A stretch of 64,000 nt of DNA from Escherichia coli (lineage in GTDB: Bacteria; Pseudomonadota; Gammaproteobacteria; Enterobacterales; Enterobacteriaceae). The number at the start of each line of letters is the position of its first letter. Positions within the stretch are counted from its first letter, which is position 1. Where the stretch lies: the NCBI RefSeq assembly GCF_041886205.1, contig NZ_CP169031.1, one strand, 5' to 3'. Shown here piece after piece: positions 1 through 64,000 of this stretch. The notes beneath the pieces are model-generated. The model did not search any database. It was given only the letters and a program-made list of their open reading frames with translations, and was not told the origin of the DNA. The translations under genes and the position numbers were made by a program.

Positions 1-861
1 ATGAATCAATCTTTTATCTCCGATATTCTTTACGCAGACATTGAAAGTAAGGCAAAAGAACTAACAGTTAATTCAAACAACACTGTGCAGCCTGTAGCGT
101 TGATGCGCTTGGGGGTATTCGTGCCGAAGCCATCAAAGAGCAAAGGAGAAAGTAAAGAGATTGATGCCACCAAAGCGTTTTCCCAGCTGGAGATAGCTAA
201 AGCCGAGGGTTACGATGATATTAAAATCACCGGTCCTCGACTCGATATGGATACTGATTTCAAAACGTGGATCGGTGTCATCTACGCGTTCAGCAAATAC
301 GGCTTGTCCTCAAACACCATCCAGTTATCGTTTCAGGAATTCGCTAAAGCCTGTGGTTTCCCCTCAAAACGTCTGGATGCGAAACTGCGTTTAACCATTC
401 ATGAATCACTTGGACGCTTGCGTAACAAGGGTATCGCTTTTAAGCGCGGAAAAGATGCTAAAGGCGGCTATCAGACTGGTCTGCTGAAGGTCGGACGTTT
501 TGATGCTGACCTTGATCTGATAGAGCTGGAGGCTGATTCGAAGCTGTGGGAGCTGTTCCAGCTTGATTATCGCGTTCTGTTGCAACACCACGCCTTGCGT
601 GCCCTTCCGAAGAAAGAAGCTGCACAAGCCATTTACACTTTCATCGAAAGCCTTCCGCAGAACCCGTTGCCGCTATCGTTCGCGCGAATCCGTGAGCGCC
701 TGGCTTTGCAGTCAGCTGTTGGCGAGCAAAACCGTATCATTAAGAAAGCGATAGAACAGCTTAAAACAATCGGCTATCTCGACTGTTCAATTGAGAAGAA
801 AGGCCGGGAAAGTTTTGTAATCGTCCATTCTCGCAATCCAAAGCTGAAACTCCCCGAATAA
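1..861 (+). CDS. repA: Plasmid replication initiator RepA (P1 type)
   Basis: 286-aa ORF starting at window base 1, immediately followed by an iteron array and then parA/parB; sequence recalled as P1 RepA-like. The upstream origin lies outside the window. Confidence 0.85.
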   Translation: MNQSFISDILYADIESKAKELTVNSNNTVQPVALMRLGVFVPKPSKSKGESKEIDATKAFSQLEIAKAEGYDDIKITGPRLDMDTDFKTWIGVIYAFSKYGLSSNTIQLSFQEFAKACGFPSKRLDAKLRLTIHESLGRLRNKGIAFKRGKDAKGGYQTGLLKVGRFDADLDLIELEADSKLWELFQLDYRVLLQHHALRALPKKEAAQAIYTFIESLPQNPLPLSFARIRERLALQSAVGEQNRIIKKAIEQLKTIGYLDCSIEKKGRESFVIVHSRNPKLKLPE

Positions 862-1212
862 GTGTGTGCTGGAGGGCAGCTGCATTCAAAAAATGTGTGC
901 TGCCGGGAAGGCTTGTCCAATTTCCCGTTTTTGATGTGCGCTGGAGGGGGACGCCCCGCAGTTTGCTCAGACTTTCCCTCCAGCACACATCTGTCCATCC
1001 GTTTTTCCCTCCAGTGCACATGTAATTCTCTGTCTTTCCCTCCAGCACACATATTTGATACCAGCGATCCCTCCACAGCACATAATTCAATGCGACTTCC
1101 CTCTATCGCACATTCTGGTCCTGCATCATCCCTCCAGCACACATCTAATAGCCTCATCGCCATTTCTTTACGTGCAATAATTGACGCACGAATCAAAAAA
1201 AGTTGCACGTAG
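862..1212. repeat. incA: incA-type iteron array, nine ~19-bp repeats
   Basis: Repeats of tgtgtgctggaggg-like units: three in one orientation (about 865, 892, 931) and six in the opposite orientation as ttccctccagcacacat-like units (about 973, 1003, 1036, 1069, 1097, 1129). The ORFs overlapping this array are artefacts of the repeats. Confidence 0.8.
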
Positions 1213-1254
1213 CAGAATCAAACGTACAATTCACTCATACGAAATGATAAGGAG

Positions 1255-2466
1255 ATGATGATGAAACGCGATTACGGCGGTGTCGGCACCATAGCTCTTC
1301 GTGCAAGCGCATTACTTAAGGCCATGAGTCAGGATATTGAAGATCAGCGCAAAGAGTTCAATCAGACCGAGTATTATCAGACGTTCACTCGTAACGCTGT
1401 GGCAAAGTTGCCGAAGCTGAGCCGCCGCATTGTGGAGCAGGCCATCAAAGAGATGGAAGATGATGGGTACCAGTTCAACAAGAAACAGGTCGGTAACGTT
1501 GAACAGTACGCGCTGACCATCCAGAACGTCATTGATATCTATGCCCACCGTAAGATCCCCAAATATCGCGACATTCACAAATCGCCTTACGTTATTTTTG
1601 TCGTAAACCTGAAGGGTGGCGTATCCAAAACGGTTTCCACAGTCACGTTGGCGCACGCTCTGCGTGTGCATCAGGATTTACTGCGTCACGATCTGCGCAT
1701 TCTGGTAATTGACCTTGACCCTCAGGCATCCAGCACAATGTTCCTCGACCATACTCACAGTATTGGTTCCATCCTGGAAACCGCCGCGCAGGCGATGCTG
1801 AACGACCTGGACGCGGAGACGCTACGCAAAGAGGTGATTCGTCCGACCATCGTTCCTGGCGTAGACGTGATTCCAGCCTCTATCGACGATGGCTTTGTTG
1901 CCAGCCAATGGAAAGAGCTGGTTGAAGAGCATCTTCCCGGACAAAATCAGTACGAAATCCTTCGACGCAATATCATTGATCGTGTTGCGGATGATTATGA
2001 CTTTATCTTTATTGATACCGGTCCACACCTGGATCCGTTCCTGCTCAACGGTCTGGCGGCCAGCGATTTGCTGCTTACCCCTACCCCACCAGCCCAGGTT
2101 GACTTCCACTCAACACTGAAATATCTCACCCGTCTGCCAGAAATGCTGGAGCAACTGGAGGAGGAAGGCGTAGAACCGCGTTTGAGCGCCAGCATTGGTT
2201 TTATGTCGAAGATGACCGGCAAGCGCGATCACGAGACATCACACAGCCTTGCGCGTGAGGTTTACGCCAGCAACATTCTGGACTCTTCTCTGCCTCGTCT
2301 GGATGGCTTTGAGCGATGCGGCGAGTCTTTCGACACCGTAATCAGTGCCAACCCGCAATCGTATCCAGGCAGTGCAGAGGCGCTGAAGAAGGCACGAACC
2401 GAGGCCGAGCGTTTCACTAAGGCTGTGTTTGATCGAATTGAGTTTGTTAGGGGTGAGGCGGCATGA
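1255..2466 (+). CDS. parA: Partition ATPase ParA (type Ia, long N-terminus)
   Basis: 403-aa ORF with deviant Walker A (KGGVSKT); overlaps the parB start by 4 nt (atga). The true start may be one of the three leading Met codons. Confidence 0.85.
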   Translation: MMMKRDYGGVGTIALRASALLKAMSQDIEDQRKEFNQTEYYQTFTRNAVAKLPKLSRRIVEQAIKEMEDDGYQFNKKQVGNVEQYALTIQNVIDIYAHRKIPKYRDIHKSPYVIFVVNLKGGVSKTVSTVTLAHALRVHQDLLRHDLRILVIDLDPQASSTMFLDHTHSIGSILETAAQAMLNDLDAETLRKEVIRPTIVPGVDVIPASIDDGFVASQWKELVEEHLPGQNQYEILRRNIIDRVADDYDFIFIDTGPHLDPFLLNGLAASDLLLTPTPPAQVDFHSTLKYLTRLPEMLEQLEEEGVEPRLSASIGFMSKMTGKRDHETSHSLAREVYASNILDSSLPRLDGFERCGESFDTVISANPQSYPGSAEALKKARTEAERFTKAVFDRIEFVRGEAA

Positions 2467-3428
2467 AAAAAATAGTTTCCCGTGGACGAGTGCTGGGCAA
2501 GAATAGCTCCGAGTTTGCTCGCATGCTTGAAGGCAGTGAAGGCACCAAAACCTTTACCCTAAAATCTGGCCGCCAGGCTAAATTCTTGCTTACCGTCGTG
2601 CTGAGTGGTGAGATTGAGTCGCGCACGTTCGTTGACCCGGCAGTTAACGGCCGCGATCAGTCTCTGCTCACCCCTGAGTCGGTAAGCGATATTTCCCGCA
2701 CCATTAAATTGCAACAGTTCTTCCCGGCTATCGGTCGTATGGTTGGGGAGCGCATTGAGGTATTGGACGGATCGCGTCGCCGTGCTGCGTGTATCTTCAA
2801 TGAAACGAAATTTGAGATTCTGGTGACGAAAGATGAGATCAGCCTGGCGGATGCCCGCCAGCTGGCCATTGATATCCAGACAGCCCGCGAACACACTCTG
2901 CGCGAGCTGGGTAAACGCTTCGAGGTTATGTACGGTAAGAATATGACCAAAGAAGAGATCGCCCGAGCTGAGAACATCTCAAAGGCTAAAGTGACGCGAG
3001 CTTTCCAGGCTGCCGCGGTGCCGGATGAGATGATTGCTGTCTTCCCCGTAGCCAGCGATCTCGCCCTTCCAGATTACCAGTTACTGCTCCAGATCGCCGA
3101 GGATGCTAACGCTAAAAGCGTGCCGATTGAAGAGCTGGTTGATACGGTGCGCGAACGAATTGCAGAGACTGAGGGCGCGAAAGAGGATAAAGCGAAGATA
3201 CTGGCTATCTTCAAAGCGGAAAGCAAAAGCCTGAAGCCCGCGCCGGTTAAATCTGTGGTGGTTGAGAAGCTGCGAGACTTCTCTGACCGTCGCCAATATG
3301 CCCGAAAGAAGTCCGATCCGAAAAAACGGGTTGTCGCCTACGAGTTCTCCAGACTCCCGTCTGAAGTGCAAACTGAAATTGACGAAGCAATAAAAAAAAT
3401 CATTGGGAAAATGTCTGCTGGGGAATAA
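2463..3428 (+). CDS. parB: Partition centromere-binding protein ParB
   Basis: 321-aa ORF translationally coupled to parA and followed by an AT-rich centromere-like region. Confidence 0.8.
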   Translation: MKKIVSRGRVLGKNSSEFARMLEGSEGTKTFTLKSGRQAKFLLTVVLSGEIESRTFVDPAVNGRDQSLLTPESVSDISRTIKLQQFFPAIGRMVGERIEVLDGSRRRAACIFNETKFEILVTKDEISLADARQLAIDIQTAREHTLRELGKRFEVMYGKNMTKEEIARAENISKAKVTRAFQAAAVPDEMIAVFPVASDLALPDYQLLLQIAEDANAKSVPIEELVDTVRERIAETEGAKEDKAKILAIFKAESKSLKPAPVKSVVVEKLRDFSDRRQYARKKSDPKKRVVAYEFSRLPSEVQTEIDEAIKKIIGKMSAGE

Positions 3429-3479
3429 TCCCGCTGGTGGGAGGCGGCTTTAGCCCCCTCCCCTGTCTAAAATGTCCCG

Positions 3480-3565
3480 CGTCTATTTCATGTATAAATA
3501 TATGATATATATAGATATTCATGAAAAATTTCAGACTGAAATTCCCACGGTTTCACGCCTGTTTT
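3480..3565. promoter_or_regulatory. parS: parS-like partition site: AT-rich core flanked by ATTTCA-type heptamer repeats
   Basis: Directly downstream of parB: atttcatg, aatttcag, gaaattc and ggtttcacgcc flank an AT-rich stretch (tataaatatatgatatatatagatattcat) that could be an IHF site. The box sequences differ from my recollection of P1 parS. Confidence 0.4.
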
Positions 3566-3623
3566 ACTTGCCCCCCTCCCCCGCACAAAAAATTTAAAAA
3601 ATTACTTTTAGCGAGAAAGTCAA

Positions 3624-3643
3624 CAAGTGACTTTCAATAAAAT
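3624..3643 (+). promoter_or_regulatory. Late-promoter-like element: caagtgact, 5 nt, taaaat
   Basis: 9-mer caagtgact followed after 5 nt by a -10-like hexamer, with no -35, about 30 bp upstream of the capsid gene. The same architecture recurs at 25770, 44558, 48297 (minus) and 57477 (minus). Confidence 0.45.
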
Positions 3644-3673
3644 CTCTTCCGAAAAGGGATTCACACAAGTGCC

Positions 3674-5401
3674 TTGTGTTTAAGGAAGAGTAAATTGAGT
3701 AACTTACGCGAATACCAGAATCGTATTGCAGATATCGCAAAACGCTCTAAAGCTGTGCTTGGCTGGGCAAGCACTGCGCAGTTCGGTACTGATAACCAAT
3801 TCATTAAAGATGATGCCGCGCGTGCCGCATCTATCCTTGAAGCTGCACGTAAAGACCCGGTTTTTGCGGGTATCTCTGATAATGCCACCGCTCAAATCGC
3901 TACAGCGTGGGCAAGTGCACTGGCTGACTACGCCGCAGCACATAAATCTATGCCGCGTCCGGAAATTCTGGCCTCCTGCCACCAGACGCTGGAAAACTGC
4001 CTGATTGAGTCCACCCGCAATAGCATGGATGCCACTAATAAAGCGATGCTGGAATCCGTCGCAGCAGAGATGATGAGCGTTTCTGACGGTGTTATGCGTC
4101 TGCCTTTATTCCTCGCGATGATCCTGCCTGTTCAGTTGGGGGCCGCTACCGCTGATGCGTGTACCTTCATTCCGGTTACGCGTGACCAGTCAGACATCTA
4201 TGAAGTCTTTAACGTGGCAGGTTCCTCTTTTGGTTCTTATGCTGCTGGTGATGTTCTGGACATGCAATCCGTCGGGGTGTACAGCCAGTTACGCCGCCGC
4301 TATGTGCTGGTGGCAAGCTCCGATGGCACCAGCAAAACCGCAACCTTCAAGATGGAAGACTTCGAAGGCCAGAATGTACCAATCCGAAAAGGTCGTACTA
4401 ACATCTACGTTAACCGTATTAAGTCTGTTGTTGATAACGGTTCCGGCAGCCTACTTCACTCGTTTACTAATGCTGCTGGTGAGCAAATCACTGTTACCTG
4501 CTCTCTGAACTACAACATTGGTCAGATTGCCCTGTCGTTCTCCAAAGCGCCGGATAAAGGCACTGAGATCGCAATTGAGACGGAAATCAATATTGAAGCC
4601 GCTCCTGAGCTGATCCCGCTGATCAACCACGAAATGAAGAAATACACCCTGTTCCCAAGCCAGTTCGTTATCGCGGCTGAGCACACGGTACAGGCGGCGT
4701 ATGAAGCACAGCGTGAATTTGGTCTGGACCTGGGTTCCCTACAGTTCCGCACCCTGAAGGAATACCTGTCTCATGAACAGGATATGCTGCGTCTTCGCAT
4801 CATGATCTGGCGTACTCTTGCGACCGACACCTTTGACATCGCTCTGCCGGTTAACCAGTCCTTTGATGTATGGGCAACCATCATTCGTGGCAAATTCCAG
4901 ACTGTATATCGCGACATTATTGAGCGCGTTAAATCTTCTGGTGCGATGGGGATGTTTGCTGGTGCTGATGCAGCATCTTTCTTCAAACAGTTGCCGAAGG
5001 ATTTCTTCCAGCCAGCCGAAGACTATATCCAGACTCCGTATGTTCACTACATCGGTACCCTGTTCGGTAACGTGAAAGTGTACGAAGTACCTGCTGGTAT
5101 TTGTAAGAACTTAACGACAGAGAACATTCAGTTCAGCTCGATGGATGTGCTGTGCTACGTCCGTGATGAAAATCCGGGTAAAGCAGGCTTCGTGACTGGT
5201 GATGCTGTCCCGGCTATCCCGTTCCAGCATCCGACCACTCCGGCGCTGGTCAACCGTACCACACTGTGGGGTTCGGCTATCAACGATATGCACCCACGCA
5301 ACGGCGCTGATTACTTCACTCGTGTAACGCTGACAATGGCCAAAAAAGGCGGGCTTAACTTCATTAGCGGCGACACGATTGATGCCGGTGACTCTGAGTA
5401 A
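3674..5401 (+). CDS. Putative major head protein precursor (P1 gene 23-like)
   Basis: 575-aa ORF, first gene after parS and preceded by a late-promoter-like element. The track start is TTG; an in-frame TTG at 3695 has a better RBS (aaggaag). Confidence 0.5.
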   Translation: MCLRKSKLSNLREYQNRIADIAKRSKAVLGWASTAQFGTDNQFIKDDAARAASILEAARKDPVFAGISDNATAQIATAWASALADYAAAHKSMPRPEILASCHQTLENCLIESTRNSMDATNKAMLESVAAEMMSVSDGVMRLPLFLAMILPVQLGAATADACTFIPVTRDQSDIYEVFNVAGSSFGSYAAGDVLDMQSVGVYSQLRRRYVLVASSDGTSKTATFKMEDFEGQNVPIRKGRTNIYVNRIKSVVDNGSGSLLHSFTNAAGEQITVTCSLNYNIGQIALSFSKAPDKGTEIAIETEINIEAAPELIPLINHEMKKYTLFPSQFVIAAEHTVQAAYEAQREFGLDLGSLQFRTLKEYLSHEQDMLRLRIMIWRTLATDTFDIALPVNQSFDVWATIIRGKFQTVYRDIIERVKSSGAMGMFAGADAASFFKQLPKDFFQPAEDYIQTPYVHYIGTLFGNVKVYEVPAGICKNLTTENIQFSSMDVLCYVRDENPGKAGFVTGDAVPAIPFQHPTTPALVNRTTLWGSAINDMHPRNGADYFTRVTLTMAKKGGLNFISGDTIDAGDSE

Positions 5402-5461
5402 TCAGGGGAAGTTCTCCGTTTAACATAGCGCCCCCGTGCGGGGCGCATAACAGGGAAAGTT

Positions 5462-7051
5462 ATGTCTCAATATTCAATTCAACAGTCATTAGGTAATGCA
5501 TCCGGCGTCGCGGTTAGCCCGATCAATGCCGATGCGACGTTATCTACCGGTGTTGCATTAAATAGCAGCTTGTGGGCTGGTATTGGCGTATTTGCGCGTG
5601 GCAAGCCGTTTACTGTTCTTGCGGTTACTGAGTCCAATTACGAAGATGTTCTCGGCGAACCGCTGAAGCCGTCTTCCGGCTCACAGTTCGAACCAATTCG
5701 CCATGTATACGAAGCTATTCAGCAAACGTCAGGTTATGTTGTTCGTGCTGTTCCGGATGATGCGAAGTTCCCGATTATTATGTTCGATGAATCAGGCGAA
5801 CCGGCTTACAGTGCGTTGCCATACGGTTCTGAAATTGAACTTGATAGTGGCGAAGCCTTTGCTATCTACGTTGATGATGGTGATCCGTGTATTTCACCTA
5901 CCCGTGAGTTAACCATCGAAACGGCAACAGCGGACAGCGCGGGTAATGAACGCTTCCTCTTAAAACTGACCCAGACGACTTCGCTCGGCGTGGTAACGAC
6001 CCTGGAGACACACACTGTGTCTTTGGCGGAAGAAGCGAAAGATGACATGGGCCGCTTGTGTTATCTGCCTACGGCTCTGGAAGCCCGTTCTAAATATCTG
6101 CGCGCGGTTGTTAATGAAGAGCTGATTTCGACGGCGAAAGTAACAAATAAAAAATCGTTGGCGTTCACTGGTGGTACCAACGGTGATCAGTCGAAAATCT
6201 CAACCGCTGCGTACCTGCGTGCGGTGAAAGTGCTGAACAATGCGCCGTACATGTACACCGCTGTTCTCGGCCTGGGTTGCTATGACAATGCGGCGATCAC
6301 CGCGTTAGGTAATATTTGTTCTGATCGCCTGATTGATGGCTTCTTTGATGTCAAACCGACATTGACGTATACGGAAGCGCTCTCTGCTGTTGAAGATACC
6401 GGTTTACTTGGTACCGATTATGTAAGCTGTGCTGTCTATCACTTCCCGTTCTCCTGCAAAGACAAATGGACCCAATCCCGTGTGGTCTTCGGTCTGTCTG
6501 GCGCGGCGTATGCGGCGAAAGCTCGTGGCGTCAAGAAAAACTCTGATGTCGGCGGTTGGCATTACTCACCGGCTGGTGAAGAACGTGCCGTCATTGCTCG
6601 TGCGTCAATTCAACCGCTGTATCCGGAAGATACCCCGGACGAAGAAGCAATGGTTAAGGGCCGCCTCAATAAAGTATCTGTTGGCACCTCTGGCCAGATG
6701 ATCATCGACGATGCTTTAACTTGCTGCACGCAGGATAACTATCTGCACTTCCAGCACGTCCCATCCCTGATGAATGCAATCAGCCGTTTCTTTGTCCAGT
6801 TAGCCCGCCAGATGAAGCATAGCCCTGACGGTATTACTGCCGCTGGTCTGACTAAAGGGATGACCAAACTTTTGGATCGCTTTGTCGCCTCCGGCGCTCT
6901 GGTGGCTCCTCGTGATCCTGATGCTGACGGTACAGAACCGTATGTGCTGAAAGTTACGCAGGCGGAATTCGATAAATGGGAAGTAGTCTGGGCCTGCTGC
7001 CCGACTGGCGTAGCCCGTCGTATCCAGGGCGTACCGCTGCTTATTAAGTAA
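5462..7051 (+). CDS. Putative contractile tail sheath protein
   Basis: 529-aa ORF of sheath-like size, placed between the head gene and tube-like genes. Assigned from position and size only. Confidence 0.45.
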   Translation: MSQYSIQQSLGNASGVAVSPINADATLSTGVALNSSLWAGIGVFARGKPFTVLAVTESNYEDVLGEPLKPSSGSQFEPIRHVYEAIQQTSGYVVRAVPDDAKFPIIMFDESGEPAYSALPYGSEIELDSGEAFAIYVDDGDPCISPTRELTIETATADSAGNERFLLKLTQTTSLGVVTTLETHTVSLAEEAKDDMGRLCYLPTALEARSKYLRAVVNEELISTAKVTNKKSLAFTGGTNGDQSKISTAAYLRAVKVLNNAPYMYTAVLGLGCYDNAAITALGNICSDRLIDGFFDVKPTLTYTEALSAVEDTGLLGTDYVSCAVYHFPFSCKDKWTQSRVVFGLSGAAYAAKARGVKKNSDVGGWHYSPAGEERAVIARASIQPLYPEDTPDEEAMVKGRLNKVSVGTSGQMIIDDALTCCTQDNYLHFQHVPSLMNAISRFFVQLARQMKHSPDGITAAGLTKGMTKLLDRFVASGALVAPRDPDADGTEPYVLKVTQAEFDKWEVVWACCPTGVARRIQGVPLLIK

Positions 7052-7060
7052 GGGAATACA

Positions 7061-7876
7061 ATGAGCAAAAACTTTTTTCAATCCGGGGCATTTTTGGGGA
7101 ATGGACTGTCTCGTTTCGCTTTGAACTCTGATCCTGTGCAGCTGATGGAGTCTGCCCGAGCAAGCGCCGAACCGCCAACAGATCCGGTTATTAATAATAA
7201 TCCGGAACCGGCGGCACAGACTAACGATAACGTTCCATCTGCCCCGGCTCCTGAGCAAATCCTGGAAGGGAAAGACGGTAAAGAATGGACCGTCGAACAG
7301 GCGCACCAGATGATTCTGGAAGCTGCAAATCGAAGTGCTATGCAGAATGCGTTGAGTGATGCGGCCGACGCCGTTTTCGCCTGGGCTGATAGCGGTGATC
7401 TGACTTTCGACTCCCTTGATGGTTTCGTTCAGGCTATCGCTGGTATCTCTGATGACGACGACTCCGAAGTTACAGAAGAACAGGACGATGCCTATAACGA
7501 AGCATGGGCAAATGTTGCTGACTTCCTCGCAGCATGCGGTGTAGATGATGACCTGATCGAAGCACTGGCTGACGATGAAGACGACGACGCAGCTGCTGAT
7601 GTTGGTGCCTCTATCGCTGGTTTAGATAGCGACGACCGTGACGAACTGGAAGCGGCGTTTGTTGTTGCTGGCACTTCTGATGAAATGCTGACTGAAGCAT
7701 TTAAGAAGGTTGTTCGTAACGGTGAGATCAAACTCATCCGTAAACGCCTGCGTAAAAAACGTCTGACTGCGGCTCAAAAATCGGCGCTGAAAAAAGCGCG
7801 TCGAAAAGCCCAGACGGGTGCGGCAAAACTTGCCCGCAAAAAGTCAATGAAACTGCGCCGTAAGCGCCTTGGCTAA
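7061..7876 (+). CDS. Hypothetical virion protein with acidic core and basic C-terminal tail
   Basis: 271 aa; strongly acidic central region (D/E runs) and a Lys/Arg-rich C-terminus (KRLRKKRL...RRKRLG). Confidence 0.4.
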   Translation: MSKNFFQSGAFLGNGLSRFALNSDPVQLMESARASAEPPTDPVINNNPEPAAQTNDNVPSAPAPEQILEGKDGKEWTVEQAHQMILEAANRSAMQNALSDAADAVFAWADSGDLTFDSLDGFVQAIAGISDDDDSEVTEEQDDAYNEAWANVADFLAACGVDDDLIEALADDEDDDAAADVGASIAGLDSDDRDELEAAFVVAGTSDEMLTEAFKKVVRNGEIKLIRKRLRKKRLTAAQKSALKKARRKAQTGAAKLARKKSMKLRRKRLG

Positions 7877-7911
7877 AGGAGGAGGCCGGAGAACTCCGGC
7901 CTTTAACTTGA

Positions 7912-8493
7912 ATGGCACCTATACCTTATGGGGTTTACAGCCAGGCTGACGGTGTATCGCCATTTCTGAAAGTTACTTTAACGAACTCTCAGTACCAGGT
8001 TACCGGATATATCAGCCAGGGGGCAGCAATGAACATGGCCCAGAATTGGGAAGCGCCGTTTACCGGTATGTCCATGGGGTCTGTTGCTGGTGCCTTCAGT
8101 GGTTTTGCGCAGGTTGGTACTGAAACAACGTCGGTGGCCCGTTGGAACAGCTTAATGGTTTGGGAGGGGGGAACACCGCCAACTTTCACGCTGCCAGTAA
8201 CTTTCATCGCTTTGTTTGATCCATTCACGGAGGTTTCAGGAGCTATCGCCGCATTGTCAGCGATGATTAGCCCGGAACTTAAAGATGCCAGTATTGGTGG
8301 TCGAATCCCGGAGCGTGTGACGCTAAACATTGGTCGCCGGATCAACATCATTGATGTCGCTATCCAGGACATAAGTTTCGATCTCGATGCGCCCAGGGAC
8401 AGCAATGGGCATTTCCTGAAAAACACCGTCAACCTCCAGTTGACCGGTTCTTCGATATATAACAGCTCCGATATTGTTCGGGCGTTCCAGTAA
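7912..8493 (+). CDS. Hypothetical tail or baseplate-associated protein
   Basis: 193-aa ORF inside the structural operon, after a weak hairpin at 7883-7902. Confidence 0.4.
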   Translation: MAPIPYGVYSQADGVSPFLKVTLTNSQYQVTGYISQGAAMNMAQNWEAPFTGMSMGSVAGAFSGFAQVGTETTSVARWNSLMVWEGGTPPTFTLPVTFIALFDPFTEVSGAIAALSAMISPELKDASIGGRIPERVTLNIGRRINIIDVAIQDISFDLDAPRDSNGHFLKNTVNLQLTGSSIYNSSDIVRAFQ

Positions 8494-8504
8494 AAGGATT
8501 TTAT

Positions 8505-9014
8505 ATGGGGCACAATAACACTAAGGGAAACCGTAAATTTATTAAGGGCCGCTATACTGCCAACGCGGCCAAAGGCGAACGACTGGTATCTTCTGAATTC
8601 CAGCTCACTTTTGCAGGCCATGAAGATATCAGCGTACTGGTTCGCACGTCGCAAATTCCTGAAATGACCCGCGAGGATGTGGAGGACTATGGTCCGAATG
8701 GTGTGAAGTTCAACCAGCACGGTCCAATTCGAAACTCTGGGGAAATCCAGGTCCAGTGCGTGGAGACTATCGAAGGCGATATTCTTCAGTTCATTAAAGA
8801 TCGCATTGCGGCGAAGGACTATGTTGATATCACGATGGCTGCTACCCCTGAATCCAAATCTTCCGGGGTTAACGCTGTGACAAAAGCTGCTACAACAATT
8901 GAAATGTTGGACTGCAAAATCTACAGTGATGCAATCGACTTTAGTACCGAAGATGTGACTGCCGCTGTGCGTCCGTCACTTCGTATCGTTTACAACTGGA
9001 TTGAGTGGGATTAA
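8505..9014 (+). CDS. Putative tail tube protein (gp19-like)
   Basis: 169 aa; size and the C-terminal ...NWIEWD ending are reminiscent of myovirus tube proteins. Followed by an intrinsic terminator. Confidence 0.45.
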   Translation: MGHNNTKGNRKFIKGRYTANAAKGERLVSSEFQLTFAGHEDISVLVRTSQIPEMTREDVEDYGPNGVKFNQHGPIRNSGEIQVQCVETIEGDILQFIKDRIAAKDYVDITMAATPESKSSGVNAVTKAATTIEMLDCKIYSDAIDFSTEDVTAAVRPSLRIVYNWIEWD

Positions 9015-9033
9015 GAGTCATCCCTTGTATTTT

Positions 9034-9057
9034 AAAGCTCCTGCGGGAGCTTTTTTT
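9034..9057 (+). terminator. Rho-independent terminator
   Basis: Hairpin aaagctcc-tgcg-ggagcttt followed by a T-run. Confidence 0.55.
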
Positions 9058-9185
9058 ATAACTATTTTATATAAACATGCATCGATAACATTGTCTGGAG
9101 TTTTATGTTAGATTATTAATGTTCTAATAAACTACAATTATTGAGGTAGATGTTTGTGCCTGTACTGTTAAAGGGGGACTCTAAA

Positions 9186-9782
9186 ATGGCTGTGATTCCA
9201 ATGTCGTACTCCCCGGGTACTGTCGCTCGTCGATTTTCGATCCTGGACGGAGTTACCATCCAGGGTGTGCTTTACCAGGTTATATGGGATTCCAAAACCC
9301 CATTTGCAGCTGTAATAGAGGCTGCGCCTTCTGTTATCGATGGTGATATGCGCCATAAGGTTGTCGCTACTCTTGAACTTCAACGTCGCCCGCAGCTTGA
9401 AGGCGTACTGGTAAGGAAGTTCTGGGAGGATAGCGATGTTGCCCAGATTGAAGGTATCGTGGTTGATGGAACCGTCCGTGATGTCGGTTTAGCTACTTTT
9501 GTTTACGAAACCGTAGCCTCAAAAGCTGGTGTTGTTTTGCTTAGTGATAATGAGCAATACGAAGGTGGAAAAGCTCTTTGGCAACACATCGCCCGTCGCT
9601 CTTCCGAGCTAAAAGTGTTTATCCTCGACACCGATGCCGCTCAGTATTACCCGTTTGACGGCGAACGTGTTTGCTATGACGGGGTAAGTATTCCTGAATC
9701 TGAGATATGGAGTGAACACCCAGATCGAAGTAAGCATGGGGTTGTTCTTGTCGCTGAATCCATAACTGGAAAGGCGGCATAG
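9186..9782 (+). CDS. Hypothetical protein
   Basis: ORF track 9150..9782; the preferred start at 9186 (MAVIPMS...) has an aaggggga RBS. No recognisable motif. Confidence 0.4.
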   Translation: MAVIPMSYSPGTVARRFSILDGVTIQGVLYQVIWDSKTPFAAVIEAAPSVIDGDMRHKVVATLELQRRPQLEGVLVRKFWEDSDVAQIEGIVVDGTVRDVGLATFVYETVASKAGVVLLSDNEQYEGGKALWQHIARRSSELKVFILDTDAAQYYPFDGERVCYDGVSIPESEIWSEHPDRSKHGVVLVAESITGKAA

Positions 9783-10070
9783 CAGTAAAATTCCTTGCTC
9801 CTTAAAAGGGGAGAGGGTTAATCTAGATATGCTAAGCATGGATATGGCCTCAGATTAATGTTAAGCGTCTTGCAGGACGCGTAATGTTATCTGGGGCTTT
9901 CTTCTGTTATTTGTTTGAGTGCTAGGCAGCAAAGAGAGCTAGCATTCATCAGGCAAATCTATCAATAAATAGCGTTAGTTTTTGTTGTGTGTATGTTTCT
10001 TTATTGTTATTGTGTTGTTTGTTTTTTGGACAACGCAATTCCTATAATCTATAGAATAAAGGAAGTATAT

Positions 10071-10358
10071 ATGGCTGATGTACGCATTACTTGCATTACC
10101 CTCTCCGGCTCGCAATCAATCCATGAGCATATTACTCATGTGGGAAGTCCTCAATTTAATACTAGCAATGGGAAATGGACTGTTGAGCAGGTAATTAATG
10201 CTATTGATAATAATCTCCATACATTCTATGTAACAGATAATGCAGGTAATCGTGTAGACGTTGGGGTTGTTAATCCTGGTAATGGTGGAAGGCAGTTTAT
10301 TAGAACGTATGCAGACAATCGATGGAATAATAATTTACTATCGCTACCAGTCTGTTAA
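10071..10358 (+). CDS. Small DUF3892-like protein
   Basis: 95 aa from MADVRITCI..., with an aaggaag RBS 5 nt upstream. The pattern ITHV...W...FYVTD...V.VV...G..FIRT..D...NNLLSLPVC matches my recollection of DUF3892 proteins. AT-rich leader. Confidence 0.4.
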   Translation: MADVRITCITLSGSQSIHEHITHVGSPQFNTSNGKWTVEQVINAIDNNLHTFYVTDNAGNRVDVGVVNPGNGGRQFIRTYADNRWNNNLLSLPVC

Positions 10359-10365
10359 TGTAATT

Positions 10366-10404
10366 TTATAAAAAAGGCTGCAACCTCTGTTGCAGCCTTT
10401 TTTT
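10366..10404. terminator. Bidirectional rho-independent terminator
   Basis: A-run, then ggctgcaac-ctct-gttgcagcc, then T-run, between the convergent DUF3892-like and ParA-like genes. Confidence 0.6.
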
Positions 10405-10428
10405 AGCCATTATGAGTGAGATAAGCCA

Positions 10429-11439
10429 CTATAAACTCTGAACAAGACGTTCGATTGCTGCACCATATCTTTCTAATGGTTCATTATTGATTTGTGGCTC
10501 AGTATCATGGATCTGATATCTGCCTGGTTTTATATCAAATAGAGGTCTTCCTAGATGGGAAGATACTATAGCTACGGAATGGTTATCTGGCACAGTAAAC
10601 GTTTTTAAATTTCCGCCTTGGAACGCTGTTGGTTTATTCGTCCGCAGATTTTCAGCTCTATCCCTGATTTCGTCGAACATTGCCGAAAACGCTTTACTTG
10701 CTCGTTTGTCATACTCTGTCGAACGATTAAAAACTAGAGAATGAATGACAGGAACCGCTAGACCAAACTGTTGACACCGATCGTAAAAGTTAACAGAACG
10801 ATAATCGTTTTGTACTCCAACGCCATAAACCAACTGGCTTAGGTTATCCACTGCTCGAGCCGAAGAACCATCACTTGAGCAAGGTATTATAATTGCATTT
10901 GCTGCTATCAGTGATAGTTCGGTATAGGCAGAGAAACTGGGGTTGCAATCAATAAAGCAAATGGTTTCTTCGATACCTTGTTGTTGTGCACATGCAACAA
11001 GCAAATCTCGTAGCCACAGGTGGATGCTTTTCCATGAGTCAACTGGTAAGTTTACGCTGCTTAACTGATTGATTACTTGCGCCTGAACTTCCAGGCTTGG
11101 GTCGCCTGCAATCAAAAATACATTGTCAGGGACATGTCCGTTAATTTCAGAGACATGAATTAAGAAACTTGTTTCTGAACCGGTAAGCATGTGGGGGCTG
11201 CGAGTTCTTCTGTCAAAGTACCCACCGACAGTTTTTCGTTGTTGAATTAAGCTCGCGAGGTTAGCAGCACCAGTACCGTTACCGCCGAGCAATATTTCAG
11301 ATAAGTTAGCCTGCGGGCACATATCTGCAAAAATAATACGCTTTTCTGGATTTTGCCTTGCGTATTCACAGGCCATAGCGAAAGATAAGTAGGTCTTTCC
11401 TACGCCACCTTTATTATTCCAAATAGCATACGATTTCAT
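10429..11439 (-). CDS. Orphan ParA/MinD-family P-loop ATPase with ~90-aa C-terminal extension
   Basis: Deviant Walker A (NNKGGVGKTY) near the N-terminus; likely start MKSYAIW at 11439 (track ORF extends to 11484). No partner ParB-like gene; separate from parAB at 1255-3428. Confidence 0.6.
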   Translation of the reverse strand: MKSYAIWNNKGGVGKTYLSFAMACEYARQNPEKRIIFADMCPQANLSEILLGGNGTGAANLASLIQQRKTVGGYFDRRTRSPHMLTGSETSFLIHVSEINGHVPDNVFLIAGDPSLEVQAQVINQLSSVNLPVDSWKSIHLWLRDLLVACAQQQGIEETICFIDCNPSFSAYTELSLIAANAIIIPCSSDGSSARAVDNLSQLVYGVGVQNDYRSVNFYDRCQQFGLAVPVIHSLVFNRSTEYDKRASKAFSAMFDEIRDRAENLRTNKPTAFQGGNLKTFTVPDNHSVAIVSSHLGRPLFDIKPGRYQIHDTEPQINNEPLERYGAAIERLVQSL

Positions 11440-11747
11440 GGTATCCCCGGCGTTATCTGCTGTTTGTGTGCCAGCATAAGTCATTATGCATCTCCATTAC
11501 TATCCATGAATTAAGTCAAAAAATATGTAAAAGTAGCAATGTATCACTCTTTTACTCATTATAAACGTTACAAGTTGTGATGGTTAGCTGTGTTTTTATC
11601 AGTACAAGTTTTGATCTGGCTTTGGGTTTTTATATATGGATATGTCTCAACGATGCCCTGCAAAAAGTGATCGCTAACTGTAAAAATCAGATTGCATCTC
11701 CGACCTCAAACTGAAAATGCCAGGTGACTCCAGATTAGAGCAATCTA

Positions 11748-12593
11748 TCACCCTCTGAATCCTGCCGGTATACCCCATTTTTCGTTATCTTTATTTTTGG
11801 CGAAAACCGCATTAAGAGCTTCGTTTACCGTCATGCAATGCGGCAGATTATCGAAGTTTGATATCCCGCTAATATCAGGAGAACGCTTGTTCTTCAGGTA
11901 AGTATATTTCCGCGCTGCCGCCTCTACTTTCTGCTTGAACTCATGTTTTTGAGCGCGTTTTTTGGATAACCGCAGATTGTCAGCCTTTGCTTTTGCCTCA
12001 GCGATCCATGAAGTCAATTTTTTGAGTCTGGTCGTTCCGGCACCGCCGGAAACTGATCTTTTTGTTTTTTTAATTTGTGACTTCTTATTCTTTATTGCCA
12101 CGTCATCCTGACAGGGGGAGGGGGTATCATTTTGACATGGGGGTGTGGATAAAAAATCAAATAAAGCCAATGTCTTAGCGAGAACAGCTTTAACCTTGGT
12201 TGCGGCTGAAGAGATCTTTAATTTGCTTTCAATTAGCGCATTTTTGGCTTGTTGAGCAAAGGCTAAAAAGGATGGTGTAAACCGGTACAGGTTAGCGCGG
12301 CGTTCACGGTGATCGCCGATAACAATCTCTACCGACAGGATTCCTTTGTTTACAGCTTCACGGAATGCGCGAACGACGGTTGATTGGCTATAACCAGTTT
12401 CTGCCGCGATCAGGCGGTGAGGCTTGTGAATGAAGTATTCACTGGTTGTTGCCGCGAGATTTGCACATTGCGACAGGATATGCCCGGCGCTACGGGATAG
12501 ACCGGAGTGTGTTACAAAGCAGGCCAATTCATAGCCAGAAAAAGTAAAATCGCTCATCGTTATACAGCTCAGGAAAGTGACTTTAGCCAGCAT
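11748..12593 (-). CDS. repL: Lytic replication protein RepL
   Basis: 281-aa ORF downstream of kilA in the ant-kilA-repL arrangement; size and sequence recalled as P1 RepL. Confidence 0.75.
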   Translation of the reverse strand: MLAKVTFLSCITMSDFTFSGYELACFVTHSGLSRSAGHILSQCANLAATTSEYFIHKPHRLIAAETGYSQSTVVRAFREAVNKGILSVEIVIGDHRERRANLYRFTPSFLAFAQQAKNALIESKLKISSAATKVKAVLAKTLALFDFLSTPPCQNDTPSPCQDDVAIKNKKSQIKKTKRSVSGGAGTTRLKKLTSWIAEAKAKADNLRLSKKRAQKHEFKQKVEAAARKYTYLKNKRSPDISGISNFDNLPHCMTVNEALNAVFAKNKDNEKWGIPAGFRG

Positions 12594-12622
12594 TACAATG
12601 CTGGTGGTTCTTACTACGTCTG

Positions 12623-13423
12623 TTAGCGCGTTGCCGCGACAGGTACCAGCACACCAGCATCAAGCAATCGCTTCATCAGCCACTGCTGACCTTTGCCGGT
12701 TATACGAGTCGTGAAAGAAATCCTGCTTCCATTGCTTGTATCGATCACGGTTTCTTTAAGGGTGAAATACCCACGGGATATGTATTCTTGTTTGGGGACG
12801 TTCCTGCGTTCACCGGTTGCGATCAGAATTCCGTTATCACGCAACCAGGTGAAGAGATAGTTTTGGCCCAGGCCGAGCACTTTGGCATAGTTGCCGATTA
12901 GAACCCCGCTGGCGGTAGCAACGCGTTCGGCGAATTCGACTTTAGGTGCATCCATAAGCATTTTTTGCTCCAGCCGTTGCTTTTGCTCTGCCAGGTCGGC
13001 AGCCAAACGGAGAGCTTCAGGGAGACTCTGCGGAATAGCAGGTTGTAATCTTCCGGCTCGATAGTCGATAAATGTCTGGTTTACCTTCAGCCGAAACGCG
13101 GGAGAAATCCAGCCTGCGTACTCCACTGCGAGCAATTCATGGGCAAAAGTGCCGCCGCCACGGCCTTCGAACGAAACTATGCAATTCTGCATAGTTTCTT
13201 TTTCAAGCTCTTCGATGAGCTGTTTGGCTGACAGCGTTCTTAGCCATTGAGCTGGCGCTTTATGGGCACCGAGTCCACTCGCTTTGTGTAGAGCATTAAG
13301 GTTGTAACGGCCAGCGCGGTCGGTCGTAATTTCAACACCACAAATAACAGGCAGAGTGGTTGAAGGATCGACATTTTGATGAAGGTTTGATATATTCATA
13401 TCCGCATTGAATGTTTGTTGCAT
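12623..13423 (-). CDS. kilA: KilA (KilA-N plus shared KilA-C/ANT domain)
   Basis: 266 aa; the C-terminal ~130 aa are clearly homologous to the Ant C-terminus (IPQSLPEALRLAADLAEQK... versus IPQTLPEALRLAAELAEQK...). Confidence 0.75.
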   Translation of the reverse strand: MQQTFNADMNISNLHQNVDPSTTLPVICGVEITTDRAGRYNLNALHKASGLGAHKAPAQWLRTLSAKQLIEELEKETMQNCIVSFEGRGGGTFAHELLAVEYAGWISPAFRLKVNQTFIDYRAGRLQPAIPQSLPEALRLAADLAEQKQRLEQKMLMDAPKVEFAERVATASGVLIGNYAKVLGLGQNYLFTWLRDNGILIATGERRNVPKQEYISRGYFTLKETVIDTSNGSRISFTTRITGKGQQWLMKRLLDAGVLVPVAATR

Positions 13424-13492
13424 TTTTTCTCCAAATTTGCATCAACCTTCAATCACCAGCTCGAAATGGTGATTCTTTGCACTTAGAAAACG

Positions 13493-13509
13493 AAATTTAT
13501 TAGAGCAAA
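13493..13509. promoter_or_regulatory. C1 operator-like site (aaatttattagagcaaa)
   Basis: Match to the asymmetric 17-bp P1 C1 operator consensus ATTGCTCTAATAAATTT (reverse complement), upstream of kilA-repL. Confidence 0.6.
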
Positions 13510-13554
13510 TTTTTCTGACCCGATCCAGATCGGGTTGGACGATCTGCTCAGAAA

Positions 13555-13581
13555 CCTGCCAGTTTGCTGGCAGGTTTTTTT
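13555..13581. terminator. Hairpin with T-run between ant and kilA
   Basis: cctgccag-tttg-ctggcagg followed by ttttttt on the plus strand; a second hairpin lies at 13520-13535. Confidence 0.4.
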
Positions 13582-13587
13582 CTTTTG

Positions 13588-14634
13588 TTAACCTATTGCT
13601 ACTGGTTTTAACAAACCAGCATCAAGTAGCTTGCGAGTTAACCACTGCTGGCCTTTACCCGTTAATTGGGGCGTCAGCCGTATCTGGTAGCCATTTTCAT
13701 CATCCAGCACCACTTCTTTCACCGTGAAATACCCGGCGTTAATGTACTGCTGGCGCGGTACGTTTTTGCGCGCACCAAAAGCCATGAGAATGCCGTTCTG
13801 GCGCAACCATGAGAAAAGGGCGTTTTGCTTAAGTCCAACGACCTTTGCAAAGTTCCCGATCAGGATTCCATTAGCCGCTGATACCCGGTCGGCAAAATCG
13901 ACTTTAGGGGCTGCGGCCACCAGCTGTTGTTCCAACTGCATTTTCTGTTCTGCCAACTCGGCAGCCAGGCGTAGAGCTTCTGGTAATGTTTGGGGGATCG
14001 ATGGGGTAGGGGAGTTTGCCTGCTGCAATTCTTCCAGTTTGTCGATCAGCGAACGGCGGACCGCTTTCGATTCGCGAGCAGCAACGCGCAGGGCTTGTTT
14101 GTATGTCATTACTATAACTACCTGATCCGCTCCACCTTTTTTCTTATCCATAGGGGTTACGAAGATTTCGTAACCCTCCCCATCAAGCTCATCCTTAACT
14201 CTGGCAATGAAATCATTGTTGCGAACTGGTTTTTCGCTACATAATTTCCGTGCCTCATTGACCATCTTTAACAGTGTCAGGCTGTCGATTGTGTCTCCGG
14301 TGTTGGGGATAATATTCACGGCTGGTGCTGGCGTAGCTGACGTAACAGGTGCTGGTTTTTCAACATTCAAATTATTACCGGTCATTCTATGTGCCTCCTT
14401 TCTCATTTCTGCTGCCACTGTTGCGTAACGTAGACGTCCTTGTTCAATCAAATAATCCCTGATCTCGGCTATCAGTAGCCTGTTGATCACAGCCTTATCT
14501 GTTCGGGTATAAAAACGCCTGGTTATCATGAAATAGTTAGCAATTGCGCCGGGGATCTCCCGTGTCGGCATACAGGCAGTATGCAGGGCGATCGCTTCGG
14601 CTATGTCATTACGGGTGACGAGAGGTTTTTTCAT
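13588..14634 (-). CDS. ant1: Antirepressor Ant
   Basis: 348-aa ORF downstream of icd with the ANT/KilA-C C-terminal domain. Confidence 0.75.
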   Translation of the reverse strand: MKKPLVTRNDIAEAIALHTACMPTREIPGAIANYFMITRRFYTRTDKAVINRLLIAEIRDYLIEQGRLRYATVAAEMRKEAHRMTGNNLNVEKPAPVTSATPAPAVNIIPNTGDTIDSLTLLKMVNEARKLCSEKPVRNNDFIARVKDELDGEGYEIFVTPMDKKKGGADQVVIVMTYKQALRVAARESKAVRRSLIDKLEELQQANSPTPSIPQTLPEALRLAAELAEQKMQLEQQLVAAAPKVDFADRVSAANGILIGNFAKVVGLKQNALFSWLRQNGILMAFGARKNVPRQQYINAGYFTVKEVVLDDENGYQIRLTPQLTGKGQQWLTRKLLDAGLLKPVAIG

Positions 14635-14852
14635 AAACCCCCCTGAACGTCGGCAGAGAAGGGGAGGCTCCAGTAACTAAGTGAATTGCGCGAGTTAGTT
14701 GAAAAACGGGCAGTAAAAATGCAGGGGCCATCAGGCAATTGAGAGCGTGCTTCGTCTTCTGTTGCAGCGATAACGAAGTGATAGTGGTGTTTTTTACAGG
14801 AATAGAAACGCCAGATGAATTCTTGGCGTGCGCAAGGATTGGCATTAACCAT
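14631..14852 (-). CDS. icd: Icd (cell division interference protein)
   Basis: 73-aa ORF overlapping the ant start by 4 nt; GAGG RBS 7 nt upstream; immediately downstream of the c4 antisense region. Confidence 0.65.
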   Translation of the reverse strand: MVNANPCARQEFIWRFYSCKKHHYHFVIAATEDEARSQLPDGPCIFTARFSTNSRNSLSYWSLPFSADVQGGL

Positions 14853-14899
14853 AGTTACGGCCTCGTAAGTTGATAAACAACCTGCGACCCGCTGCTAAA

Positions 14900-14990
14900 C
14901 AGGTGGCAGGACGTGACGGGGTTAGCAGACTGGCACTTACGAAACCAGCAGGCCGAAGCCTCCCCATCACGCCCCACCATAATTCGGGCG
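14900..14990 (-). ncRNA. c4: c4-like antisense repressor RNA (approximate bounds)
   Basis: Between a C1 operator-like site (15165) and icd. The transcript would contain cugcuaaccc (14912-14921), complementary to two gguuuagcag target copies, one at 14888-14897 near the icd RBS and one at 15060-15069. Confidence 0.45.
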
Positions 14991-15164
14991 TAACGTGGTT
15001 TACGGACACAAAAATACCGCAATATCGGAAATCTGCGGTTGTCCGCGTAAGTATTCAGGCTGCTAAACCCGGTCGCAGAATTTGCTACGACGGCGGAACT
15101 ATAAGCCTGAACGATTAAAAGGTCAATATGATGCGAAAAGATAGCATTCGCGACTTAAAAATAC

Positions 15165-15181
15165 AAATTTATTAGAGCATT
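15165..15181. promoter_or_regulatory. C1 operator-like site (aaatttattagagcatt)
   Basis: Near-consensus operator at the start of the ImmI operon. Confidence 0.6.
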
Positions 15182-15277
15182 GCTTGTTTAATAAATGCAC
15201 AATTGGATCTAATAACCTCTTTTTTTTAAAGGCGAAAATATGTACCCTAAATGAGTTATAAGGCAGGTGAGGTTATA

Positions 15278-15769
15278 ATGAGAAAACTATTACTACCGTT
15301 ATTATTTATGGCTGGGACTGTTAATGCAGCATCAAGCGTGAAGGAGATTTGTACCGATTATACGAAATACCTTGGGCACGTTTACGGCTTTGCTGTCAGT
15401 CAAGACGAATCCATGCGCAAGAAGTTACTGTCAGATATGAAACGTCTTAAACTTTCTGAAGCGATGGTGCAGCAAGAACTATATAAAGTCGCAACCAACG
15501 AAAATGCTAAATATCAATATTCTCGCCTATTAAATCCCGACGCAAACGAGATCAATCGAAGCACTTTCGATTATATGGTAAAGGCATGCGAAACCGCTCC
15601 TGATTTTGCTATCCCTAGCTGGGGTGTGCTGGTGGCGAGCAATGCCGTTAATAAAGAAGATGTTGGAAGAAATGGCATTGACTCAATAAGAAATGCCCCA
15701 GGAATGCGCCATCAAAACGTACAGGGTACGCTTGAAGAACGAGCCAGGGGGCCGGGTGTAGCCCCATAA
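15278..15769 (+). CDS. Secreted hypothetical protein (Sec signal peptide)
   Basis: Start MRKLLLPLLFMAGTVNA with an AxA cleavage motif; 2 Cys in the mature part; the C-terminus shares a GMR..VQGTLEERARG motif with Sit. AT-rich gene. Confidence 0.55.
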   Translation: MRKLLLPLLFMAGTVNAASSVKEICTDYTKYLGHVYGFAVSQDESMRKKLLSDMKRLKLSEAMVQQELYKVATNENAKYQYSRLLNPDANEINRSTFDYMVKACETAPDFAIPSWGVLVASNAVNKEDVGRNGIDSIRNAPGMRHQNVQGTLEERARGPGVAP

Positions 15770-15857
15770 TTTTATAAATAATATTAAATTCTCTGGGCAT
15801 AGTGGATCTAACAATATGGACTATGCCTATAATATCTAAAAACAAAAGGATAAAAAT

Positions 15858-16364
15858 ATGAAATTGTATAAGTCATTGTATAGCTTTTTATTAATGTCCT
15901 CTTTTCTGCCATTATCAGCAATGGCAGGTTCTACCGTTTGGACGGTAGGAGGTGAGCAAGGGTGGAGAGAAATCTCTGCAACCAATGACGATGGTTACAC
16001 AATTAACTTTTCTTGTGATGCTGGAGCAAGGGAAGGTTCAGAAGATCATATCGCTGGAAGAAATTTGTATGTAAGCGGAGGAAAAGAGAATGCCGATTTT
16101 TCTACACGCGACACAATATCACGTAAAGCAGATGTAATTACTTTAATTGTTGGCCCGGATAGTTTTAATATTGGCACGCAAAACACTGCTCCTAATCGTA
16201 GGGAATGGTATTCATTTTGGAAGGCAGTGTCATCTACAAATGAAAAAAACATAGATGTATATATCGGTTCGAGTCGAATCACATCATTCACTCTGGATGG
16301 TATTTCCAGTATTTATACAGAAGCTAAAAATGACGGGTGTTTAAAACAAGATGACGGTGAATAA
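15858..16364 (+). CDS. Secreted hypothetical protein (Sec signal peptide)
   Basis: N-terminus MKLYKSLYSFLLMSSFLPLSAMA; 168 aa; AT-rich; overlaps the next gene by 14 nt. Confidence 0.55.
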   Translation: MKLYKSLYSFLLMSSFLPLSAMAGSTVWTVGGEQGWREISATNDDGYTINFSCDAGAREGSEDHIAGRNLYVSGGKENADFSTRDTISRKADVITLIVGPDSFNIGTQNTAPNRREWYSFWKAVSSTNEKNIDVYIGSSRITSFTLDGISSIYTEAKNDGCLKQDDGE

Positions 16365-17424
16365 AGTGAAGGATATTAAACACATTTCGCTTAACTCTAA
16401 TAATAAAGCTGAAGGCACTGCCTTTTATGATTATTTAAATGAAATTAAAGGAGTGAGGCATAAAAAGATAAGTGGTTTATTAAATTCAGAATATATTTAC
16501 AAGAGTTTAGTTAAACAGTTTGGAACAGTTAAAAAACAAGAATTAATTAATGATTGTTTTCGAAAAGAACTTGAGTCTTTACCAAAAGTTACGAGAATTG
16601 CACACCAGTTTCGTGAACAAATGGTATTTTTACAGAAACAGTATCAGGCGGCTTTTCCCAGTGATGCAAATGAGCATATTCAAATAATTAAAAATCAAGC
16701 TGAAATGGCTATGCCGTTACGAAAACACTCAGAAGCCATTAATAAGATAGCTGGCTTAAATAATATGGAGGAGGTATTTAAAGAATTACACTCTAATATA
16801 AATTACAAAATTAAGATAAGCAAAGATATTAAAGAAATAATAAAGCAGTATAATAAAACAAGAAGTGTATTATTAGAGCAAGTAGTAGAGCTTGGGCTTG
16901 TTACTATCGCGCAGGCTTATGCTAATGATTCTATAAAATCAGCGCATACCGAAAGTGAGCATCAAAACAAAGGATTTAATAAATCTAGTTCGACGTTTTT
17001 TGATTCATTTAAGGCGCTTCCTTCTCCTATTCAGATCTTCCTTCTGTGGATTTTTTATCAAGTGGTGCTTGGCGCTATAACTGATTATGCAAAAGAAAAG
17101 ACATTATCGCAAATTTACAAGATGGAATCATATCTTCTATCTCTAAATGAGGATAAGCCAATATCTAAGCAAAAGCTAACACAAGAAAATAAAGATATTC
17201 AGTGGGAGGATCTTAATAATTTTAGAGCTATAACAGGTGATAACGTAAGGTTGCATGTCGGCCCTTCTTTAAATAGTGAAGTGATTGAATGCATTGGCAA
17301 AAACACAATTGTTGCTATTTTAGATAAGAAAGATCGTCAATGGCTTTACGTGCAGGTTAAATCAGGGGATGAGTTTATTACTGGTTGGATTACACGAACA
17401 TACACAAAGCCTCTTAAGGCTTGA
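16351..17424 (+). CDS. Membrane protein with C-terminal SH3b-like domain
   Basis: 357 aa; predicted single TM helix (IQIFLLWIFYQVVLGAI); C-terminal RLHVGPSLNSEVI...GWITRTY resembles bacterial SH3b. Lys/Asn-rich, AT-rich codon usage. Confidence 0.55.
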   Translation: MTVNKVKDIKHISLNSNNKAEGTAFYDYLNEIKGVRHKKISGLLNSEYIYKSLVKQFGTVKKQELINDCFRKELESLPKVTRIAHQFREQMVFLQKQYQAAFPSDANEHIQIIKNQAEMAMPLRKHSEAINKIAGLNNMEEVFKELHSNINYKIKISKDIKEIIKQYNKTRSVLLEQVVELGLVTIAQAYANDSIKSAHTESEHQNKGFNKSSSTFFDSFKALPSPIQIFLLWIFYQVVLGAITDYAKEKTLSQIYKMESYLLSLNEDKPISKQKLTQENKDIQWEDLNNFRAITGDNVRLHVGPSLNSEVIECIGKNTIVAILDKKDRQWLYVQVKSGDEFITGWITRTYTKPLKA

Positions 17425-17554
17425 ATTTTATCTCCGCATCTTCGGATTGGGTGTTGATGACGATGTGCTACTTGAAGCACTTGAGTTGTTTTAACGTAGT
17501 ATCTGAAATGTGTAGACTGACCGGTAACAAATGACAACTCGTAGAATCGGTTAA

Positions 17555-18145
<591 letters not shown>

Positions 18146-18155
18146 GGGGGCTGAT

Positions 18156-18767
18156 ATGGGGCTTAATGTTGCTTCAGTAAAGTCTTATGTATCTTCGGCA
18201 TTAACGACGACATTATTTGGCTCCGGCGTTGGTGAGCGGGAAGTTGGTAAGCTGACGTCAATCATCATGAACAAAATGCTGTTCGCGCAAGGATGGCAGT
18301 TCTCTGTCGAAGTTGATGGACTGGAGGGGGCAGATTTCTTTGCCAAAGATATTACCTACCACGATTACAGCATCGAATATGAAACGATTAAAATCGGCGG
18401 AGGGAATATCCTTCAGCCAACGGAGCGTTCGCCTGGGCAGATAACGATGATGGTCAGGGATACCGTTGATGGCCTCGTTTTGGACTGGTTTAAGACGGCA
18501 AAAAGTCGGGTGATCAATCCGGACGGTACCGGGAATATACCGTCTAAATATTTGCTCAATGTGCGTATTTATCGGTTGCTGTCCTCCGGTTTAACCAAAC
18601 TGGAAAATGAGATGACGGTATTCCCGGTCACTACCGGCGATGTCACCTATGCGCGAGATCAGGTTACTGAATTTAAGTCATTCCCAATGACCTTCGCATT
18701 GCACAGCACGTTTAACCAATCCTCAAGTTCTTTGGCTTCCCTTCTGGGCTTTAGCTTTTCTCTTTGA
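18156..18767 (+). CDS. Hypothetical morphogenetic protein
   Basis: 203-aa ORF, tightly packed. Confidence 0.45.
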   Translation: MGLNVASVKSYVSSALTTTLFGSGVGEREVGKLTSIIMNKMLFAQGWQFSVEVDGLEGADFFAKDITYHDYSIEYETIKIGGGNILQPTERSPGQITMMVRDTVDGLVLDWFKTAKSRVINPDGTGNIPSKYLLNVRIYRLLSSGLTKLENEMTVFPVTTGDVTYARDQVTEFKSFPMTFALHSTFNQSSSSLASLLGFSFSL

Positions 18768-18781
18768 ATTAAGGAGCAAGG

Positions 18782-29530: not shown

Positions 29531-30064
29531 TCATTCAGGTTGTTCGGGAAATGTTACTGGCAGGCTGGAGGTGTCTGTAGATTCGACTTTCTGCGCATAG
29601 AGCATCCACTCAGTTAATTTTTGTTTATTCTCGTCGGAAATGATGCCCAGCCGTAGCTGTGAGTCCCATAGCTGGGTTTTATCCCTGACAAGTTGCAACA
29701 GGCTTTGTTTTTCATTCTCTGCCTGCTGCCTTTGTTCCTCCTCGGTATAAGTTCGCTTTATCACTACGCCATCTTTGAACATCCATTTACCCGAAATATC
29801 AGCCCGGCGATTTGCTGTAATATCAGGAACCTCAACGACGCTTGCGCCTTCTGGATTAATTGCTGAAACATCCTTTTCAATACAAATAATAACGTCGTTG
29901 TGGTCATAGACCATTTTCAACGTATCAGGCTGAAAGTTCTTTTGTTCCTCATACCAGTTTTTCCCATCCTCTGTATAAAGCCATTTGATGTTAAATTGTT
30001 TCGTTAGCTGGTATTGCTCTTTTGTTTTAGGGTTGCCAGCAGTAATGTTTTTTAAGTGCATCAT
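29531..30064 (-). CDS. U': Alternative tail fibre assembly protein U'
   Basis: 177 aa, paralogue of U in inverted orientation. Confidence 0.7.
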   Translation of the reverse strand: MMHLKNITAGNPKTKEQYQLTKQFNIKWLYTEDGKNWYEEQKNFQPDTLKMVYDHNDVIICIEKDVSAINPEGASVVEVPDITANRRADISGKWMFKDGVVIKRTYTEEEQRQQAENEKQSLLQLVRDKTQLWDSQLRLGIISDENKQKLTEWMLYAQKVESTDTSSLPVTFPEQPE

Positions 30065-30066
30065 CG

Positions 30067-31590
30067 TTAAATACTCCCCGCGTTATACCACGTCCCATTA
30101 ATGCAATACTGAATTGGCCTTGCCTGAGTTGTATCAATTAATTCATCACGGTTTCCGTTAACTGAACCTGTAACGACATAACCTGACCTGTCAGACCAGC
30201 CGGGACCATTCCATGTCTGAACAGATGACAGACCGCCCAGGCGAATACCTGTAATAAACCTTGAGTTACATTCTGCCTGCGTATATGCACCAACATCCCC
30301 CGCAGAGGGTTTGCGGGTTGTGGTGTAAAACTCTGACCAGTTAGCTTCAAAGCCATAACCATCACGCGCTGAACGATAAAAGATACCGCCGTTCTTATAA
30401 TTCACGCGGAACTGTACAGCAGGGCAACTCCCCGCATTCATATTGAAGTGGAGGATTAATGTCGATGCGCCACTGATATCTGCATCATAAACGCCGCTAT
30501 TCCAGTTCCAGCCAACAGCTTTATCATTTGCAACCCTGCTTCCTGTTTGCCCTAAAGCAAATGCAGGCTGCTGGTTTTTCGTGTTGTAGTCTCTTCGCCA
30601 GCCAGGAGCATAAGCATCACCATGATTAATATAAGTGAATTGAGCGTTAGTAATTCCGCCACCGCTGGACGTGCTCGGCGTAGTAACGCGTATGGTCATT
30701 GCGCCGCGAGTGCCAATAACTTCCACCACAGCACCTGCAAGACAAATATTTCCGCAACCTGTATCTGTAATGACCTTATTATTTGCATAAGCCCATGAGC
30801 CTTTGCACATCCAGTAAGGATGGTTAAATGCTCCCTGACTCTCCAGCCACGAAATAAATTGCGCGGTTGTCCAGACCTGACTATCGCCACCAATATTCAG
30901 CCATGCGCTATATGCGCGGCAGGCACCAATATTTTTGGTGAAGGTATCTTTTCCCGGAATATCTGCGCCGTTCTGGTTTTTCTGTAATGCTCCTGCGGCT
31001 AATTCTACAGTTTGCTCAAGATTTAAATCTGCCGCCGTTAGCTCAATATTTTTAGAACCGTCAAACGAGACACCGTTGATAGTACACGCCGTCTGCAATT
31101 TGGTCGCTGTAGCCGCATTACCAGAGGTGTCCTGATTCCCTTTGGTATTAACGCCGGGAACGGAATCTTTTGACGTATAGATCTGTGCCCATTCGGACCA
31201 TGCCGCAGCAGTGCTATCTCTTTTGGATCGAATGAAAGCTGGTGCATGAGCGCCATTTGTGCCACTCCAGCCAATGAGCAACTCGCCTTCACCAGTGGAT
31301 GCAGCTCCCTTCAGGTGAAGTACATTCCCGTAAGTCGTCGGATAACCATTGTTGTATGCCTCATACATCTGCAATCCAGTAGCAGCACCTAGCGTTGTAC
31401 CGGTAAGCGCAGTAACGCGTCCTCTAGACGTAATTGTTGGTATCGAAATGTTCGTAGAACCATCGAATCTGACGCCATTAATGTTTATGGCTGTTTTTAA
31501 TTTCGTCGCGGTGTCGGCGTTCCCTGTCAGCGCCCCGGTGATCCCGCCGTTAAAAGTCTGGCGCGCACTCCATGTGTTAGCCGTGCTCAA
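30067..31590 (-). CDS. Sv': Alternative tail fibre variable part Sv'
   Basis: 507 aa; N-terminus (STANTWSARQ.FNGGITGALTGNADTATKLKTA) matches the Sv entry region; the frame stays open through cixR, so it would fuse to Sc after inversion. Confidence 0.7.
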   Translation of the reverse strand: MSTANTWSARQTFNGGITGALTGNADTATKLKTAININGVRFDGSTNISIPTITSRGRVTALTGTTLGAATGLQMYEAYNNGYPTTYGNVLHLKGAASTGEGELLIGWSGTNGAHAPAFIRSKRDSTAAAWSEWAQIYTSKDSVPGVNTKGNQDTSGNAATATKLQTACTINGVSFDGSKNIELTAADLNLEQTVELAAGALQKNQNGADIPGKDTFTKNIGACRAYSAWLNIGGDSQVWTTAQFISWLESQGAFNHPYWMCKGSWAYANNKVITDTGCGNICLAGAVVEVIGTRGAMTIRVTTPSTSSGGGITNAQFTYINHGDAYAPGWRRDYNTKNQQPAFALGQTGSRVANDKAVGWNWNSGVYDADISGASTLILHFNMNAGSCPAVQFRVNYKNGGIFYRSARDGYGFEANWSEFYTTTRKPSAGDVGAYTQAECNSRFITGIRLGGLSSVQTWNGPGWSDRSGYVVTGSVNGNRDELIDTTQARPIQYCINGTWYNAGSI

Positions 31591-31620
31591 CAGGGGGATC
31601 TTTTCACCACTGGTACCGAG

Positions 31621-31646
31621 TTCTCTTAAACCAAGGTTTAGGATTG
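31621..31646. promoter_or_regulatory. cixR recombination site for Cin
   Basis: ttctcttaaaccaaggtttaggattg, inverted partner of cixL; overlaps the cin 3' end. Confidence 0.6.
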
Positions 31647-32198
31647 AAATGACGACGCCGGAAACTTCTTATAAAGCGTGGAAACAGCCACATCATAGAT
31701 GATTGCAACCTGCTTACGGGGGATGCCATTCTCCAGCAATCGCCGCATTTGCTGCCATGTTTCTTCTTGGTATTTAGGCCGACGTCCACCTATACGACCT
31801 TCTGCGCGAGCTGCATCAAGTCCAGCGCGTGTACGTTCAACGATAAGCTCACGTTCCATTTCTGCCAGCGCTCCCATTACGTGAAAGAAAAAGCGCCCCA
31901 TTGGTGTACTGGTGTCGATAGAGTCAGTGAGACTCCGGAAATTAATTCCTCTGTCACGCAGCTCTTCCACCAGCACAACCAAGTGACGCATGCTGCGCCC
32001 AAGACGATCTAACTTCCATACGACCAGGGTGTCACCTCTGGAAAGCATACGCAAAACCTTTTTTAGCCCAGGGCGTTCAGTCTGTTTGCCGCTCGCCTTA
32101 TCCTCAAAAATTAGCTCACATCCTGCGCTTTCAAGGGCATTTCGTTGCAAAGCAGTGTTTTGTTCATTTGTTGATACGCGTACATAGCCGATCAGCAT
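31638..32198 (-). CDS. cin: Cin DNA invertase (serine recombinase)
   Basis: 186 aa from MLIGYVRVSTNEQ (serine recombinase active-site motif); the track ORF extends further upstream but has no RBS there. Confidence 0.85.
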   Translation of the reverse strand: MLIGYVRVSTNEQNTALQRNALESAGCELIFEDKASGKQTERPGLKKVLRMLSRGDTLVVWKLDRLGRSMRHLVVLVEELRDRGINFRSLTDSIDTSTPMGRFFFHVMGALAEMERELIVERTRAGLDAARAEGRIGGRRPKYQEETWQQMRRLLENGIPRKQVAIIYDVAVSTLYKKFPASSFQS

Positions 32199-32261
32199 GA
32201 TTTTTACTCTAACCGGCTCATTTAAACCGTCTGGTCTGTTTCCTCCGGCTCTACAAAAATA

Positions 32262-32939
32262 ATGTCCATCATTTTTAATGGACACTATCGTATGAAACAC
32301 CGGACCTGGATCACTGAAGCTTTACGTCTTCACTTTGAAGAACATTTACCCCGGGTTGTGGCCGGGCGTCGCCTGGGTGTACCAAAATCAACAGTTTGTA
32401 GTATGTTCGTGCGCTTTCGGAGAGCTGGCCTTTCGTGGCCTTTGCCCGCAGGCATGTCGGAGCAGGAACTTGATGCCTGCCTTTACGGACAATTTTCCAC
32501 GGTACCAGTCGTACGTCCTGAAAGCACCGTTATATCCGAAGCCCCCGTGGTAAAAAAACGTCCCCGGCGGCCCAACTTCCCTTATGAGTTTAAAATCGCC
32601 TTAGTGGAGCAGTCACTGCAGCCCGGAGCCTGTGTGGCGCAGATCGCCCGGGAAAACGGAATCAACGATAACCTGCTCTTCAACTGGCGCCATCAATACC
32701 GGAAAGGTGGCCTGCTGCCTTCCGGAAAAAATATGCCGGCACTGCTTCCCGTGACGTTAACGCCGGAGCCGGATAATAAAATCCCGGCCCCCGCACAGGA
32801 ACCAGAGCAGATAAATACACCGTCCGACAGTCTGTGTTGTGAGCTGGTTCTGCCGGCCGGAACTCTCAGGCTTAAAGGTAAACTGACGCCGGCGTTATTA
32901 CAGACACTTATCCGCGAAATAAAAGGGAGCAGCCACTGA
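32262..32939 (+). CDS. IS66-family accessory protein (orf1/TnpA-like) with N-terminal HTH extension
   Basis: C-terminal part (RRPNFPYEFKIALVEQSLQPGACVAQIARENGINDNLLFNWRHQYRKG) is IS66 orf1-like; the ~95 aa N-terminal part carries an HTH-like segment (GRRLGVPKSTV). Confidence 0.55.
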   Translation: MSIIFNGHYRMKHRTWITEALRLHFEEHLPRVVAGRRLGVPKSTVCSMFVRFRRAGLSWPLPAGMSEQELDACLYGQFSTVPVVRPESTVISEAPVVKKRPRRPNFPYEFKIALVEQSLQPGACVAQIARENGINDNLLFNWRHQYRKGGLLPSGKNMPALLPVTLTPEPDNKIPAPAQEPEQINTPSDSLCCELVLPAGTLRLKGKLTPALLQTLIREIKGSSH

Positions 32940-33286
32940 TGATATCTCTCCCTGCAGGTTCGCGTATCTGGCTGGTTGCAGGTATCACCGATATGCGAAA
33001 TGGCTTTAACGGCCTGGCATCAAAAGTTCAGAACGTCCTGAAGGATGACCCGTTCTCCGGACACCTGTTCATCTTCCGCGGACGCCGGGGTGACCAGATA
33101 AAAGTGTTGTGGGCTGACAGTGACGGACTGTGCCTCTTCACCAAACGCCTGGAGCGGGGCCGCTTCGTCTGGCCAGTCACCCGTGACGGCAAGGTGCACC
33201 TTACTCCGGCTCAGTTATCCATGCTTCTTGAAGGTATCAACTGGAAGCACCCGAAACGAACGGAACGCGCTGGAATCCGCATATAA
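32939..33286 (+). CDS. tnpB: IS66-family TnpB (orf2)
   Basis: 115 aa; start overlaps the orf1 stop (atga), typical of IS66. Confidence 0.75.
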   Translation: MISLPAGSRIWLVAGITDMRNGFNGLASKVQNVLKDDPFSGHLFIFRGRRGDQIKVLWADSDGLCLFTKRLERGRFVWPVTRDGKVHLTPAQLSMLLEGINWKHPKRTERAGIRI

Positions 33287-33305
33287 CCCGTTGTAAAGTG
33301 AGGAT

Positions 33306-34877
33306 ATGGACACCTCACTTGCTCATGAGAACGCCCGCCTGCGGGCACTGTTGCAGACGCAACAGGACACCATCCGCCAGATGGCTGAATACAACCGCCT
33401 GCTCTCACAGCGGGTGGCGGCTTATGCTTCCGAAATCAACCGGCTGAAGGCGCTGGTTGCGAAACTGCAACGTATGCAGTTCGGTAAAAGCTCAGAAAAA
33501 CTTCGTGCAAAAACCGAACGGCAGATACAGGAAGCACAGGAGCGAATCAGCGCACTTCAGGAAGAAATGGCGGAAACGCTGGGTGAGCAATATGACCCGG
33601 TACTGCCATCCGCCCTGCGCCAGTCTTCAGCCCGTAAACCGTTACCGGCCTCACTTCCCCGTGAAACCCGGGTTATCCGGCCGGAAGAGGAATGCTGTCC
33701 TGCCTGTGGTGGTGAACTCAGTTCTCTGGGATGTGATGTGTCAGAGCAACTGGAGCTTATCAGCAGCGCCTTTAAGGTTATCGAAACACAACGTCCGAAA
33801 CAGGCCTGTTGCCGGTGCGACCATATCGTGCAGGCACCAGTACCTTCAAAACCCATTGCACGCAGTTATGCCGGAGCGGGGCTTCTGGCCCATGTTGTCA
33901 CCGGGAAATATGCAGACCATCTGCCGTTATACCGCCAGTCAGAAATATACCGTCGTCAGGGAGTGGAGCTGAGCCGTGCCACACTGGGGCGCTGGACAGG
34001 TGCTGTTGCTGAACTGCTGGAGCCGCTGTATGACGTCCTGCGCCAGTATGTGCTGATGCCCGGTAAAGTCCATGCTGATGATATCCCCGTCCCGGTCCAG
34101 GAGCCGGGCAGCGGTAAAACCCGGACAGCCCGGCTGTGGGTCTACGTCCGTGATGACCGTAACGCCGGTTCACAGATGCCCCCGGCGGTCTGGTTCGCGT
34201 ACAGTCCGGACCGGAAAGGTATCCATCCACAAAATCACCTGGCCGGTTACAGCGGTGTGCTTCAGGCCGATGCTTACGGTGGTTACCGGGCGTTATACGA
34301 ATCCGGCAGAATAACGGAAGCCGCGTGTATGGCTCATGCCCGGAGAAAAATCCACGATGTGCATGCAAGAGCGTCCACCTACATCACCACGGAAGCCCTG
34401 CAGCGTATCGGTGAACTGTATGCCATCGAGGCAGAGGTCCGGGGCTGTTCAGCAGAACAGCGTCTGGCGGCAAGAAAAGCCAGAGCCGCGCCACTGATGC
34501 AGTCACTGTATGACTGGATACAGCAACAGATGAAAACACTGTCGCGTCACTCAGATACGGCAAAAGCGTTCGCATACCTGCTGAAACAGTGGGATGCACT
34601 GAACGTGTACTGCAGTAATGGCTGGGTGGAAATCGACAACAACATCGCAGAGAACGCCTTACGGGGAGTGGCCGTAGGCCGGAAAAACTGGATGTTCGCG
34701 GGTTCCGACAGCGGTGGTGAACATGCGGCGGTGTTGTACTCGCTGATCGGCACATGCCGTCTGAACAATGTGGAGCCAGAAAAGTGGCTGCGTTACGTCA
34801 TTGAACATATCCAGGACTGGCCGGCAAACCGGGTACGCGATCTGTTGCCCTGGAAAGTTGATCTGAGCTCTCAGTAA
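33306..34877 (+). CDS. IS66-family transposase (orf3)
   Basis: 523 aa with coiled-coil N-terminus and Cys-rich zinc-binding motif (CPACGG...CCRCDH), typical of IS66 transposases. Confidence 0.8.
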
Positions 34878-35025
34878 ATATCAATACGGTTCTGACGAGT
34901 CGCTTACTTTTACTCTAATGCGTTGTTCTTATGAGTCTGCGAATTTTAAAGAACAAAGCGTTATGCACAGAAATAACAATCTGAATAGGTTCCTGCTTGA
35001 TTTTTGTTAGATCCGGGAGGAGCTT

Positions 35026-35310
35026 ATGCAGATTTTGATTTTTTTAATGTCCATTATTAGTGGAACCTATTTATTTCTTACTGGAGTTAGGCGTGGAGCT
35101 TATAAGCCATGTTTTTTACATTGGCTTGAAGCATGGCTGCTTGCCATAAAAGGTGGTTTTGTTGGTTTTTGTCTTGCAGAAGTTCAGTGGGGAAACTCAT
35201 TTTTGGATGTGGTTGCTTTTTTGATATGTAGTTGGAATAGCCATTTTGTATTAAGAATAACCAAAATATGGGTTTTTCACTTGATTTACGAATGTATTGG
35301 CAAATTATGA
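35026..35310 (+). CDS. Small hydrophobic membrane protein (possible holin-like)
   Basis: 94 aa with 2-3 predicted TM segments; strong RBS (gggaggag); just upstream of lydA. Confidence 0.35.
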   Translation: MQILIFLMSIISGTYLFLTGVRRGAYKPCFLHWLEAWLLAIKGGFVGFCLAEVQWGNSFLDVVAFLICSWNSHFVLRITKIWVFHLIYECIGKL

Positions 35311-35370
35311 ACAACCAGATGAGAAGTTACTTTGCATACCATTACCTCCTGACAACGTAGGAGGGAACTT

Positions 35371-35700
35371 GTGCTTGACACACAGGAATTAGCTCCAGTT
35401 GCTATTGCGCTCCTGCTTTCAGTAATTGGTGGGATAGGCACGTTCCTGATGGATGTCCGAGACGGTCGCCAGTCTGGCAATTTGTTGGGATTGGTTACGG
35501 AGATCTTTGTTGCAGTGACAGCTGGCGCGGTGGCGTACCTATTGGGGCAACACGAGGGCTGGGAGTTATCAATTACGTACTTAATGGTAACGATAGCCAG
35601 CAATAACGGTCATGAGGTGATTTCAGGGATGAAACGAGTGAATATCGATAGCATTCTGAATGTTCTTACAAGTTTGGTGAAAAAGGGAGGCGGGAAATGA
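35371..35700 (+). CDS. lydA: Holin LydA
   Basis: 109 aa with two TM segments and a charged C-terminus; first gene of the lyd-dar operon. Confidence 0.7.
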   Translation: MLDTQELAPVAIALLLSVIGGIGTFLMDVRDGRQSGNLLGLVTEIFVAVTAGAVAYLLGQHEGWELSITYLMVTIASNNGHEVISGMKRVNIDSILNVLTSLVKKGGGK

Positions 35701-36140
35701 TTGGCTGGGGTGTATGCGTTCTTGCGTTAGCCTTAGCCGATCGCTATTTGCTAAAACGCAAGGACATCACGCATTTAGAACTTGGTGATGTGGAAATTAA
35801 ACCGGGTTTCATCCGGGTGCCGTTCAAATACCGGTCTAAATTCCCGTTTTTGCGCGGCGCAACGGTCAGATATTGGATCCGCGATGTTCAGAAGCCAACG
35901 ACAGTGATTGAAGGCGAACAACGTTGTCTGACGTCGGCTGAACAGGGCGAAAACAGTGAATGGTTGTACATACCCACTGAATATATGGGTAAAGGAGAAC
36001 GGCTGTGGCATTTCAACGTCATGGTTACGCATGGCGACTCGTTCATTAACCCGTTGTATCGGATTTTCCCTGTTACTCAGCAAATCCGCAGAAGTTACGT
36101 AATAAATCTCGCACAGGATGTGTCAGATGACGAAAAATAA
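35697..36140 (+). CDS. lydB: Antiholin LydB
   Basis: 147 aa, overlapping the lydA stop. Confidence 0.6.
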   Translation: MIGWGVCVLALALADRYLLKRKDITHLELGDVEIKPGFIRVPFKYRSKFPFLRGATVRYWIRDVQKPTTVIEGEQRCLTSAEQGENSEWLYIPTEYMGKGERLWHFNVMVTHGDSFINPLYRIFPVTQQIRRSYVINLAQDVSDDEK

Positions 36141-36729
36141 GTATGCAACGGTCGATTTTGACCAGGTTAATGAAAAGGGGCTGAAATCCCTTATCGCGGC
36201 GATCAATAAAACCGGTGTTACGGTAATTGAGGTTGACTCCAGCAACCGCGCAACAACGAAAGATGGCGTTAAAGTTAAAACCGCAAAGCTGGTTCTTAAC
36301 GACGGACAAATTCTTGCCATACAGGTAAACGATACTGGCGATATATCGTCTGTGAGGCTGAATGGAAAAGCTATTCCTAACGCTCAGTCGCCGGATATCA
36401 AGACGCTTGGTACCGTCATGGGGCAAGCGGCCCGCAAAAACTCCGCAAAATTCCAGAAATCACTGATCGCCAAAGCGAAACGTGTTGCCAATCCGGTAGA
36501 CAAGAAACCGGCAGTAAAATCCAACTTTCAGCGCCTGCAAGAGGCAAAACAGCGGAATGCTCAGGTGGTTGCCGCTTATAAATCAGCGCAGAACTCGGTG
36601 TCTTTCAATCAACAGCAGATCACTGATTTGCGGGCGAAGCTGGATAAGGAGACAGGCCGACTCAATAACGAAAAGGCCCGAAATGGCGAACTCAAACGCC
36701 GTCTTAAGCAACTGAAAGCAGGAAATTAA
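36118..36729 (+). CDS. hdf: Hdf, homologue of a DarA fragment
   Basis: 203 aa; an internal segment (...ARKNSAKFQKS...) parallels the DarA segment (...AEKNSAKFQRA...). Confidence 0.6.
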   Translation: MCQMTKNKYATVDFDQVNEKGLKSLIAAINKTGVTVIEVDSSNRATTKDGVKVKTAKLVLNDGQILAIQVNDTGDISSVRLNGKAIPNAQSPDIKTLGTVMGQAARKNSAKFQKSLIAKAKRVANPVDKKPAVKSNFQRLQEAKQRNAQVVAAYKSAQNSVSFNQQQITDLRAKLDKETGRLNNEKARNGELKRRLKQLKAGN

Positions 36730-36730
36730 C

Positions 36731-38650
36731 ATGGAACAGTTCAATATCAATAAAGGGGTGACGATCAAACCTGGGCTTGACGTGCTTCCCCCGCCAGTGA
36801 CTGATGATGAATATCGCGCATTAATGGCCGGTGAGGACCGCTATCTGATGACGGAATCCAACACCCTGGAGGAAATCGAGGCTACGTTCTTCTATGACAC
36901 GCCGATCCACTGGTGTGCTACGGATTTACTGGAGGCGATTAGTTCTACTCGTTTGCAGCTACACCGGACCATGCAGGCATTTGTCCGGGCATTGAACCAG
37001 AAGCTGAATGGTACCGGAATCTCTGCGGGGAGTGATAAAACGGGGGATGTGGCCCAGAACGGTGCACGCGCGATCGGCGGGGCTGAAATTGGCCGGGCAC
37101 GTAACGTTAACGGGCTGCCGGTCCTGCCAGCCATTATTCCGCTCAGTGATGGTCAGACTATCAGCATTCTGTTTCATAGCCCGACAGCGGAAAACCGGAT
37201 CACCAATAGCGATACGCTGATTGCTTTCCAGTTCTTACTGAATAAAAAAGACGTTACTCATACCGTTGCTCCGATGAGTGGACGTGATATGACGCTGGCG
37301 CAGGTCACCATGAAACTTGCCAACCTTGCAGAGAAAAACTCGGCAAAATTCCAGCGTGCGCAGAAGAAGAAAAAAGCCCTGGTTGATGAAATAACCCAAC
37401 TACAGGCTGACAGTGACCAGAAAGAGGATGCCATGAGCGACCTCGCGGATCAGGTGGCAGCGGTAGAAGGGCAGAAGGTAGATCTGGAGCAGAAAATTAA
37501 CGCTGTTGCATCGGAAGCGGATTCTCTTTATGAAGAGAATGAGCGTTTGCAGACGGAGATTGATCAGCTCAATCGAACTGGTGGGCGCGAAACCATTGCT
37601 CCTGCGGGGATGACTGGTGGACACTCTCGCGCGATGACGGATCGCCTTGCAAGTATCAAAAATCGTATGCATATGAACGGGGAAGTGACGCTCAGTAATG
37701 GTGCATCAATGAAGCAATTCATTGAGGACGGTGAAGGGTATATCCAGTTAACCGATTCGGATGGCAGCGTGTACATGATCAAGGCTAAATCCATACAGGG
37801 TGTGGACATGGCAGATGCGATCGGCAAGCTGTTTAAAGCCTATAAAGCGGGTAATGTATCGGAATACCTGGTCCAACCAGAAGAACATAAACCGGAAAAC
37901 GTCGAACCTGAACCAGCGGAGGATACCGGTAGCTCTTCGCCTGAACCAGAAATCTCTGTAGGTGCATATCGATATGCCCTGCAAATGCGTCCGGCGGCCC
38001 CTGGCGCAATACCTGAAGGTAACAAAGCAATTCTGCCGCGCCCTGATGAAGGTGACCCGTATTATGAATATGCACGCTACGGCATTGCTACTTACGATAC
38101 CCCGCTTTCTGATCAGCAAATGAGTGAGTACGACCTGAAGTTATTGCCTCGCGAGGATTCTTTCGACTTCTTGGCGAAGACACTTACTAATGGTCCGTTT
38201 GGCAAATATGCACAAAAAGCTCTGGAGCTGGCCACCAGCTCACCAGACGAGTTCCGCGTAATGCTGAAAACTCAGTTTCAAAAAACTTTCCCCAATATTG
38301 CGTTTCCGGGGGGCGCTGGCACCGAGAAAATGGTGCAGAGCATGATCAATGCATTGCAGGCCGAAGTCGGTGAGATTACTCAGCCAGAACCTGCCCCGGC
38401 ACAGCCTGATGAAACGGTTAGCGAAGCAGATGCAGAGGCTAATAAAGCCATTGAATATCTCAATAACGTGATGGATATGCAAAGCACTGACATGGCGGAG
38501 ATCCGTAACGCCCGGGGTAATGTCCGGGAAGCGATTGCAGCCCTTCAGGCTGCCGGGCGTTTTGAGGAAAACGAAGAGCTGGTTAATGGCGCTGCTCGCC
38601 ACTTGGCTGATCTGCTGGTAGCAATCCAGAAAGCGGGGGTAGCGGCATGA
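36731..38650 (+). CDS. darA: DarA antirestriction head protein
   Basis: 639-aa ORF in the lydAB-hdf-darA arrangement; acidic, coiled-coil-rich. Confidence 0.7.
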   Translation: MEQFNINKGVTIKPGLDVLPPPVTDDEYRALMAGEDRYLMTESNTLEEIEATFFYDTPIHWCATDLLEAISSTRLQLHRTMQAFVRALNQKLNGTGISAGSDKTGDVAQNGARAIGGAEIGRARNVNGLPVLPAIIPLSDGQTISILFHSPTAENRITNSDTLIAFQFLLNKKDVTHTVAPMSGRDMTLAQVTMKLANLAEKNSAKFQRAQKKKKALVDEITQLQADSDQKEDAMSDLADQVAAVEGQKVDLEQKINAVASEADSLYEENERLQTEIDQLNRTGGRETIAPAGMTGGHSRAMTDRLASIKNRMHMNGEVTLSNGASMKQFIEDGEGYIQLTDSDGSVYMIKAKSIQGVDMADAIGKLFKAYKAGNVSEYLVQPEEHKPENVEPEPAEDTGSSSPEPEISVGAYRYALQMRPAAPGAIPEGNKAILPRPDEGDPYYEYARYGIATYDTPLSDQQMSEYDLKLLPREDSFDFLAKTLTNGPFGKYAQKALELATSSPDEFRVMLKTQFQKTFPNIAFPGGAGTEKMVQSMINALQAEVGEITQPEPAPAQPDETVSEADAEANKAIEYLNNVMDMQSTDMAEIRNARGNVREAIAALQAAGRFEENEELVNGAARHLADLLVAIQKAGVAA

Positions 38651-39012
38651 CACTATCAGCTATTGAGTTAATGGATCTCAGCGATAAGTTGGATGCTTTG
38701 ATGTCCAAAGCGGCTACCGCGAGTGGCATGGAGTTGCTGGATATCAGCGATGAAATTGACCAGATCATGCAACAGATGGGGTACGGTGTGTCCGGCGGCA
38801 GTAGTGGCGAGGAAAAACAACCTTCGGTACATGATGGTGTGCCAAAACTGGTTGCTGATTTCCTGGCTGATAAATTCGTCGATCAGAGCACCGATGCATT
38901 TATCGGTACCTTGCAGGATTTGAGTCAATATGTTGGCACATACATCGACCTGGACCAGGTTAAACAGCACACGGCGGCATGGATAGCCGCCAACATTAAA
39001 GAGGCAGCATAA
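38647..39012 (+). CDS. ddrA: DdrA-like small protein of the dar operon
   Basis: 121-aa acidic ORF overlapping the darA stop. Confidence 0.5.
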   Translation: MTLSAIELMDLSDKLDALMSKAATASGMELLDISDEIDQIMQQMGYGVSGGSSGEEKQPSVHDGVPKLVADFLADKFVDQSTDAFIGTLQDLSQYVGTYIDLDQVKQHTAAWIAANIKEAA

Positions 39013-39024
39013 GGCGTAACAGGG

Positions 39025-42012
39025 ATGAGCTTAAGCGATCAGGTGGTAATGGCCACCAGCATAGAAACGCTGATCGAGCTGCTAAAGAACCTGCCCGGTT
39101 ATGGGCGGGTTTCGTATGTGGTGACAGCGAAGGGAGACGAGGTAAAAACAGCGTTTGATATCGTCGATGCCTCAGCTCTTTTGGTATCCAATACTCTGGA
39201 TGGGAAAATTAATCCTGACTATCCCCAGGAACTTCAGCCGCGCGACCGGACCCGCGCATCCAGCCTTCTTCAGGTTAACCAGATATCCAAAGATTTGCGG
39301 CCTGCTCAGCTTACTGATTCCGGTTTATCCAGCCATGGTGCGCCGATAATTGGTGAGGACAATGCCGTTGAGTCAGGTAATGGACGGACCATGGGGATCA
39401 TCAAAGCCTATCAGGACGGCAATGCGGATCGGTATCGTGAGTACCTGATTGATCATGCGACCGAATTCGGCATACGACCTGAAAAGGTTGAATCAATGAC
39501 GGCTCCGGTACTGGTGCGCCGCCGGTTAACCAAGGTTGACCGCGTTCAGTTTGCCAAGGACTCAAATATTTCTGATCTTCAGGAAATGGCAGCCAGTGAA
39601 AAGGCTTTTGTTGATGCCGACAGCATAACACCGGCGATGATGGCGCTTTTTAACCCGTCAGAAAGCGGAGATCTGCTTAGCCGCAGTAATGACGCGTTTA
39701 TTCGCGGATTTATGACGCAAGTTGGTGCCACACAGGCGGCTGGCCTTGTAACTGAAGATGGGCGACCAACACGGCAACTTGTAGACCGTATACAAAACGC
39801 GATCTTTGCCAAGGCATATAAGGATGCGCGCCTGGTAAGGATGGTTGCAGAAGAACCTGATCCGGACATGCGTAATGTTCTGACGGCGCTTAATGCGGCA
39901 GCCAATGATTTTGTCCAGATGCAGGCTTTATCAGGAGAAGCGCACAAGCAGGCTGTGACAACTATTGTTGATGGCATTGAGACAGCGGATAGCCTCGATA
40001 AAAAGGCGCTGGCGGCATTGAAAGATGCGGTAGACCTGGTAAGGCAATCGAAGGAGTCAGGCCAGCATATTACCGATGTTATTGCTCAGGGGGATATGTT
40101 CAGCGAAACGGCCCCGGAAGTGAAAGCACTCGCGTTGTTCATCGTCGCGAATAACCGTAGCGCGAAGCGTATGGCCTCCGCCTTTAAGTTGATGGCTCAA
40201 CGTATCAATGATGAGTTACAGCACCAGGGCCAGGCGCTGGGGGATATGTTTGGCGGTGGTGATGTGTCGTTACAGGATATCCTTCGCCAGGTGTCTCAGG
40301 AACTGGAAAACGAAGGCATGCAAGGGATATCCGGCGGTCTTTTCGAGTCCGTTTCCGGCGGTAGTTACAATGGTGTTGCTCCATATACCAGTTTGCTATT
40401 ACATCGGGCATCCGGCATCAAAGACATTATTCATCTGATCAGGCTGCTTTCCCGTACAGATCCCCAGGATGAACAGCTTGTACAAGTGCTTGCGCATTTT
40501 GTTCGAATGCCTGTTGCCGACGTGAAAAAATGGTGCCGATTATTCGGTATCAGCAATTCGTTACTTCGCGGCTTGTTAAATCACGCATCCTCCCTTGGGC
40601 GCGATGGCTTTGACGAGATAGCGCAGGCGATAAAAAACGGAGATATGCCACCAGCTATTGACTGGTTTTCCATTCGCCCAACCAGGGTGAAAGCATTCCT
40701 TAGCGCGGCGCATTCGGCATCACCATTGGCAGAAATGGTTCAGAGGTTGTCGCTCATATTCACAGACCATACCGCGTTGGGTGATTTGACTCTGGACGAG
40801 ATGAAAGAAGCCTCCATTCAGTGGGCCGATCAACAAAATGAGGTTAACTCTGACTTCTTGCCAGCATTCAGGAAGGCCGTTAGTAAAGCTGATGATGCCC
40901 GTGGAATTCTGAGGGCATTTAAGGCATTGCAAAGTCAGGTTAATAAACATGTCGGTGATATCGATGGGGTAACGGCGGAAGGCAGGGATATCCTTAAAGA
41001 GCACGGCATAACGCCAGAGTTTATTGATGAGATCAGGACTGATATGCAGCGTGAGGTCGTATCGTCCCTGCAAATCGTAGCCAGAGCGTTGGCGGATGCT
41101 AATCCGAAGAGTGCGGCCATTGTTAACCGTGTTATTGGTGATATTGAAGCATCGGAGGGCATGGGGGCGCTGAAACTCTTCCTTTCGCGAGCGTTTAATC
41201 CTAACGGCAATATTCTCCCCGGCATTATTGGTGAGGCTAAAAAGTATGTCAGCGAAGAAGAACTTGAGCATCTTGACCAACTACTTAAGCGATTCTCATA
41301 TAACCCGCAGACACGCTGGCAAATGAATCAGCAAAGTATGGGTTCGGTCCACGAGAAAGTGTTATCTGCCATGAACAGTGCGATCGCCAACTCATCCGTA
41401 TCTGAAGAAAAAGCTCTTGAGTGGGCCGACTCTTTTATCACGGAAGAAGTGGAAGAAGCCCGCGCTGGACAGAATGGTGGGATAGACCTGCGCAAGGAAC
41501 TTGCTGATATTTATCGCCTGACCGGCGGTAAAATTTCGACCTTATCAAAGGTGGTTCACCACCAGGGAAGGGCATATGCAAATATTAATGGTGTTGTTGC
41601 TGTCAATTTGAACGATGAAAATGCAAGTGCACTGTGGCACGAGCTGGGTCATCATCTTGAGTACAGTAACCCTGGTTTGTTAGAGAAAGCCCGGTCATTC
41701 CTGAAGGCCAATGTTGAAGGGGATAAGCCATCTTTCGTTAATATCGGTGGGCGTGGCAAGCCTGAATGGTGCTTCAGATCTCGATTGAGTAATATTTATA
41801 TGGCGAAGGTATACCCGCCAGCCTCAGTAAGTAACACCGGGAAAATTCGGCAGAAATCACCGACTATTTCCAAAACGTCAGCAACGGAAGTATTCTCTAT
41901 GGCTCTTCAGTTGTATCATGACAAAGAGGCCGCTGCCGCATCACTGATGAATGGTGACGGATTGCTGGAACTGTTATTAGGTGTGGCAAAGGAGCTAAAT
42001 AATGCAGATTAA
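39025..42012 (+). CDS. ddrB: DdrB-like large protein of the dar operon
   Basis: 995-aa ORF following ddrA; assigned by position and size. Confidence 0.55.
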   Translation: MSLSDQVVMATSIETLIELLKNLPGYGRVSYVVTAKGDEVKTAFDIVDASALLVSNTLDGKINPDYPQELQPRDRTRASSLLQVNQISKDLRPAQLTDSGLSSHGAPIIGEDNAVESGNGRTMGIIKAYQDGNADRYREYLIDHATEFGIRPEKVESMTAPVLVRRRLTKVDRVQFAKDSNISDLQEMAASEKAFVDADSITPAMMALFNPSESGDLLSRSNDAFIRGFMTQVGATQAAGLVTEDGRPTRQLVDRIQNAIFAKAYKDARLVRMVAEEPDPDMRNVLTALNAAANDFVQMQALSGEAHKQAVTTIVDGIETADSLDKKALAALKDAVDLVRQSKESGQHITDVIAQGDMFSETAPEVKALALFIVANNRSAKRMASAFKLMAQRINDELQHQGQALGDMFGGGDVSLQDILRQVSQELENEGMQGISGGLFESVSGGSYNGVAPYTSLLLHRASGIKDIIHLIRLLSRTDPQDEQLVQVLAHFVRMPVADVKKWCRLFGISNSLLRGLLNHASSLGRDGFDEIAQAIKNGDMPPAIDWFSIRPTRVKAFLSAAHSASPLAEMVQRLSLIFTDHTALGDLTLDEMKEASIQWADQQNEVNSDFLPAFRKAVSKADDARGILRAFKALQSQVNKHVGDIDGVTAEGRDILKEHGITPEFIDEIRTDMQREVVSSLQIVARALADANPKSAAIVNRVIGDIEASEGMGALKLFLSRAFNPNGNILPGIIGEAKKYVSEEELEHLDQLLKRFSYNPQTRWQMNQQSMGSVHEKVLSAMNSAIANSSVSEEKALEWADSFITEEVEEARAGQNGGIDLRKELADIYRLTGGKISTLSKVVHHQGRAYANINGVVAVNLNDENASALWHELGHHLEYSNPGLLEKARSFLKANVEGDKPSFVNIGGRGKPEWCFRSRLSNIYMAKVYPPASVSNTGKIRQKSPTISKTSATEVFSMALQLYHDKEAAAASLMNGDGLLELLLGVAKELNNAD

Positions 42013-42313
42013 AATCGCAGCGCCATTAGGCGGAGATGCCATTATCGAATTTGATGATAATGAAGAAGTTTCCGGGCGTTTAAGCATTATCTCCGGTGAC
42101 ATTACCGAGGACATGATCGCTGAAGCCATAGCTGGGGCAAATCCCAATAGCTATATGGGATTCGTTAACACCCTTGATGCTCCCGCAAGTGATGTTCTCC
42201 GAACGCTGCATCTTTACGCTGGCTGGTTTGTTGATTGGCCAGCAGTAGATGGTGGCGATGAGGACGACGACGACGATGATTTTGGTGATCATGTAGACCA
42301 GATCGTATATTGA
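42002..42313 (+). CDS. Small highly acidic protein, last gene of the dar operon
   Basis: 103 aa; C-terminus DGGDEDDDDDDFGDHVDQIVY; followed by a strong terminator. Confidence 0.45.
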   Translation: MQIKIAAPLGGDAIIEFDDNEEVSGRLSIISGDITEDMIAEAIAGANPNSYMGFVNTLDAPASDVLRTLHLYAGWFVDWPAVDGGDEDDDDDDFGDHVDQIVY

Positions 42314-42316
42314 AGA

Positions 42317-42344
42317 AATCCCGCCAATCGGCGGGATTTTTTTT
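42317..42344. terminator. Bidirectional rho-independent terminator
   Basis: aatcccgcc-aatc-ggcgggatt followed by a T-run; ends the dar operon and the convergent ssb operon. Confidence 0.65.
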
Positions 42345-43125
42345 AATCGCTTTCCACTTCTTCCGTGGTGTTTTCTTGCAGTTCTGTTAATGCAGCACGA
42401 CATAGGTTCCGGGCATTGGCTATAGCCACACTTTTGACTTCATCCGTCATCGTGCAGGTAATGTACTGATCGAGTTCTTCAGCGCGGATGATGCTTTTGC
42501 CAATCAGAAACTGTATTTGCCAGAGCAGATCGGCATCCATAATCAGAATTTCTGCCGGGCCTTCAGGGCCAGCCGGGAAGGAAACATAAGACTGTTTGCC
42601 CAGGCCGACAACTCGACAACTTGCTTCAAGAATTGCGCGCTTGAGGTCTGACTTTATAACGGAAACAGGTTGATTTTCACCAGTGATTACGCCGTTGACA
42701 TGGAAAGGCATGTAGCTTGAAATACGCTCCACTTTCCACACGCCAGCAAGCGATCCTTCATGCAGCACAATGGGGGTAACCGCGAGTTTCATCTCACCAT
42801 ATAACTGCTGGCAGATAGCTGGATTGCTGAATACATCTAAAGGCTCACATTCAAACAGCGGCGCAATCTGCATGAGGTCCATCATGGTCATCCCTGGGGT
42901 ACGAGCAGTAATGAATTTGCGCATACCAGTATCCATTGCGCTCCAGATTGCTACACCATGCTTTTTGCTCACTTCTTCAGTAAAGCCAAGGTGGCACATG
43001 ATGGTTTTTTCGATAGCCAGATCAGAGATAGAAACCTTTTCGCCAGGTACTCCATCATTATTGATGGTCACTTCGACACTCTGGCCATTACGCAGGCGGT
43101 ATTGAATTGCTTTAGTATTTTCCAC
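42343..43125 (-). CDS. Hypothetical protein, third gene of the ssb operon
   Basis: 260-aa ORF, 6 bp downstream of the preceding gene. Confidence 0.45.
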   Translation of the reverse strand: MENTKAIQYRLRNGQSVEVTINNDGVPGEKVSISDLAIEKTIMCHLGFTEEVSKKHGVAIWSAMDTGMRKFITARTPGMTMMDLMQIAPLFECEPLDVFSNPAICQQLYGEMKLAVTPIVLHEGSLAGVWKVERISSYMPFHVNGVITGENQPVSVIKSDLKRAILEASCRVVGLGKQSYVSFPAGPEGPAEILIMDADLLWQIQFLIGKSIIRAEELDQYITCTMTDEVKSVAIANARNLCRAALTELQENTTEEVESD

Positions 43126-43131
43126 GTTAAA

Positions 43132-43809
43132 TCACTCCACTACAAACCAGTCACATGCCAGTAAGTCGCCTACAGAAGGAACCCACGGAACAACTACACC
43201 TTGTGCATTTTTTAAGGCGAAATAAGCACCATACGGAACGAGGTCGCCGGGGAAATATCCCTTAATGGCTTCCATTCGTGCCGGGTACTGTCCTTCAGGA
43301 ACCAGCCAGCAGAATTGGTTTTCGCCGTTCCACCCGCGTCGAGCAACTTTCTTGCCATCCTTCAGCCACATCAGCGCGTCAGAAAAGTCGGCTGCTTCAA
43401 GGTCGATTTCTTCTTGTAGAGTAGCGATACCGCCAGCAGAAATAGTTACGTCCCTGGCTGTAATGAATGTCACCCCATTGTGACCTTCAATGCTGAGCGA
43501 TACCCCATTTTCGAAGAAGTCGTTAGTCCGACTAAAGCCTTCTTCAAATGTTTTTTCTGGTGAATAGGACAGAGATCCGTCCTCATAAGCGACCAGATAT
43601 CCGCCAATTTCTGGTCGGTGTTTTTGCAAAAATATTTTATCAACATGGACTTTTACCCCTTCTGGCTCAACGACTTCGATGTTGCAAAAAAGGACCACAT
43701 CCATTAGGGCGATAATTTCGATATCTTTGATTTTTGAGGCGCGAACTGTTTTATGGCTTTTGTATTTTGGAAGTGCCGTCAAAAGCTCTTTCGTTGTCAT
43801 GTTATTCAT
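43132..43809 (-). CDS. Protein with C-terminal DUF2829/Tad2-like domain
   Basis: Likely start MNNMTTKELL at 43809 (gaggaaag RBS). C-terminal ~80 aa: FSDALMWLKDGKKVARRGWNGENQFCWLVPEG...VVPWVPSVGDLLACDWFVVE, matching the AL..LK.GKKV.R.GWNG...DW..V signature as I recall it. Confidence 0.5.
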   Translation of the reverse strand: MNNMTTKELLTALPKYKSHKTVRASKIKDIEIIALMDVVLFCNIEVVEPEGVKVHVDKIFLQKHRPEIGGYLVAYEDGSLSYSPEKTFEEGFSRTNDFFENGVSLSIEGHNGVTFITARDVTISAGGIATLQEEIDLEAADFSDALMWLKDGKKVARRGWNGENQFCWLVPEGQYPARMEAIKGYFPGDLVPYGAYFALKNAQGVVVPWVPSVGDLLACDWFVVE

Positions 43810-44006
43810 AGTCTTTCCTCTGCTTAAAACCTGATGTATTGCGCCTTCAGGTGGGTCAGGAATGTTTTCCCACCAGCGAACGCAATATCTCGGGGTGTTC
43901 TTTTCGTGAAAAGCGTGTGCCATTGCCAACTTTGGCGTTTGTTTGCGAGTTCGTGCTTTTGTCGGCGTCTGGACCACCGCTTTTCTTTCAGTCGTTTTTT
44001 ACACAT

Positions 44007-44495
44007 TCAAAACGGAATATCGTCGTCAAAGTCCATTGGAGGTTCGTTATTGGCGTTGCTCTGAGGTTTACCGCCACCACTGTATTGCTGGTGGTTTTGA
44101 GGTTGGTTTGATTGCCCCCAGCCATTTGAGGACTGTGAATCGTCACGGCGAGCGCCGATCATTTGCATGGTGCCGCCCTGGCTGACGATAATTTCCGTCG
44201 TGTAACGTTCTACACCGGCGTCATCAGTCCACTTACGGGTTTTAAGTTTCCCTTCGATGTAGACCTGAGAACCTTTTCGTAAATACTCACTCGCAATTTC
44301 AGCAAGTTTTCCGAACAAAACGACTTTATGCCATTCTGTTTGCTCTTTCTGTTGGCCCGTTTGCTTATCGCGCCATGATTCATTCGTTGCGATGCTGAGT
44401 CTTCCGACTGCGCCGCCATTTGGTATATACCTGATCTCCGGGTCTTGCCCCAGGGTACCAATCAGGATGACTTTGTTTACACCGCGTTGTGCCAC
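44007..44495 (-). CDS. ssb: Single-stranded DNA-binding protein
   Basis: 162 aa; OB-fold N-terminus, Gly/Gln-rich linker and acidic tail ending DFDDDIPF. Confidence 0.9.
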
Positions 44496-44513
44496 TTTTC
44501 TTACCTAATAAAA

Positions 44514-44530
44514 TAAATTAATTAGAGCAA
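44514..44530. promoter_or_regulatory. C1 operator-like site (aaattaattagagcaat)
   Basis: Operator consensus match immediately upstream of ssb. Confidence 0.55.
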
Positions 44531-44557
44531 TAATGTATATCTTTGAAACGTGGCTAA

Positions 44558-44577
44558 CAAGTGATTTGCATTATCCT
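44558..44577 (+). promoter_or_regulatory. Late-promoter-like element: caagtgatt, 5 nt, tatcct
   Basis: Same architecture as the 3624 element, about 90 bp upstream of lyz. Confidence 0.4.
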
Positions 44578-44664
44578 GTGCCTTCTAAAGGGATCGAGTC
44601 AGTCGGTATTGGCTGTGAATGAGTGTTTGTCCTGGAGCGTAAAAAATTCGCTTATGAGGTCTTT

Positions 44665-45222
44665 ATGAAGGGAAAAACAGCCGCAGGAGGCGGTGCAATT
44701 TGCGCTATCGCGGTGATGATTACCATCGTGATGGGTAATGGCAATGTGCGAACCAACCAGGCGGGGCTTGAGCTGATTGGTAACGCTGAAGGTTGCCGAC
44801 GTGATCCATACATGTGCCCGGCGGGGGTATGGACTGACGGGATCGGTAATACACACGGGGTAACGCCGGGTGTGCGAAAAACCGACCAGCAAATCGCCGC
44901 TGATTGGGAAAAGAATATCCTGATCGCTGAACGCTGTATTAATCAGCACTTCCGGGGCAAAGACATGCCCGATAATGCCTTCAGTGCAATGACAAGCGCG
45001 GCATTCAATATGGGATGCAATAGCTTACGGACCTACTACAGCAAAGCGCGAGGCATGCGAGTAGAAACGTCCATCCACAAGTGGGCGCAGAAAGGGGAAT
45101 GGGTGAATATGTGTAACCATCTCCCTGATTTCGTGAACAGTAACGGCGTGCCCCTGCGAGGTTTAAAGATTCGCCGTGAAAAAGAACGCCAGCTTTGCCT
45201 GACGGGGCTTGTCAATGAATAA
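44665..45222 (+). CDS. lyz: SAR endolysin (T4-lysozyme family)
   Basis: 185 aa from MKGKTAAGGGAICAIAVMITIV (Gly/Ala-rich SAR-like N-terminus) followed by a lysozyme catalytic region; gagg RBS. Confidence 0.8.
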   Translation: MKGKTAAGGGAICAIAVMITIVMGNGNVRTNQAGLELIGNAEGCRRDPYMCPAGVWTDGIGNTHGVTPGVRKTDQQIAADWEKNILIAERCINQHFRGKDMPDNAFSAMTSAAFNMGCNSLRTYYSKARGMRVETSIHKWAQKGEWVNMCNHLPDFVNSNGVPLRGLKIRREKERQLCLTGLVNE

Positions 45223-45469
45223 ACTCCGGCAGCTCCGCCGACTTTCGACAATGAAGTTATCGCTGGCGGCGATAGTTTTTGACTCGATTTTCATGGCGGT
45301 ATATGTGCTCAATGAGACGTGGCCACTGGAACCGCTATTGTATGCCGGGCTTCGGCTGTGCCTGACATTTTTGAGCATGGCTGCGAGATTGATGCAGCAG
45401 AAAGAAACCGCTTCAGATTGTCCACGCCGCGCGGTGCGCAAATATATGGCACGAAGGCGAAGGCGATAA
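45209..45469 (+). CDS. Small membrane protein downstream of lyz (possible lysis accessory)
   Basis: 86-aa ORF with a hydrophobic segment and Arg-rich C-terminus; overlaps the lyz 3' end. Weak support. Confidence 0.3.
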   Translation: MSMNKLRQLRRLSTMKLSLAAIVFDSIFMAVYVLNETWPLEPLLYAGLRLCLTFLSMAARLMQQKETASDCPRRAVRKYMARRRRR

Positions 45470-45482
45470 TAGTTAACGAGAA

Positions 45483-45508
45483 CCCCGGCAGCTGCCGGGG
45501 TTATTTTT
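45483..45508 (+). terminator. Rho-independent terminator
   Basis: ccccggcag-ctgccgggg followed by ttattttt. Confidence 0.6.
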
Positions 45509-45513
45509 GGTGG

Positions 45514-48244
<2,731 letters not shown>

Positions 48245-48277
48245 TTAATTAGAATAATTCGCATCGTGTTTGAACGG

Positions 48278-48297
48278 AATTTAACACTAGTCACTTG
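48278..48297 (-). promoter_or_regulatory. Late-promoter-like element (minus strand): caagtgact, 5 nt, taaatt
   Basis: Reverse complement of aatttaacactagtcacttg; upstream of prt. Confidence 0.4.
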
Positions 48298-48310
48298 TTA
48301 AGGATTACCA

Positions 48311-51300
48311 ATGAACAAGCTATCTATGGGGGTGTTTCGCTGTTCAAGTGTCAGCGAAATATTAAAATACATTAGGGCAATAACATCTCACCGAGCGCCG
48401 ATTAAATACGGCGTGGAAAAGGTGGAAGGCAAAAGCTATGACCGACTGCGCCGGGAGGCGAATCAGAAGGCGATAGATTTGCTTAATTCGCTGGTGGACG
48501 GCGCGACACTGACAGATGAACAGCGCCAGATCCTGGCTGGGTACACCGGTGAAGGCGGCATTGGCGGGTCCGTCTCCGAATATTACACACCAAAGCCGAT
48601 CGCTGAAGGTGTCTGGGAGATCATGAAGCTCTACGGCGCGGACGTAGGTAACACTCTGGAACCATCGGCGGGAACCGGCGTTTTTAATGAGACAAAGCCG
48701 GTTGGTACGGTGATGACCGCGACTGAGATCAGCAGTGTTTCCGGTCGTATAAACCAGTTGTTACACCCGGAAGACAGCGTACAGATTTCCCCGTTCGAAC
48801 AGCTGGCTGTAAGCACGCCTAACGATTCATTCGACCATGTTGTGGGTAACGTTCCGTTCGGCGGTCGTGATAACACACGCAACATCGATAAGCCTTACGC
48901 AGAAGAAACGGACATGGGTTCTTACTTCATGCTCCGCATGCTGGACAAGATAAAGCCTGGCGGATTCATGTGTGTGATTGTGCCGCCGTCCATTGTTTCA
49001 GGTTCAAACATGAAGCGGTTACGCCTGCGCCTATCACGGAAAGCTGAATTTCTTGGCGCTCACCGCTTGCCTACCGGTACTTTTGACGCAAACGGGACCA
49101 GTACAGTCGTTGATGTGGTGCTGATGCGCAAACATCCGGCAGAGATGGCTGAGAAAATCCCCCTGGTGGATGAAGGCACTCTTGAATCGGCAAATGTGCT
49201 TTGGCCAACGTTTATTTCTGGCAAGTGGTTTGAAAAGGATGGCCGCCGGTTTGTTCATGGCACCCAGGAAAAGGGCTTCCAGGGGCGTATTGAGGTTCGT
49301 GCCGACGGTCAGATTGATAACCAGGCTCTTAAAGCGAAGCTGATTCATCGTTTCGAAAGCCGTATCGACTGGTCTTTGCTCGATATGGCTGAACCGTCAC
49401 CGACCGCAGACGTTGTTGGTGAAGGGGAAATGCGCCTGATTAATGGTGTATGGCAAAAATATGCTGGTGGTCGCTGGATTGAAGCTGATGCCGGGAAGGA
49501 ACTTAAGATCGATGCTGCCAGTTATGGCGCGGATAGCTGGGAGGCTCTTCAGCGTAACCTGACTACAACAGAAGGCCGTCTCGGCATGACATTTACCCAG
49601 ATGGCAAATGTCCGCGATAAGTACACCACATCAATCAGCGACGATATGGTGCAGCTGGTGGACTGGATTAACAGCCAGCCTGAAAAATACCGTGAACGCT
49701 TGTATCGCGGGGCGATGATTGGCCGGATGTTAATTGAATATCAGGACATGAAGGCCGCCGGGCATAGTGCTGAACAAATCGAACAGCAGCGCCTTTCTCT
49801 GGTATCCCGTTTGCAGGCAGAGATTGACCGTTTTGGTAACCCCGGTCGCGGTCCGATAGCGAAATTGTCGGGGAGCGGTGCGCGCGCCTGGTTTGCTTTC
49901 CGTGGTGCGATTAAGCTGGATGGCACTATTTCTGACGAGCTGACAGGAAAGCTGGTTACGCATGATTCCAGCGCCAGTTATGACTACACCAGCTATCAGG
50001 ACACCCTGCGTTATCTCTATAGCGATCTCACCCGCGATCCAATCCAGCTCGATGATTTCCGCCTTGCGTTTACCGGCGAACTGCCAGCCAGTGATGAAGA
50101 GTTGCTTAATTTATTGGCCAGCACCCCTGGTATTGCGGTTTCACCGTATGGCGGGATTGTTCCGTTCGCCCGCGCCACCAGCGGCGACATTAACGAGATA
50201 GTGGCTCCAAAACAGGAATTCCTCGCCACACTCCCCGACGGTCCAGTAAAGAACAACGTCCTTAATCAGCTGGCAGCTATCGAAGAGAAGCGCATCAAGA
50301 CGCCAGCAGAGAATATCCGGTTTAAGCTCAATAGCCGTTGGTTCGACCGTTCCGTCATTCTGGAATTTTTGCAGGAAAACGGCTATCCGGATCTGCGCTA
50401 TGTGCAGTCAGTGCAGCTGGAAGGCGACGAAATGGTTTCTGACACCTATCACGGTGGTGATGGTCTGTTCGTCGGGCACCGATACGGTGTCGTCCAGCGC
50501 AAGGATAAAGAAACAGGTGAGATTCGCTACGAGTGGGACCGTAAATCAGGTGAAAACGCGACCGGGTTCCCGGCACAGCTGGAAAAGTATCTCAATGGTG
50601 CGCGTATCGGTGGCAAAGATAGCGCGACGGCGAACGGCTACCGCGAGCAGATGGCACTGCTTGAGGACCAGTTCAATAAGTGGATCAAGACGCACGATCG
50701 CTACGATGAGCTGGTTGCCAAATACAACGATGTGTTCAATAGCAATATCCCGTATGAACACTCTGGCGATCCGCTTGGGTTGAAGGGATTAAGCGGTAAG
50801 CGCCAGCCATTTGATTACCAGAATAGCGAGGTGCGCCGACTGTCCGAAGATGGGCGCGGCATCCTGGGCTTCGGCACCGGGCTGGGTAAAACCACGACCG
50901 CGCTGGCGCTTGAGGCGTTCAACTATGAGAACGGTCGCTCCACCCGTACTGCGTATGTAGTGCCTAAATCAGTGCTGGAAAACTGGTATTACGAAGCAAA
51001 AGAATTCCTGAGTGAAGAGGCATTCAGTAACTACCTGTTCGTCGGTCTTGATGTGCTGATGGATGGCGATCAGATTCGCCAGGTGCAGGTGCTCGATGAG
51101 AACGGTAAACCTGTTCTTGGTACTGATGGCACTCCAGTTATGCGCGATGCTCTTAAGCTGGCAGATGAAGCCACTATCACGGCGCGGATGAACGCGATCC
51201 CGCACTCAAATTACCGTGCAGTCGTGTTTACCAAAGAACAATACGCCCGCATTCCGCTACGTGATGACACCGTAGATGAGCATGCACAGGATATGCTTTA

Positions 51301-54300
51301 TGACTTCGTTGCCGCCGGACGCGTAGCCAGCGCAATGGACTCCGACTCCCACCGCAAAGAGGCCGCGCGTCGCCGGGTATTGTCGGAGTATTCAGATACC
51401 GGCACCGAAAAAGCAGAGAAGTATCCGTACTTTGAGGATATGGGCTTCGATAGTGTGATCGCTGACGAAGGTCACAACTACCGCAATAGCTATAAAAATG
51501 GTCGCGAAGCGTCACAACTGGCCTATCTGCCCACCAGCGCGGTGGCGCAATCGGCGCGAGATATGGCAATTAAAAACGCGTACCTGATGAAAAAGAATGG
51601 TGGGCGCGGGCCGGTTCTCCTGACTGCAACGCCAGTCGTTAACACCCCGATCGATGCATACAACATGCTTTCTCATGTTCTGCCGAAGGAATACTGGCAG
51701 AACATGGGGATCTACGGTCCTGATGACTTCGTTAAATTCTTCGGCAAGACCAGGCTGGAAACGGTACAGAAAATTAGCGGTGAAGTTGAAGAAAAAATGG
51801 CGCTGGTGGGCTTTGAAAACCTTGATGCGCTGCGCGGTATATTCCATCGCTGGGTAACGCTTAAAACGGCGGAAGACGTTAAGGATACCGTGGAGATCCC
51901 GGAGCTGGACGAACACCAGCAGGATGCACCACTTACTGAAGAACAACTGGCGGCGTATGAAGAATTGCGTCAGCAGGCGGAAGCGGCGGCCAAAGCCAAC
52001 AATGGCGTAACGACCTCGGTCAATGAAGACGGCGTGATTGAGCACGAGAAAGCCCGTCCGATCTTCTCAATAATCAGGGATATGGACCGCGTATGTACTG
52101 ACATGGACCTGTACTATCGCCGGATCACCTATCGTTTCCTGCCGGAGTACGCCGATGCGGTGCAGCAGCTGGCGGACAGTTTGCCTAAACAAGCCACCAG
52201 CGAAGACGACGACAGTGATGATTCAATCACGCAGCAATCGCAATACTCCCTGATAGATAAGGGCGAGTTTATTCAGTTGCAGGTTCCGGAAGCGTTCGAG
52301 CAGGAAGTGAATAAGCGCCTGGCCAGGTTTGGCATTGACGAACAGACCGTAACTCACCCCGTTACGCCCAAATACGCGAAGCTGATTGCCACGCTGAAGG
52401 AGTTTTTCCCGGAAGGTAAGCAAATCATCTTCACCGATGAAAAAACGCAGCACCAGAAGCTCAAGCGCATTATCTGCAATGCTCTTAACCTTGAACCTTC
52501 AAAGGTGGGGATACTGAATGCTCAGACGGTTGCCGAGGCAGGTAAAACCGGTAAGAAACTGAAAGCGGTTAAACCGCCGAAAGAGTTACCGGATGAACCA
52601 ACAGATGCACAGATAGCGAAATACAACGAGCAAATGGCTCTGTATGACGCCTATATCGCGCAGCAAAATGAAATGTCGTTGGGCGGTCTGGAAAAGATTG
52701 CAGCCGACTTCCAGGAGGGCCGGACTCCGATCATCATCTGCAACAAAAAGGCAGAGGTGGGTATCAACCTGCATCGAGGAACGACTGACATCCATCATCT
52801 GACGTTGCCATGGACTCCAGCCAGTATTGCGCAACGAAACGGTCGCGGTGCCCGAGTTGGCTCCAACCGTGCAAGCGTTCGCGTTCACTACTACTGCGGC
52901 AAGGGTTCTTTCGATGAATACCGACTGAAGACGCTGAAGCGTAAAGCAGGCTGGATCTCCGATATCCTCCGTTCAGATAAGTCAGAAATGGAGAACGCCG
53001 ACGCCAACGATATGATCGAAATGCAGATGTATGCCGCTAAGGATGATGGCGAACGTCTGGCAATGATGCAGGTTCAAATGGATAAGGCGAAAGCCGCGCA
53101 ACGCGCTCGCCAGAAAGAACAGGCTACTATCGACCTTCAGAACTACATCAAGGCGCAGCACGCAGCTGGTGAGGATGTGGAGGTGCTTACCGCTGAATTA
53201 GAGCGAAGCAAAGCGGAACTTGAAAAGACCACCGCCGAGGTAGCTAAATTCAAACAGGCGGCAATGGCCAAGGCAGCGGATAACGCAGACTGGAAGGCAC
53301 GCTGGGGGAGTGTCCATCACACAGACCGTATGTTGTTAGCACAGTATCGCGCGTCGTTGAAAAGCGCCATTCAGCGCAAGGCTAATATCTCTCAAGCCAT
53401 CTCCCGCTATGAGAAATTATTGAACCGTACTCAGAAGGCCGCGACGGATATCAAACGCCTGCGCCCGCTGGTGGAGGATGCATTAAATAAAGGCATTCTG
53501 GATGTTGATCCTGACCTGGTTAACCATGCGAGTGAGTTCCTTGTTATCGGCGATCGCTCATGGCGTGTAGGCCAATACTACGATTGTGCCGGTGATATCG
53601 TTCGCATTAAGTCGCTGGACTTCGACAGCCAGCGCGCAGACGTGGAGATCATCTTCACCTTCAAAGGCACCAAATCTGGTAACTGGGATGTGAAGACGCT
53701 GGATAAACAGGTTGATGTAACTCCCGATGAAGATGCTGTTATGCAGAAAATCAGTGGTGGCGTCTCCATCGCCGGGATTAACGACATCGTTTCCTGTGAC
53801 GATTTCTACCGTTTCCAGCAGCGCGGCATGATCAAAATCACTGACTCATACGGCGTTCAGACTACAGAGTCAGGCTATAGCATTGATTTTGTTGGTACCT
53901 ATACGGACCCACTGAAGCATGCGGTTTACCCGGATCGCCGTGACGGCGCGCTGAAGTCGTCAATTGCAAAATGGGTGCTTGGTATGATGTCGGAAGGGAA
54001 TAACCGCCAGATCCGTTCGGCAGAAGCATTCCTGGTTGAACTGTTTGGCTCCAATTATGGCGATGTAATCGCGTCATACGGAGATACGCTATCCCCTGAA
54101 GCAATTCAGGAGAAAATAGCGGATGCGATCGCCAGAATGCCGGAGAAAACAAGCCAGGGGGCTACTCGTAACGGGGATTCTGAACTTGAAGTCACCAATG
54201 CCATTTTCGGTACCAATGAGTTCCGGGCGTCAGATTATGAGATCACCACAGCACAGTTTGGCACCATTGGCATTTACAGCAATAAAGACGAGATCAAGCA

Positions 54301-55078
54301 GGCAATGGACGCAGCAAGCGCGCGCATTGCAGCAGAACGGAAAGTCAATCTGAATCATGCAGTCGCCGCGCTGACTCAATCGTGGGTAACAGCAATCAGG
54401 GAGGCCGCCACCACAGGGAAAATCACACCGGCAATTGCGGATGTCGTAAACGACGGCTCTAAATTTATGGATGCCTATCAAATGGATGCGGTGCAGTTGC
54501 CATCAGCCTATGGGCAACTCAGCTATCGCATGACCTACAACCTGGTATCAATGTTTACCGACCTTGCCATCCTTGGGCTGGTGGACCTTAACGAGGTTAC
54601 GCCGGAATTGCTCAGCATGCGCAAGAATCATGTGGAGATATTGCACAGAATTAACACGGTACTTGCCGGGCGCACCGATGAAGAGAAACAGGCAGACGCT
54701 GATCGGATAAACCTGGCCCTTGGCAACATCACGGAGGAAGAAATTGCCGCCAGAAACGAGAAACAAGAAGAGTTATCATCAATACAGGGTGATGCCACCA
54801 GCATAGCTCAGTCTCTTGGTCTGAATTATCGCGTATCCACCGCCGACCTGAAGATGATGTACGCACCAAAATTCGCCGCTGGCGAGGTATTTGGGCTTCA
54901 GGAAGCCTCCGGCATGAAAGGGGTTCTTTTCCGTGCGAAAGACGCAATCAAGGCGAAATTCGGCGCTCGCTGGTTGCCAGCGAAGGCGAAGAACAGCGAC
55001 TTCCCAGGTAACTGGTGGATTATCGAGACAAAACACAACGTGGCGGACGTTCTGGCCGTCATCCAACAATACGCATAA
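48311..55078 (+). CDS. darB: DarB antirestriction protein (N6-adenine methyltransferase plus helicase)
   Basis: 2255 aa; MTase motif I (EPSAGTGVF) and IV (NVPFGG); helicase Walker A (GTGLGKTT), DEGH box (IADEGHNY) and motif VI (QRNGRGARVG). Confidence 0.85.
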   Translation: MNKLSMGVFRCSSVSEILKYIRAITSHRAPIKYGVEKVEGKSYDRLRREANQKAIDLLNSLVDGATLTDEQRQILAGYTGEGGIGGSVSEYYTPKPIAEGVWEIMKLYGADVGNTLEPSAGTGVFNETKPVGTVMTATEISSVSGRINQLLHPEDSVQISPFEQLAVSTPNDSFDHVVGNVPFGGRDNTRNIDKPYAEETDMGSYFMLRMLDKIKPGGFMCVIVPPSIVSGSNMKRLRLRLSRKAEFLGAHRLPTGTFDANGTSTVVDVVLMRKHPAEMAEKIPLVDEGTLESANVLWPTFISGKWFEKDGRRFVHGTQEKGFQGRIEVRADGQIDNQALKAKLIHRFESRIDWSLLDMAEPSPTADVVGEGEMRLINGVWQKYAGGRWIEADAGKELKIDAASYGADSWEALQRNLTTTEGRLGMTFTQMANVRDKYTTSISDDMVQLVDWINSQPEKYRERLYRGAMIGRMLIEYQDMKAAGHSAEQIEQQRLSLVSRLQAEIDRFGNPGRGPIAKLSGSGARAWFAFRGAIKLDGTISDELTGKLVTHDSSASYDYTSYQDTLRYLYSDLTRDPIQLDDFRLAFTGELPASDEELLNLLASTPGIAVSPYGGIVPFARATSGDINEIVAPKQEFLATLPDGPVKNNVLNQLAAIEEKRIKTPAENIRFKLNSRWFDRSVILEFLQENGYPDLRYVQSVQLEGDEMVSDTYHGGDGLFVGHRYGVVQRKDKETGEIRYEWDRKSGENATGFPAQLEKYLNGARIGGKDSATANGYREQMALLEDQFNKWIKTHDRYDELVAKYNDVFNSNIPYEHSGDPLGLKGLSGKRQPFDYQNSEVRRLSEDGRGILGFGTGLGKTTTALALEAFNYENGRSTRTAYVVPKSVLENWYYEAKEFLSEEAFSNYLFVGLDVLMDGDQIRQVQVLDENGKPVLGTDGTPVMRDALKLADEATITARMNAIPHSNYRAVVFTKEQYARIPLRDDTVDEHAQDMLYDFVAAGRVASAMDSDSHRKEAARRRVLSEYSDTGTEKAEKYPYFEDMGFDSVIADEGHNYRNSYKNGREASQLAYLPTSAVAQSARDMAIKNAYLMKKNGGRGPVLLTATPVVNTPIDAYNMLSHVLPKEYWQNMGIYGPDDFVKFFGKTRLETVQKISGEVEEKMALVGFENLDALRGIFHRWVTLKTAEDVKDTVEIPELDEHQQDAPLTEEQLAAYEELRQQAEAAAKANNGVTTSVNEDGVIEHEKARPIFSIIRDMDRVCTDMDLYYRRITYRFLPEYADAVQQLADSLPKQATSEDDDSDDSITQQSQYSLIDKGEFIQLQVPEAFEQEVNKRLARFGIDEQTVTHPVTPKYAKLIATLKEFFPEGKQIIFTDEKTQHQKLKRIICNALNLEPSKVGILNAQTVAEAGKTGKKLKAVKPPKELPDEPTDAQIAKYNEQMALYDAYIAQQNEMSLGGLEKIAADFQEGRTPIIICNKKAEVGINLHRGTTDIHHLTLPWTPASIAQRNGRGARVGSNRASVRVHYYCGKGSFDEYRLKTLKRKAGWISDILRSDKSEMENADANDMIEMQMYAAKDDGERLAMMQVQMDKAKAAQRARQKEQATIDLQNYIKAQHAAGEDVEVLTAELERSKAELEKTTAEVAKFKQAAMAKAADNADWKARWGSVHHTDRMLLAQYRASLKSAIQRKANISQAISRYEKLLNRTQKAATDIKRLRPLVEDALNKGILDVDPDLVNHASEFLVIGDRSWRVGQYYDCAGDIVRIKSLDFDSQRADVEIIFTFKGTKSGNWDVKTLDKQVDVTPDEDAVMQKISGGVSIAGINDIVSCDDFYRFQQRGMIKITDSYGVQTTESGYSIDFVGTYTDPLKHAVYPDRRDGALKSSIAKWVLGMMSEGNNRQIRSAEAFLVELFGSNYGDVIASYGDTLSPEAIQEKIADAIARMPEKTSQGATRNGDSELEVTNAIFGTNEFRASDYEITTAQFGTIGIYSNKDEIKQAMDAASARIAAERKVNLNHAVAALTQSWVTAIREAATTGKITPAIADVVNDGSKFMDAYQMDAVQLPSAYGQLSYRMTYNLVSMFTDLAILGLVDLNEVTPELLSMRKNHVEILHRINTVLAGRTDEEKQADADRINLALGNITEEEIAARNEKQEELSSIQGDATSIAQSLGLNYRVSTADLKMMYAPKFAAGEVFGLQEASGMKGVLFRAKDAIKAKFGARWLPAKAKNSDFPGNWWIIETKHNVADVLAVIQQYA

Positions 55079-55111
55079 CAGGAGCGCCCGGTTCGCCGGG
55101 CGTCGCATAAT

Positions 55112-55552
55112 ATGGCCACACTATCTGATACAATAAAACCGAATAAAACATATCTTGAGGCGGTACTCCGTACAGCGTTGTTAGGAAAGACAGAAGACGA
55201 ATACGTTGATTTCTTCCTGTCAGGGCTACGCGGGCGATTACTGAAAAATCCCCGCCTGTACCGCAGCTATGGTCCATACTGGCCGGAAATTAAAAAATTA
55301 TTACTGGAGCGCGGTTATGGTAATTTCGGTCGTCTCGTTGACCGTGACGTTCGCAAAATTTACCGTTATGACCGCCCGGCGCTAACACTCATAGCCGCGA
55401 CGCTCTATAGCCAGGAGCGTTTTGATAATGGTCAGATATACTCAGCCTGGCATTTACTGCCAGTGCCTGAAGAAGTTGACGACCAGGACTATGAGTTTGA
55501 GTCTTACGATTTGGAAGTTGAAGCCTTGGCACAGGCTGGAGAGAAAACTTGA
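55112..55552 (+). CDS. ulx: Ulx-like protein
   Basis: 146-aa ORF directly upstream of and overlapping the lxc-like gene. Confidence 0.5.
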   Translation: MATLSDTIKPNKTYLEAVLRTALLGKTEDEYVDFFLSGLRGRLLKNPRLYRSYGPYWPEIKKLLLERGYGNFGRLVDRDVRKIYRYDRPALTLIAATLYSQERFDNGQIYSAWHLLPVPEEVDDQDYEFESYDLEVEALAQAGEKT

Positions 55553-55797
55553 AAAAGCGATACTACACAGTAAAGCATGGGACGCTACGAGCATTACAAG
55601 AGTTTGCTGACAAGCATAACGTTGAGGTGCGCAGGGAAGGGGGAAGTAAAGCTCTGCGCATGTACCGTCCGGACGGGAAATGGCGTACAGTCGTCGATTT
55701 CAAAACAAACAGTGTTCCCCAGGGCGTCCGCGACCGGGCATTCGAAGAATGGGAGCAGATCATCATAGATAATGCATTGCTTCTCAATGCTGATTGA
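55549..55797 (+). CDS. lxc: Lxc/Bof-like C1 corepressor
   Basis: 82-aa ORF following darB-ulx; assigned by position and size. Confidence 0.5.
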   Translation: MKKRYYTVKHGTLRALQEFADKHNVEVRREGGSKALRMYRPDGKWRTVVDFKTNSVPQGVRDRAFEEWEQIIIDNALLLNAD

Positions 55798-55879
55798 GTT
55801 TTGTTGGCCCGGTTTGCACCGGGCGTTTCACAAACAATCAACTGGTTTGTAGTTCCTGCGGCGAGATGAATTATTAATA

Positions 55880-56488
55880 TTATCGTGGTGCCGATGATGC
55901 GATAGCCTGTATGATGTTATCAATATCGTTATCGTTCAGCATGAATATAGGTACACCATTAGAGTTTGCATTTTTTTCAGTGCTCATCAAACAAAGCCCC
56001 TCATACATGCCGCGAGTTTTTTTGAAATTGGCGACTGATGGAGTGGTGTAATTTCCTTTAAAGTGCATTCCGGCTGATTCATAAAAAGGAACCAAATCAG
56101 ACTGGCAAATCAAAGCGACCTCATTTGGAAATGCAAGTATTTCTGCCAGTATATTACTTCCAAGTCCATTACCACGATATTGCTCATATACATATATTTT
56201 ATGACAGTACAACGGAAAATTTCCCGATGGATGTCCGAAGATTAAGGCGTATCCGAACAAGTTTTCTTCATTAGTAAAGCCCATAATGCGCAAATGACCG
56301 GCTCGGTAACACTCTTCAAAAACGTTAATTATGTAGCTTCTCGCTGCTTTCAGCTCCTCTTCTGTCGGGAACATCATCAACCCCATAAGCGATGGAGTAT
56401 AGGCCAGATCCTGAAGAATCCCATTAGCTTCATTTTCGAAAATTAGCGGTAAGTGCGGTACAATTTCATTTGCCGAGGTATTAGACAT
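55880..56488 (-). CDS. GNAT-family N-acetyltransferase
   Basis: 202 aa; motif A (YVYEQYRGNGLGSNILAEIL) and motif B-like (VPFYESAGMHFKG). AT-rich gene with its own AT-rich upstream region. Confidence 0.65.
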   Translation of the reverse strand: MSNTSANEIVPHLPLIFENEANGILQDLAYTPSLMGLMMFPTEEELKAARSYIINVFEECYRAGHLRIMGFTNEENLFGYALIFGHPSGNFPLYCHKIYVYEQYRGNGLGSNILAEILAFPNEVALICQSDLVPFYESAGMHFKGNYTTPSVANFKKTRGMYEGLCLMSTEKNANSNGVPIFMLNDNDIDNIIQAIASSAPR

Positions 56489-56496
56489 AGTATGGT

Positions 56497-56520
56497 GAGT
56501 CCTTTGTTTTCAAAGGACTC
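56497..56520 (-). promoter_or_regulatory. Perfect 10-bp-stem hairpin in the GNAT leader, overlapping the likely Shine-Dalgarno
   Basis: gagtcctttg-tttt-caaaggactc; on the mRNA it ends 8 nt before the ATG and contains the only SD-like aagga. Confidence 0.45.
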
Positions 56521-56686
56521 ATGTTATCAGTGATAATCGTTTGTTGTAATAGTGTTGATAAAATAATTTTCTATTATGTAAGCAAGCTCATTTTTATGAC
56601 GGGTAATGCAAAAAAAATAGAATCAAAAAACTAAAAAATAATAATTCATGGGGTTTTACACCATCAAAAGTCCCCACTATAAATTA

Positions 56687-57328
56687 TTAGAAATAATTAT
56701 GCTTGCCTGTTAATACCCCTTTCGGCACTTTTTTTTGTTCCAGTGTCTGGGTACCCAGAATTATGTTAATAAGTGGACTTAGTAACGATGGTTCCTGGCG
56801 GGCTTCAACTTCTCCAGCCATTGCCCTGATGTAGTCGGCGCTGGCAACGTTGTTGTATTCCGTCGCAAAGCAACATAGTAATGTCAGAACATGCTCTGTC
56901 GTTATTTCGCTCCAGTTGATGTTGAAAAATTCATCGCCTTTTTTATCGTGTTCGGAATCGAAGATGCTTTGGTGGAGGATGTATTTGCCGGATTCCTTGC
57001 GCGGTAACTTGATCGCTTTCTGGCGTTCCAGCTCCTTGTAAATCTGCATTGCTTCAATCAGTACCGGCCTGCCGTTCATGAAGGGATCGCGCAACCTTAC
57101 ACGCTGGCCAACTCGACCAGTAATAAAGCTGTTTTCCTCTTCCACCAGCACGATAAAACCCTTTTCCTCTTTTTCTCGCAATTCGCGCAGCAGCTGGAGT
57201 TCCATGTCGCGGCGGCGTTCAGGGTAGCTGGTCCGCTCAGCCATTATCAGCTCGTTGTTGATCCATGCAGCAGTCATTGACGCCGGTTTGCCGACGCTCA
57301 TCGAAACAACGCATATTTTCTTATCCAT
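56687..57328 (-). CDS. Hypothetical protein
   Basis: Track ORF of 222 aa (to 57355); likely start MDKKICVV at 57328. Preceded on the minus strand by a late-promoter-like element (57469-57477). Confidence 0.45.
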   Translation of the reverse strand: MDKKICVVSMSVGKPASMTAAWINNELIMAERTSYPERRRDMELQLLRELREKEEKGFIVLVEEENSFITGRVGQRVRLRDPFMNGRPVLIEAMQIYKELERQKAIKLPRKESGKYILHQSIFDSEHDKKGDEFFNINWSEITTEHVLTLLCCFATEYNNVASADYIRAMAGEVEARQEPSLLSPLINIILGTQTLEQKKVPKGVLTGKHNYF

Positions 57329-57516
57329 AGCGCCCCTACAAAAAAGAAAAGCCACCAGCGGCGGCTTAGCAATACAACTGAAGGTAGCGCCCGGTACTCA
57401 GACTGTGCCGTCCATGGAATATTTGAAAAGGGATCCATCCGTACCGGGCGTGTGATGATTCTGACTCAAGTCACTTGTCAGTTGTCAATCATTTAAGATT
57501 AAAAATAATATATTTA

Positions 57517-58077
57517 TTAGTGCATAATGTTTGCCATTTCATAGGCGTCAGCCAGCAACTCCATCTCTGACTTGTTCAACAAGGTGAATTCTTTCTTGCC
57601 TCCTACCACGCCATCGGCATGAACAGGGACCAGCCAGGGGTATTTTTCTCTTACTTCAGCCGGTGCTGCATGCTGGTGGTGCCATCTGCAAAGGGGCAAT
57701 TGCTTTTTGTGACAACCCGGCGCGGTACGACCGGAGATATGGTGCAGAGACACCTCTTCAGATATTACTCCATGCATGTAGCAGGCAATGCAGGGGAGAG
57801 TGCCAAGAGCATTGGCGATAGTCTGTTCCTCCTCCGTCGGTGTTCGCCCCTTCAAGCCACGAGATTTTATTTTTACCGCACTTTTCCGCGTTTTGCTGGC
57901 TGGTGGGCGCTCTTTCTGTTTAGCGATACGGCGGTCGATAGAATCCCGCATTTTCTGATATTGCGATTCTCGCCAGGCGGGGTCAGCCAACTTTTCCCGT
58001 TGCCGAGCGATCGCTCGTTCTCTGGCTGCCTTCTGCCACTCGCGGCGCTGTTCAAGTTTTTGTTCGATTGTTTTCAT
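57517..58077 (-). CDS. ref: Ref recombination enhancement function (HNH endonuclease)
   Basis: 186 aa from MKTIEQK; C-terminal HNH-like Cys/His cluster (CIACYMHG...HHISG...CHKKQ...CRWHH); C1 operator-like site upstream. Confidence 0.75.
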   Translation of the reverse strand: MKTIEQKLEQRREWQKAARERAIARQREKLADPAWRESQYQKMRDSIDRRIAKQKERPPASKTRKSAVKIKSRGLKGRTPTEEEQTIANALGTLPCIACYMHGVISEEVSLHHISGRTAPGCHKKQLPLCRWHHQHAAPAEVREKYPWLVPVHADGVVGGKKEFTLLNKSEMELLADAYEMANIMH

Positions 58078-58177
58078 ATGGCAAAAAAAAGGCGGCCTAA
58101 TGGCCGCCAATGATGTCAAGGAGTGAAGTAATGGCAACGTCTTCGTAGTTGACAAAAACTGCGGCCAAATTATAACA

Positions 58178-58192
58178 ATCAATTAGAGCAAT
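58178..58192. promoter_or_regulatory. C1 operator-like site (atcaattagagcaat)
   Basis: Operator core match about 100 bp upstream of ref. Confidence 0.5.
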
Positions 58193-58225
58193 GGTAGATA
58201 TTTTGTTTCTCGCGAATCACATTTT

Positions 58226-58328
58226 TTCACTTCAGTACCTGTGTGCTATACTCCTTCTTGATTGATTGGATGCGGAATACAAACCCGCTCTTTTGTGCAG
58301 CCTGGCTCCTTGCCAGGCTTTTTTTTAT
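58226..58328 (+). ncRNA. Candidate small RNA transcription unit
   Basis: Plus-strand extended -10 (tgctatact at 58244-58252) with a ttcact -35-like hexamer, then a plus-oriented intrinsic terminator (agcctggc-tcct-tgccaggct plus T9) at 58299-58328. No plausible plus-strand CDS. Confidence 0.3.
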
Positions 58329-58636
58329 TTCATCATGGAAGCTGTTAACGCTTTGGACCTTGCTGAACTGATTGAAAGGGCATTGTTTACCTTACCCAGG
58401 AGTTTGCCAAATTCCCCCATCACTCTAGTAAGCCCGCGCCGCGCTTCCTCCTCCGTTGCATTCATCACAAAATGTTCAGCACTCCGCATGCTTTTAACGG
58501 GGAACGCAACAGATATCGAGTCGATATCAGGCATCCTATCGCTCAACTTTACGGTGACAATGACAGATGGCGACAGAATATTAGTGCTTACAGACAGCAC
58601 TACATATTTTCCGTCGATGTTGAAATCCTTTCTCAT
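58325..58636 (-). CDS. cra: Cra-like small protein between cre and ref
   Basis: Minus-strand ORF (track 58325..58672) between cre and ref; a C1 operator-like site at 58656-58669 overlaps the track start, so an internal start (MRKDF, 58636) is preferred. Confidence 0.35.
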   Translation of the reverse strand: MRKDFNIDGKYVVLSVSTNILSPSVIVTVKLSDRMPDIDSISVAFPVKSMRSAEHFVMNATEEEARRGLTRVMGEFGKLLGKVNNALSISSARSKALTASMMK

Positions 58637-58686
58637 ATGCCACCATAAATACCAAAGAATTAGAGCAATCATTTACGCGTTAATGG

Positions 58687-59718
58687 CTAATTGCCATCTT
58701 CCAGCAGGCGCACCATTGCCCCTGTTTCACTATCCAGGTTACGGATATAGTTCATGACAATATTTACATTGGTCCAGCCACCAGCTTGCATGATCTCCGG
58801 TATTGAAACTCCAGCGCGGGCCATATCTCGCGCTGCTCCGACACGGGCACTGTGTCCAGACCAGGCCAGGTATCTCTGACCAGAGTCATCCTTAGCGCCG
58901 TAAATCAATCGATGAGTTGCTTCAAAAATCCCTTCCAGGGCGCGAGTTGATAGCTGGCTGGTGGCAGATGGCGCGGCAACACCATTTTTTCTGACCCGGC
59001 AAAACAGGTAGTTATTCGGATCATCAGCTACACCAGAGACAGAAATCCATCGCTCGACCAGTTTAGTTACCCCCAGGCTAAGTGCCTTCTCTACACCTGC
59101 GGTGCTAACCAGCGTTTTCGTTCTGCCAATATGGATTAACATTCTCCCACCGTCAGTACGTGAGATATCTTTAACCCTGATCCTGGCAATTTCTGCTATA
59201 CGTAGCAGGGTATTATAAGCAATCCCAAGAAATGCCAGATTACGTATATCCTGGCAGCGATCGCTATTTTCCATGAGTGAACGAACCTGGTCGAAATCAG
59301 TGCGTTCGAACGCCAATGCCTGTTTTGCACGTTCACCGGCATCAACGTTTTCTTTTCGAATCCGCCGCATGACCAGTGAAACAGCATTGCTGTCACTTGG
59401 TCGTGGCAGCCCGGACCGACGATGAAGCATGTTTAGCTGGCCCAAATGTTGCTGGATAGTTTTTACTGCCAGACCGCGCGCCTGAAGATATAGAAGATAA
59501 TCGCGAACATCTTCAGGTTCTGCGGGAAACCATTTCCGGTTATTCAACTTGCACCATGCCGCCCACGACCGGCAAACGGACAGAAGCATTTTCCAGGTAT
59601 GCTCAGAAAACGCCTGGCGATCCCTGAACATGTCCATCAGGTTCTTGCGAACCTCATCACTCGTTGCATCGACCGGTAATGCAGGCAAATTTTGGTGTAC
59701 GGTCAGTAAATTGGACAT
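58687..59718 (-). CDS. cre: Cre tyrosine recombinase
   Basis: 343 aa starting MSNLLTVHQNLPALPVD, recognised as Cre; loxP lies about 420 bp upstream. Confidence 0.95.
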   Translation of the reverse strand: MSNLLTVHQNLPALPVDATSDEVRKNLMDMFRDRQAFSEHTWKMLLSVCRSWAAWCKLNNRKWFPAEPEDVRDYLLYLQARGLAVKTIQQHLGQLNMLHRRSGLPRPSDSNAVSLVMRRIRKENVDAGERAKQALAFERTDFDQVRSLMENSDRCQDIRNLAFLGIAYNTLLRIAEIARIRVKDISRTDGGRMLIHIGRTKTLVSTAGVEKALSLGVTKLVERWISVSGVADDPNNYLFCRVRKNGVAAPSATSQLSTRALEGIFEATHRLIYGAKDDSGQRYLAWSGHSARVGAARDMARAGVSIPEIMQAGGWTNVNIVMNYIRNLDSETGAMVRLLEDGN

Positions 59719-59725
59719 TTAACAC

Positions 59726-59947
59726 TCAGATAATGGTTTTAAGTAAAGTGTACAGGATCGGCTCTGCCTTTACCTGTTTATGGTTCTCGTCATAGAAACG
59801 CCAGCGACCGCGCGTGCGTTCTATTTTCTCTTCACCGCGCGATAATGACAGTTGGCAACTATCACGATCAAACCCTTTTGCCCGCCAGTAACCACGGTTT
59901 TTCTCAAGCTCAAGATGAGTGGACACTTTAGCAGCTGAATATCCCAT
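59726..59947 (-). CDS. Small ORF in the cre leader (uncertain)
   Basis: 73-aa ORF between the TGATCA cluster and cre; no clear RBS. Confidence 0.25.
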   Translation of the reverse strand: MGYSAAKVSTHLELEKNRGYWRAKGFDRDSCQLSLSRGEEKIERTRGRWRFYDENHKQVKAEPILYTLLKTII

Positions 59948-60043
59948 TTTTCACCTCTGATTGATTGGTGGTGCTAAGTGCGCTACGCGAAATCTGGAGC
60001 ACTAACACTGCCAACTTTTCACAGATTTTACGTAGCGCAACCT

Positions 60044-60118
60044 TGATCAAATGATCAAGTGATCACTATTTGACCTGATAAGGTATTGAACTGTATGGAT
60101 TTACAGGTAAATTGATCA
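60044..60118. promoter_or_regulatory. Cluster of four TGATCA (Dam GATC) sites upstream of cre
   Basis: TGATCA at 60044, 60052 and 60060 (exact 8-bp spacing) and at 60113; consistent with the Dam-methylation-sensitive cre promoter region described for P1. Confidence 0.5.
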
Positions 60119-60136
60119 TGTTCAATAACCCTTAAG

Positions 60137-60170
60137 ATAACTTCGTATAATGTATGCTATACGAAGTTAT
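60137..60170. other. loxP: loxP site
   Basis: Exact ataacttcgtata-atgtatgc-tatacgaagttat. Confidence 0.97.
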
Positions 60171-60213
60171 TAGGTCTGAAGAGGAGTTTACGTCCAGCTG
60201 CGCATAAAAATCA

Positions 60214-60230
60214 ATAATTATTAGAGCAAT
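60214..60230. promoter_or_regulatory. C1 operator-like site (ataattattagagcaat)
   Basis: Consensus match between loxP and coi. Confidence 0.55.
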
Positions 60231-60296
60231 AAATTTTGAGAGAAAAATCCCACTCCACCAGCCAAAAACTGGATTGTTTTTCATAGTTGTTTGACA

Positions 60297-60313
60297 ATTG
60301 CTCTAATAAATTA
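60297..60313. promoter_or_regulatory. C1 operator-like site (attgctctaataaatta)
   Basis: Near-perfect consensus in the opposite orientation to the 60214 site; preceded by ttgaca. Confidence 0.6.
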
Positions 60314-60551
60314 TAGTTTTGCCGCCGTTTCGTAATACGACTTTGGATTCACTATTTAATGTGTCTTCAGCGTTGTAGAGCGGCTCAGAAGGAAATGAGC
60401 AAACAGGGAAACCTTATACAACGGCATTACAGCTATGCATTGCTCATCTTACACACAGCGCAATGTTGTTAGATTACCCCAGCATGGATCATGGGTGAAA
60501 CAGTAGGTCAGAGCTTCAGGCTCTGTGTTGTCAATACAGTGAGGCATAATT

Positions 60552-60761
60552 ATGGCTTTCATTCCACCAACCATCGACGACGTTAGACATTGCTCTAACG
60601 CTTTATCTGTAGACCCCGCCGAAACCGACGCTGCCCGCGCCATTGCTGAACACTACTCAAAGATATCCAATCAGGAGTACCGCATCACCCAAGACGACCT
60701 GGATGATCTCACTGACACAATCGAATATCTCATGGCCACTAACCAGCCAGACTCACAATAA
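60552..60761 (+). CDS. coi: Coi (C1 inactivator)
   Basis: 69-aa ORF immediately upstream of c1. Confidence 0.7.
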   Translation: MAFIPPTIDDVRHCSNALSVDPAETDAARAIAEHYSKISNQEYRITQDDLDDLTDTIEYLMATNQPDSQ

Positions 60762-60871
60762 ATGCACTAATAAATCTATTATTTTCGTTGGATCCTTCTA
60801 TAATGGTGGCCAACAACTCCCAGTGTAATCCGCTGTGAGTTGTTGGCCATGTCAATTCTGGAGGAGGATCA

Positions 60872-61723
60872 ATGATAAATTATGTCTACGGCGAACAACT
60901 GTACCAGGAGTTCGTCAGTTTCAGGGATCTCTTTCTAAAAAAAGCTGTTGCACGCGCCCAACACGTTGATGCCGCCAGCGACGGTCGTCCTGTTCGCCCG
61001 GTTGTCGTTCTGCCGTTCAAAGAAACGGACAGCATTCAGGCTGAAATTGATAAATGGACTTTAATGGCGCGGGAACTGGAACAGTACCCAGACCTCAATA
61101 TCCCAAAGACTATTTTATATCCAGTGCCTAACATCCTTCGCGGTGTGCGTAAGGTTACAACTTATCAGACAGAAGCTGTGAACAGCGTCAACATGACTGC
61201 TGGCCGCATTATTCATCTGATTGATAAGGACATTCGCATCCAGAAAAGCGCGGGGATCAATGAGCACAGTGCGAAATACATAGAGAACCTGGAAGCAACA
61301 AAAGAGCTAATGAAGCAGTACCCGGAGGATGAAAAATTCCGTATGCGCGTACACGGCTTTAGCGAAACAATGCTGCGCGTCCATTACATTTCCAGTAGCC
61401 CTAACTACAATGATGGTAAATCAGTTAGTTACCATGTGCCGCTATGTGGTGTGTTTATCTGCGATGAAACTCTCCGTGATGGAATCATCATCAACGGTGA
61501 ATTCGAGAAAGCAAAATTTAGCCTTTATGACTCTATAGAACCGATCATCTGCGACCGCTGGCCGCAGGCAAAAATATATCGCCTGGCAGATATTGAAAAT
61601 GTAAAAAAACAAATTGCCATCACTCGCGAAGAGAAAAAGGTCAAATCAGCCGCATCAGTTACGCGCAGCCGTAAAACTAAGAAGGGGCAGCCAGTAAACG
61701 ACAACCCCGAAAGCGCGCAATAG
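60872..61723 (+). CDS. c1: C1 immunity repressor
   Basis: 283 aa starting MINYVYGEQLYQEF; matching operator-like sites are spread across the window. Confidence 0.85.
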   Translation: MINYVYGEQLYQEFVSFRDLFLKKAVARAQHVDAASDGRPVRPVVVLPFKETDSIQAEIDKWTLMARELEQYPDLNIPKTILYPVPNILRGVRKVTTYQTEAVNSVNMTAGRIIHLIDKDIRIQKSAGINEHSAKYIENLEATKELMKQYPEDEKFRMRVHGFSETMLRVHYISSSPNYNDGKSVSYHVPLCGVFICDETLRDGIIINGEFEKAKFSLYDSIEPIICDRWPQAKIYRLADIENVKKQIAITREEKKVKSAASVTRSRKTKKGQPVNDNPESAQ

Positions 61724-61747
61724 TTTCTATCCGGCATGATCAATGAG

Positions 61748-63232
61748 TTATTCATTAAGCCATGCCAGAGCTTCATCAACCTGCGCTTCGTCTTCGACGC
61801 TAAGCACTTCATCCTGGGGAACATAATCCGCCAGCATAGCGAAACAATATGTATCCCAATGGTCTGGTGAGTGCAGGTTGAGTTTTTTCTTCATATCCTC
61901 CTTACTCATCACCTTCCATTGACCTGCGGAGTTAATCCCTACAGGGATTTTCGACGCTTCCTCAATAGTTTCATTACCCTTATCCAGTCTCATACGACCA
62001 GATTTTACGGCCTCTGCGGCTTGAACGTTGGCATAAGCACGTTTATCAAAGTACAGGCTCTTATCTTCACGGCTATGCATCTTTTTACCCCAGCGTATAC
62101 GCTGTACGGTAATACCATAATACTCGTACATCAGATCCGCCGTTGCTTTACCCAGGCCATCGCCGTCTATCGCTATGGTGATATTTGGGAATCGCTCAGG
62201 ATTACATTCTGCGAAAATTTTGGCGGCAAGCTGCGTTTCTGTAACGTCTGTGTATTCCAGCATTCGATAGTTGATTACACGGCGTTTATTTCGCTGGCCG
62301 GACACCATCATGATATTGATAACGGACTTATCCCGTCCCGTACCACCAGCAACGTCCACACATGCAAGCCAGCCCCATCCTTTTGCAATCTTGACTTTCC
62401 GCCTCGTTGCACGTTCAACCTCATCACGTCCAAGAAGGAAGCCATCCTGTGATTTAGGGAATAGGCCGCGTACCTTAATCATGTACATAGGGTTATCACG
62501 CCCGCCGTACTCCGCCAGCTTCATTTTGATAAATGCTGGCGTTACCAGCGGTGATTCCTCACTGTTAAGCGTGATCGCCGTATAAACGCCATCAGGGTTA
62601 CCAGGACGCTTGGCCAGTTTATGGTGAGTATCGTAGAAATAGCCGCTTGGGCGTGTAGGCTGTGACAGTAATAAGATGCGGTTATCCTGTCCGGTAAGAG
62701 CACCGGTGATGATACCGAAAGCTCTATCACTGACACCGGAGGCTTCATCGATAATATACAGAAGATGATCTGCGTGTTCACCGGCGAGAGCTTCTTCACT
62801 TCCCAGACGAAAGCCCTTCGGTACTACAGTCCATACACCTTTACCAGTAACCTCATAGAAAGCGGTTTCTGTCAGAACAAAATAATCAGCAAGCCATGGA
62901 AAACGGCTGGTGGCAGTAGCCCAGTTTATCTTGATGTACTTGAAAATACCGGTCATTACCTGCTGAATTTTGTTCGCAACGATAATGGCGCGGGCACCGG
63001 GATACATGATTATGAACAACATGATCATGATAGAAGTCATGTCTGATTTCCCGGTACCGTGACCAGACGAAACAGATGTCTTGCTACCCTGTTCCTGCAC
63101 AGACTCAATAATCAGATCCTGCTGCCAGGTAGGTGTTTTGCCGAACAAAACATCAGCGGCCGCAATCCAGTCATAACGATATAGCGCCACCAGCTCGCGC
63201 CAACGTGGATCCGTTACGCAACTTCTGGCCAT
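61748..63232 (-). CDS. pacB: Terminase (pacase) large subunit PacB
   Basis: 494-aa ORF convergent with c1 and overlapping the pacA stop. Confidence 0.7.
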
Positions 63233-64000
63233 TAATCATCATCCCCGTATAGCTTGCGGGTAACTTCTTCGTCTTCCTCCTCGTCTTCGTCCAGGTCTTG
63301 TTCCAGCCATGGGTCGTTTGATACACCTTCAGTATCAACATCTCCATAACCGCCTGTATCAACGATATCGGCGATTTCTTCCCTACGCTGCTCAATCCAC
63401 AATGCGGCATCGGCGCGGCGGTTGGCGGCCCGTTCTCGCGCAACTTTATCCAGATCTTCAAGAGAAGGACCACCGACGGCTGTTTGCCTTTCCTCATCAT
63501 CGGTATTGGTCTTAGGAGCACGCAGATCGGCTTTGATTTGCTCCAGCATCAGAGGCGGAACTTTCCCACCATGCGCCTCGATGAATTCAGCTGCTTCCAG
63601 CACTGACCAGTTATTTTCACGCTTTCGTTCGTATGCCAGCTTAACAATGCCAGCTTGCCCCATAGACAAAGCGTGCTTTTCCGCCTCCCGGCTTTCTTTT
63701 CGATAGTTATTCCGGATGCTGTAAATGGTGTTGATCAGGCTGCTTATCTGCGCGGAACAGCTGTTTAGCATGCTCGCGATACGGTATTCAGGCGGAGTAC
63801 CTTCATCATCGTCTTTTTGCTGATCGCGCATTTCCTGCACCAGGCGAATACACGTATCCCTGGCGTTCTCCAGCATAAGGAGATGAGAAAGAGACTTTTC
63901 AAGAAGAGTGGTTTCCAGAACATCGGCCCCGGACCGACGCAACATAGCGCGCGCGGCCTTCCGCGCTTCAACGTTATCTATCAGGTAATCGCCAGCTTCG
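63232..64000 (-). CDS. pacA: Pacase subunit PacA, 3' part only
   Basis: Minus-strand ORF open to the window edge; the N-terminus and pac site are expected beyond 64000. One TGATCA is visible at 63733. Confidence 0.55.

Follow-up and report, generated by a model that had tools for sequence, protein, structure and literature searches.

Inhibitory stem-loops which sequester the Shine-Dalgarno (SD) sequence are known from the 5' leaders of bacterial and phage genes, an example being the initiator hairpin of the coat gene of phage MS2. This hairpin was reportedly studied by de Smit and van Duin, to whom a relation of about 10-fold per 1.4 kcal/mol beyond about -6 is ascribed. A second line of work concerns the origin of such inverted repeats, namely the template-switch mutation of quasi-palindromes, which reportedly follows a model by Ripley and is said to have been studied in Escherichia coli by the Lovett laboratory.

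The hairpin described here belongs to this well-known and ordinary class of translation brake. It lies directly upstream of a gene for a GNAT N-acetyltransferase on a phage-plasmid of E. coli. The account which we tentatively prefer, and to which we give a little less than an even chance, is that the hairpin is a static, cis-acting block which sequesters the SD sequence of RNA initiated upstream or reading through from upstream, while RNA initiated at the gene's own start would escape it. In the following sections we set out the observations on which this account is built, the alternatives, and the relation of the locus to known systems.

The Cargo Slot of a P1-Family Phage-Plasmid

The window, that is, the whole stretch of 64,000 nucleotides which was analyzed (contig NZ_CP169031.1 of assembly GCF_041886205.1), is, judged from its sequence, a P1-family phage-plasmid. 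The region around the hairpin contains the following features:

48311-55078, plus strand: darB
55112-55552, plus strand: ulx
55549-55797, plus strand: lxc
55806-55826, plus strand: lxc terminator hairpin, GGCCCGG-tttgca-CCGGGC, at the left edge of the cargo slot; like the sole element in the empty slot of RCS47
55880-56488, minus strand: GNAT N-acetyltransferase gene, 202 aa, ATG at 56488-56486; Pfam Acetyltransf_10/1, PHROG 10454
56624-56688, minus strand: non-canonical structure resembling a terminator behind mat, with a bulged, AU-rich hairpin (GGGG at 56675-56672, CCCC at 56653-56650) followed by AUUUUUUAGUUUUUUG; -11.7 kcal/mol
56687-57328, minus strand: mat (maturation control), named by homology to P1 mat and by RefSeq annotations; upstream of the GNAT gene and co-oriented with it
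57463-57458, minus strand: mat -10, CAGAAT, near-identical to the annotated P1 feature
57476-57468, minus strand: late-promoter -22 box AAGTGACTT (LPmat), near-identical to the annotated P1 feature
57488-57483, minus strand: Pmat -35, TTGACA, near-identical to the annotated P1 feature
57526-57509, minus strand: C1 operator Omat, near-identical to the annotated P1 feature
57517-58182, minus strand: ref
58687-59718, minus strand: cre

The flanks of the GNAT segment are 96-99% identical to P1, P7, SJ46 and RCS47, and the control region of mat (57458-57526) is organized as in P1, with Omat, Pmat and LPmat. The 0.9-kb GNAT segment itself was found in none of 50,697 phage records; 22 P1-type plasmids carry it, as do 18 of 5,426 complete E. 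coli genomes, plasmid-borne each time. It occupies the variable cargo slot between lxc and mat, which in P1 holds the EcoP1I res/mod genes and in SJ46 a RelA/SpoT-family gene, and which in RCS47 is empty, consisting of 39 bp with one terminator hairpin. The SJ46 prophage encodes the anti-phage toxin-antitoxin system CapRel-SJ46 (PMC10305079), and we infer that the RelA/SpoT-family gene of the SJ46 slot is CapRel-SJ46. Both this gene and the GNAT gene follow mat and have its orientation. As the slot elsewhere holds the EcoP1I restriction-modification system or CapRel-SJ46, the GNAT gene may be a defense or counter-defense gene. With such systems as alternative occupants, and with a structure (9S30) solved, the expression of this cargo in lysogeny versus lytic growth is of practical interest.

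The scan for terminators made no canonical call between mat and the GNAT gene, the bulged hairpin included, which makes read-through from mat into the GNAT leader plausible. The bulged hairpin and its U run may nevertheless end most mat transcripts and thus leave little read-through to silence.

The layout of mat itself presents some peculiarities (57340-57445, minus strand; P1 locus L005, 2716-2860). Annotation of a 250-aa Mat in P1 needs a run of five G, where the window has four, so that in the window an upstream 46-aa ORF (57438-57298) and mat (beginning MDKKIC, 57328) are in different frames. In addition, a terminator-like hairpin with a T run (AAGCCGCCGCTGGTGGCTT plus TTCTTTTTTG, 57367-57349, minus strand) is located between the mat promoters and the mat start. 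Possible explanations are a leader/attenuator arrangement and a sequencing difference in the reference.

A Perfect Stem Buries the Shine-Dalgarno Sequence

The hairpin and its parts, all given in the sense of the GNAT mRNA, are:

56496-56521, minus strand: hairpin, with 11 of 11 positions complementary, folding as such and identical across all copies found
56521-56511, minus strand: 5' arm, UGAGUCCUUUG
56510-56507, minus strand: loop, AAAA
56506-56496, minus strand: 3' arm, CAAAGGACUCA
56500-56504, minus strand: Shine-Dalgarno sequence AAGGA, wholly within the 3' arm and 11 nt from the AUG; aligns with the SD of all family members

In the letters of the window, the inverted repeat consists of TGAGTCCTTTG (56496-56506) and CAAAGGACTCA (56511-56521), with a 4-nt loop and 11 perfect pairs. 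The GNAT mRNA leader thus reads UGAGUCCUUUG-AAAA-CAAAGGACUCA, followed by the 7 nt CCAUACU and the AUG (56488-56486). A preliminary description of the locus had given a perfect 10-bp stem with a 4-nt loop, ending 8 nt before the start codon; the repeat and the loop are there as described, but the stem is one pair longer, and the distance of 8 nt, correct for the 10-bp version, becomes 7 nt for the full stem of 11 bp.

In isolation, the RNA hairpin has a free energy of -15.5 kcal/mol. Folding of the 5' UTR, which the preliminary description had proposed, retains it in both the MFE and the centroid structure of a 161-nt leader. The 64-kb window has five distinct sites with a perfect stem of 11 bp or more and a loop of 3-8 nt, against a mean of 0.05 per 64 kb in 20 dinucleotide shuffles, so that the hairpin is not a chance feature. 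The further stems of this kind are located at 10370-10403, 13170-13201, 13552-13577 and in the region of 60139; the first of them (AAAAAAGGCTGCAAC/GTTGCAGCCTTTTTT) resembles a bidirectional terminator.

Within the 25 nt that precede the AUG, the AAGGA at 56504-56500 is the sole SD-like run, in agreement with the preliminary description, and its spacer of 11 nt compares with 7-9 nt in those relatives which have the conserved leader. As in other SD-sequestering elements, the SD lies inside the stem and the structure dominates the ensemble at physiological temperature. In any RNA which carries both arms, the probability that the SD is unpaired is about 0.001. The cost of freeing it depends strongly on the 5' end of the RNA: it is 13.9-14.6 kcal/mol if the RNA begins at 56520 or further upstream, 7.2 and 5.8 kcal/mol for 5' ends at 56517 and 56516, and falls to 2.3-3.6 kcal/mol (about 2-4) for 5' ends at 56515-56511.

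Temperature has little influence on this block, the opening cost being 14.9 kcal/mol at 30°C and 13.1 kcal/mol at 42°C, where the hairpin retains -14.1 kcal/mol. An RNA thermometer of the ROSE or fourU kind was therefore rejected, the perfect stem being far too stable and not melting between 30 and 42°C. A search with the covariance models of Rfam 15 gave no match at E<=1 on either strand of 55400-57500. The translational control suggested in the preliminary description is thus borne out insofar as the only SD is buried and needs 13-14 kcal/mol to be opened, whereas signs of a switch are missing, there being no Rfam family, no thermometer behavior and no alternative conserved fold. The hairpin looks like a static block and not like a switch.

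Promoter Candidates and the 5' End of the RNA

Which RNAs carry both arms depends on where transcription starts, and two candidate promoters were considered:

56521-56529, minus strand: candidate extended -10, TGATAACAT, with TG at 56529-56528 and the hexamer at 56526-56521; a family-conserved motif
56638-56667, minus strand: sigma70-like site TTGATG-18-TATTAT from a consensus scan, 9 of 12 matches; lineage-specific and weak

The motif TGnTAAnAT of the first candidate does not vary among 11 GNAT leaders whose genomic surroundings are unrelated (IncFII plasmids, other phage-plasmids, prophages and an ICE), nor in further IMG/VR loci. No other sigma70-like element is positionally conserved across the GNAT family. 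The last T of its hexamer (56521) is at the same time the first base of the 5' arm of the hairpin. As a canonical +1 falls 7 nt downstream of 56521, the predicted start lies at about 56514 (range 56515-56511), inside the 5' arm, and a self-initiated RNA would lack the 5' arm and is predicted to be translatable. The preliminary description had itself named a transcription start downstream of the hairpin as evidence against its reading; with the predicted start lying downstream of the outer edge of the hairpin, this may apply. The extended -10 has four of six hexamer matches and is without a -35, and it may not be the actual promoter of the GNAT gene.

From the second candidate, a 5' UTR of about 143 nt with the whole hairpin would result. 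This site was not found in the other GNAT lineages, and the consensus scan returned 12 promoter-like sites against 5.1 expected, placing the site at chance level for AT-rich DNA. Overlapping the extended -10, directly before the hairpin, is a 13-bp palindrome, TTATCA-C-TGATAA (56525-56537, minus strand), which is specific to the window lineage and has a loose Fur-box flavor by eye. The stretch TTATCACTGATAA upstream of the stem was considered as a Fur box or LexA box and rejected, its resemblance being weak by eye and lineage-specific.

In the account which we prefer, these elements would act together as follows. In an RNA with both arms, the 11-bp stem would lock the only SD and leave 7 free nt before the AUG, so that the 30S subunit could not initiate. 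Such blocked RNA might come from two sources, namely from read-through of mat, which is C1-repressed in the lysogen and driven by Pmat and LPmat in lytic growth, and from the lineage-specific upstream promoter. RNA from the gene's own promoter, the extended -10, would start inside the 5' arm and have a leader of 23-27 nt in which the SD is open. As a result, GNAT synthesis would be kept low and independent of the phage transcription that enters the slot. If the start-site prediction is true, the locus is a compact natural case of translational insulation from read-through.

The GNAT Product

The GNAT protein is identical in all 202 residues to chain A of PDB entry 9S30. Its start codon is backed by an N-terminus conserved in 18 homologs and by the native part of 9S30, which begins at the same Met. 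In the literature searched, no publication was found for the 9S30 protein or for a GNAT in P1-type phages; PADLOC gave no hits and NCBIfam no match above cutoff, and PHROG 10454, to which the protein belongs, is a family of unknown function. The predicted structure (pLDDT 88) is closest, among the matches listed, to SpeG/SSAT, PaiA, AANAT and ElaA, with TM scores of 0.4-0.5, in a fold library dated April 2026 which does not contain 9S30. According to this model, the fold resembles small-molecule GNATs rather than the toxins TacT and AtaT, and no TacT/AtaT-type chain is among the best 60 of 67 PDB profile matches (E<=1) or the 50 Foldseek matches listed.

The preliminary description had regarded the product as possibly toxic. 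This suggestion finds no support, as a PDB entry exists for the identical wild-type sequence; in addition, the fold resembles the small-molecule type, no antitoxin ORF was found beside the GNAT gene, which is alone in its cassette, and ISApl1-mcr-1 cuts the gene in plasmid pHYEC7-mcr1. Membership in a type II toxin-antitoxin module was rejected on the lack of an antitoxin, of likeness to GNAT toxins among the matches listed and of PADLOC hits.

Within the hairpin lineage, the dN/dS of the gene is about 0.2, a value resting on only 13 differences. It indicates a gene under apparent purifying selection, still expressed and useful. The GNAT protein must then be made from at least one kind of RNA, and this is hard to reconcile with a block on every transcript.

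Distribution and Origin of the Stem

The GNAT family is small, with 23 clusters and identities reaching down to about 45%. Its members move without companion genes and are located on IncFII plasmids, other phage-plasmids, prophages, an ICE and genomic islands, accompanied by about 100-130 nt of their upstream DNA (loci L006-L014, positions about 2870-3000; alignment A2), and the SD is conserved therein. This conserved leader is longer than an extended -10 promoter requires and has no recognizable -35. A family-wide conserved leader structure was not detected (RNAalifold -2.4 kcal/mol, no covariation), and in family members outside P1 the SD costs 0.6-4.7 kcal/mol to open. Among these, the homolog on a Serratia phage-plasmid stands behind co-oriented ORFs with its SD unmasked, which argues that insulation is not a general need.

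The hairpin is confined to the lineage of the window, which consists of the window, p15648-1, five IMG/VR contigs, four metagenome contigs and 11 E. coli plasmids, the copies being 97-100% identical. The stem is invariant in all of the more than 20 copies found and, being identical in every copy, allows no covariation test. Between the window and p15648/L021 (dS about 0.06), one substitution is located immediately 3' of the stem and none inside, where about 1.5 changes would be expected in the 26 nt of the hairpin. In pHYEC7-mcr1 (L004, NZ_KX518745.1, 1-2786), the ISApl1-mcr-1 insertion leaves the 5' 291 nt of the GNAT ORF, with the hairpin and leader intact. A 38-aa ORF on the plus strand, read by eye from an ATG at 56521, was treated as spurious because the different length of an A run in p15648 would shift its frame.

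The stem was not found in any other GNAT lineage compared and is thus, by parsimony, derived. Its 3' arm is close to the family consensus (CGAAGGACTCT in Providencia), and the 5' arm and the loop depart from it by a number of substitutions and indel(s), each of which creates complementarity. A search for intermediate leader variants, with a pattern anchored on the -10 motif and the start of the coding sequence, returned 10 hits in viral contigs, none in genome representatives and four in metagenomes, with no intermediates among them; every leader recovered was of one or the other known type. Probably, the stem is the result of a single template-switch "correction" of a quasi-palindrome, which replaced the former 5' arm by the complement of a 3' arm that was ancestral and contained the SD. 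If so, the locus illustrates that one such event suffices to build a strong regulatory structure.

A Different Mask in a Sibling Lineage

GNAT lineages about 85% identical to that of the window occupy the same slot between lxc and mat (Escherichia albertii pESA138_1, pUTME-12-1 and the IMG/VR loci L023-L027), with the same orientation behind mat and without the stem. Their leaders have a stronger SD, GAAGGAG, and carry CUCCUUC about 35 nt upstream of it, with 7 of 7 positions pairing; the MFE structure equals the centroid (z about -2.8), and the chance of a given 7-mer within 60 nt is about 0.003. The anti-SD helix (L001 3087-3150 and L002 3093-3156, both minus strand) encloses a hairpin, GCUGAU-AAC-AUCAGC, which coincides with the conserved -10-like motif, the anti-SD itself being upstream of that motif. 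The cost of opening the SD is about 9 kcal/mol in RNA which includes the upstream sequence, and drops to about 4 in RNA whose 5' end is at the -10 motif or downstream of it. Both lineages therefore mask the SD only in RNA with sequence upstream of the -10; the sibling mask differs in being a 7-bp helix with a 35-nt loop and an inner 6-bp hairpin, in being weaker (about 9 versus about 14 kcal/mol) and in an optimal SD spacing of 7 nt.

Masking of the same SD by a different structure in the same slot argues that low translation has been selected there. This parallel, which was noticed post hoc and comprises two lineages, is the strongest argument for selected SD masking in the slot. A further-reaching proposal, which we regard as doubtful, is that the stem is a promoter-selective translational insulator, leaving the gene's own mRNAs translatable and silencing transcripts of the phage backbone, and that the two GNAT lineages of the slot evolved this trait independently with different structures. 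If this proposal is true, it would suggest a general means by which horizontally acquired cargo genes retain an expression logic of their own within a transcription unit of a phage.

Competing Explanations

According to the view taken in the preliminary description, the hairpin is a constitutive attenuator: all GNAT mRNAs would start upstream, at TTGATG-18-TATTAT or at mat, and the stem would fix translation at a very low level at all times. This fits the occlusion of the SD by about 14 kcal/mol for each upstream 5' end, the promoter-like site with 9 of 12 matches 143 nt upstream of the gene, the masked SD of the sibling lineage, and the spacer of 11 nt instead of 7-9 nt, which points to a tuned-down initiation. 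By the relation ascribed above to de Smit and van Duin, however, a stem of -15.5 kcal/mol would nearly silence the gene, whereas every full-length copy retains an intact ORF and the dN/dS is about 0.2. As the upstream site is lineage-specific and at chance level, and the invariant extended -10 of the family is ignored, we consider this explanation unlikely.

No more probable in our estimate is that the palindrome is neutral, a by-product of template switching without consequence which is hitch-hiking in a young, near-clonal lineage, with the gene's own start inside the 5' arm and little RNA arriving from upstream. The independent masking of the same SD by another pairing in the sibling lineage speaks against this, as does the survival of the stem through the divergence of the window and p15648/L021, even though only about 1.5 changes were expected there. 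What makes neutrality worth considering is the restriction of the invariant stem to one lineage of 97-100% identity, the limitation of the coincident changes, indel included, to the 5' arm and loop next to a 3' arm near the family consensus, the predicted +1 within the 5' arm, and the terminator-like hairpin with a U run after mat.

A function of the palindrome in the DNA, as an operator, appears very improbable. In this case, a dimeric repressor of host or phage would bind the 26 bp over the predicted +1 and shut off GNAT transcription, and a perfect palindrome with a 4-bp center, extending from -7 to about +19 of the predicted start, is indeed in the classic position of an operator. However, the half-site is not a dispersed repeat or shared operator, being found 16 times in the 64-kb window against 17 expected (at <=2 mismatches); the palindrome occurs nowhere outside the GNAT locus in 5,426 E. 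coli genomes; and the cassette has no regulator gene. Two known elements of P1 were likewise rejected: the C1 operator is a 17-bp asymmetric sequence (ATTGCTCTAATAAATTT-like) with eight sites in the window at <=3 mismatches and none within 55880-57500, and the -22 box of the Lpa-dependent late promoter LPmat, taken from annotated P1, is unlike TGAGTCCTTTG. The sibling's SD-masking partner, 35 nt away, also fits RNA pairing better than a protein site.

Least probable of all, and in our view hardly tenable, is an element of RNA ends (a terminator or attenuator, or a REP-like or ompA-like stabilizer of the 3' or 5' ends of mat or GNAT transcripts), which would suit a stable intergenic stem downstream of mat in a window whose other perfect stems of similar size include terminator-like ones such as 10370-10403, but which is opposed by the location 7 nt from the start codon with the SD included, by the lack of an Rfam match, by the lack of a suitably placed promoter-like -10 for the start a few nt upstream of 56521 that a 5' stabilizer needs, and by the sequences after the stem, CCAUACUAUG on the minus strand and TGTTATCAGT on the plus strand, neither of which has a U tract. 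An intrinsic terminator, on which the scan also made no call, was rejected in agreement with the preliminary description.

Comparison With Known Systems

With respect to its presumed origin, the hairpin resembles the products of quasi-palindrome template switching in that coincident substitutions and an indel perfect the repeat, and in that one arm is ancestral and the other its exact complement. It differs in that the ancestral GNAT leader is only weakly palindromic (CUUU/AAGG) and in that the event would be reconstructed from two or three extant states.

With the type II GNAT modules (TacT/TacA, AtaT/AtaR, KacT and ItaT), the locus shares a GNAT on a mobile element whose expression is apparently restrained, whereas the GNAT gene of the window is without an adjacent RHH/DUF1778 antitoxin ORF.

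The closest likeness in mechanism is to the SD-sequestering leaders of the MS2 type, in which, as here, a stem holds the SD right before the AUG and its stability alone predicts inhibition of the 30S subunit, with no ligand or protein involved. In contrast to these, the stem of the window is a perfect one of 11 bp in a single near-clonal lineage, and with its 5' arm over the predicted transcription start it may act on foreign or read-through RNA only.

Follow-up and report, generated by a model that had tools for sequence, protein, structure and literature searches.

In phage lambda the antisense RNA OOP (77 nt) converges with cII, a gene for the establishment of lysogeny, and it is not known for targets in trans. 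The locus described here, which lies between c8 and ref in P1-like phage-plasmids, resembles it in layout: the predicted RNA is short, appears to have a promoter and an intrinsic terminator of its own, and converges with the mRNA 3′ end of a (putative) lysogeny-establishment gene. OOP covers ∼55 nt of the cII coding sequence while the P1-like RNA would reach only the c8 stop codon, the two RNAs have no sequence relationship, and the conserved 5′ end of the P1-like RNA suggests targets in trans.

Blocking of a ribosome-binding site through short complementary blocks away from the RNA's own gene is known from the same phage: this is how the small C4 RNA of P1 and P7 works. In our sequence the C4 antisense RNA (RF01695) is found at 14899-14984 and its target family at 15052-15104. 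Unlike the RNA proposed here, C4 is excised by RNase P from an operon transcript and does not form a unit with its own promoter and terminator; the two have nothing in common in sequence, structure or locus, and C4 is not among the Rfam matches at the sRNA locus. The predicted RNA also has the layout of Hfq-dependent sRNAs with a 5′ seed, including prophage-encoded ones (RybB/OmrA type; DicF, IpeX, AgvB/AsxR, StxS): its 5′ end is a conserved, probably single-stranded candidate seed, a Rho-independent terminator preceded by a U-rich stretch ends in 6 or more U, the length is ∼70 nt, and the predicted target site lies at or beside a Shine-Dalgarno sequence. The P1-like sRNA differs from them in matching no Rfam family, in that its binding of Hfq or ProQ is putative, and in having phage genes as predicted targets. 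With type I toxin-antitoxin systems (tisB/istR-1, shoB/ohsC, zorO/orzO) it has in common a limited complementarity (∼13 nt) to the initiation region of a distant short hydrophobic ORF; here, however, the ORF of the 28-aa putative peptide heads a C1-controlled operon, and the sRNA also matches cra. Judged from its sequence, the RNA would be a new, unannotated phage-encoded base-pairing RNA of a known kind, involving no new regulatory principle.

In our view the locus is reasonably likely to be a gene in its own right, encoding a ∼67-nt base-pairing regulatory RNA of P1-like phage-plasmids. That a discrete plus-strand sRNA is made is a prediction in which we have good confidence, while repression in trans through the 5′ seed as its main function is put forward tentatively.

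The locus and its genomic setting

The window, i.e. the whole 64-kb stretch of DNA analysed, is a P1-like phage-plasmid whose orientation is reversed relative to the P1 reference. In BLAST searches its positions 58080-58700 are 98.7% identical to phiW39 and SJ46 and 93.4% identical to P1. Features of the locus and of its neighbours are collected in Table 1.

Table 1. Positions of the predicted sRNA, its signals and the surrounding features in the window
Feature	Position	Strand	Remarks
mat	56687-57355	-	
ref	ATG at 58077	-	
C1 operator Oref	58176-58192	-	From P1 annotation and operator pattern scan; overlaps P2ref, the divergent promoter; listed for orientation and does not belong to the sRNA
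-35-like element TTTTCA	58224-58229	+	17-nt spacer to the -10; somewhat variable among relatives
Extended -10 TGcTATACT (TGCTATACT)	58244-58252	+	5/6 matches to TATAAT; agrees with the sigma-70 extended -10 pattern
Variable discriminator	58254-58259	+	5/6 positions vary (58254, 58255, 58257, 58258, 58259); flanked by two invariant blocks
Predicted sRNA	58259-58326	+	∼66-68 nt; putative start, 3′ end within the U-tract
Unpaired 5′ end UGAUUGAUUGGAU, candidate seed	58259-58271	+	Predicted unpaired; 58260-58268 invariant; 58269 and 58270 changed in one locus each
Hairpin 1, GCGG/CCGC stem, 9-nt loop	58272-58288	+	
U-rich linker UCUUUUGUGC	58289-58298	+	Directly 5′ of the terminator hairpin; nearly invariant
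Intrinsic terminator	58299-58326	+	8-bp stem, loop UCCUU, U8
c8	58325-58636	-	Stop codon (TAA, 58325-58327) within the T run; annotation reads 'establishment of lysogeny, putative'
cre	58687-59718	-	
cra	59726-59947	-	Upstream of cre
Candidate target site CCAAUCAAUCA	59958-59968	-	-21 to -11 of the cra AUG; abuts the Shine-Dalgarno sequence GAGGUG

Every gene around the sRNA locus lies on the minus strand. Synteny gives no plus-strand gene within 2 kb upstream of it, either in this window or in P1, and those nearby plus-strand ORFs that reach 100 aa all lie within ref or c8 and are antisense artefacts. The original prediction, made from the sequence of this stretch, had described a transcript divergent from ref with both neighbouring genes on the opposite strand, and this is correct for ref and c8. 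The gene it had called cra-like, however, is c8; the true cra is found on the far side of cre.

The P1 record AF234172 (535 features) annotates the ref promoters P1ref and P2ref and the C1 operator Oref, and contains no feature between the equivalents of window positions 58198 and 58324. Neither the P1 GenBank records nor the RefSeq annotation has an RNA feature at the locus. Keyword and sequence-string searches of the literature found no report of the sRNA, and the P1vir RNA-seq papers give gene-level data only (PMC8201110; bioRxiv 10.64898/2025.12.28.696737). C8 and Cra belong to PHROG families of unknown function, and neither protein has a family match in Pfam.

Signals of a probable plus-strand transcription unit

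The extended -10 element, TGCTATACT, was confirmed at the place where it had been predicted. The hexamer TTCACT, proposed earlier 15 nt upstream of it, is indeed present at 58226-58231, but TTTTCA, with its 17-nt spacer, makes a better -35, although a weak one. This sigma-70 promoter would drive transcription from about 58259-58261, and we place the start there because the boundary between variable and invariant positions falls at this point. According to the operator pattern scan and the P1 annotation no C1 operator overlaps the promoter, Oref ending 32 bp upstream of the candidate -35; expression would therefore be expected in lysogens too, and the sRNA is probably made there as well.

At the other end of the unit, AGCCTGGC (58299-58306) pairs with GCCAGGCT (58312-58319) over 8 bp, six of them G-C, across the 5-nt loop TCCTT. 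The T run comprises 8 T (58319-58326, the T that closes the stem included) and is followed by A and then by TTT. The stem and the orientation of the terminator are thus as originally described, while the loop had been given as 4 nt and the run as nine T. A G+C-rich stem, a short loop and an adjoining 3′ U-tract make this a Rho-independent terminator of the plus strand, and transcription would stop within this tract, near 58326. Read on the minus strand, the hairpin has GCACAAAAGAG after it, which is no U-tract, so the terminator can act in the plus direction only. Among relatives the T run varies in length between 5 and 9, always with AUUU after it.

Such terminators are commoner than chance would give. 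A strict scan (perfect stem of 7 bp or longer, followed by 8 bases of which 6 or more are T) gave 19 hit positions in the window, corresponding to ∼9 distinct terminators, against 0.21 per shuffle, i.e. a ∼90-fold excess, and we therefore regard these structures as real features of the window. The others lie, where checked, at gene ends: one is the known ref attenuator, and another, at 10395, stands between convergent ORFs. The terminator of the sRNA locus has no plus-strand gene ahead of it to serve.

The predicted RNA folds into two hairpins with an energy of -23.2 kcal/mol (z = -3.0). The complementary strand folds equally well, so folding energy does not separate the strands; the promoter, the U-tract and the pattern of G-U pairs (see below) do discriminate, and they indicate the plus strand. 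A U-rich stretch followed by a terminator hairpin and a 3′ U tail of at least 6 nt is the layout of an Hfq-binding module. This layout is present in the sequence (UCUUUUGUGC, hairpin, U8), and by comparison with what is established for such modules one is predicted in the 3′ part of the sRNA.

No Rfam family accounts for the locus. When Rfam 15 was searched at permissive E-values over 57400-59000, only terminator-like sub-threshold matches were obtained, the best being SorX with 22.6 bits against a gathering threshold of 46.6. At gathering thresholds the whole window yields only C4 and c4-a1b1, at 14.9-15.1 kb, of which C4 served as a positive control. Our own model of the element, R2, detects no paralogue in the window. 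Applied to 80 IMG/VR contigs selected by the pattern TATACT-N5-9-GATTGATTGG, it returns only the contigs already known to be P1-like, the remaining contigs having matched by chance.

Conservation among P1-like elements

The comparison drew on ∼90 related loci, of which IMG/VR supplied 80 contigs, plasmid or phage records another eight and genomes three contigs. Upstream of the promoter almost every position of 58195-58241 varies, and the intergenic DNA at 58198-58241 has 32 variable columns out of 44 (pi = 0.073). There are no variants at all in 58242-58253 (TGTGCTATACTC), which contains the extended -10, among 87 related loci. In the body of the RNA (58260-58318) only 7 of 59 columns are variable (pi = 0.009), compared with 56 of 89 third codon positions of c8 (pi = 0.19). 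The difference is highly significant with respect to both the adjacent intergenic DNA (Fisher exact test, p = 2e-10) and the c8 third positions (p = 3e-10), and the comparison with third positions of ref gives p = 0.02. Nowhere in the region are non-coding bases more conserved than in the 40 nt that separate the -10 from the terminator hairpin. An invariant -10, a free discriminator and a constrained transcript are together the pattern that a putative promoter followed by an RNA gene predicts.

Changes that do occur within the RNA cluster in the loop of hairpin 1, in the terminator loop (58307, 58308) and in the length of the T run. Four of the nine positions in the loop of hairpin 1 vary (58276, 58278, 58283, 58284), and the changes in its stem comprise one G-U pair and one C-A break. 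The terminator stem is invariant except for 58306 C>U, which yields a G-U pair on the plus strand only. More generally, three of the four stem-side substitutions are C>U (58285, 58290 and 58306) and give G-U on the plus strand and a C-A mismatch on the minus strand; the fourth, 58287 G>A, goes in the opposite direction. Compensatory double changes are absent: divergence is low, 99.4% of cells are paired, and the exceptions are two G-U changes on one side of a pair and a single break. This is explained by the similarity of all known copies, which are at least ∼90% identical, and the RNA structure is accordingly a predicted one.

It should be noted that the block of low diversity does not stop at the end of the RNA. 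It reaches ∼45 nt into c8; variable third positions number 3 of 14 in this part of the gene and 56 of 89 elsewhere, so part of the low diversity could come from a recombination block. C8 homologues end at ∼76% identity and are found in P1-like elements only. With the C8 family so shallow and confined to such elements, no deeper phylogeny is available for the sRNA family.

Candidate sites of pairing in trans

The 5′ end and the linker of the RNA are more conserved than its loops. Since a cis-acting antisense RNA needs no particular sequence, this suggests contacts in trans. UGAUUGAUUGG, the 5′ end, is exactly complementary over 11 nt to positions -21 to -11 of the cra mRNA, a site that is invariant in 81 loci; elsewhere in the window no complement to the seed is longer than 9 nt. 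When the ribosome-binding regions annotated in P1 (92 in all) are ranked for pairing with the seed, cra comes first with -16.3 kcal/mol, the next one reaching -12.3 kcal/mol. Shuffled seeds reach 11 nt in any P1 ribosome-binding region in 0.55% of cases. The cofold gain at cra, -11.5 to -12.2 kcal/mol, comes only near the 1st percentile among random windows. Scanning the window for duplexes with the whole sRNA was uninformative, as long imperfect duplexes dominate the result.

This ranking also brought up a second site, which lies beyond the window, in the pmgT operon leader (Op88/C1-controlled), more than 80 kb from the sRNA gene. There (A/U)UCCAAUCAAUCA is followed by CAGGAG, 8 nt and the AUG of an unannotated but conserved 28-aa hydrophobic ORF (MNTAFKIIMAAIYFWLFSITFGGIVAHG). 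The complement to the seed is 12 nt long in P1 and 13 nt in P7, RCS47, Ro157c2 and MH422554; the seed duplex has -18.5 kcal/mol, and the cofold gain of -16.1 kcal/mol is beyond all 400 random windows. No family match was found for the ORF in Pfam or NCBIfam. In its copies outside P1, which sit on IncF plasmids, IS1 cuts the ORF off at codons 3-4, and these copies give no information on the upstream motif.

An invariant, unpaired 5′ end that matches two ribosome-binding regions did not figure in the original prediction; it points to a seed acting in trans.

The two sites may not have arisen independently. The cra and small-ORF regions are alike beyond the core motif, with a local alignment matched by none of 500 shuffles, and on its minus strand the sRNA gene has ATCCAATCAATCA-AGAAGGAG, a third copy of the same initiation module. 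Probably the three copies (cra, the small ORF and the minus strand of the sRNA gene) share ancestry. As the cra and small-ORF sites are perhaps related in this way, they do not count as independent evidence for targeting, and the shared motif may reflect common descent of a translation-initiation module rather than targeting by the sRNA. The same similarity makes it plausible that the sRNA originated as an inverted copy of the ribosome-binding region of its target that came to be combined with a promoter and a terminator; an inverted copy so equipped would by its very nature be an antisense regulator of the target.

Prevalence and natural variants

The 100-nt element is present in 614 of 5,426 complete E. 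coli genomes (∼11%). Nearly all of its places there (612 of 621) are on plasmids, 435 of 616 element records are at least 99% identical, and none of these genome records has an RNA annotation at the element.

Several natural variants are instructive. In one Salmonella plasmid (L008) a clean 399-bp deletion, 58224-58622, has removed promoter, sRNA and c8 together. The cra motif is intact in it, the one plasmid without the sRNA, which is uninformative if the deletion is recent. In another locus (L027) a Tn3-family transposon sits at 58235/6, in the stretch that separates the two promoter hexamers, and takes away the -35; such a loss may be tolerable because the promoter is of the extended -10 type. 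In three further loci (L003-L005) ref is replaced by a plus-strand KilAC antirepressor gene, while operator, attenuator and sRNA locus are kept. The sRNA element is linked to c8 rather than to ref. The deletion and the insertion show that the element is dispensable, which agrees with the finding by CRISPRi that cra, cre, c8 and ref, and the cra-darB region, are non-essential for lytic growth (PMC10695390).

Proposed function of the predicted RNA and alternative explanations

By position the sRNA is complementary to minus-strand RNA over the whole of 58259-58326, in a convergent arrangement of the OOP type. The earlier description of a ∼70-nt plus-strand unit antisense to the end of a gene holds as regards the oriented signals and the conservation from the -10 through the RNA. 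What changes is the partner: overlap with the coding sequence, that of c8, amounts to the stop codon (58325-58327) at most, and the antisense relation is to the c8 3′UTR and to read-through RNA. In the strict scan the first terminator that minus-strand transcripts meet after c8 is the ref attenuator (58108-58083), so the transcripts of c8, and any cre-c8 read-through, must carry a 3′UTR perfectly complementary to the sRNA. Antisense to the c8 3′UTR is a geometric fact; a regulatory consequence would have to come from pairing of the sRNA with the 3′UTR of c8 transcripts and of cre-c8 transcripts that read through toward ref. Pairing with the ref leader or attenuator, by which the sRNA could serve as an antiterminator of ref, was considered and rejected, as it is no better than in 37% of shuffles.

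In addition to this cis arm we propose a trans arm, in which the 5′ end would pair with (A)UCCAAUCAAUCA abutting the Shine-Dalgarno sequences of cra and of the 28-aa ORF, and would thereby occlude the ribosome-binding site. In its most specific form, about which we are rather doubtful, the proposal is that the seed controls a duplicated module, repressing cra (possibly cre) as well as a possibly toxic 28-aa peptide, and that the sRNA gene is a captured inverted copy of that module.

The element could also work in cis alone, like lambda OOP, by antisense pairing or interference with transcription. The RNA would then pair only with the 3′UTR of c8 or cre-c8 read-through transcripts, RNase III cleavage, decay or collision would limit c8 or read-through into toxic ref, and the matches at cra and in the pmgT leader would be relics of duplication. 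Full complementarity over 58259-58326 comes with the position of the locus, no minus-strand terminator stands in the way of read-through, c8 and the sRNA are lost jointly in L008, and the translation-initiation regions do look related by descent. Ref is, moreover, harmful to lysogens (PMC4713147). What a purely cis element leaves unexplained is the invariant unpaired 5′ end and linker next to variable loops. The coding overlap with c8 is a stop codon only, and cra would hardly be expected to lead all 92 ribosome-binding regions for the seed. On balance we find this explanation unlikely.

A further explanation, to which we give quite little credit, is that the hairpin is a terminator or insulator only, which stops stray plus-strand transcription from running antisense into c8 and cre, or perhaps a 3′ stabiliser of the c8 mRNA. 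The -10 would then be fortuitous, and the conservation would reflect hitch-hiking or a site acting at the DNA level. Extended -10-like strings are in fact not enriched in the window (14 against 30 in shuffles), and the continuation of the low-diversity block into c8 fits hitch-hiking. Also, in L003-L005 the KilAC gene ends ∼220 nt upstream and the hairpin is the first plus-strand terminator after it. In this window and in P1, however, there is no plus-strand gene within 2 kb whose transcription would need to be stopped, and the hairpin has no U-tract on the minus strand. Nor does an insulator account for conservation that starts exactly at TGnTATACT, lapses over six discriminator bases and resumes, with the most conserved non-coding bases of the region falling in the 40 nt ahead of the hairpin.

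It seems very improbable that the stretch is a degenerate minus-strand translation-initiation region, CCAATCAATCA-AGAAGGAG, i.e. a copy of the cra/small-ORF module whose gene is gone, with no function of RNA from the plus strand. The minus strand does align with the small-ORF region as ATCCAATCAATCA plus the Shine-Dalgarno-like AAGGAG, at a level equalled by 0.4% of shuffles, but no start codon or ORF follows this Shine-Dalgarno-like sequence, and a relic is not expected to be the least variable stretch of its locus or to come with a plus-strand promoter and terminator.

Finally, a small hydrophobic protein encoded on the plus strand (58243-58371, 42 aa from a GTG, or from an internal ATG at 58270) would span the conserved block but is effectively refuted, since a Shine-Dalgarno sequence is absent, the ORF must, as stated in the original prediction, cross the strong terminator, and a T run of 5, 6, 7, 8 or 9 shifts the frame in most relatives for all three plus-strand ORFs that traverse it, which removes the coding alternative.

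Significance for P1 biology

P1 is among the phages most heavily used and best annotated, the source of Cre/lox and a standard tool of generalized transduction, and P1-like phage-plasmids are common carriers of resistance genes. If expressed, the RNA described here would join C4 as the second regulatory RNA of P1, and it would be encoded directly next to cre. Its candidate targets, cra/cre, c8/ref and the leader of the pmgT operon, are open to testing. Should the proposal be true, it would reveal an unrecognised post-transcriptional layer in P1 immunity and maintenance, comparable to a trans-encoded type I antitoxin, and would provide a clear case of a trans-acting sRNA that arose from an inverted copy of the ribosome-binding region of its target.

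Regulatory signals in the ref leader

The leader of ref, the minus-strand neighbour of the candidate sRNA, carries its own promoter and terminator signals (see the table). The hairpin and T-run of the strong ref-leader terminator end only 5 nt before the ref ATG (58077), and no obvious Shine-Dalgarno sequence is found 5' of this ATG in the window. The RNA of ∼80 nt predicted to start from P2ref and to stop at this terminator (58083–58174 region, minus strand) has an sRNA-like fold (z = –3.85), in which the model places a hairpin at the 5' end, then unpaired CACUCCUUGA, then the terminator. P1ref, by comparison, would start within the ref-leader hairpin, so its transcripts would escape termination. 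To judge from the title of Windle, Laufer and Hays 1988 (as cited in PMC4713147, ref. 18), the ref-leader terminator is presumably their 'attenuator'.

Three related loci on P1-like plasmids (L003, L004 and L005, positions 1–598) carry a convergent plus-strand 'phage antirepressor KilAC domain' gene in place of ref. The replacement begins exactly at the ref start codon; the attenuator hairpin, P1ref, P2ref and Oref are still present in these loci, as is the sRNA locus.

Features located in the window and in related P1-like records
Feature	Position	Strand	Sequence	Remark
P2ref extended –10 (perfect)	58177–58169	minus	TGTTATAAT	Overlapped by C1 operator Oref
Strong ref-leader terminator	58108–58083	minus	GGCGGCCATTAGGCCGCC + T8	∼78 nt downstream of the P2ref extended –10
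C1-operator-like site	58653–58669	minus	ATTGCTCTAATTCTTTG	17–33 nt upstream of c8 ATG; pattern scan
C4 antisense RNA (RF01695)	14899–14984	minus		Rfam scan; known
a1b1 target element of C4 (RF03163)	15052–15104	minus		Rfam scan; known
28-aa hydrophobic ORF	P1 AF234172 ∼84392–84478 (= related locus L096, 263–349); OP279344 80652–80738		MNTAFKIIMAAIYFWLFSITFGGIVAHG	Unannotated

Variation at the sRNA locus and in c8

Two natural disruptions of the sRNA locus were seen. In one record (L027, 3402–4366) a Tn3-family transposon with the terminal repeat GGGGTCGTCTCAGAAAACGG lies between the –35 and –10 elements of the candidate promoter. In a Salmonella pond isolate (L008, junction 941/942) a clean deletion of 399 bp, corresponding to 58224–58622 of the window, takes out the promoter, the predicted sRNA and c8. 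A copy comprising c8 and the sRNA locus, with 89% identity, is found on a 411-bp contig labelled Acinetobacter idrijaensis (JQCU01000589.1, L092); the likeliest explanation is contamination, or a fragment of an E. coli plasmid assigned to the wrong organism.

Low diversity extends ∼45 nt beyond the sRNA terminator into the last 14 codons of c8 (58328–58370), where third positions vary in 3 of 14 codons versus 56 of 89 in the remainder of the gene (p = 0.007). This block could mark a boundary of recombination, an sRNA isoform made by read-through or some further overlapping signal.

Other features of the window and of related phages

The C4 RNA and its a1b1 target element served as the positive control of the Rfam scan. 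At the position of res and mod in P1, the window holds ∼1 kb of differing DNA (55801–56819), including a 202-aa ORF (55880–56488, minus strand) which the P1 delta-res-mod reference lacks.

Outside the window, the leader of the Op88/C1-controlled pmgT operon contains the 28-aa ORF, which has a good Shine-Dalgarno sequence with a complement of the sRNA seed beside it. Across five P1-like phages this ORF differs by one synonymous change only, and it has no Pfam or NCBIfam match. With tblastn it has matches in 868 plasmids, but in those IncF copies that were examined IS1 cuts the ORF short.

A possible second operator beside the sRNA gene

The C1 operator pattern matches seven times in the window, versus 0.03 expected, and one match, with no annotation in the P1 record, lies upstream of c8. 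Its P1 version, ATTGCTATAATTATTTG, doubles as a TATAAT box. The c8 frame of the window is open upstream as far as an ATG at 58672 (58637–58672), and the resulting form, 12 aa longer, passes through the operator-like site; this 115-aa C8 is present in the protein database (P0001), while 103 aa is the form annotated in P1 and RefSeq. Given the operator-like site upstream, c8 may, on sequence grounds, be repressed by C1 and, if the site does serve C1, the sRNA gene may be flanked by two operators.

What the first reader, a model, noticed from the sequence alone, without database searches (positions are those of the whole stretch)
60044..60118. Three TGATCA sites at exact 8-bp spacing plus a fourth, between loxP and cre
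TGATCA occurs at 60044, 60052 and 60060 and again at 60113. These are Dam GATC sites in the same hexamer context used by the P1 pac site, and lie in the cre upstream region, where methylation-dependent promoter control has been described for P1. The periodic array could also be a secondary pacase binding site.
Basis: partly seen in the sequence, partly recalled or inferred. Interest (0 to 1): 0.3.

Follow-up and report, generated by a model that had tools for sequence, protein, structure and literature searches.

The report
Known Dam sites upstream of cra-cre
The four TGATCA sites are real and non-random, but they are the Dam methylation sites already annotated in the cre/cra promoter region of phages P1 and P7, so this is an ordinary, already described feature.

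Summary
TGATCA occurs at 60044, 60052, 60060 and 60113, and no such triple appeared in 1000 dinucleotide-preserving shuffles. The window is a P1-family phage-plasmid (99% identical to SJ46, phiW39 and P7 here), with loxP at 60137-60170, cra at 59726-59947(-) and cre at 58687-59718(-).

The P1 and P7 GenBank records annotate these GATCs as "Dam methylation sites within the regulatory region of cre". The two cra-proximal sites are the two alternative TTGATC -35 hexamers of promoter P3cre (pR1 of Sternberg et al. 1986). The third site is annotated in P7; lab P1 has GTGACCAC there. The fourth site abuts the -10 of the opposite-strand, LexA-boxed promoter P2coi.

In about 100 related viral contigs:
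- The three-site array is the majority form.
- Minority forms lose exactly one 8-bp unit or one GATC.
- The fourth site is lost in 13 of 85.
- The proximal site never varies.

Divergent lineages keep at least 2 GATCs near the -10 but not the 8-bp period.

The pacase idea is unsupported. The real pac site has a conserved two-cluster layout (gaps 12, 15 / 96 / 12, 11 bp) inside pacA with an IHF site, and none of that is present here.

Verdict: already known, low interest.

The parts
60044..60049 (.). TGATCA/Dam site closest to cra. Its GATC lies inside the annotated -35 hexamer of P3cre.
   Evidence: Corresponds to P1 AF234172 'Dam methylation site 3' (nt 106-109) and P7 'site 4'. Invariant in 85 of 85 sampled relatives, and its GATC is retained in all divergent lineages.
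60052..60057 (.). Middle TGATCA/Dam site. Its GATC lies inside the alternative -35 hexamer of pR1.
   Evidence: Corresponds to P1 Dam site 2 (nt 98-101) and to the X03453 first-listed putative pR1 -35 at nt 147-152 (its 'altern.' -35 at 155-160 is the cra-proximal hexamer). One 8-bp unit is deleted in 5 of 97 relatives. This site is lost in the pCFSAN058588-type and L114 lineages.
60060..60065 (.). Distal TGATCA/Dam site of the array. Present in P7 and in most natural relatives, absent from lab P1 (GTGACCAC).
   Evidence: P7 AF503408 'Dam recognition site 2', nt 90-93. Of 97 relatives, 3 carry the lab-P1 form; one further contig, L113, from the LexA+lox scan, reads GTGTTCAC.
60045..60050 (-). 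P3cre (=pR1) -35 hexamer, TTGATC.
   Evidence: AF234172 regulatory feature at nt 104-109, mapped with P1 position p = window 60154-p.
60025..60030 (-). P3cre (=pR1) -10 hexamer, TAAAAT. It lies 14 nt from the annotated -35 and 22 nt from the alternative -35.
   Evidence: AF234172 nt 124-129 and X03453 nt 175-180; sequence read.
60113..60118 (.). Fourth TGATCA/Dam site. It overlaps the last base of the P2coi -10 and lies 19 bp from loxP.
   Evidence: P1 and P7 'Dam site 1', nt 37-40. Replaced by TTAATCAT in 13 of 85 relatives. Duplicated in the JK004 type and absent in L114.
60086..60113 (+). P2coi sigma-70 promoter (TTGAAC, 16-nt spacer, TAAATT), reading through loxP toward imcA/imcB/coi.
   Evidence: AF234172 nt 41-68 on the complementary strand; sequence.
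60089..60108 (.). LexA box (CTGTATGGATTTACAG core at 60091-60106) in the P2coi spacer, between the array and the fourth site.
   Evidence: AF234172 and AF503408 protein_bind LexA, nt 46-65; pattern check. Conserved in divergent relatives.
60137..60170 (.). loxP.
   Evidence: Sequence; inverted repeat I3; annotations.
59726..59947 (-). cra, 73 aa, unknown function. It is the first gene downstream of the array and P3cre.
   Evidence: Matches phrog_804 (unknown function) and no Pfam family.
58687..59718 (-). cre recombinase.

Best explanation
The three TGATCA hexamers at 60044-60065 are the Dam-methylation cluster in the -35/upstream part of the sigma-70 promoter P3cre (pR1), which transcribes cra and then cre on the minus strand. 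Adenine methylation of the GATCs inside the TTGATC -35 hexamer(s) changes how well RNA polymerase uses the promoter. From my recollection of Sternberg et al. 1986, not re-read here, the promoter is more active in dam- cells. If so, it is damped on fully methylated DNA and relieved on unmethylated or transiently hemimethylated DNA, which would link cra/cre expression to DNA entry or replication.

The fourth TGATCA (60113) is a separate, less constrained site. It sits at the -10/start region of the opposite-strand, LexA-boxed promoter P2coi.

Shown here: the identity of the sites with the annotated P1/P7 features, and their conservation pattern.
Inferred or taken from the literature: the direction and size of the methylation effect, and the link to replication.
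For: - The window region is 96-99% identical to P1, P7, SJ46 and phiW39 and aligns base for base.
- AF234172 annotates GATCs at nt 37-40, 98-101 and 106-109 as Dam methylation sites within the regulatory region of cre. It places the P3cre -35 at 104-109 and the -10 at 124-129, and calls P3cre identical to pR1.
- X03453 gives two alternative pR1 -35 hexamers, and both are TTGATC.
- P7 annotates four sites, including the one at 90-93.
- The title of Sternberg et al. 1986 states regulation by DNA methylation.
- The cluster is non-random.
- The proximal GATC is invariant in 85 of 85 relatives, and every variant keeps at least 2 GATCs.
- Three further divergent lineages with about 70% flank identity keep the proximal GATC 13-14 nt from a -10-like box, plus one more GATC 7-16 bp away.
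- In L114 the -35 match degrades to GTGATC while the GATC is kept. That suggests the GATC itself is what is conserved.
Against: - The -35/-10 spacing is non-canonical at 14 or 22 nt, and the consensus scan found no promoter in 59600-60600. The exact way RNA polymerase uses these hexamers is therefore uncertain.
- I could not read the 1986 paper or the P1 genome paper, so the direction and size of the Dam effect rest on memory.
- The published experiments used lab P1, which has only two array sites.
- The conserved block also includes neighbouring non-GATC sequence (ACGTAGC and an inverted repeat), so the conservation is not specific to GATC.
- The sampled contigs are related to one another, not independent.
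Confidence: 0.8

Rival explanations
1. The array acts mainly as a SeqA target. After replication, the clustered hemimethylated GATCs bind SeqA, which sequesters the promoter or delays its remethylation. The effect on cra/cre would then be protein-mediated rather than a direct effect of methyl groups on RNA polymerase. This is not exclusive of the main explanation.
For: There are three GATCs within 20 bp, and at least 2 are retained in all lineages. From general knowledge, SeqA needs two or more nearby hemimethylated GATCs and binds the closely spaced GATCs of P1 oriR.
Against: Spacings of 8 and 16 bp do not place the sites on the same helical face. The spacing varies between lineages at 7, 8 and 16 bp. 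No binding data exist.
Confidence: 0.12
2. The array is a secondary binding site for the P1 pacase (PacA/PacB), which recognises methylated TGATCA/G hexamers.
For: - It uses the same hexamer as pac, and pac hexamers 1 and 2 are 7 bp apart.
- All four GATCs here, and nearly all in divergent relatives, are in TGATCA context, against about 10% of GATCs window-wide (28 of 267).
Against: - The pac layout is conserved in register in P1, SJ46, JK004 and pCFSAN058588, with gaps of 12 and 15, then 96, then 12 and 11 bp, inside pacA with an IHF site and a cleavage core.
- Here there are 3+1 hexamers 53 bp apart, a LexA box between them, and no IHF-like site.
- L117 has CGATCA and L114 has TGATCG plus a degenerate middle unit.
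- The T before GATC is also explained by the TTGATC -35 hexamer.
- The hexamer is the same in all relatives, so no covariation test was possible.
Confidence: 0.03
3. The array is a neutral by-product of slippage of an 8-bp unit, with no function of its own. Only the single proximal -35 hexamer matters.
For: Natural variants lose exactly one 8-bp unit (5 of 97) or one GATC (3 of 97, plus L113 from the second scan). Lab P1, which has two sites, is fully viable.
Against: No sampled genome has fewer than two GATCs in the array. Divergent lineages independently keep a second GATC despite about 30% flank divergence.
Confidence: 0.05

Closest known systems
Dam methylation sites of the phage P1/P7 cre regulatory region with promoter P3cre (pR1) (GenBank AF234172, AF503408, X03453; Sternberg et al. 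1986, J Mol Biol 187:197)
   Same: Same locus, position and orientation, with near-identical sequence. The four-site layout is exactly as annotated for P7. The -35 TTGATC, the -10 TAAAAT, the LexA box, P2coi and loxP are all in register.
   Different: Lab P1 lacks the distal array site (GTGACCAC against GTGATCAC). Otherwise there is nothing different.
P1 pac packaging site
   Same: Methylatable TGATCA/G hexamers, some closely spaced.
   Different: pac has 4+3 hexamers in two clusters 96 bp apart, flanking an IHF site and the cleavage points, inside pacA. The array has 3 hexamers at 8-bp spacing plus 1 at 53 bp, in an intergenic promoter region with a LexA box.
Dam-sensitive sigma-70 promoters with GATC inside a promoter hexamer (for example IS10 transposase pIN, trpR, sulA; cited from general knowledge)
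   Same: GATC lies within the -35 hexamer, and expression is reported to rise in dam mutants.
   Different: There are two or three tandem GATC-bearing -35-like hexamers rather than one, and the 14/22-nt spacing to the -10 is non-canonical.

Membership tests
P1/P7 cre regulatory region Dam cluster (P3cre/pR1) | Located between loxP and cra-cre, on the cre-coding strand upstream of cra | tested here: met
   loxP 60137-60170, array 60044-60065, cra start 59947, cre start 59718.
P1/P7 cre regulatory region Dam cluster (P3cre/pR1) | Sequence homology to the annotated P1/P7 region, with GATCs at the annotated positions | tested here: met
   96-99% identity. The alignment puts the window GATCs at P1 nt 37-40, 98-101 and 106-109, and at P7 nt 90-93.
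P1/P7 cre regulatory region Dam cluster (P3cre/pR1) | GATC inside the -35 hexamer TTGATC, with the -10 TAAAAT downstream | tested here: met
   60050..60045 reads TTGATC, 60058..60053 reads TTGATC, and 60030..60025 reads TAAAAT.
P1/P7 cre regulatory region Dam cluster (P3cre/pR1) | Promoter activity depends on Dam methylation | not testable with these tools
   This rests on the title of Sternberg et al. 1986 and on the GenBank notes. The paper's text is not held.
P1 pac site | TGATCA/G hexamers carrying Dam sites | tested here: met
P1 pac site | Two hexamer clusters (4+3) about 96 bp apart with conserved internal gaps | tested here: not met
   pac gaps are 7, 12 and 15 / 96 / 12 and 11 bp in P1 and SJ46; in JK004 and pCFSAN058588 the hexamers that remain occupy the same positions (hexamer 1 is absent from both and hexamer 3 from pCFSAN058588), with the 96-bp core and the 12- and 11-bp right-hand gaps unchanged. 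Here the gaps are 8, 8 and 53 bp.
P1 pac site | IHF site and cleavage core between the clusters, located inside pacA | tested here: not met
   No WATCAANNNNTTR match with 1 mismatch or fewer in 60000-60140, and a LexA box lies there instead. The region is intergenic. By position, pacA and pac lie beyond the window end.
P1 pac site | Bound and cut by PacA/PacB | not testable with these tools
   Needs biochemistry or virion-end mapping.
SeqA-bound hemimethylated GATC clusters | Two or more GATCs within about 31 bp | tested here: met
   Three GATCs within 20 bp.
SeqA-bound hemimethylated GATC clusters | GATCs phased on one helical face | tested here: inconclusive
   Spacings are 8 and 16 bp here, and 7 or 16 bp in relatives. 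None is a multiple of about 10.5 bp. The tolerance of SeqA is recalled from the literature and was not tested.
Canonical sigma-70 promoter | -35 and -10 hexamers separated by 16-18 nt | tested here: not met
   The spacer is 14 nt from the annotated -35 or 22 nt from the alternative -35. The consensus scan found 0 sites.

The most novel reading that the evidence does not exclude
The natural form of this control region has three tandem GATC-bearing units. Lab P1 is a minority two-site variant, and there is also an 8-bp unit-deletion polymorphism. Unit number might tune how strongly, or for how long after replication, cra-cre is switched by methylation state. That would be a naturally variable epigenetic dial that the classic lab-P1 experiments under-sampled. 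A weaker version of the idea is that PacA also touches these hexamers late in infection.
Probability: 0.1. Interest if true: 0.3.

Novelty: already known. Interest (0 to 1): 0.08.

Why it matters
It matters little beyond correct annotation. The sites are the published Dam-methylation control sites of the P1/P7 cra-cre promoter.

The comparative additions are modest:
- The three-site array is the common natural form.
- The proximal site is invariant.
- The fourth site is dispensable in about 15% of relatives.
- The 8-bp period is specific to the P1/P7 clade.

These points could guide anyone re-examining Dam control of cre, which was characterised on the two-site lab strain.

Tried and rejected
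- The consensus promoter/terminator scan of 59600-60600 found nothing. The annotated P1 promoters here deviate from consensus, so the scan is uninformative.
- Rfam found no match in 59600-60600 at E <= 1.
- Retrieval of Lobocka 2004, Sternberg 1986, Sternberg & Coulby 1990, and the reviews by Casadesus & Low and by Marinus all failed because the papers are not held.
- Several full-text searches found only citations of the 1986 paper, with no description of its results.
- The covariation test for the pacase idea, comparing pac hexamers with array hexamers in divergent relatives, was uninformative because every relative uses TGATCA/G.
- Pfam gave nothing for Cra or for the extra operon genes of divergent relatives, and PHROGs gave only 'unknown function'.
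- I considered a mirror-image minus-strand promoter around the LexA box (TTGAAC at 60125..60120, 16-nt spacer, TAAATC at 60103..60098). I rejected it as weak because its -10 lacks the final T.
- I did not count variants exactly across the roughly 700 PLSDB plasmids. BLAST identity bands cannot separate the variants, so I used the viral-contig samples instead.

Full report
**Observation.** The sequence reads ...CCT TGATCA AA TGATCA AG TGATCA CTATTTGACC... at 60041-60076 and ...AAT TGATCA TGTTC... at 60110-60123. A pattern search places TGATCA at 60044, 60052, 60060 and 60113.

Neither TGATCA nor GATC is enriched across the window. TGATCA is seen 28 times against 20.45 expected, and GATC 267 times against 249. 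The clustering is what is unusual. In 1000 dinucleotide-preserving shuffles, three TGATCA within 24 bp never occurred, and two adjacent pairs at 12 bp or less occurred in 0.1%. This is the only place in the window with two TGATCA less than 30 bp apart.

**Context.** The window is a P1-family phage-plasmid. Region 59700-60560 is 99.5% identical to phiW39 and SJ46, 98.8% to P7 and 98.0% to lab P1. The surrounding features are:
- cre at 58687-59718 (-)
- cra at 59726-59947 (-)
- loxP at 60137-60170
- coi at 60552-60761 (+)
- c1 at 60872-61723 (+)
- pacB at 61748-63232 (-)

The array therefore lies upstream of cra, not directly upstream of cre.

**What the public records say.** Aligning the window to AF234172 (P1), AF503408 (P7) and X03453 (the 1986 cre sequence) gives the mapping P1 position p = window 60154-p.

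AF234172 annotates the following:
- 'Dam methylation site 1/2/3 within the regulatory region of cre' at nt 37-40, 98-101 and 106-109. These correspond to window 60114-60117, 60053-60056 and 60045-60048.
- The sigma-70 promoter P3cre, noted as identical to pR1, with its -35 at 104-109 (window 60050..60045, TTGATC) and its -10 at 124-129 (window 60030..60025, TAAAAT).
- A LexA box at 46-65 (window 60089-60108).
- On the opposite strand, promoter P2coi at 41-68 (window 60086-60113, TTGAAC-16 nt-TAAATT).

X03453 gives a second candidate pR1 -35, which maps to window 60058..60053 and is also TTGATC. P7 annotates four Dam sites, and the extra one at nt 90-93 corresponds to window 60061-60064.

The only difference from lab P1 within the array is one base: GTGACCAC in P1 against GTGATCAC in P7 and in the window.

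[quoted passage not shown] I confirmed its title from reference lists, but neither its text nor the P1 genome paper is held. My recollection that pR1 is several-fold more active in dam- hosts is therefore marked as memory, not as a result obtained here.

**Comparative evidence.** I ran two scans of the viral-contig collection. One was anchored on the array's conserved flanks, and the other was anchored on the LexA box plus lox.
- Of 97 flank-anchored matches, 89 have the three-site array, 5 lack exactly one 8-bp unit (TTGATCAAATGATCAC), and 3 carry the lab-P1 change.
- One further contig, L113, reads GTGTTCAC.
- No four-unit array was seen, although the pattern allowed for one.
- Across 85 full-length regions (57 haplotypes), the proximal TGATCA never varies and every genome keeps at least two array GATCs.
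- The fourth site is replaced by TTAATCAT in 13 of 85.

Three more divergent lineages, with about 70% identity in the flanks, were also recovered:
- The Salmonella pCFSAN058588 type (L104, L116, L117) keeps sites 1 and 3, 16 bp apart, plus site 4.
- The Cronobacter JK004 type (L105, L109) has two GATCs 7 bp apart plus two near lox.
- L114 keeps sites 1 and 3 (TGATCA and TGATCG) and has no site 4.

In all of them the proximal GATC sits 13-14 nt from a -10-like box. In L114 the -35 match degrades to GTGATC while the GATC survives.

What is conserved, then, is at least two GATCs just upstream of the -10. The 8-bp period and the count of three are not conserved. This fits a methylation-sensing role. 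It does not prove one, because the neighbouring non-GATC sequence is conserved too and the samples are related to one another.

**Mechanism.** The best-supported reading is the published one. The array is the -35/upstream part of P3cre/pR1, which drives cra and then cre, and Dam methylation of the GATCs within the TTGATC hexamers modulates promoter use. Cre also has promoters P2cre and P1cre inside cra, and the C1-controlled P4cre beyond loxP.

The 14- or 22-nt spacing is non-canonical, and the consensus scan finds no promoter here. How RNA polymerase uses these hexamers is therefore not settled by sequence alone. A contribution from SeqA on hemimethylated DNA cannot be excluded.

The fourth TGATCA overlaps the last base of the P2coi -10, next to the LexA box. 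It is best treated as part of that opposite-strand promoter's start region, and its loss in about 15% of relatives argues that it is not essential.

**Pacase idea.** P1 pac uses TGATCA/G hexamers. In P1 and SJ46 the gaps between them are 7, 12 and 15, then 96, then 12 and 11 bp. In JK004 and pCFSAN058588 the hexamers that remain sit at the same positions. All lie inside pacA and flank an IHF site and the cleavage points.

The cra-upstream array has a different spacing (8, 8 and 53 bp), a LexA box in place of an IHF-like site, and an intergenic location. The shared hexamer is the only resemblance, and it is partly explained by the TTGATC -35. Because every relative uses the same hexamer, no covariation test was possible. 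By position, the window ends before pac.

**Verdict.** The feature is real, but it is already described and annotated.

Noticed in passing
window 59979-59996 and 60022-39 (arms); L104, L114, L116, L117; L106 2501-2566: An 18-nt inverted repeat (TGCGCTACGCGAAATCTG / CAGATTTTACGTAGCGCA, 25-nt loop) lies between the array and the cra start, and one arm contains the P3cre -10. The arms are conserved while the loop diverges in distant P1-like lineages. A 79%-identical copy sits in an intergenic region of a Klebsiella conjugative plasmid (pKP-14-2-131-NDM-1) without any GATC array. As RNA it would fold at -28.4 kcal/mol (z = -3.75). It is not annotated in P1, has no Rfam match and occurs only once in the window. 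It could be an operator or a leader hairpin for transcripts from promoters upstream of P3cre.
   Followed up: partly
window 60084-60127: A 21-nt imperfect dyad (TATTGAACTGTATGGATTTAC / GTAAATTGATCATGTTCAATA) encloses the LexA box and the fourth TGATCA. It gives mirror-image TTGAAC -35-like hexamers on both strands. The minus-strand partner has a poor -10 (TAAATC).
   Followed up: partly
window 13496-13545: This is the only other tight GATC cluster in the window (13522, 13528, 13541). It lies in a palindrome, CCCGATCCAGATCGGG, directly after a C1-operator-like sequence (AAATTTATTAGAGCAAA) and before a terminator-like hairpin, in an intergenic gap. The sites are not in TGATCA context.
   Followed up: no
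window 60185-60231: A P4cre-like promoter (TTGATT at 60214..60209, TAAACT at 60190..60185) and a C1-operator-like sequence (about 60215-60231) lie on the far side of loxP, as annotated in P1 (Oc1e 'may control expression of cra and cre'). Transcription toward cra-cre can therefore also cross loxP and the array.
   Followed up: partly
L104 916-2428; L105 1065-2347: In the divergent Salmonella and Cronobacter relatives, an extra 356-aa gene (phrog_7674, unknown function) lies between the GATC cluster and the cra homologue; the Salmonella record also annotates a 68-aa gene there (phrog_19934). The Dam-site promoter region there heads a longer operon.
   Followed up: partly
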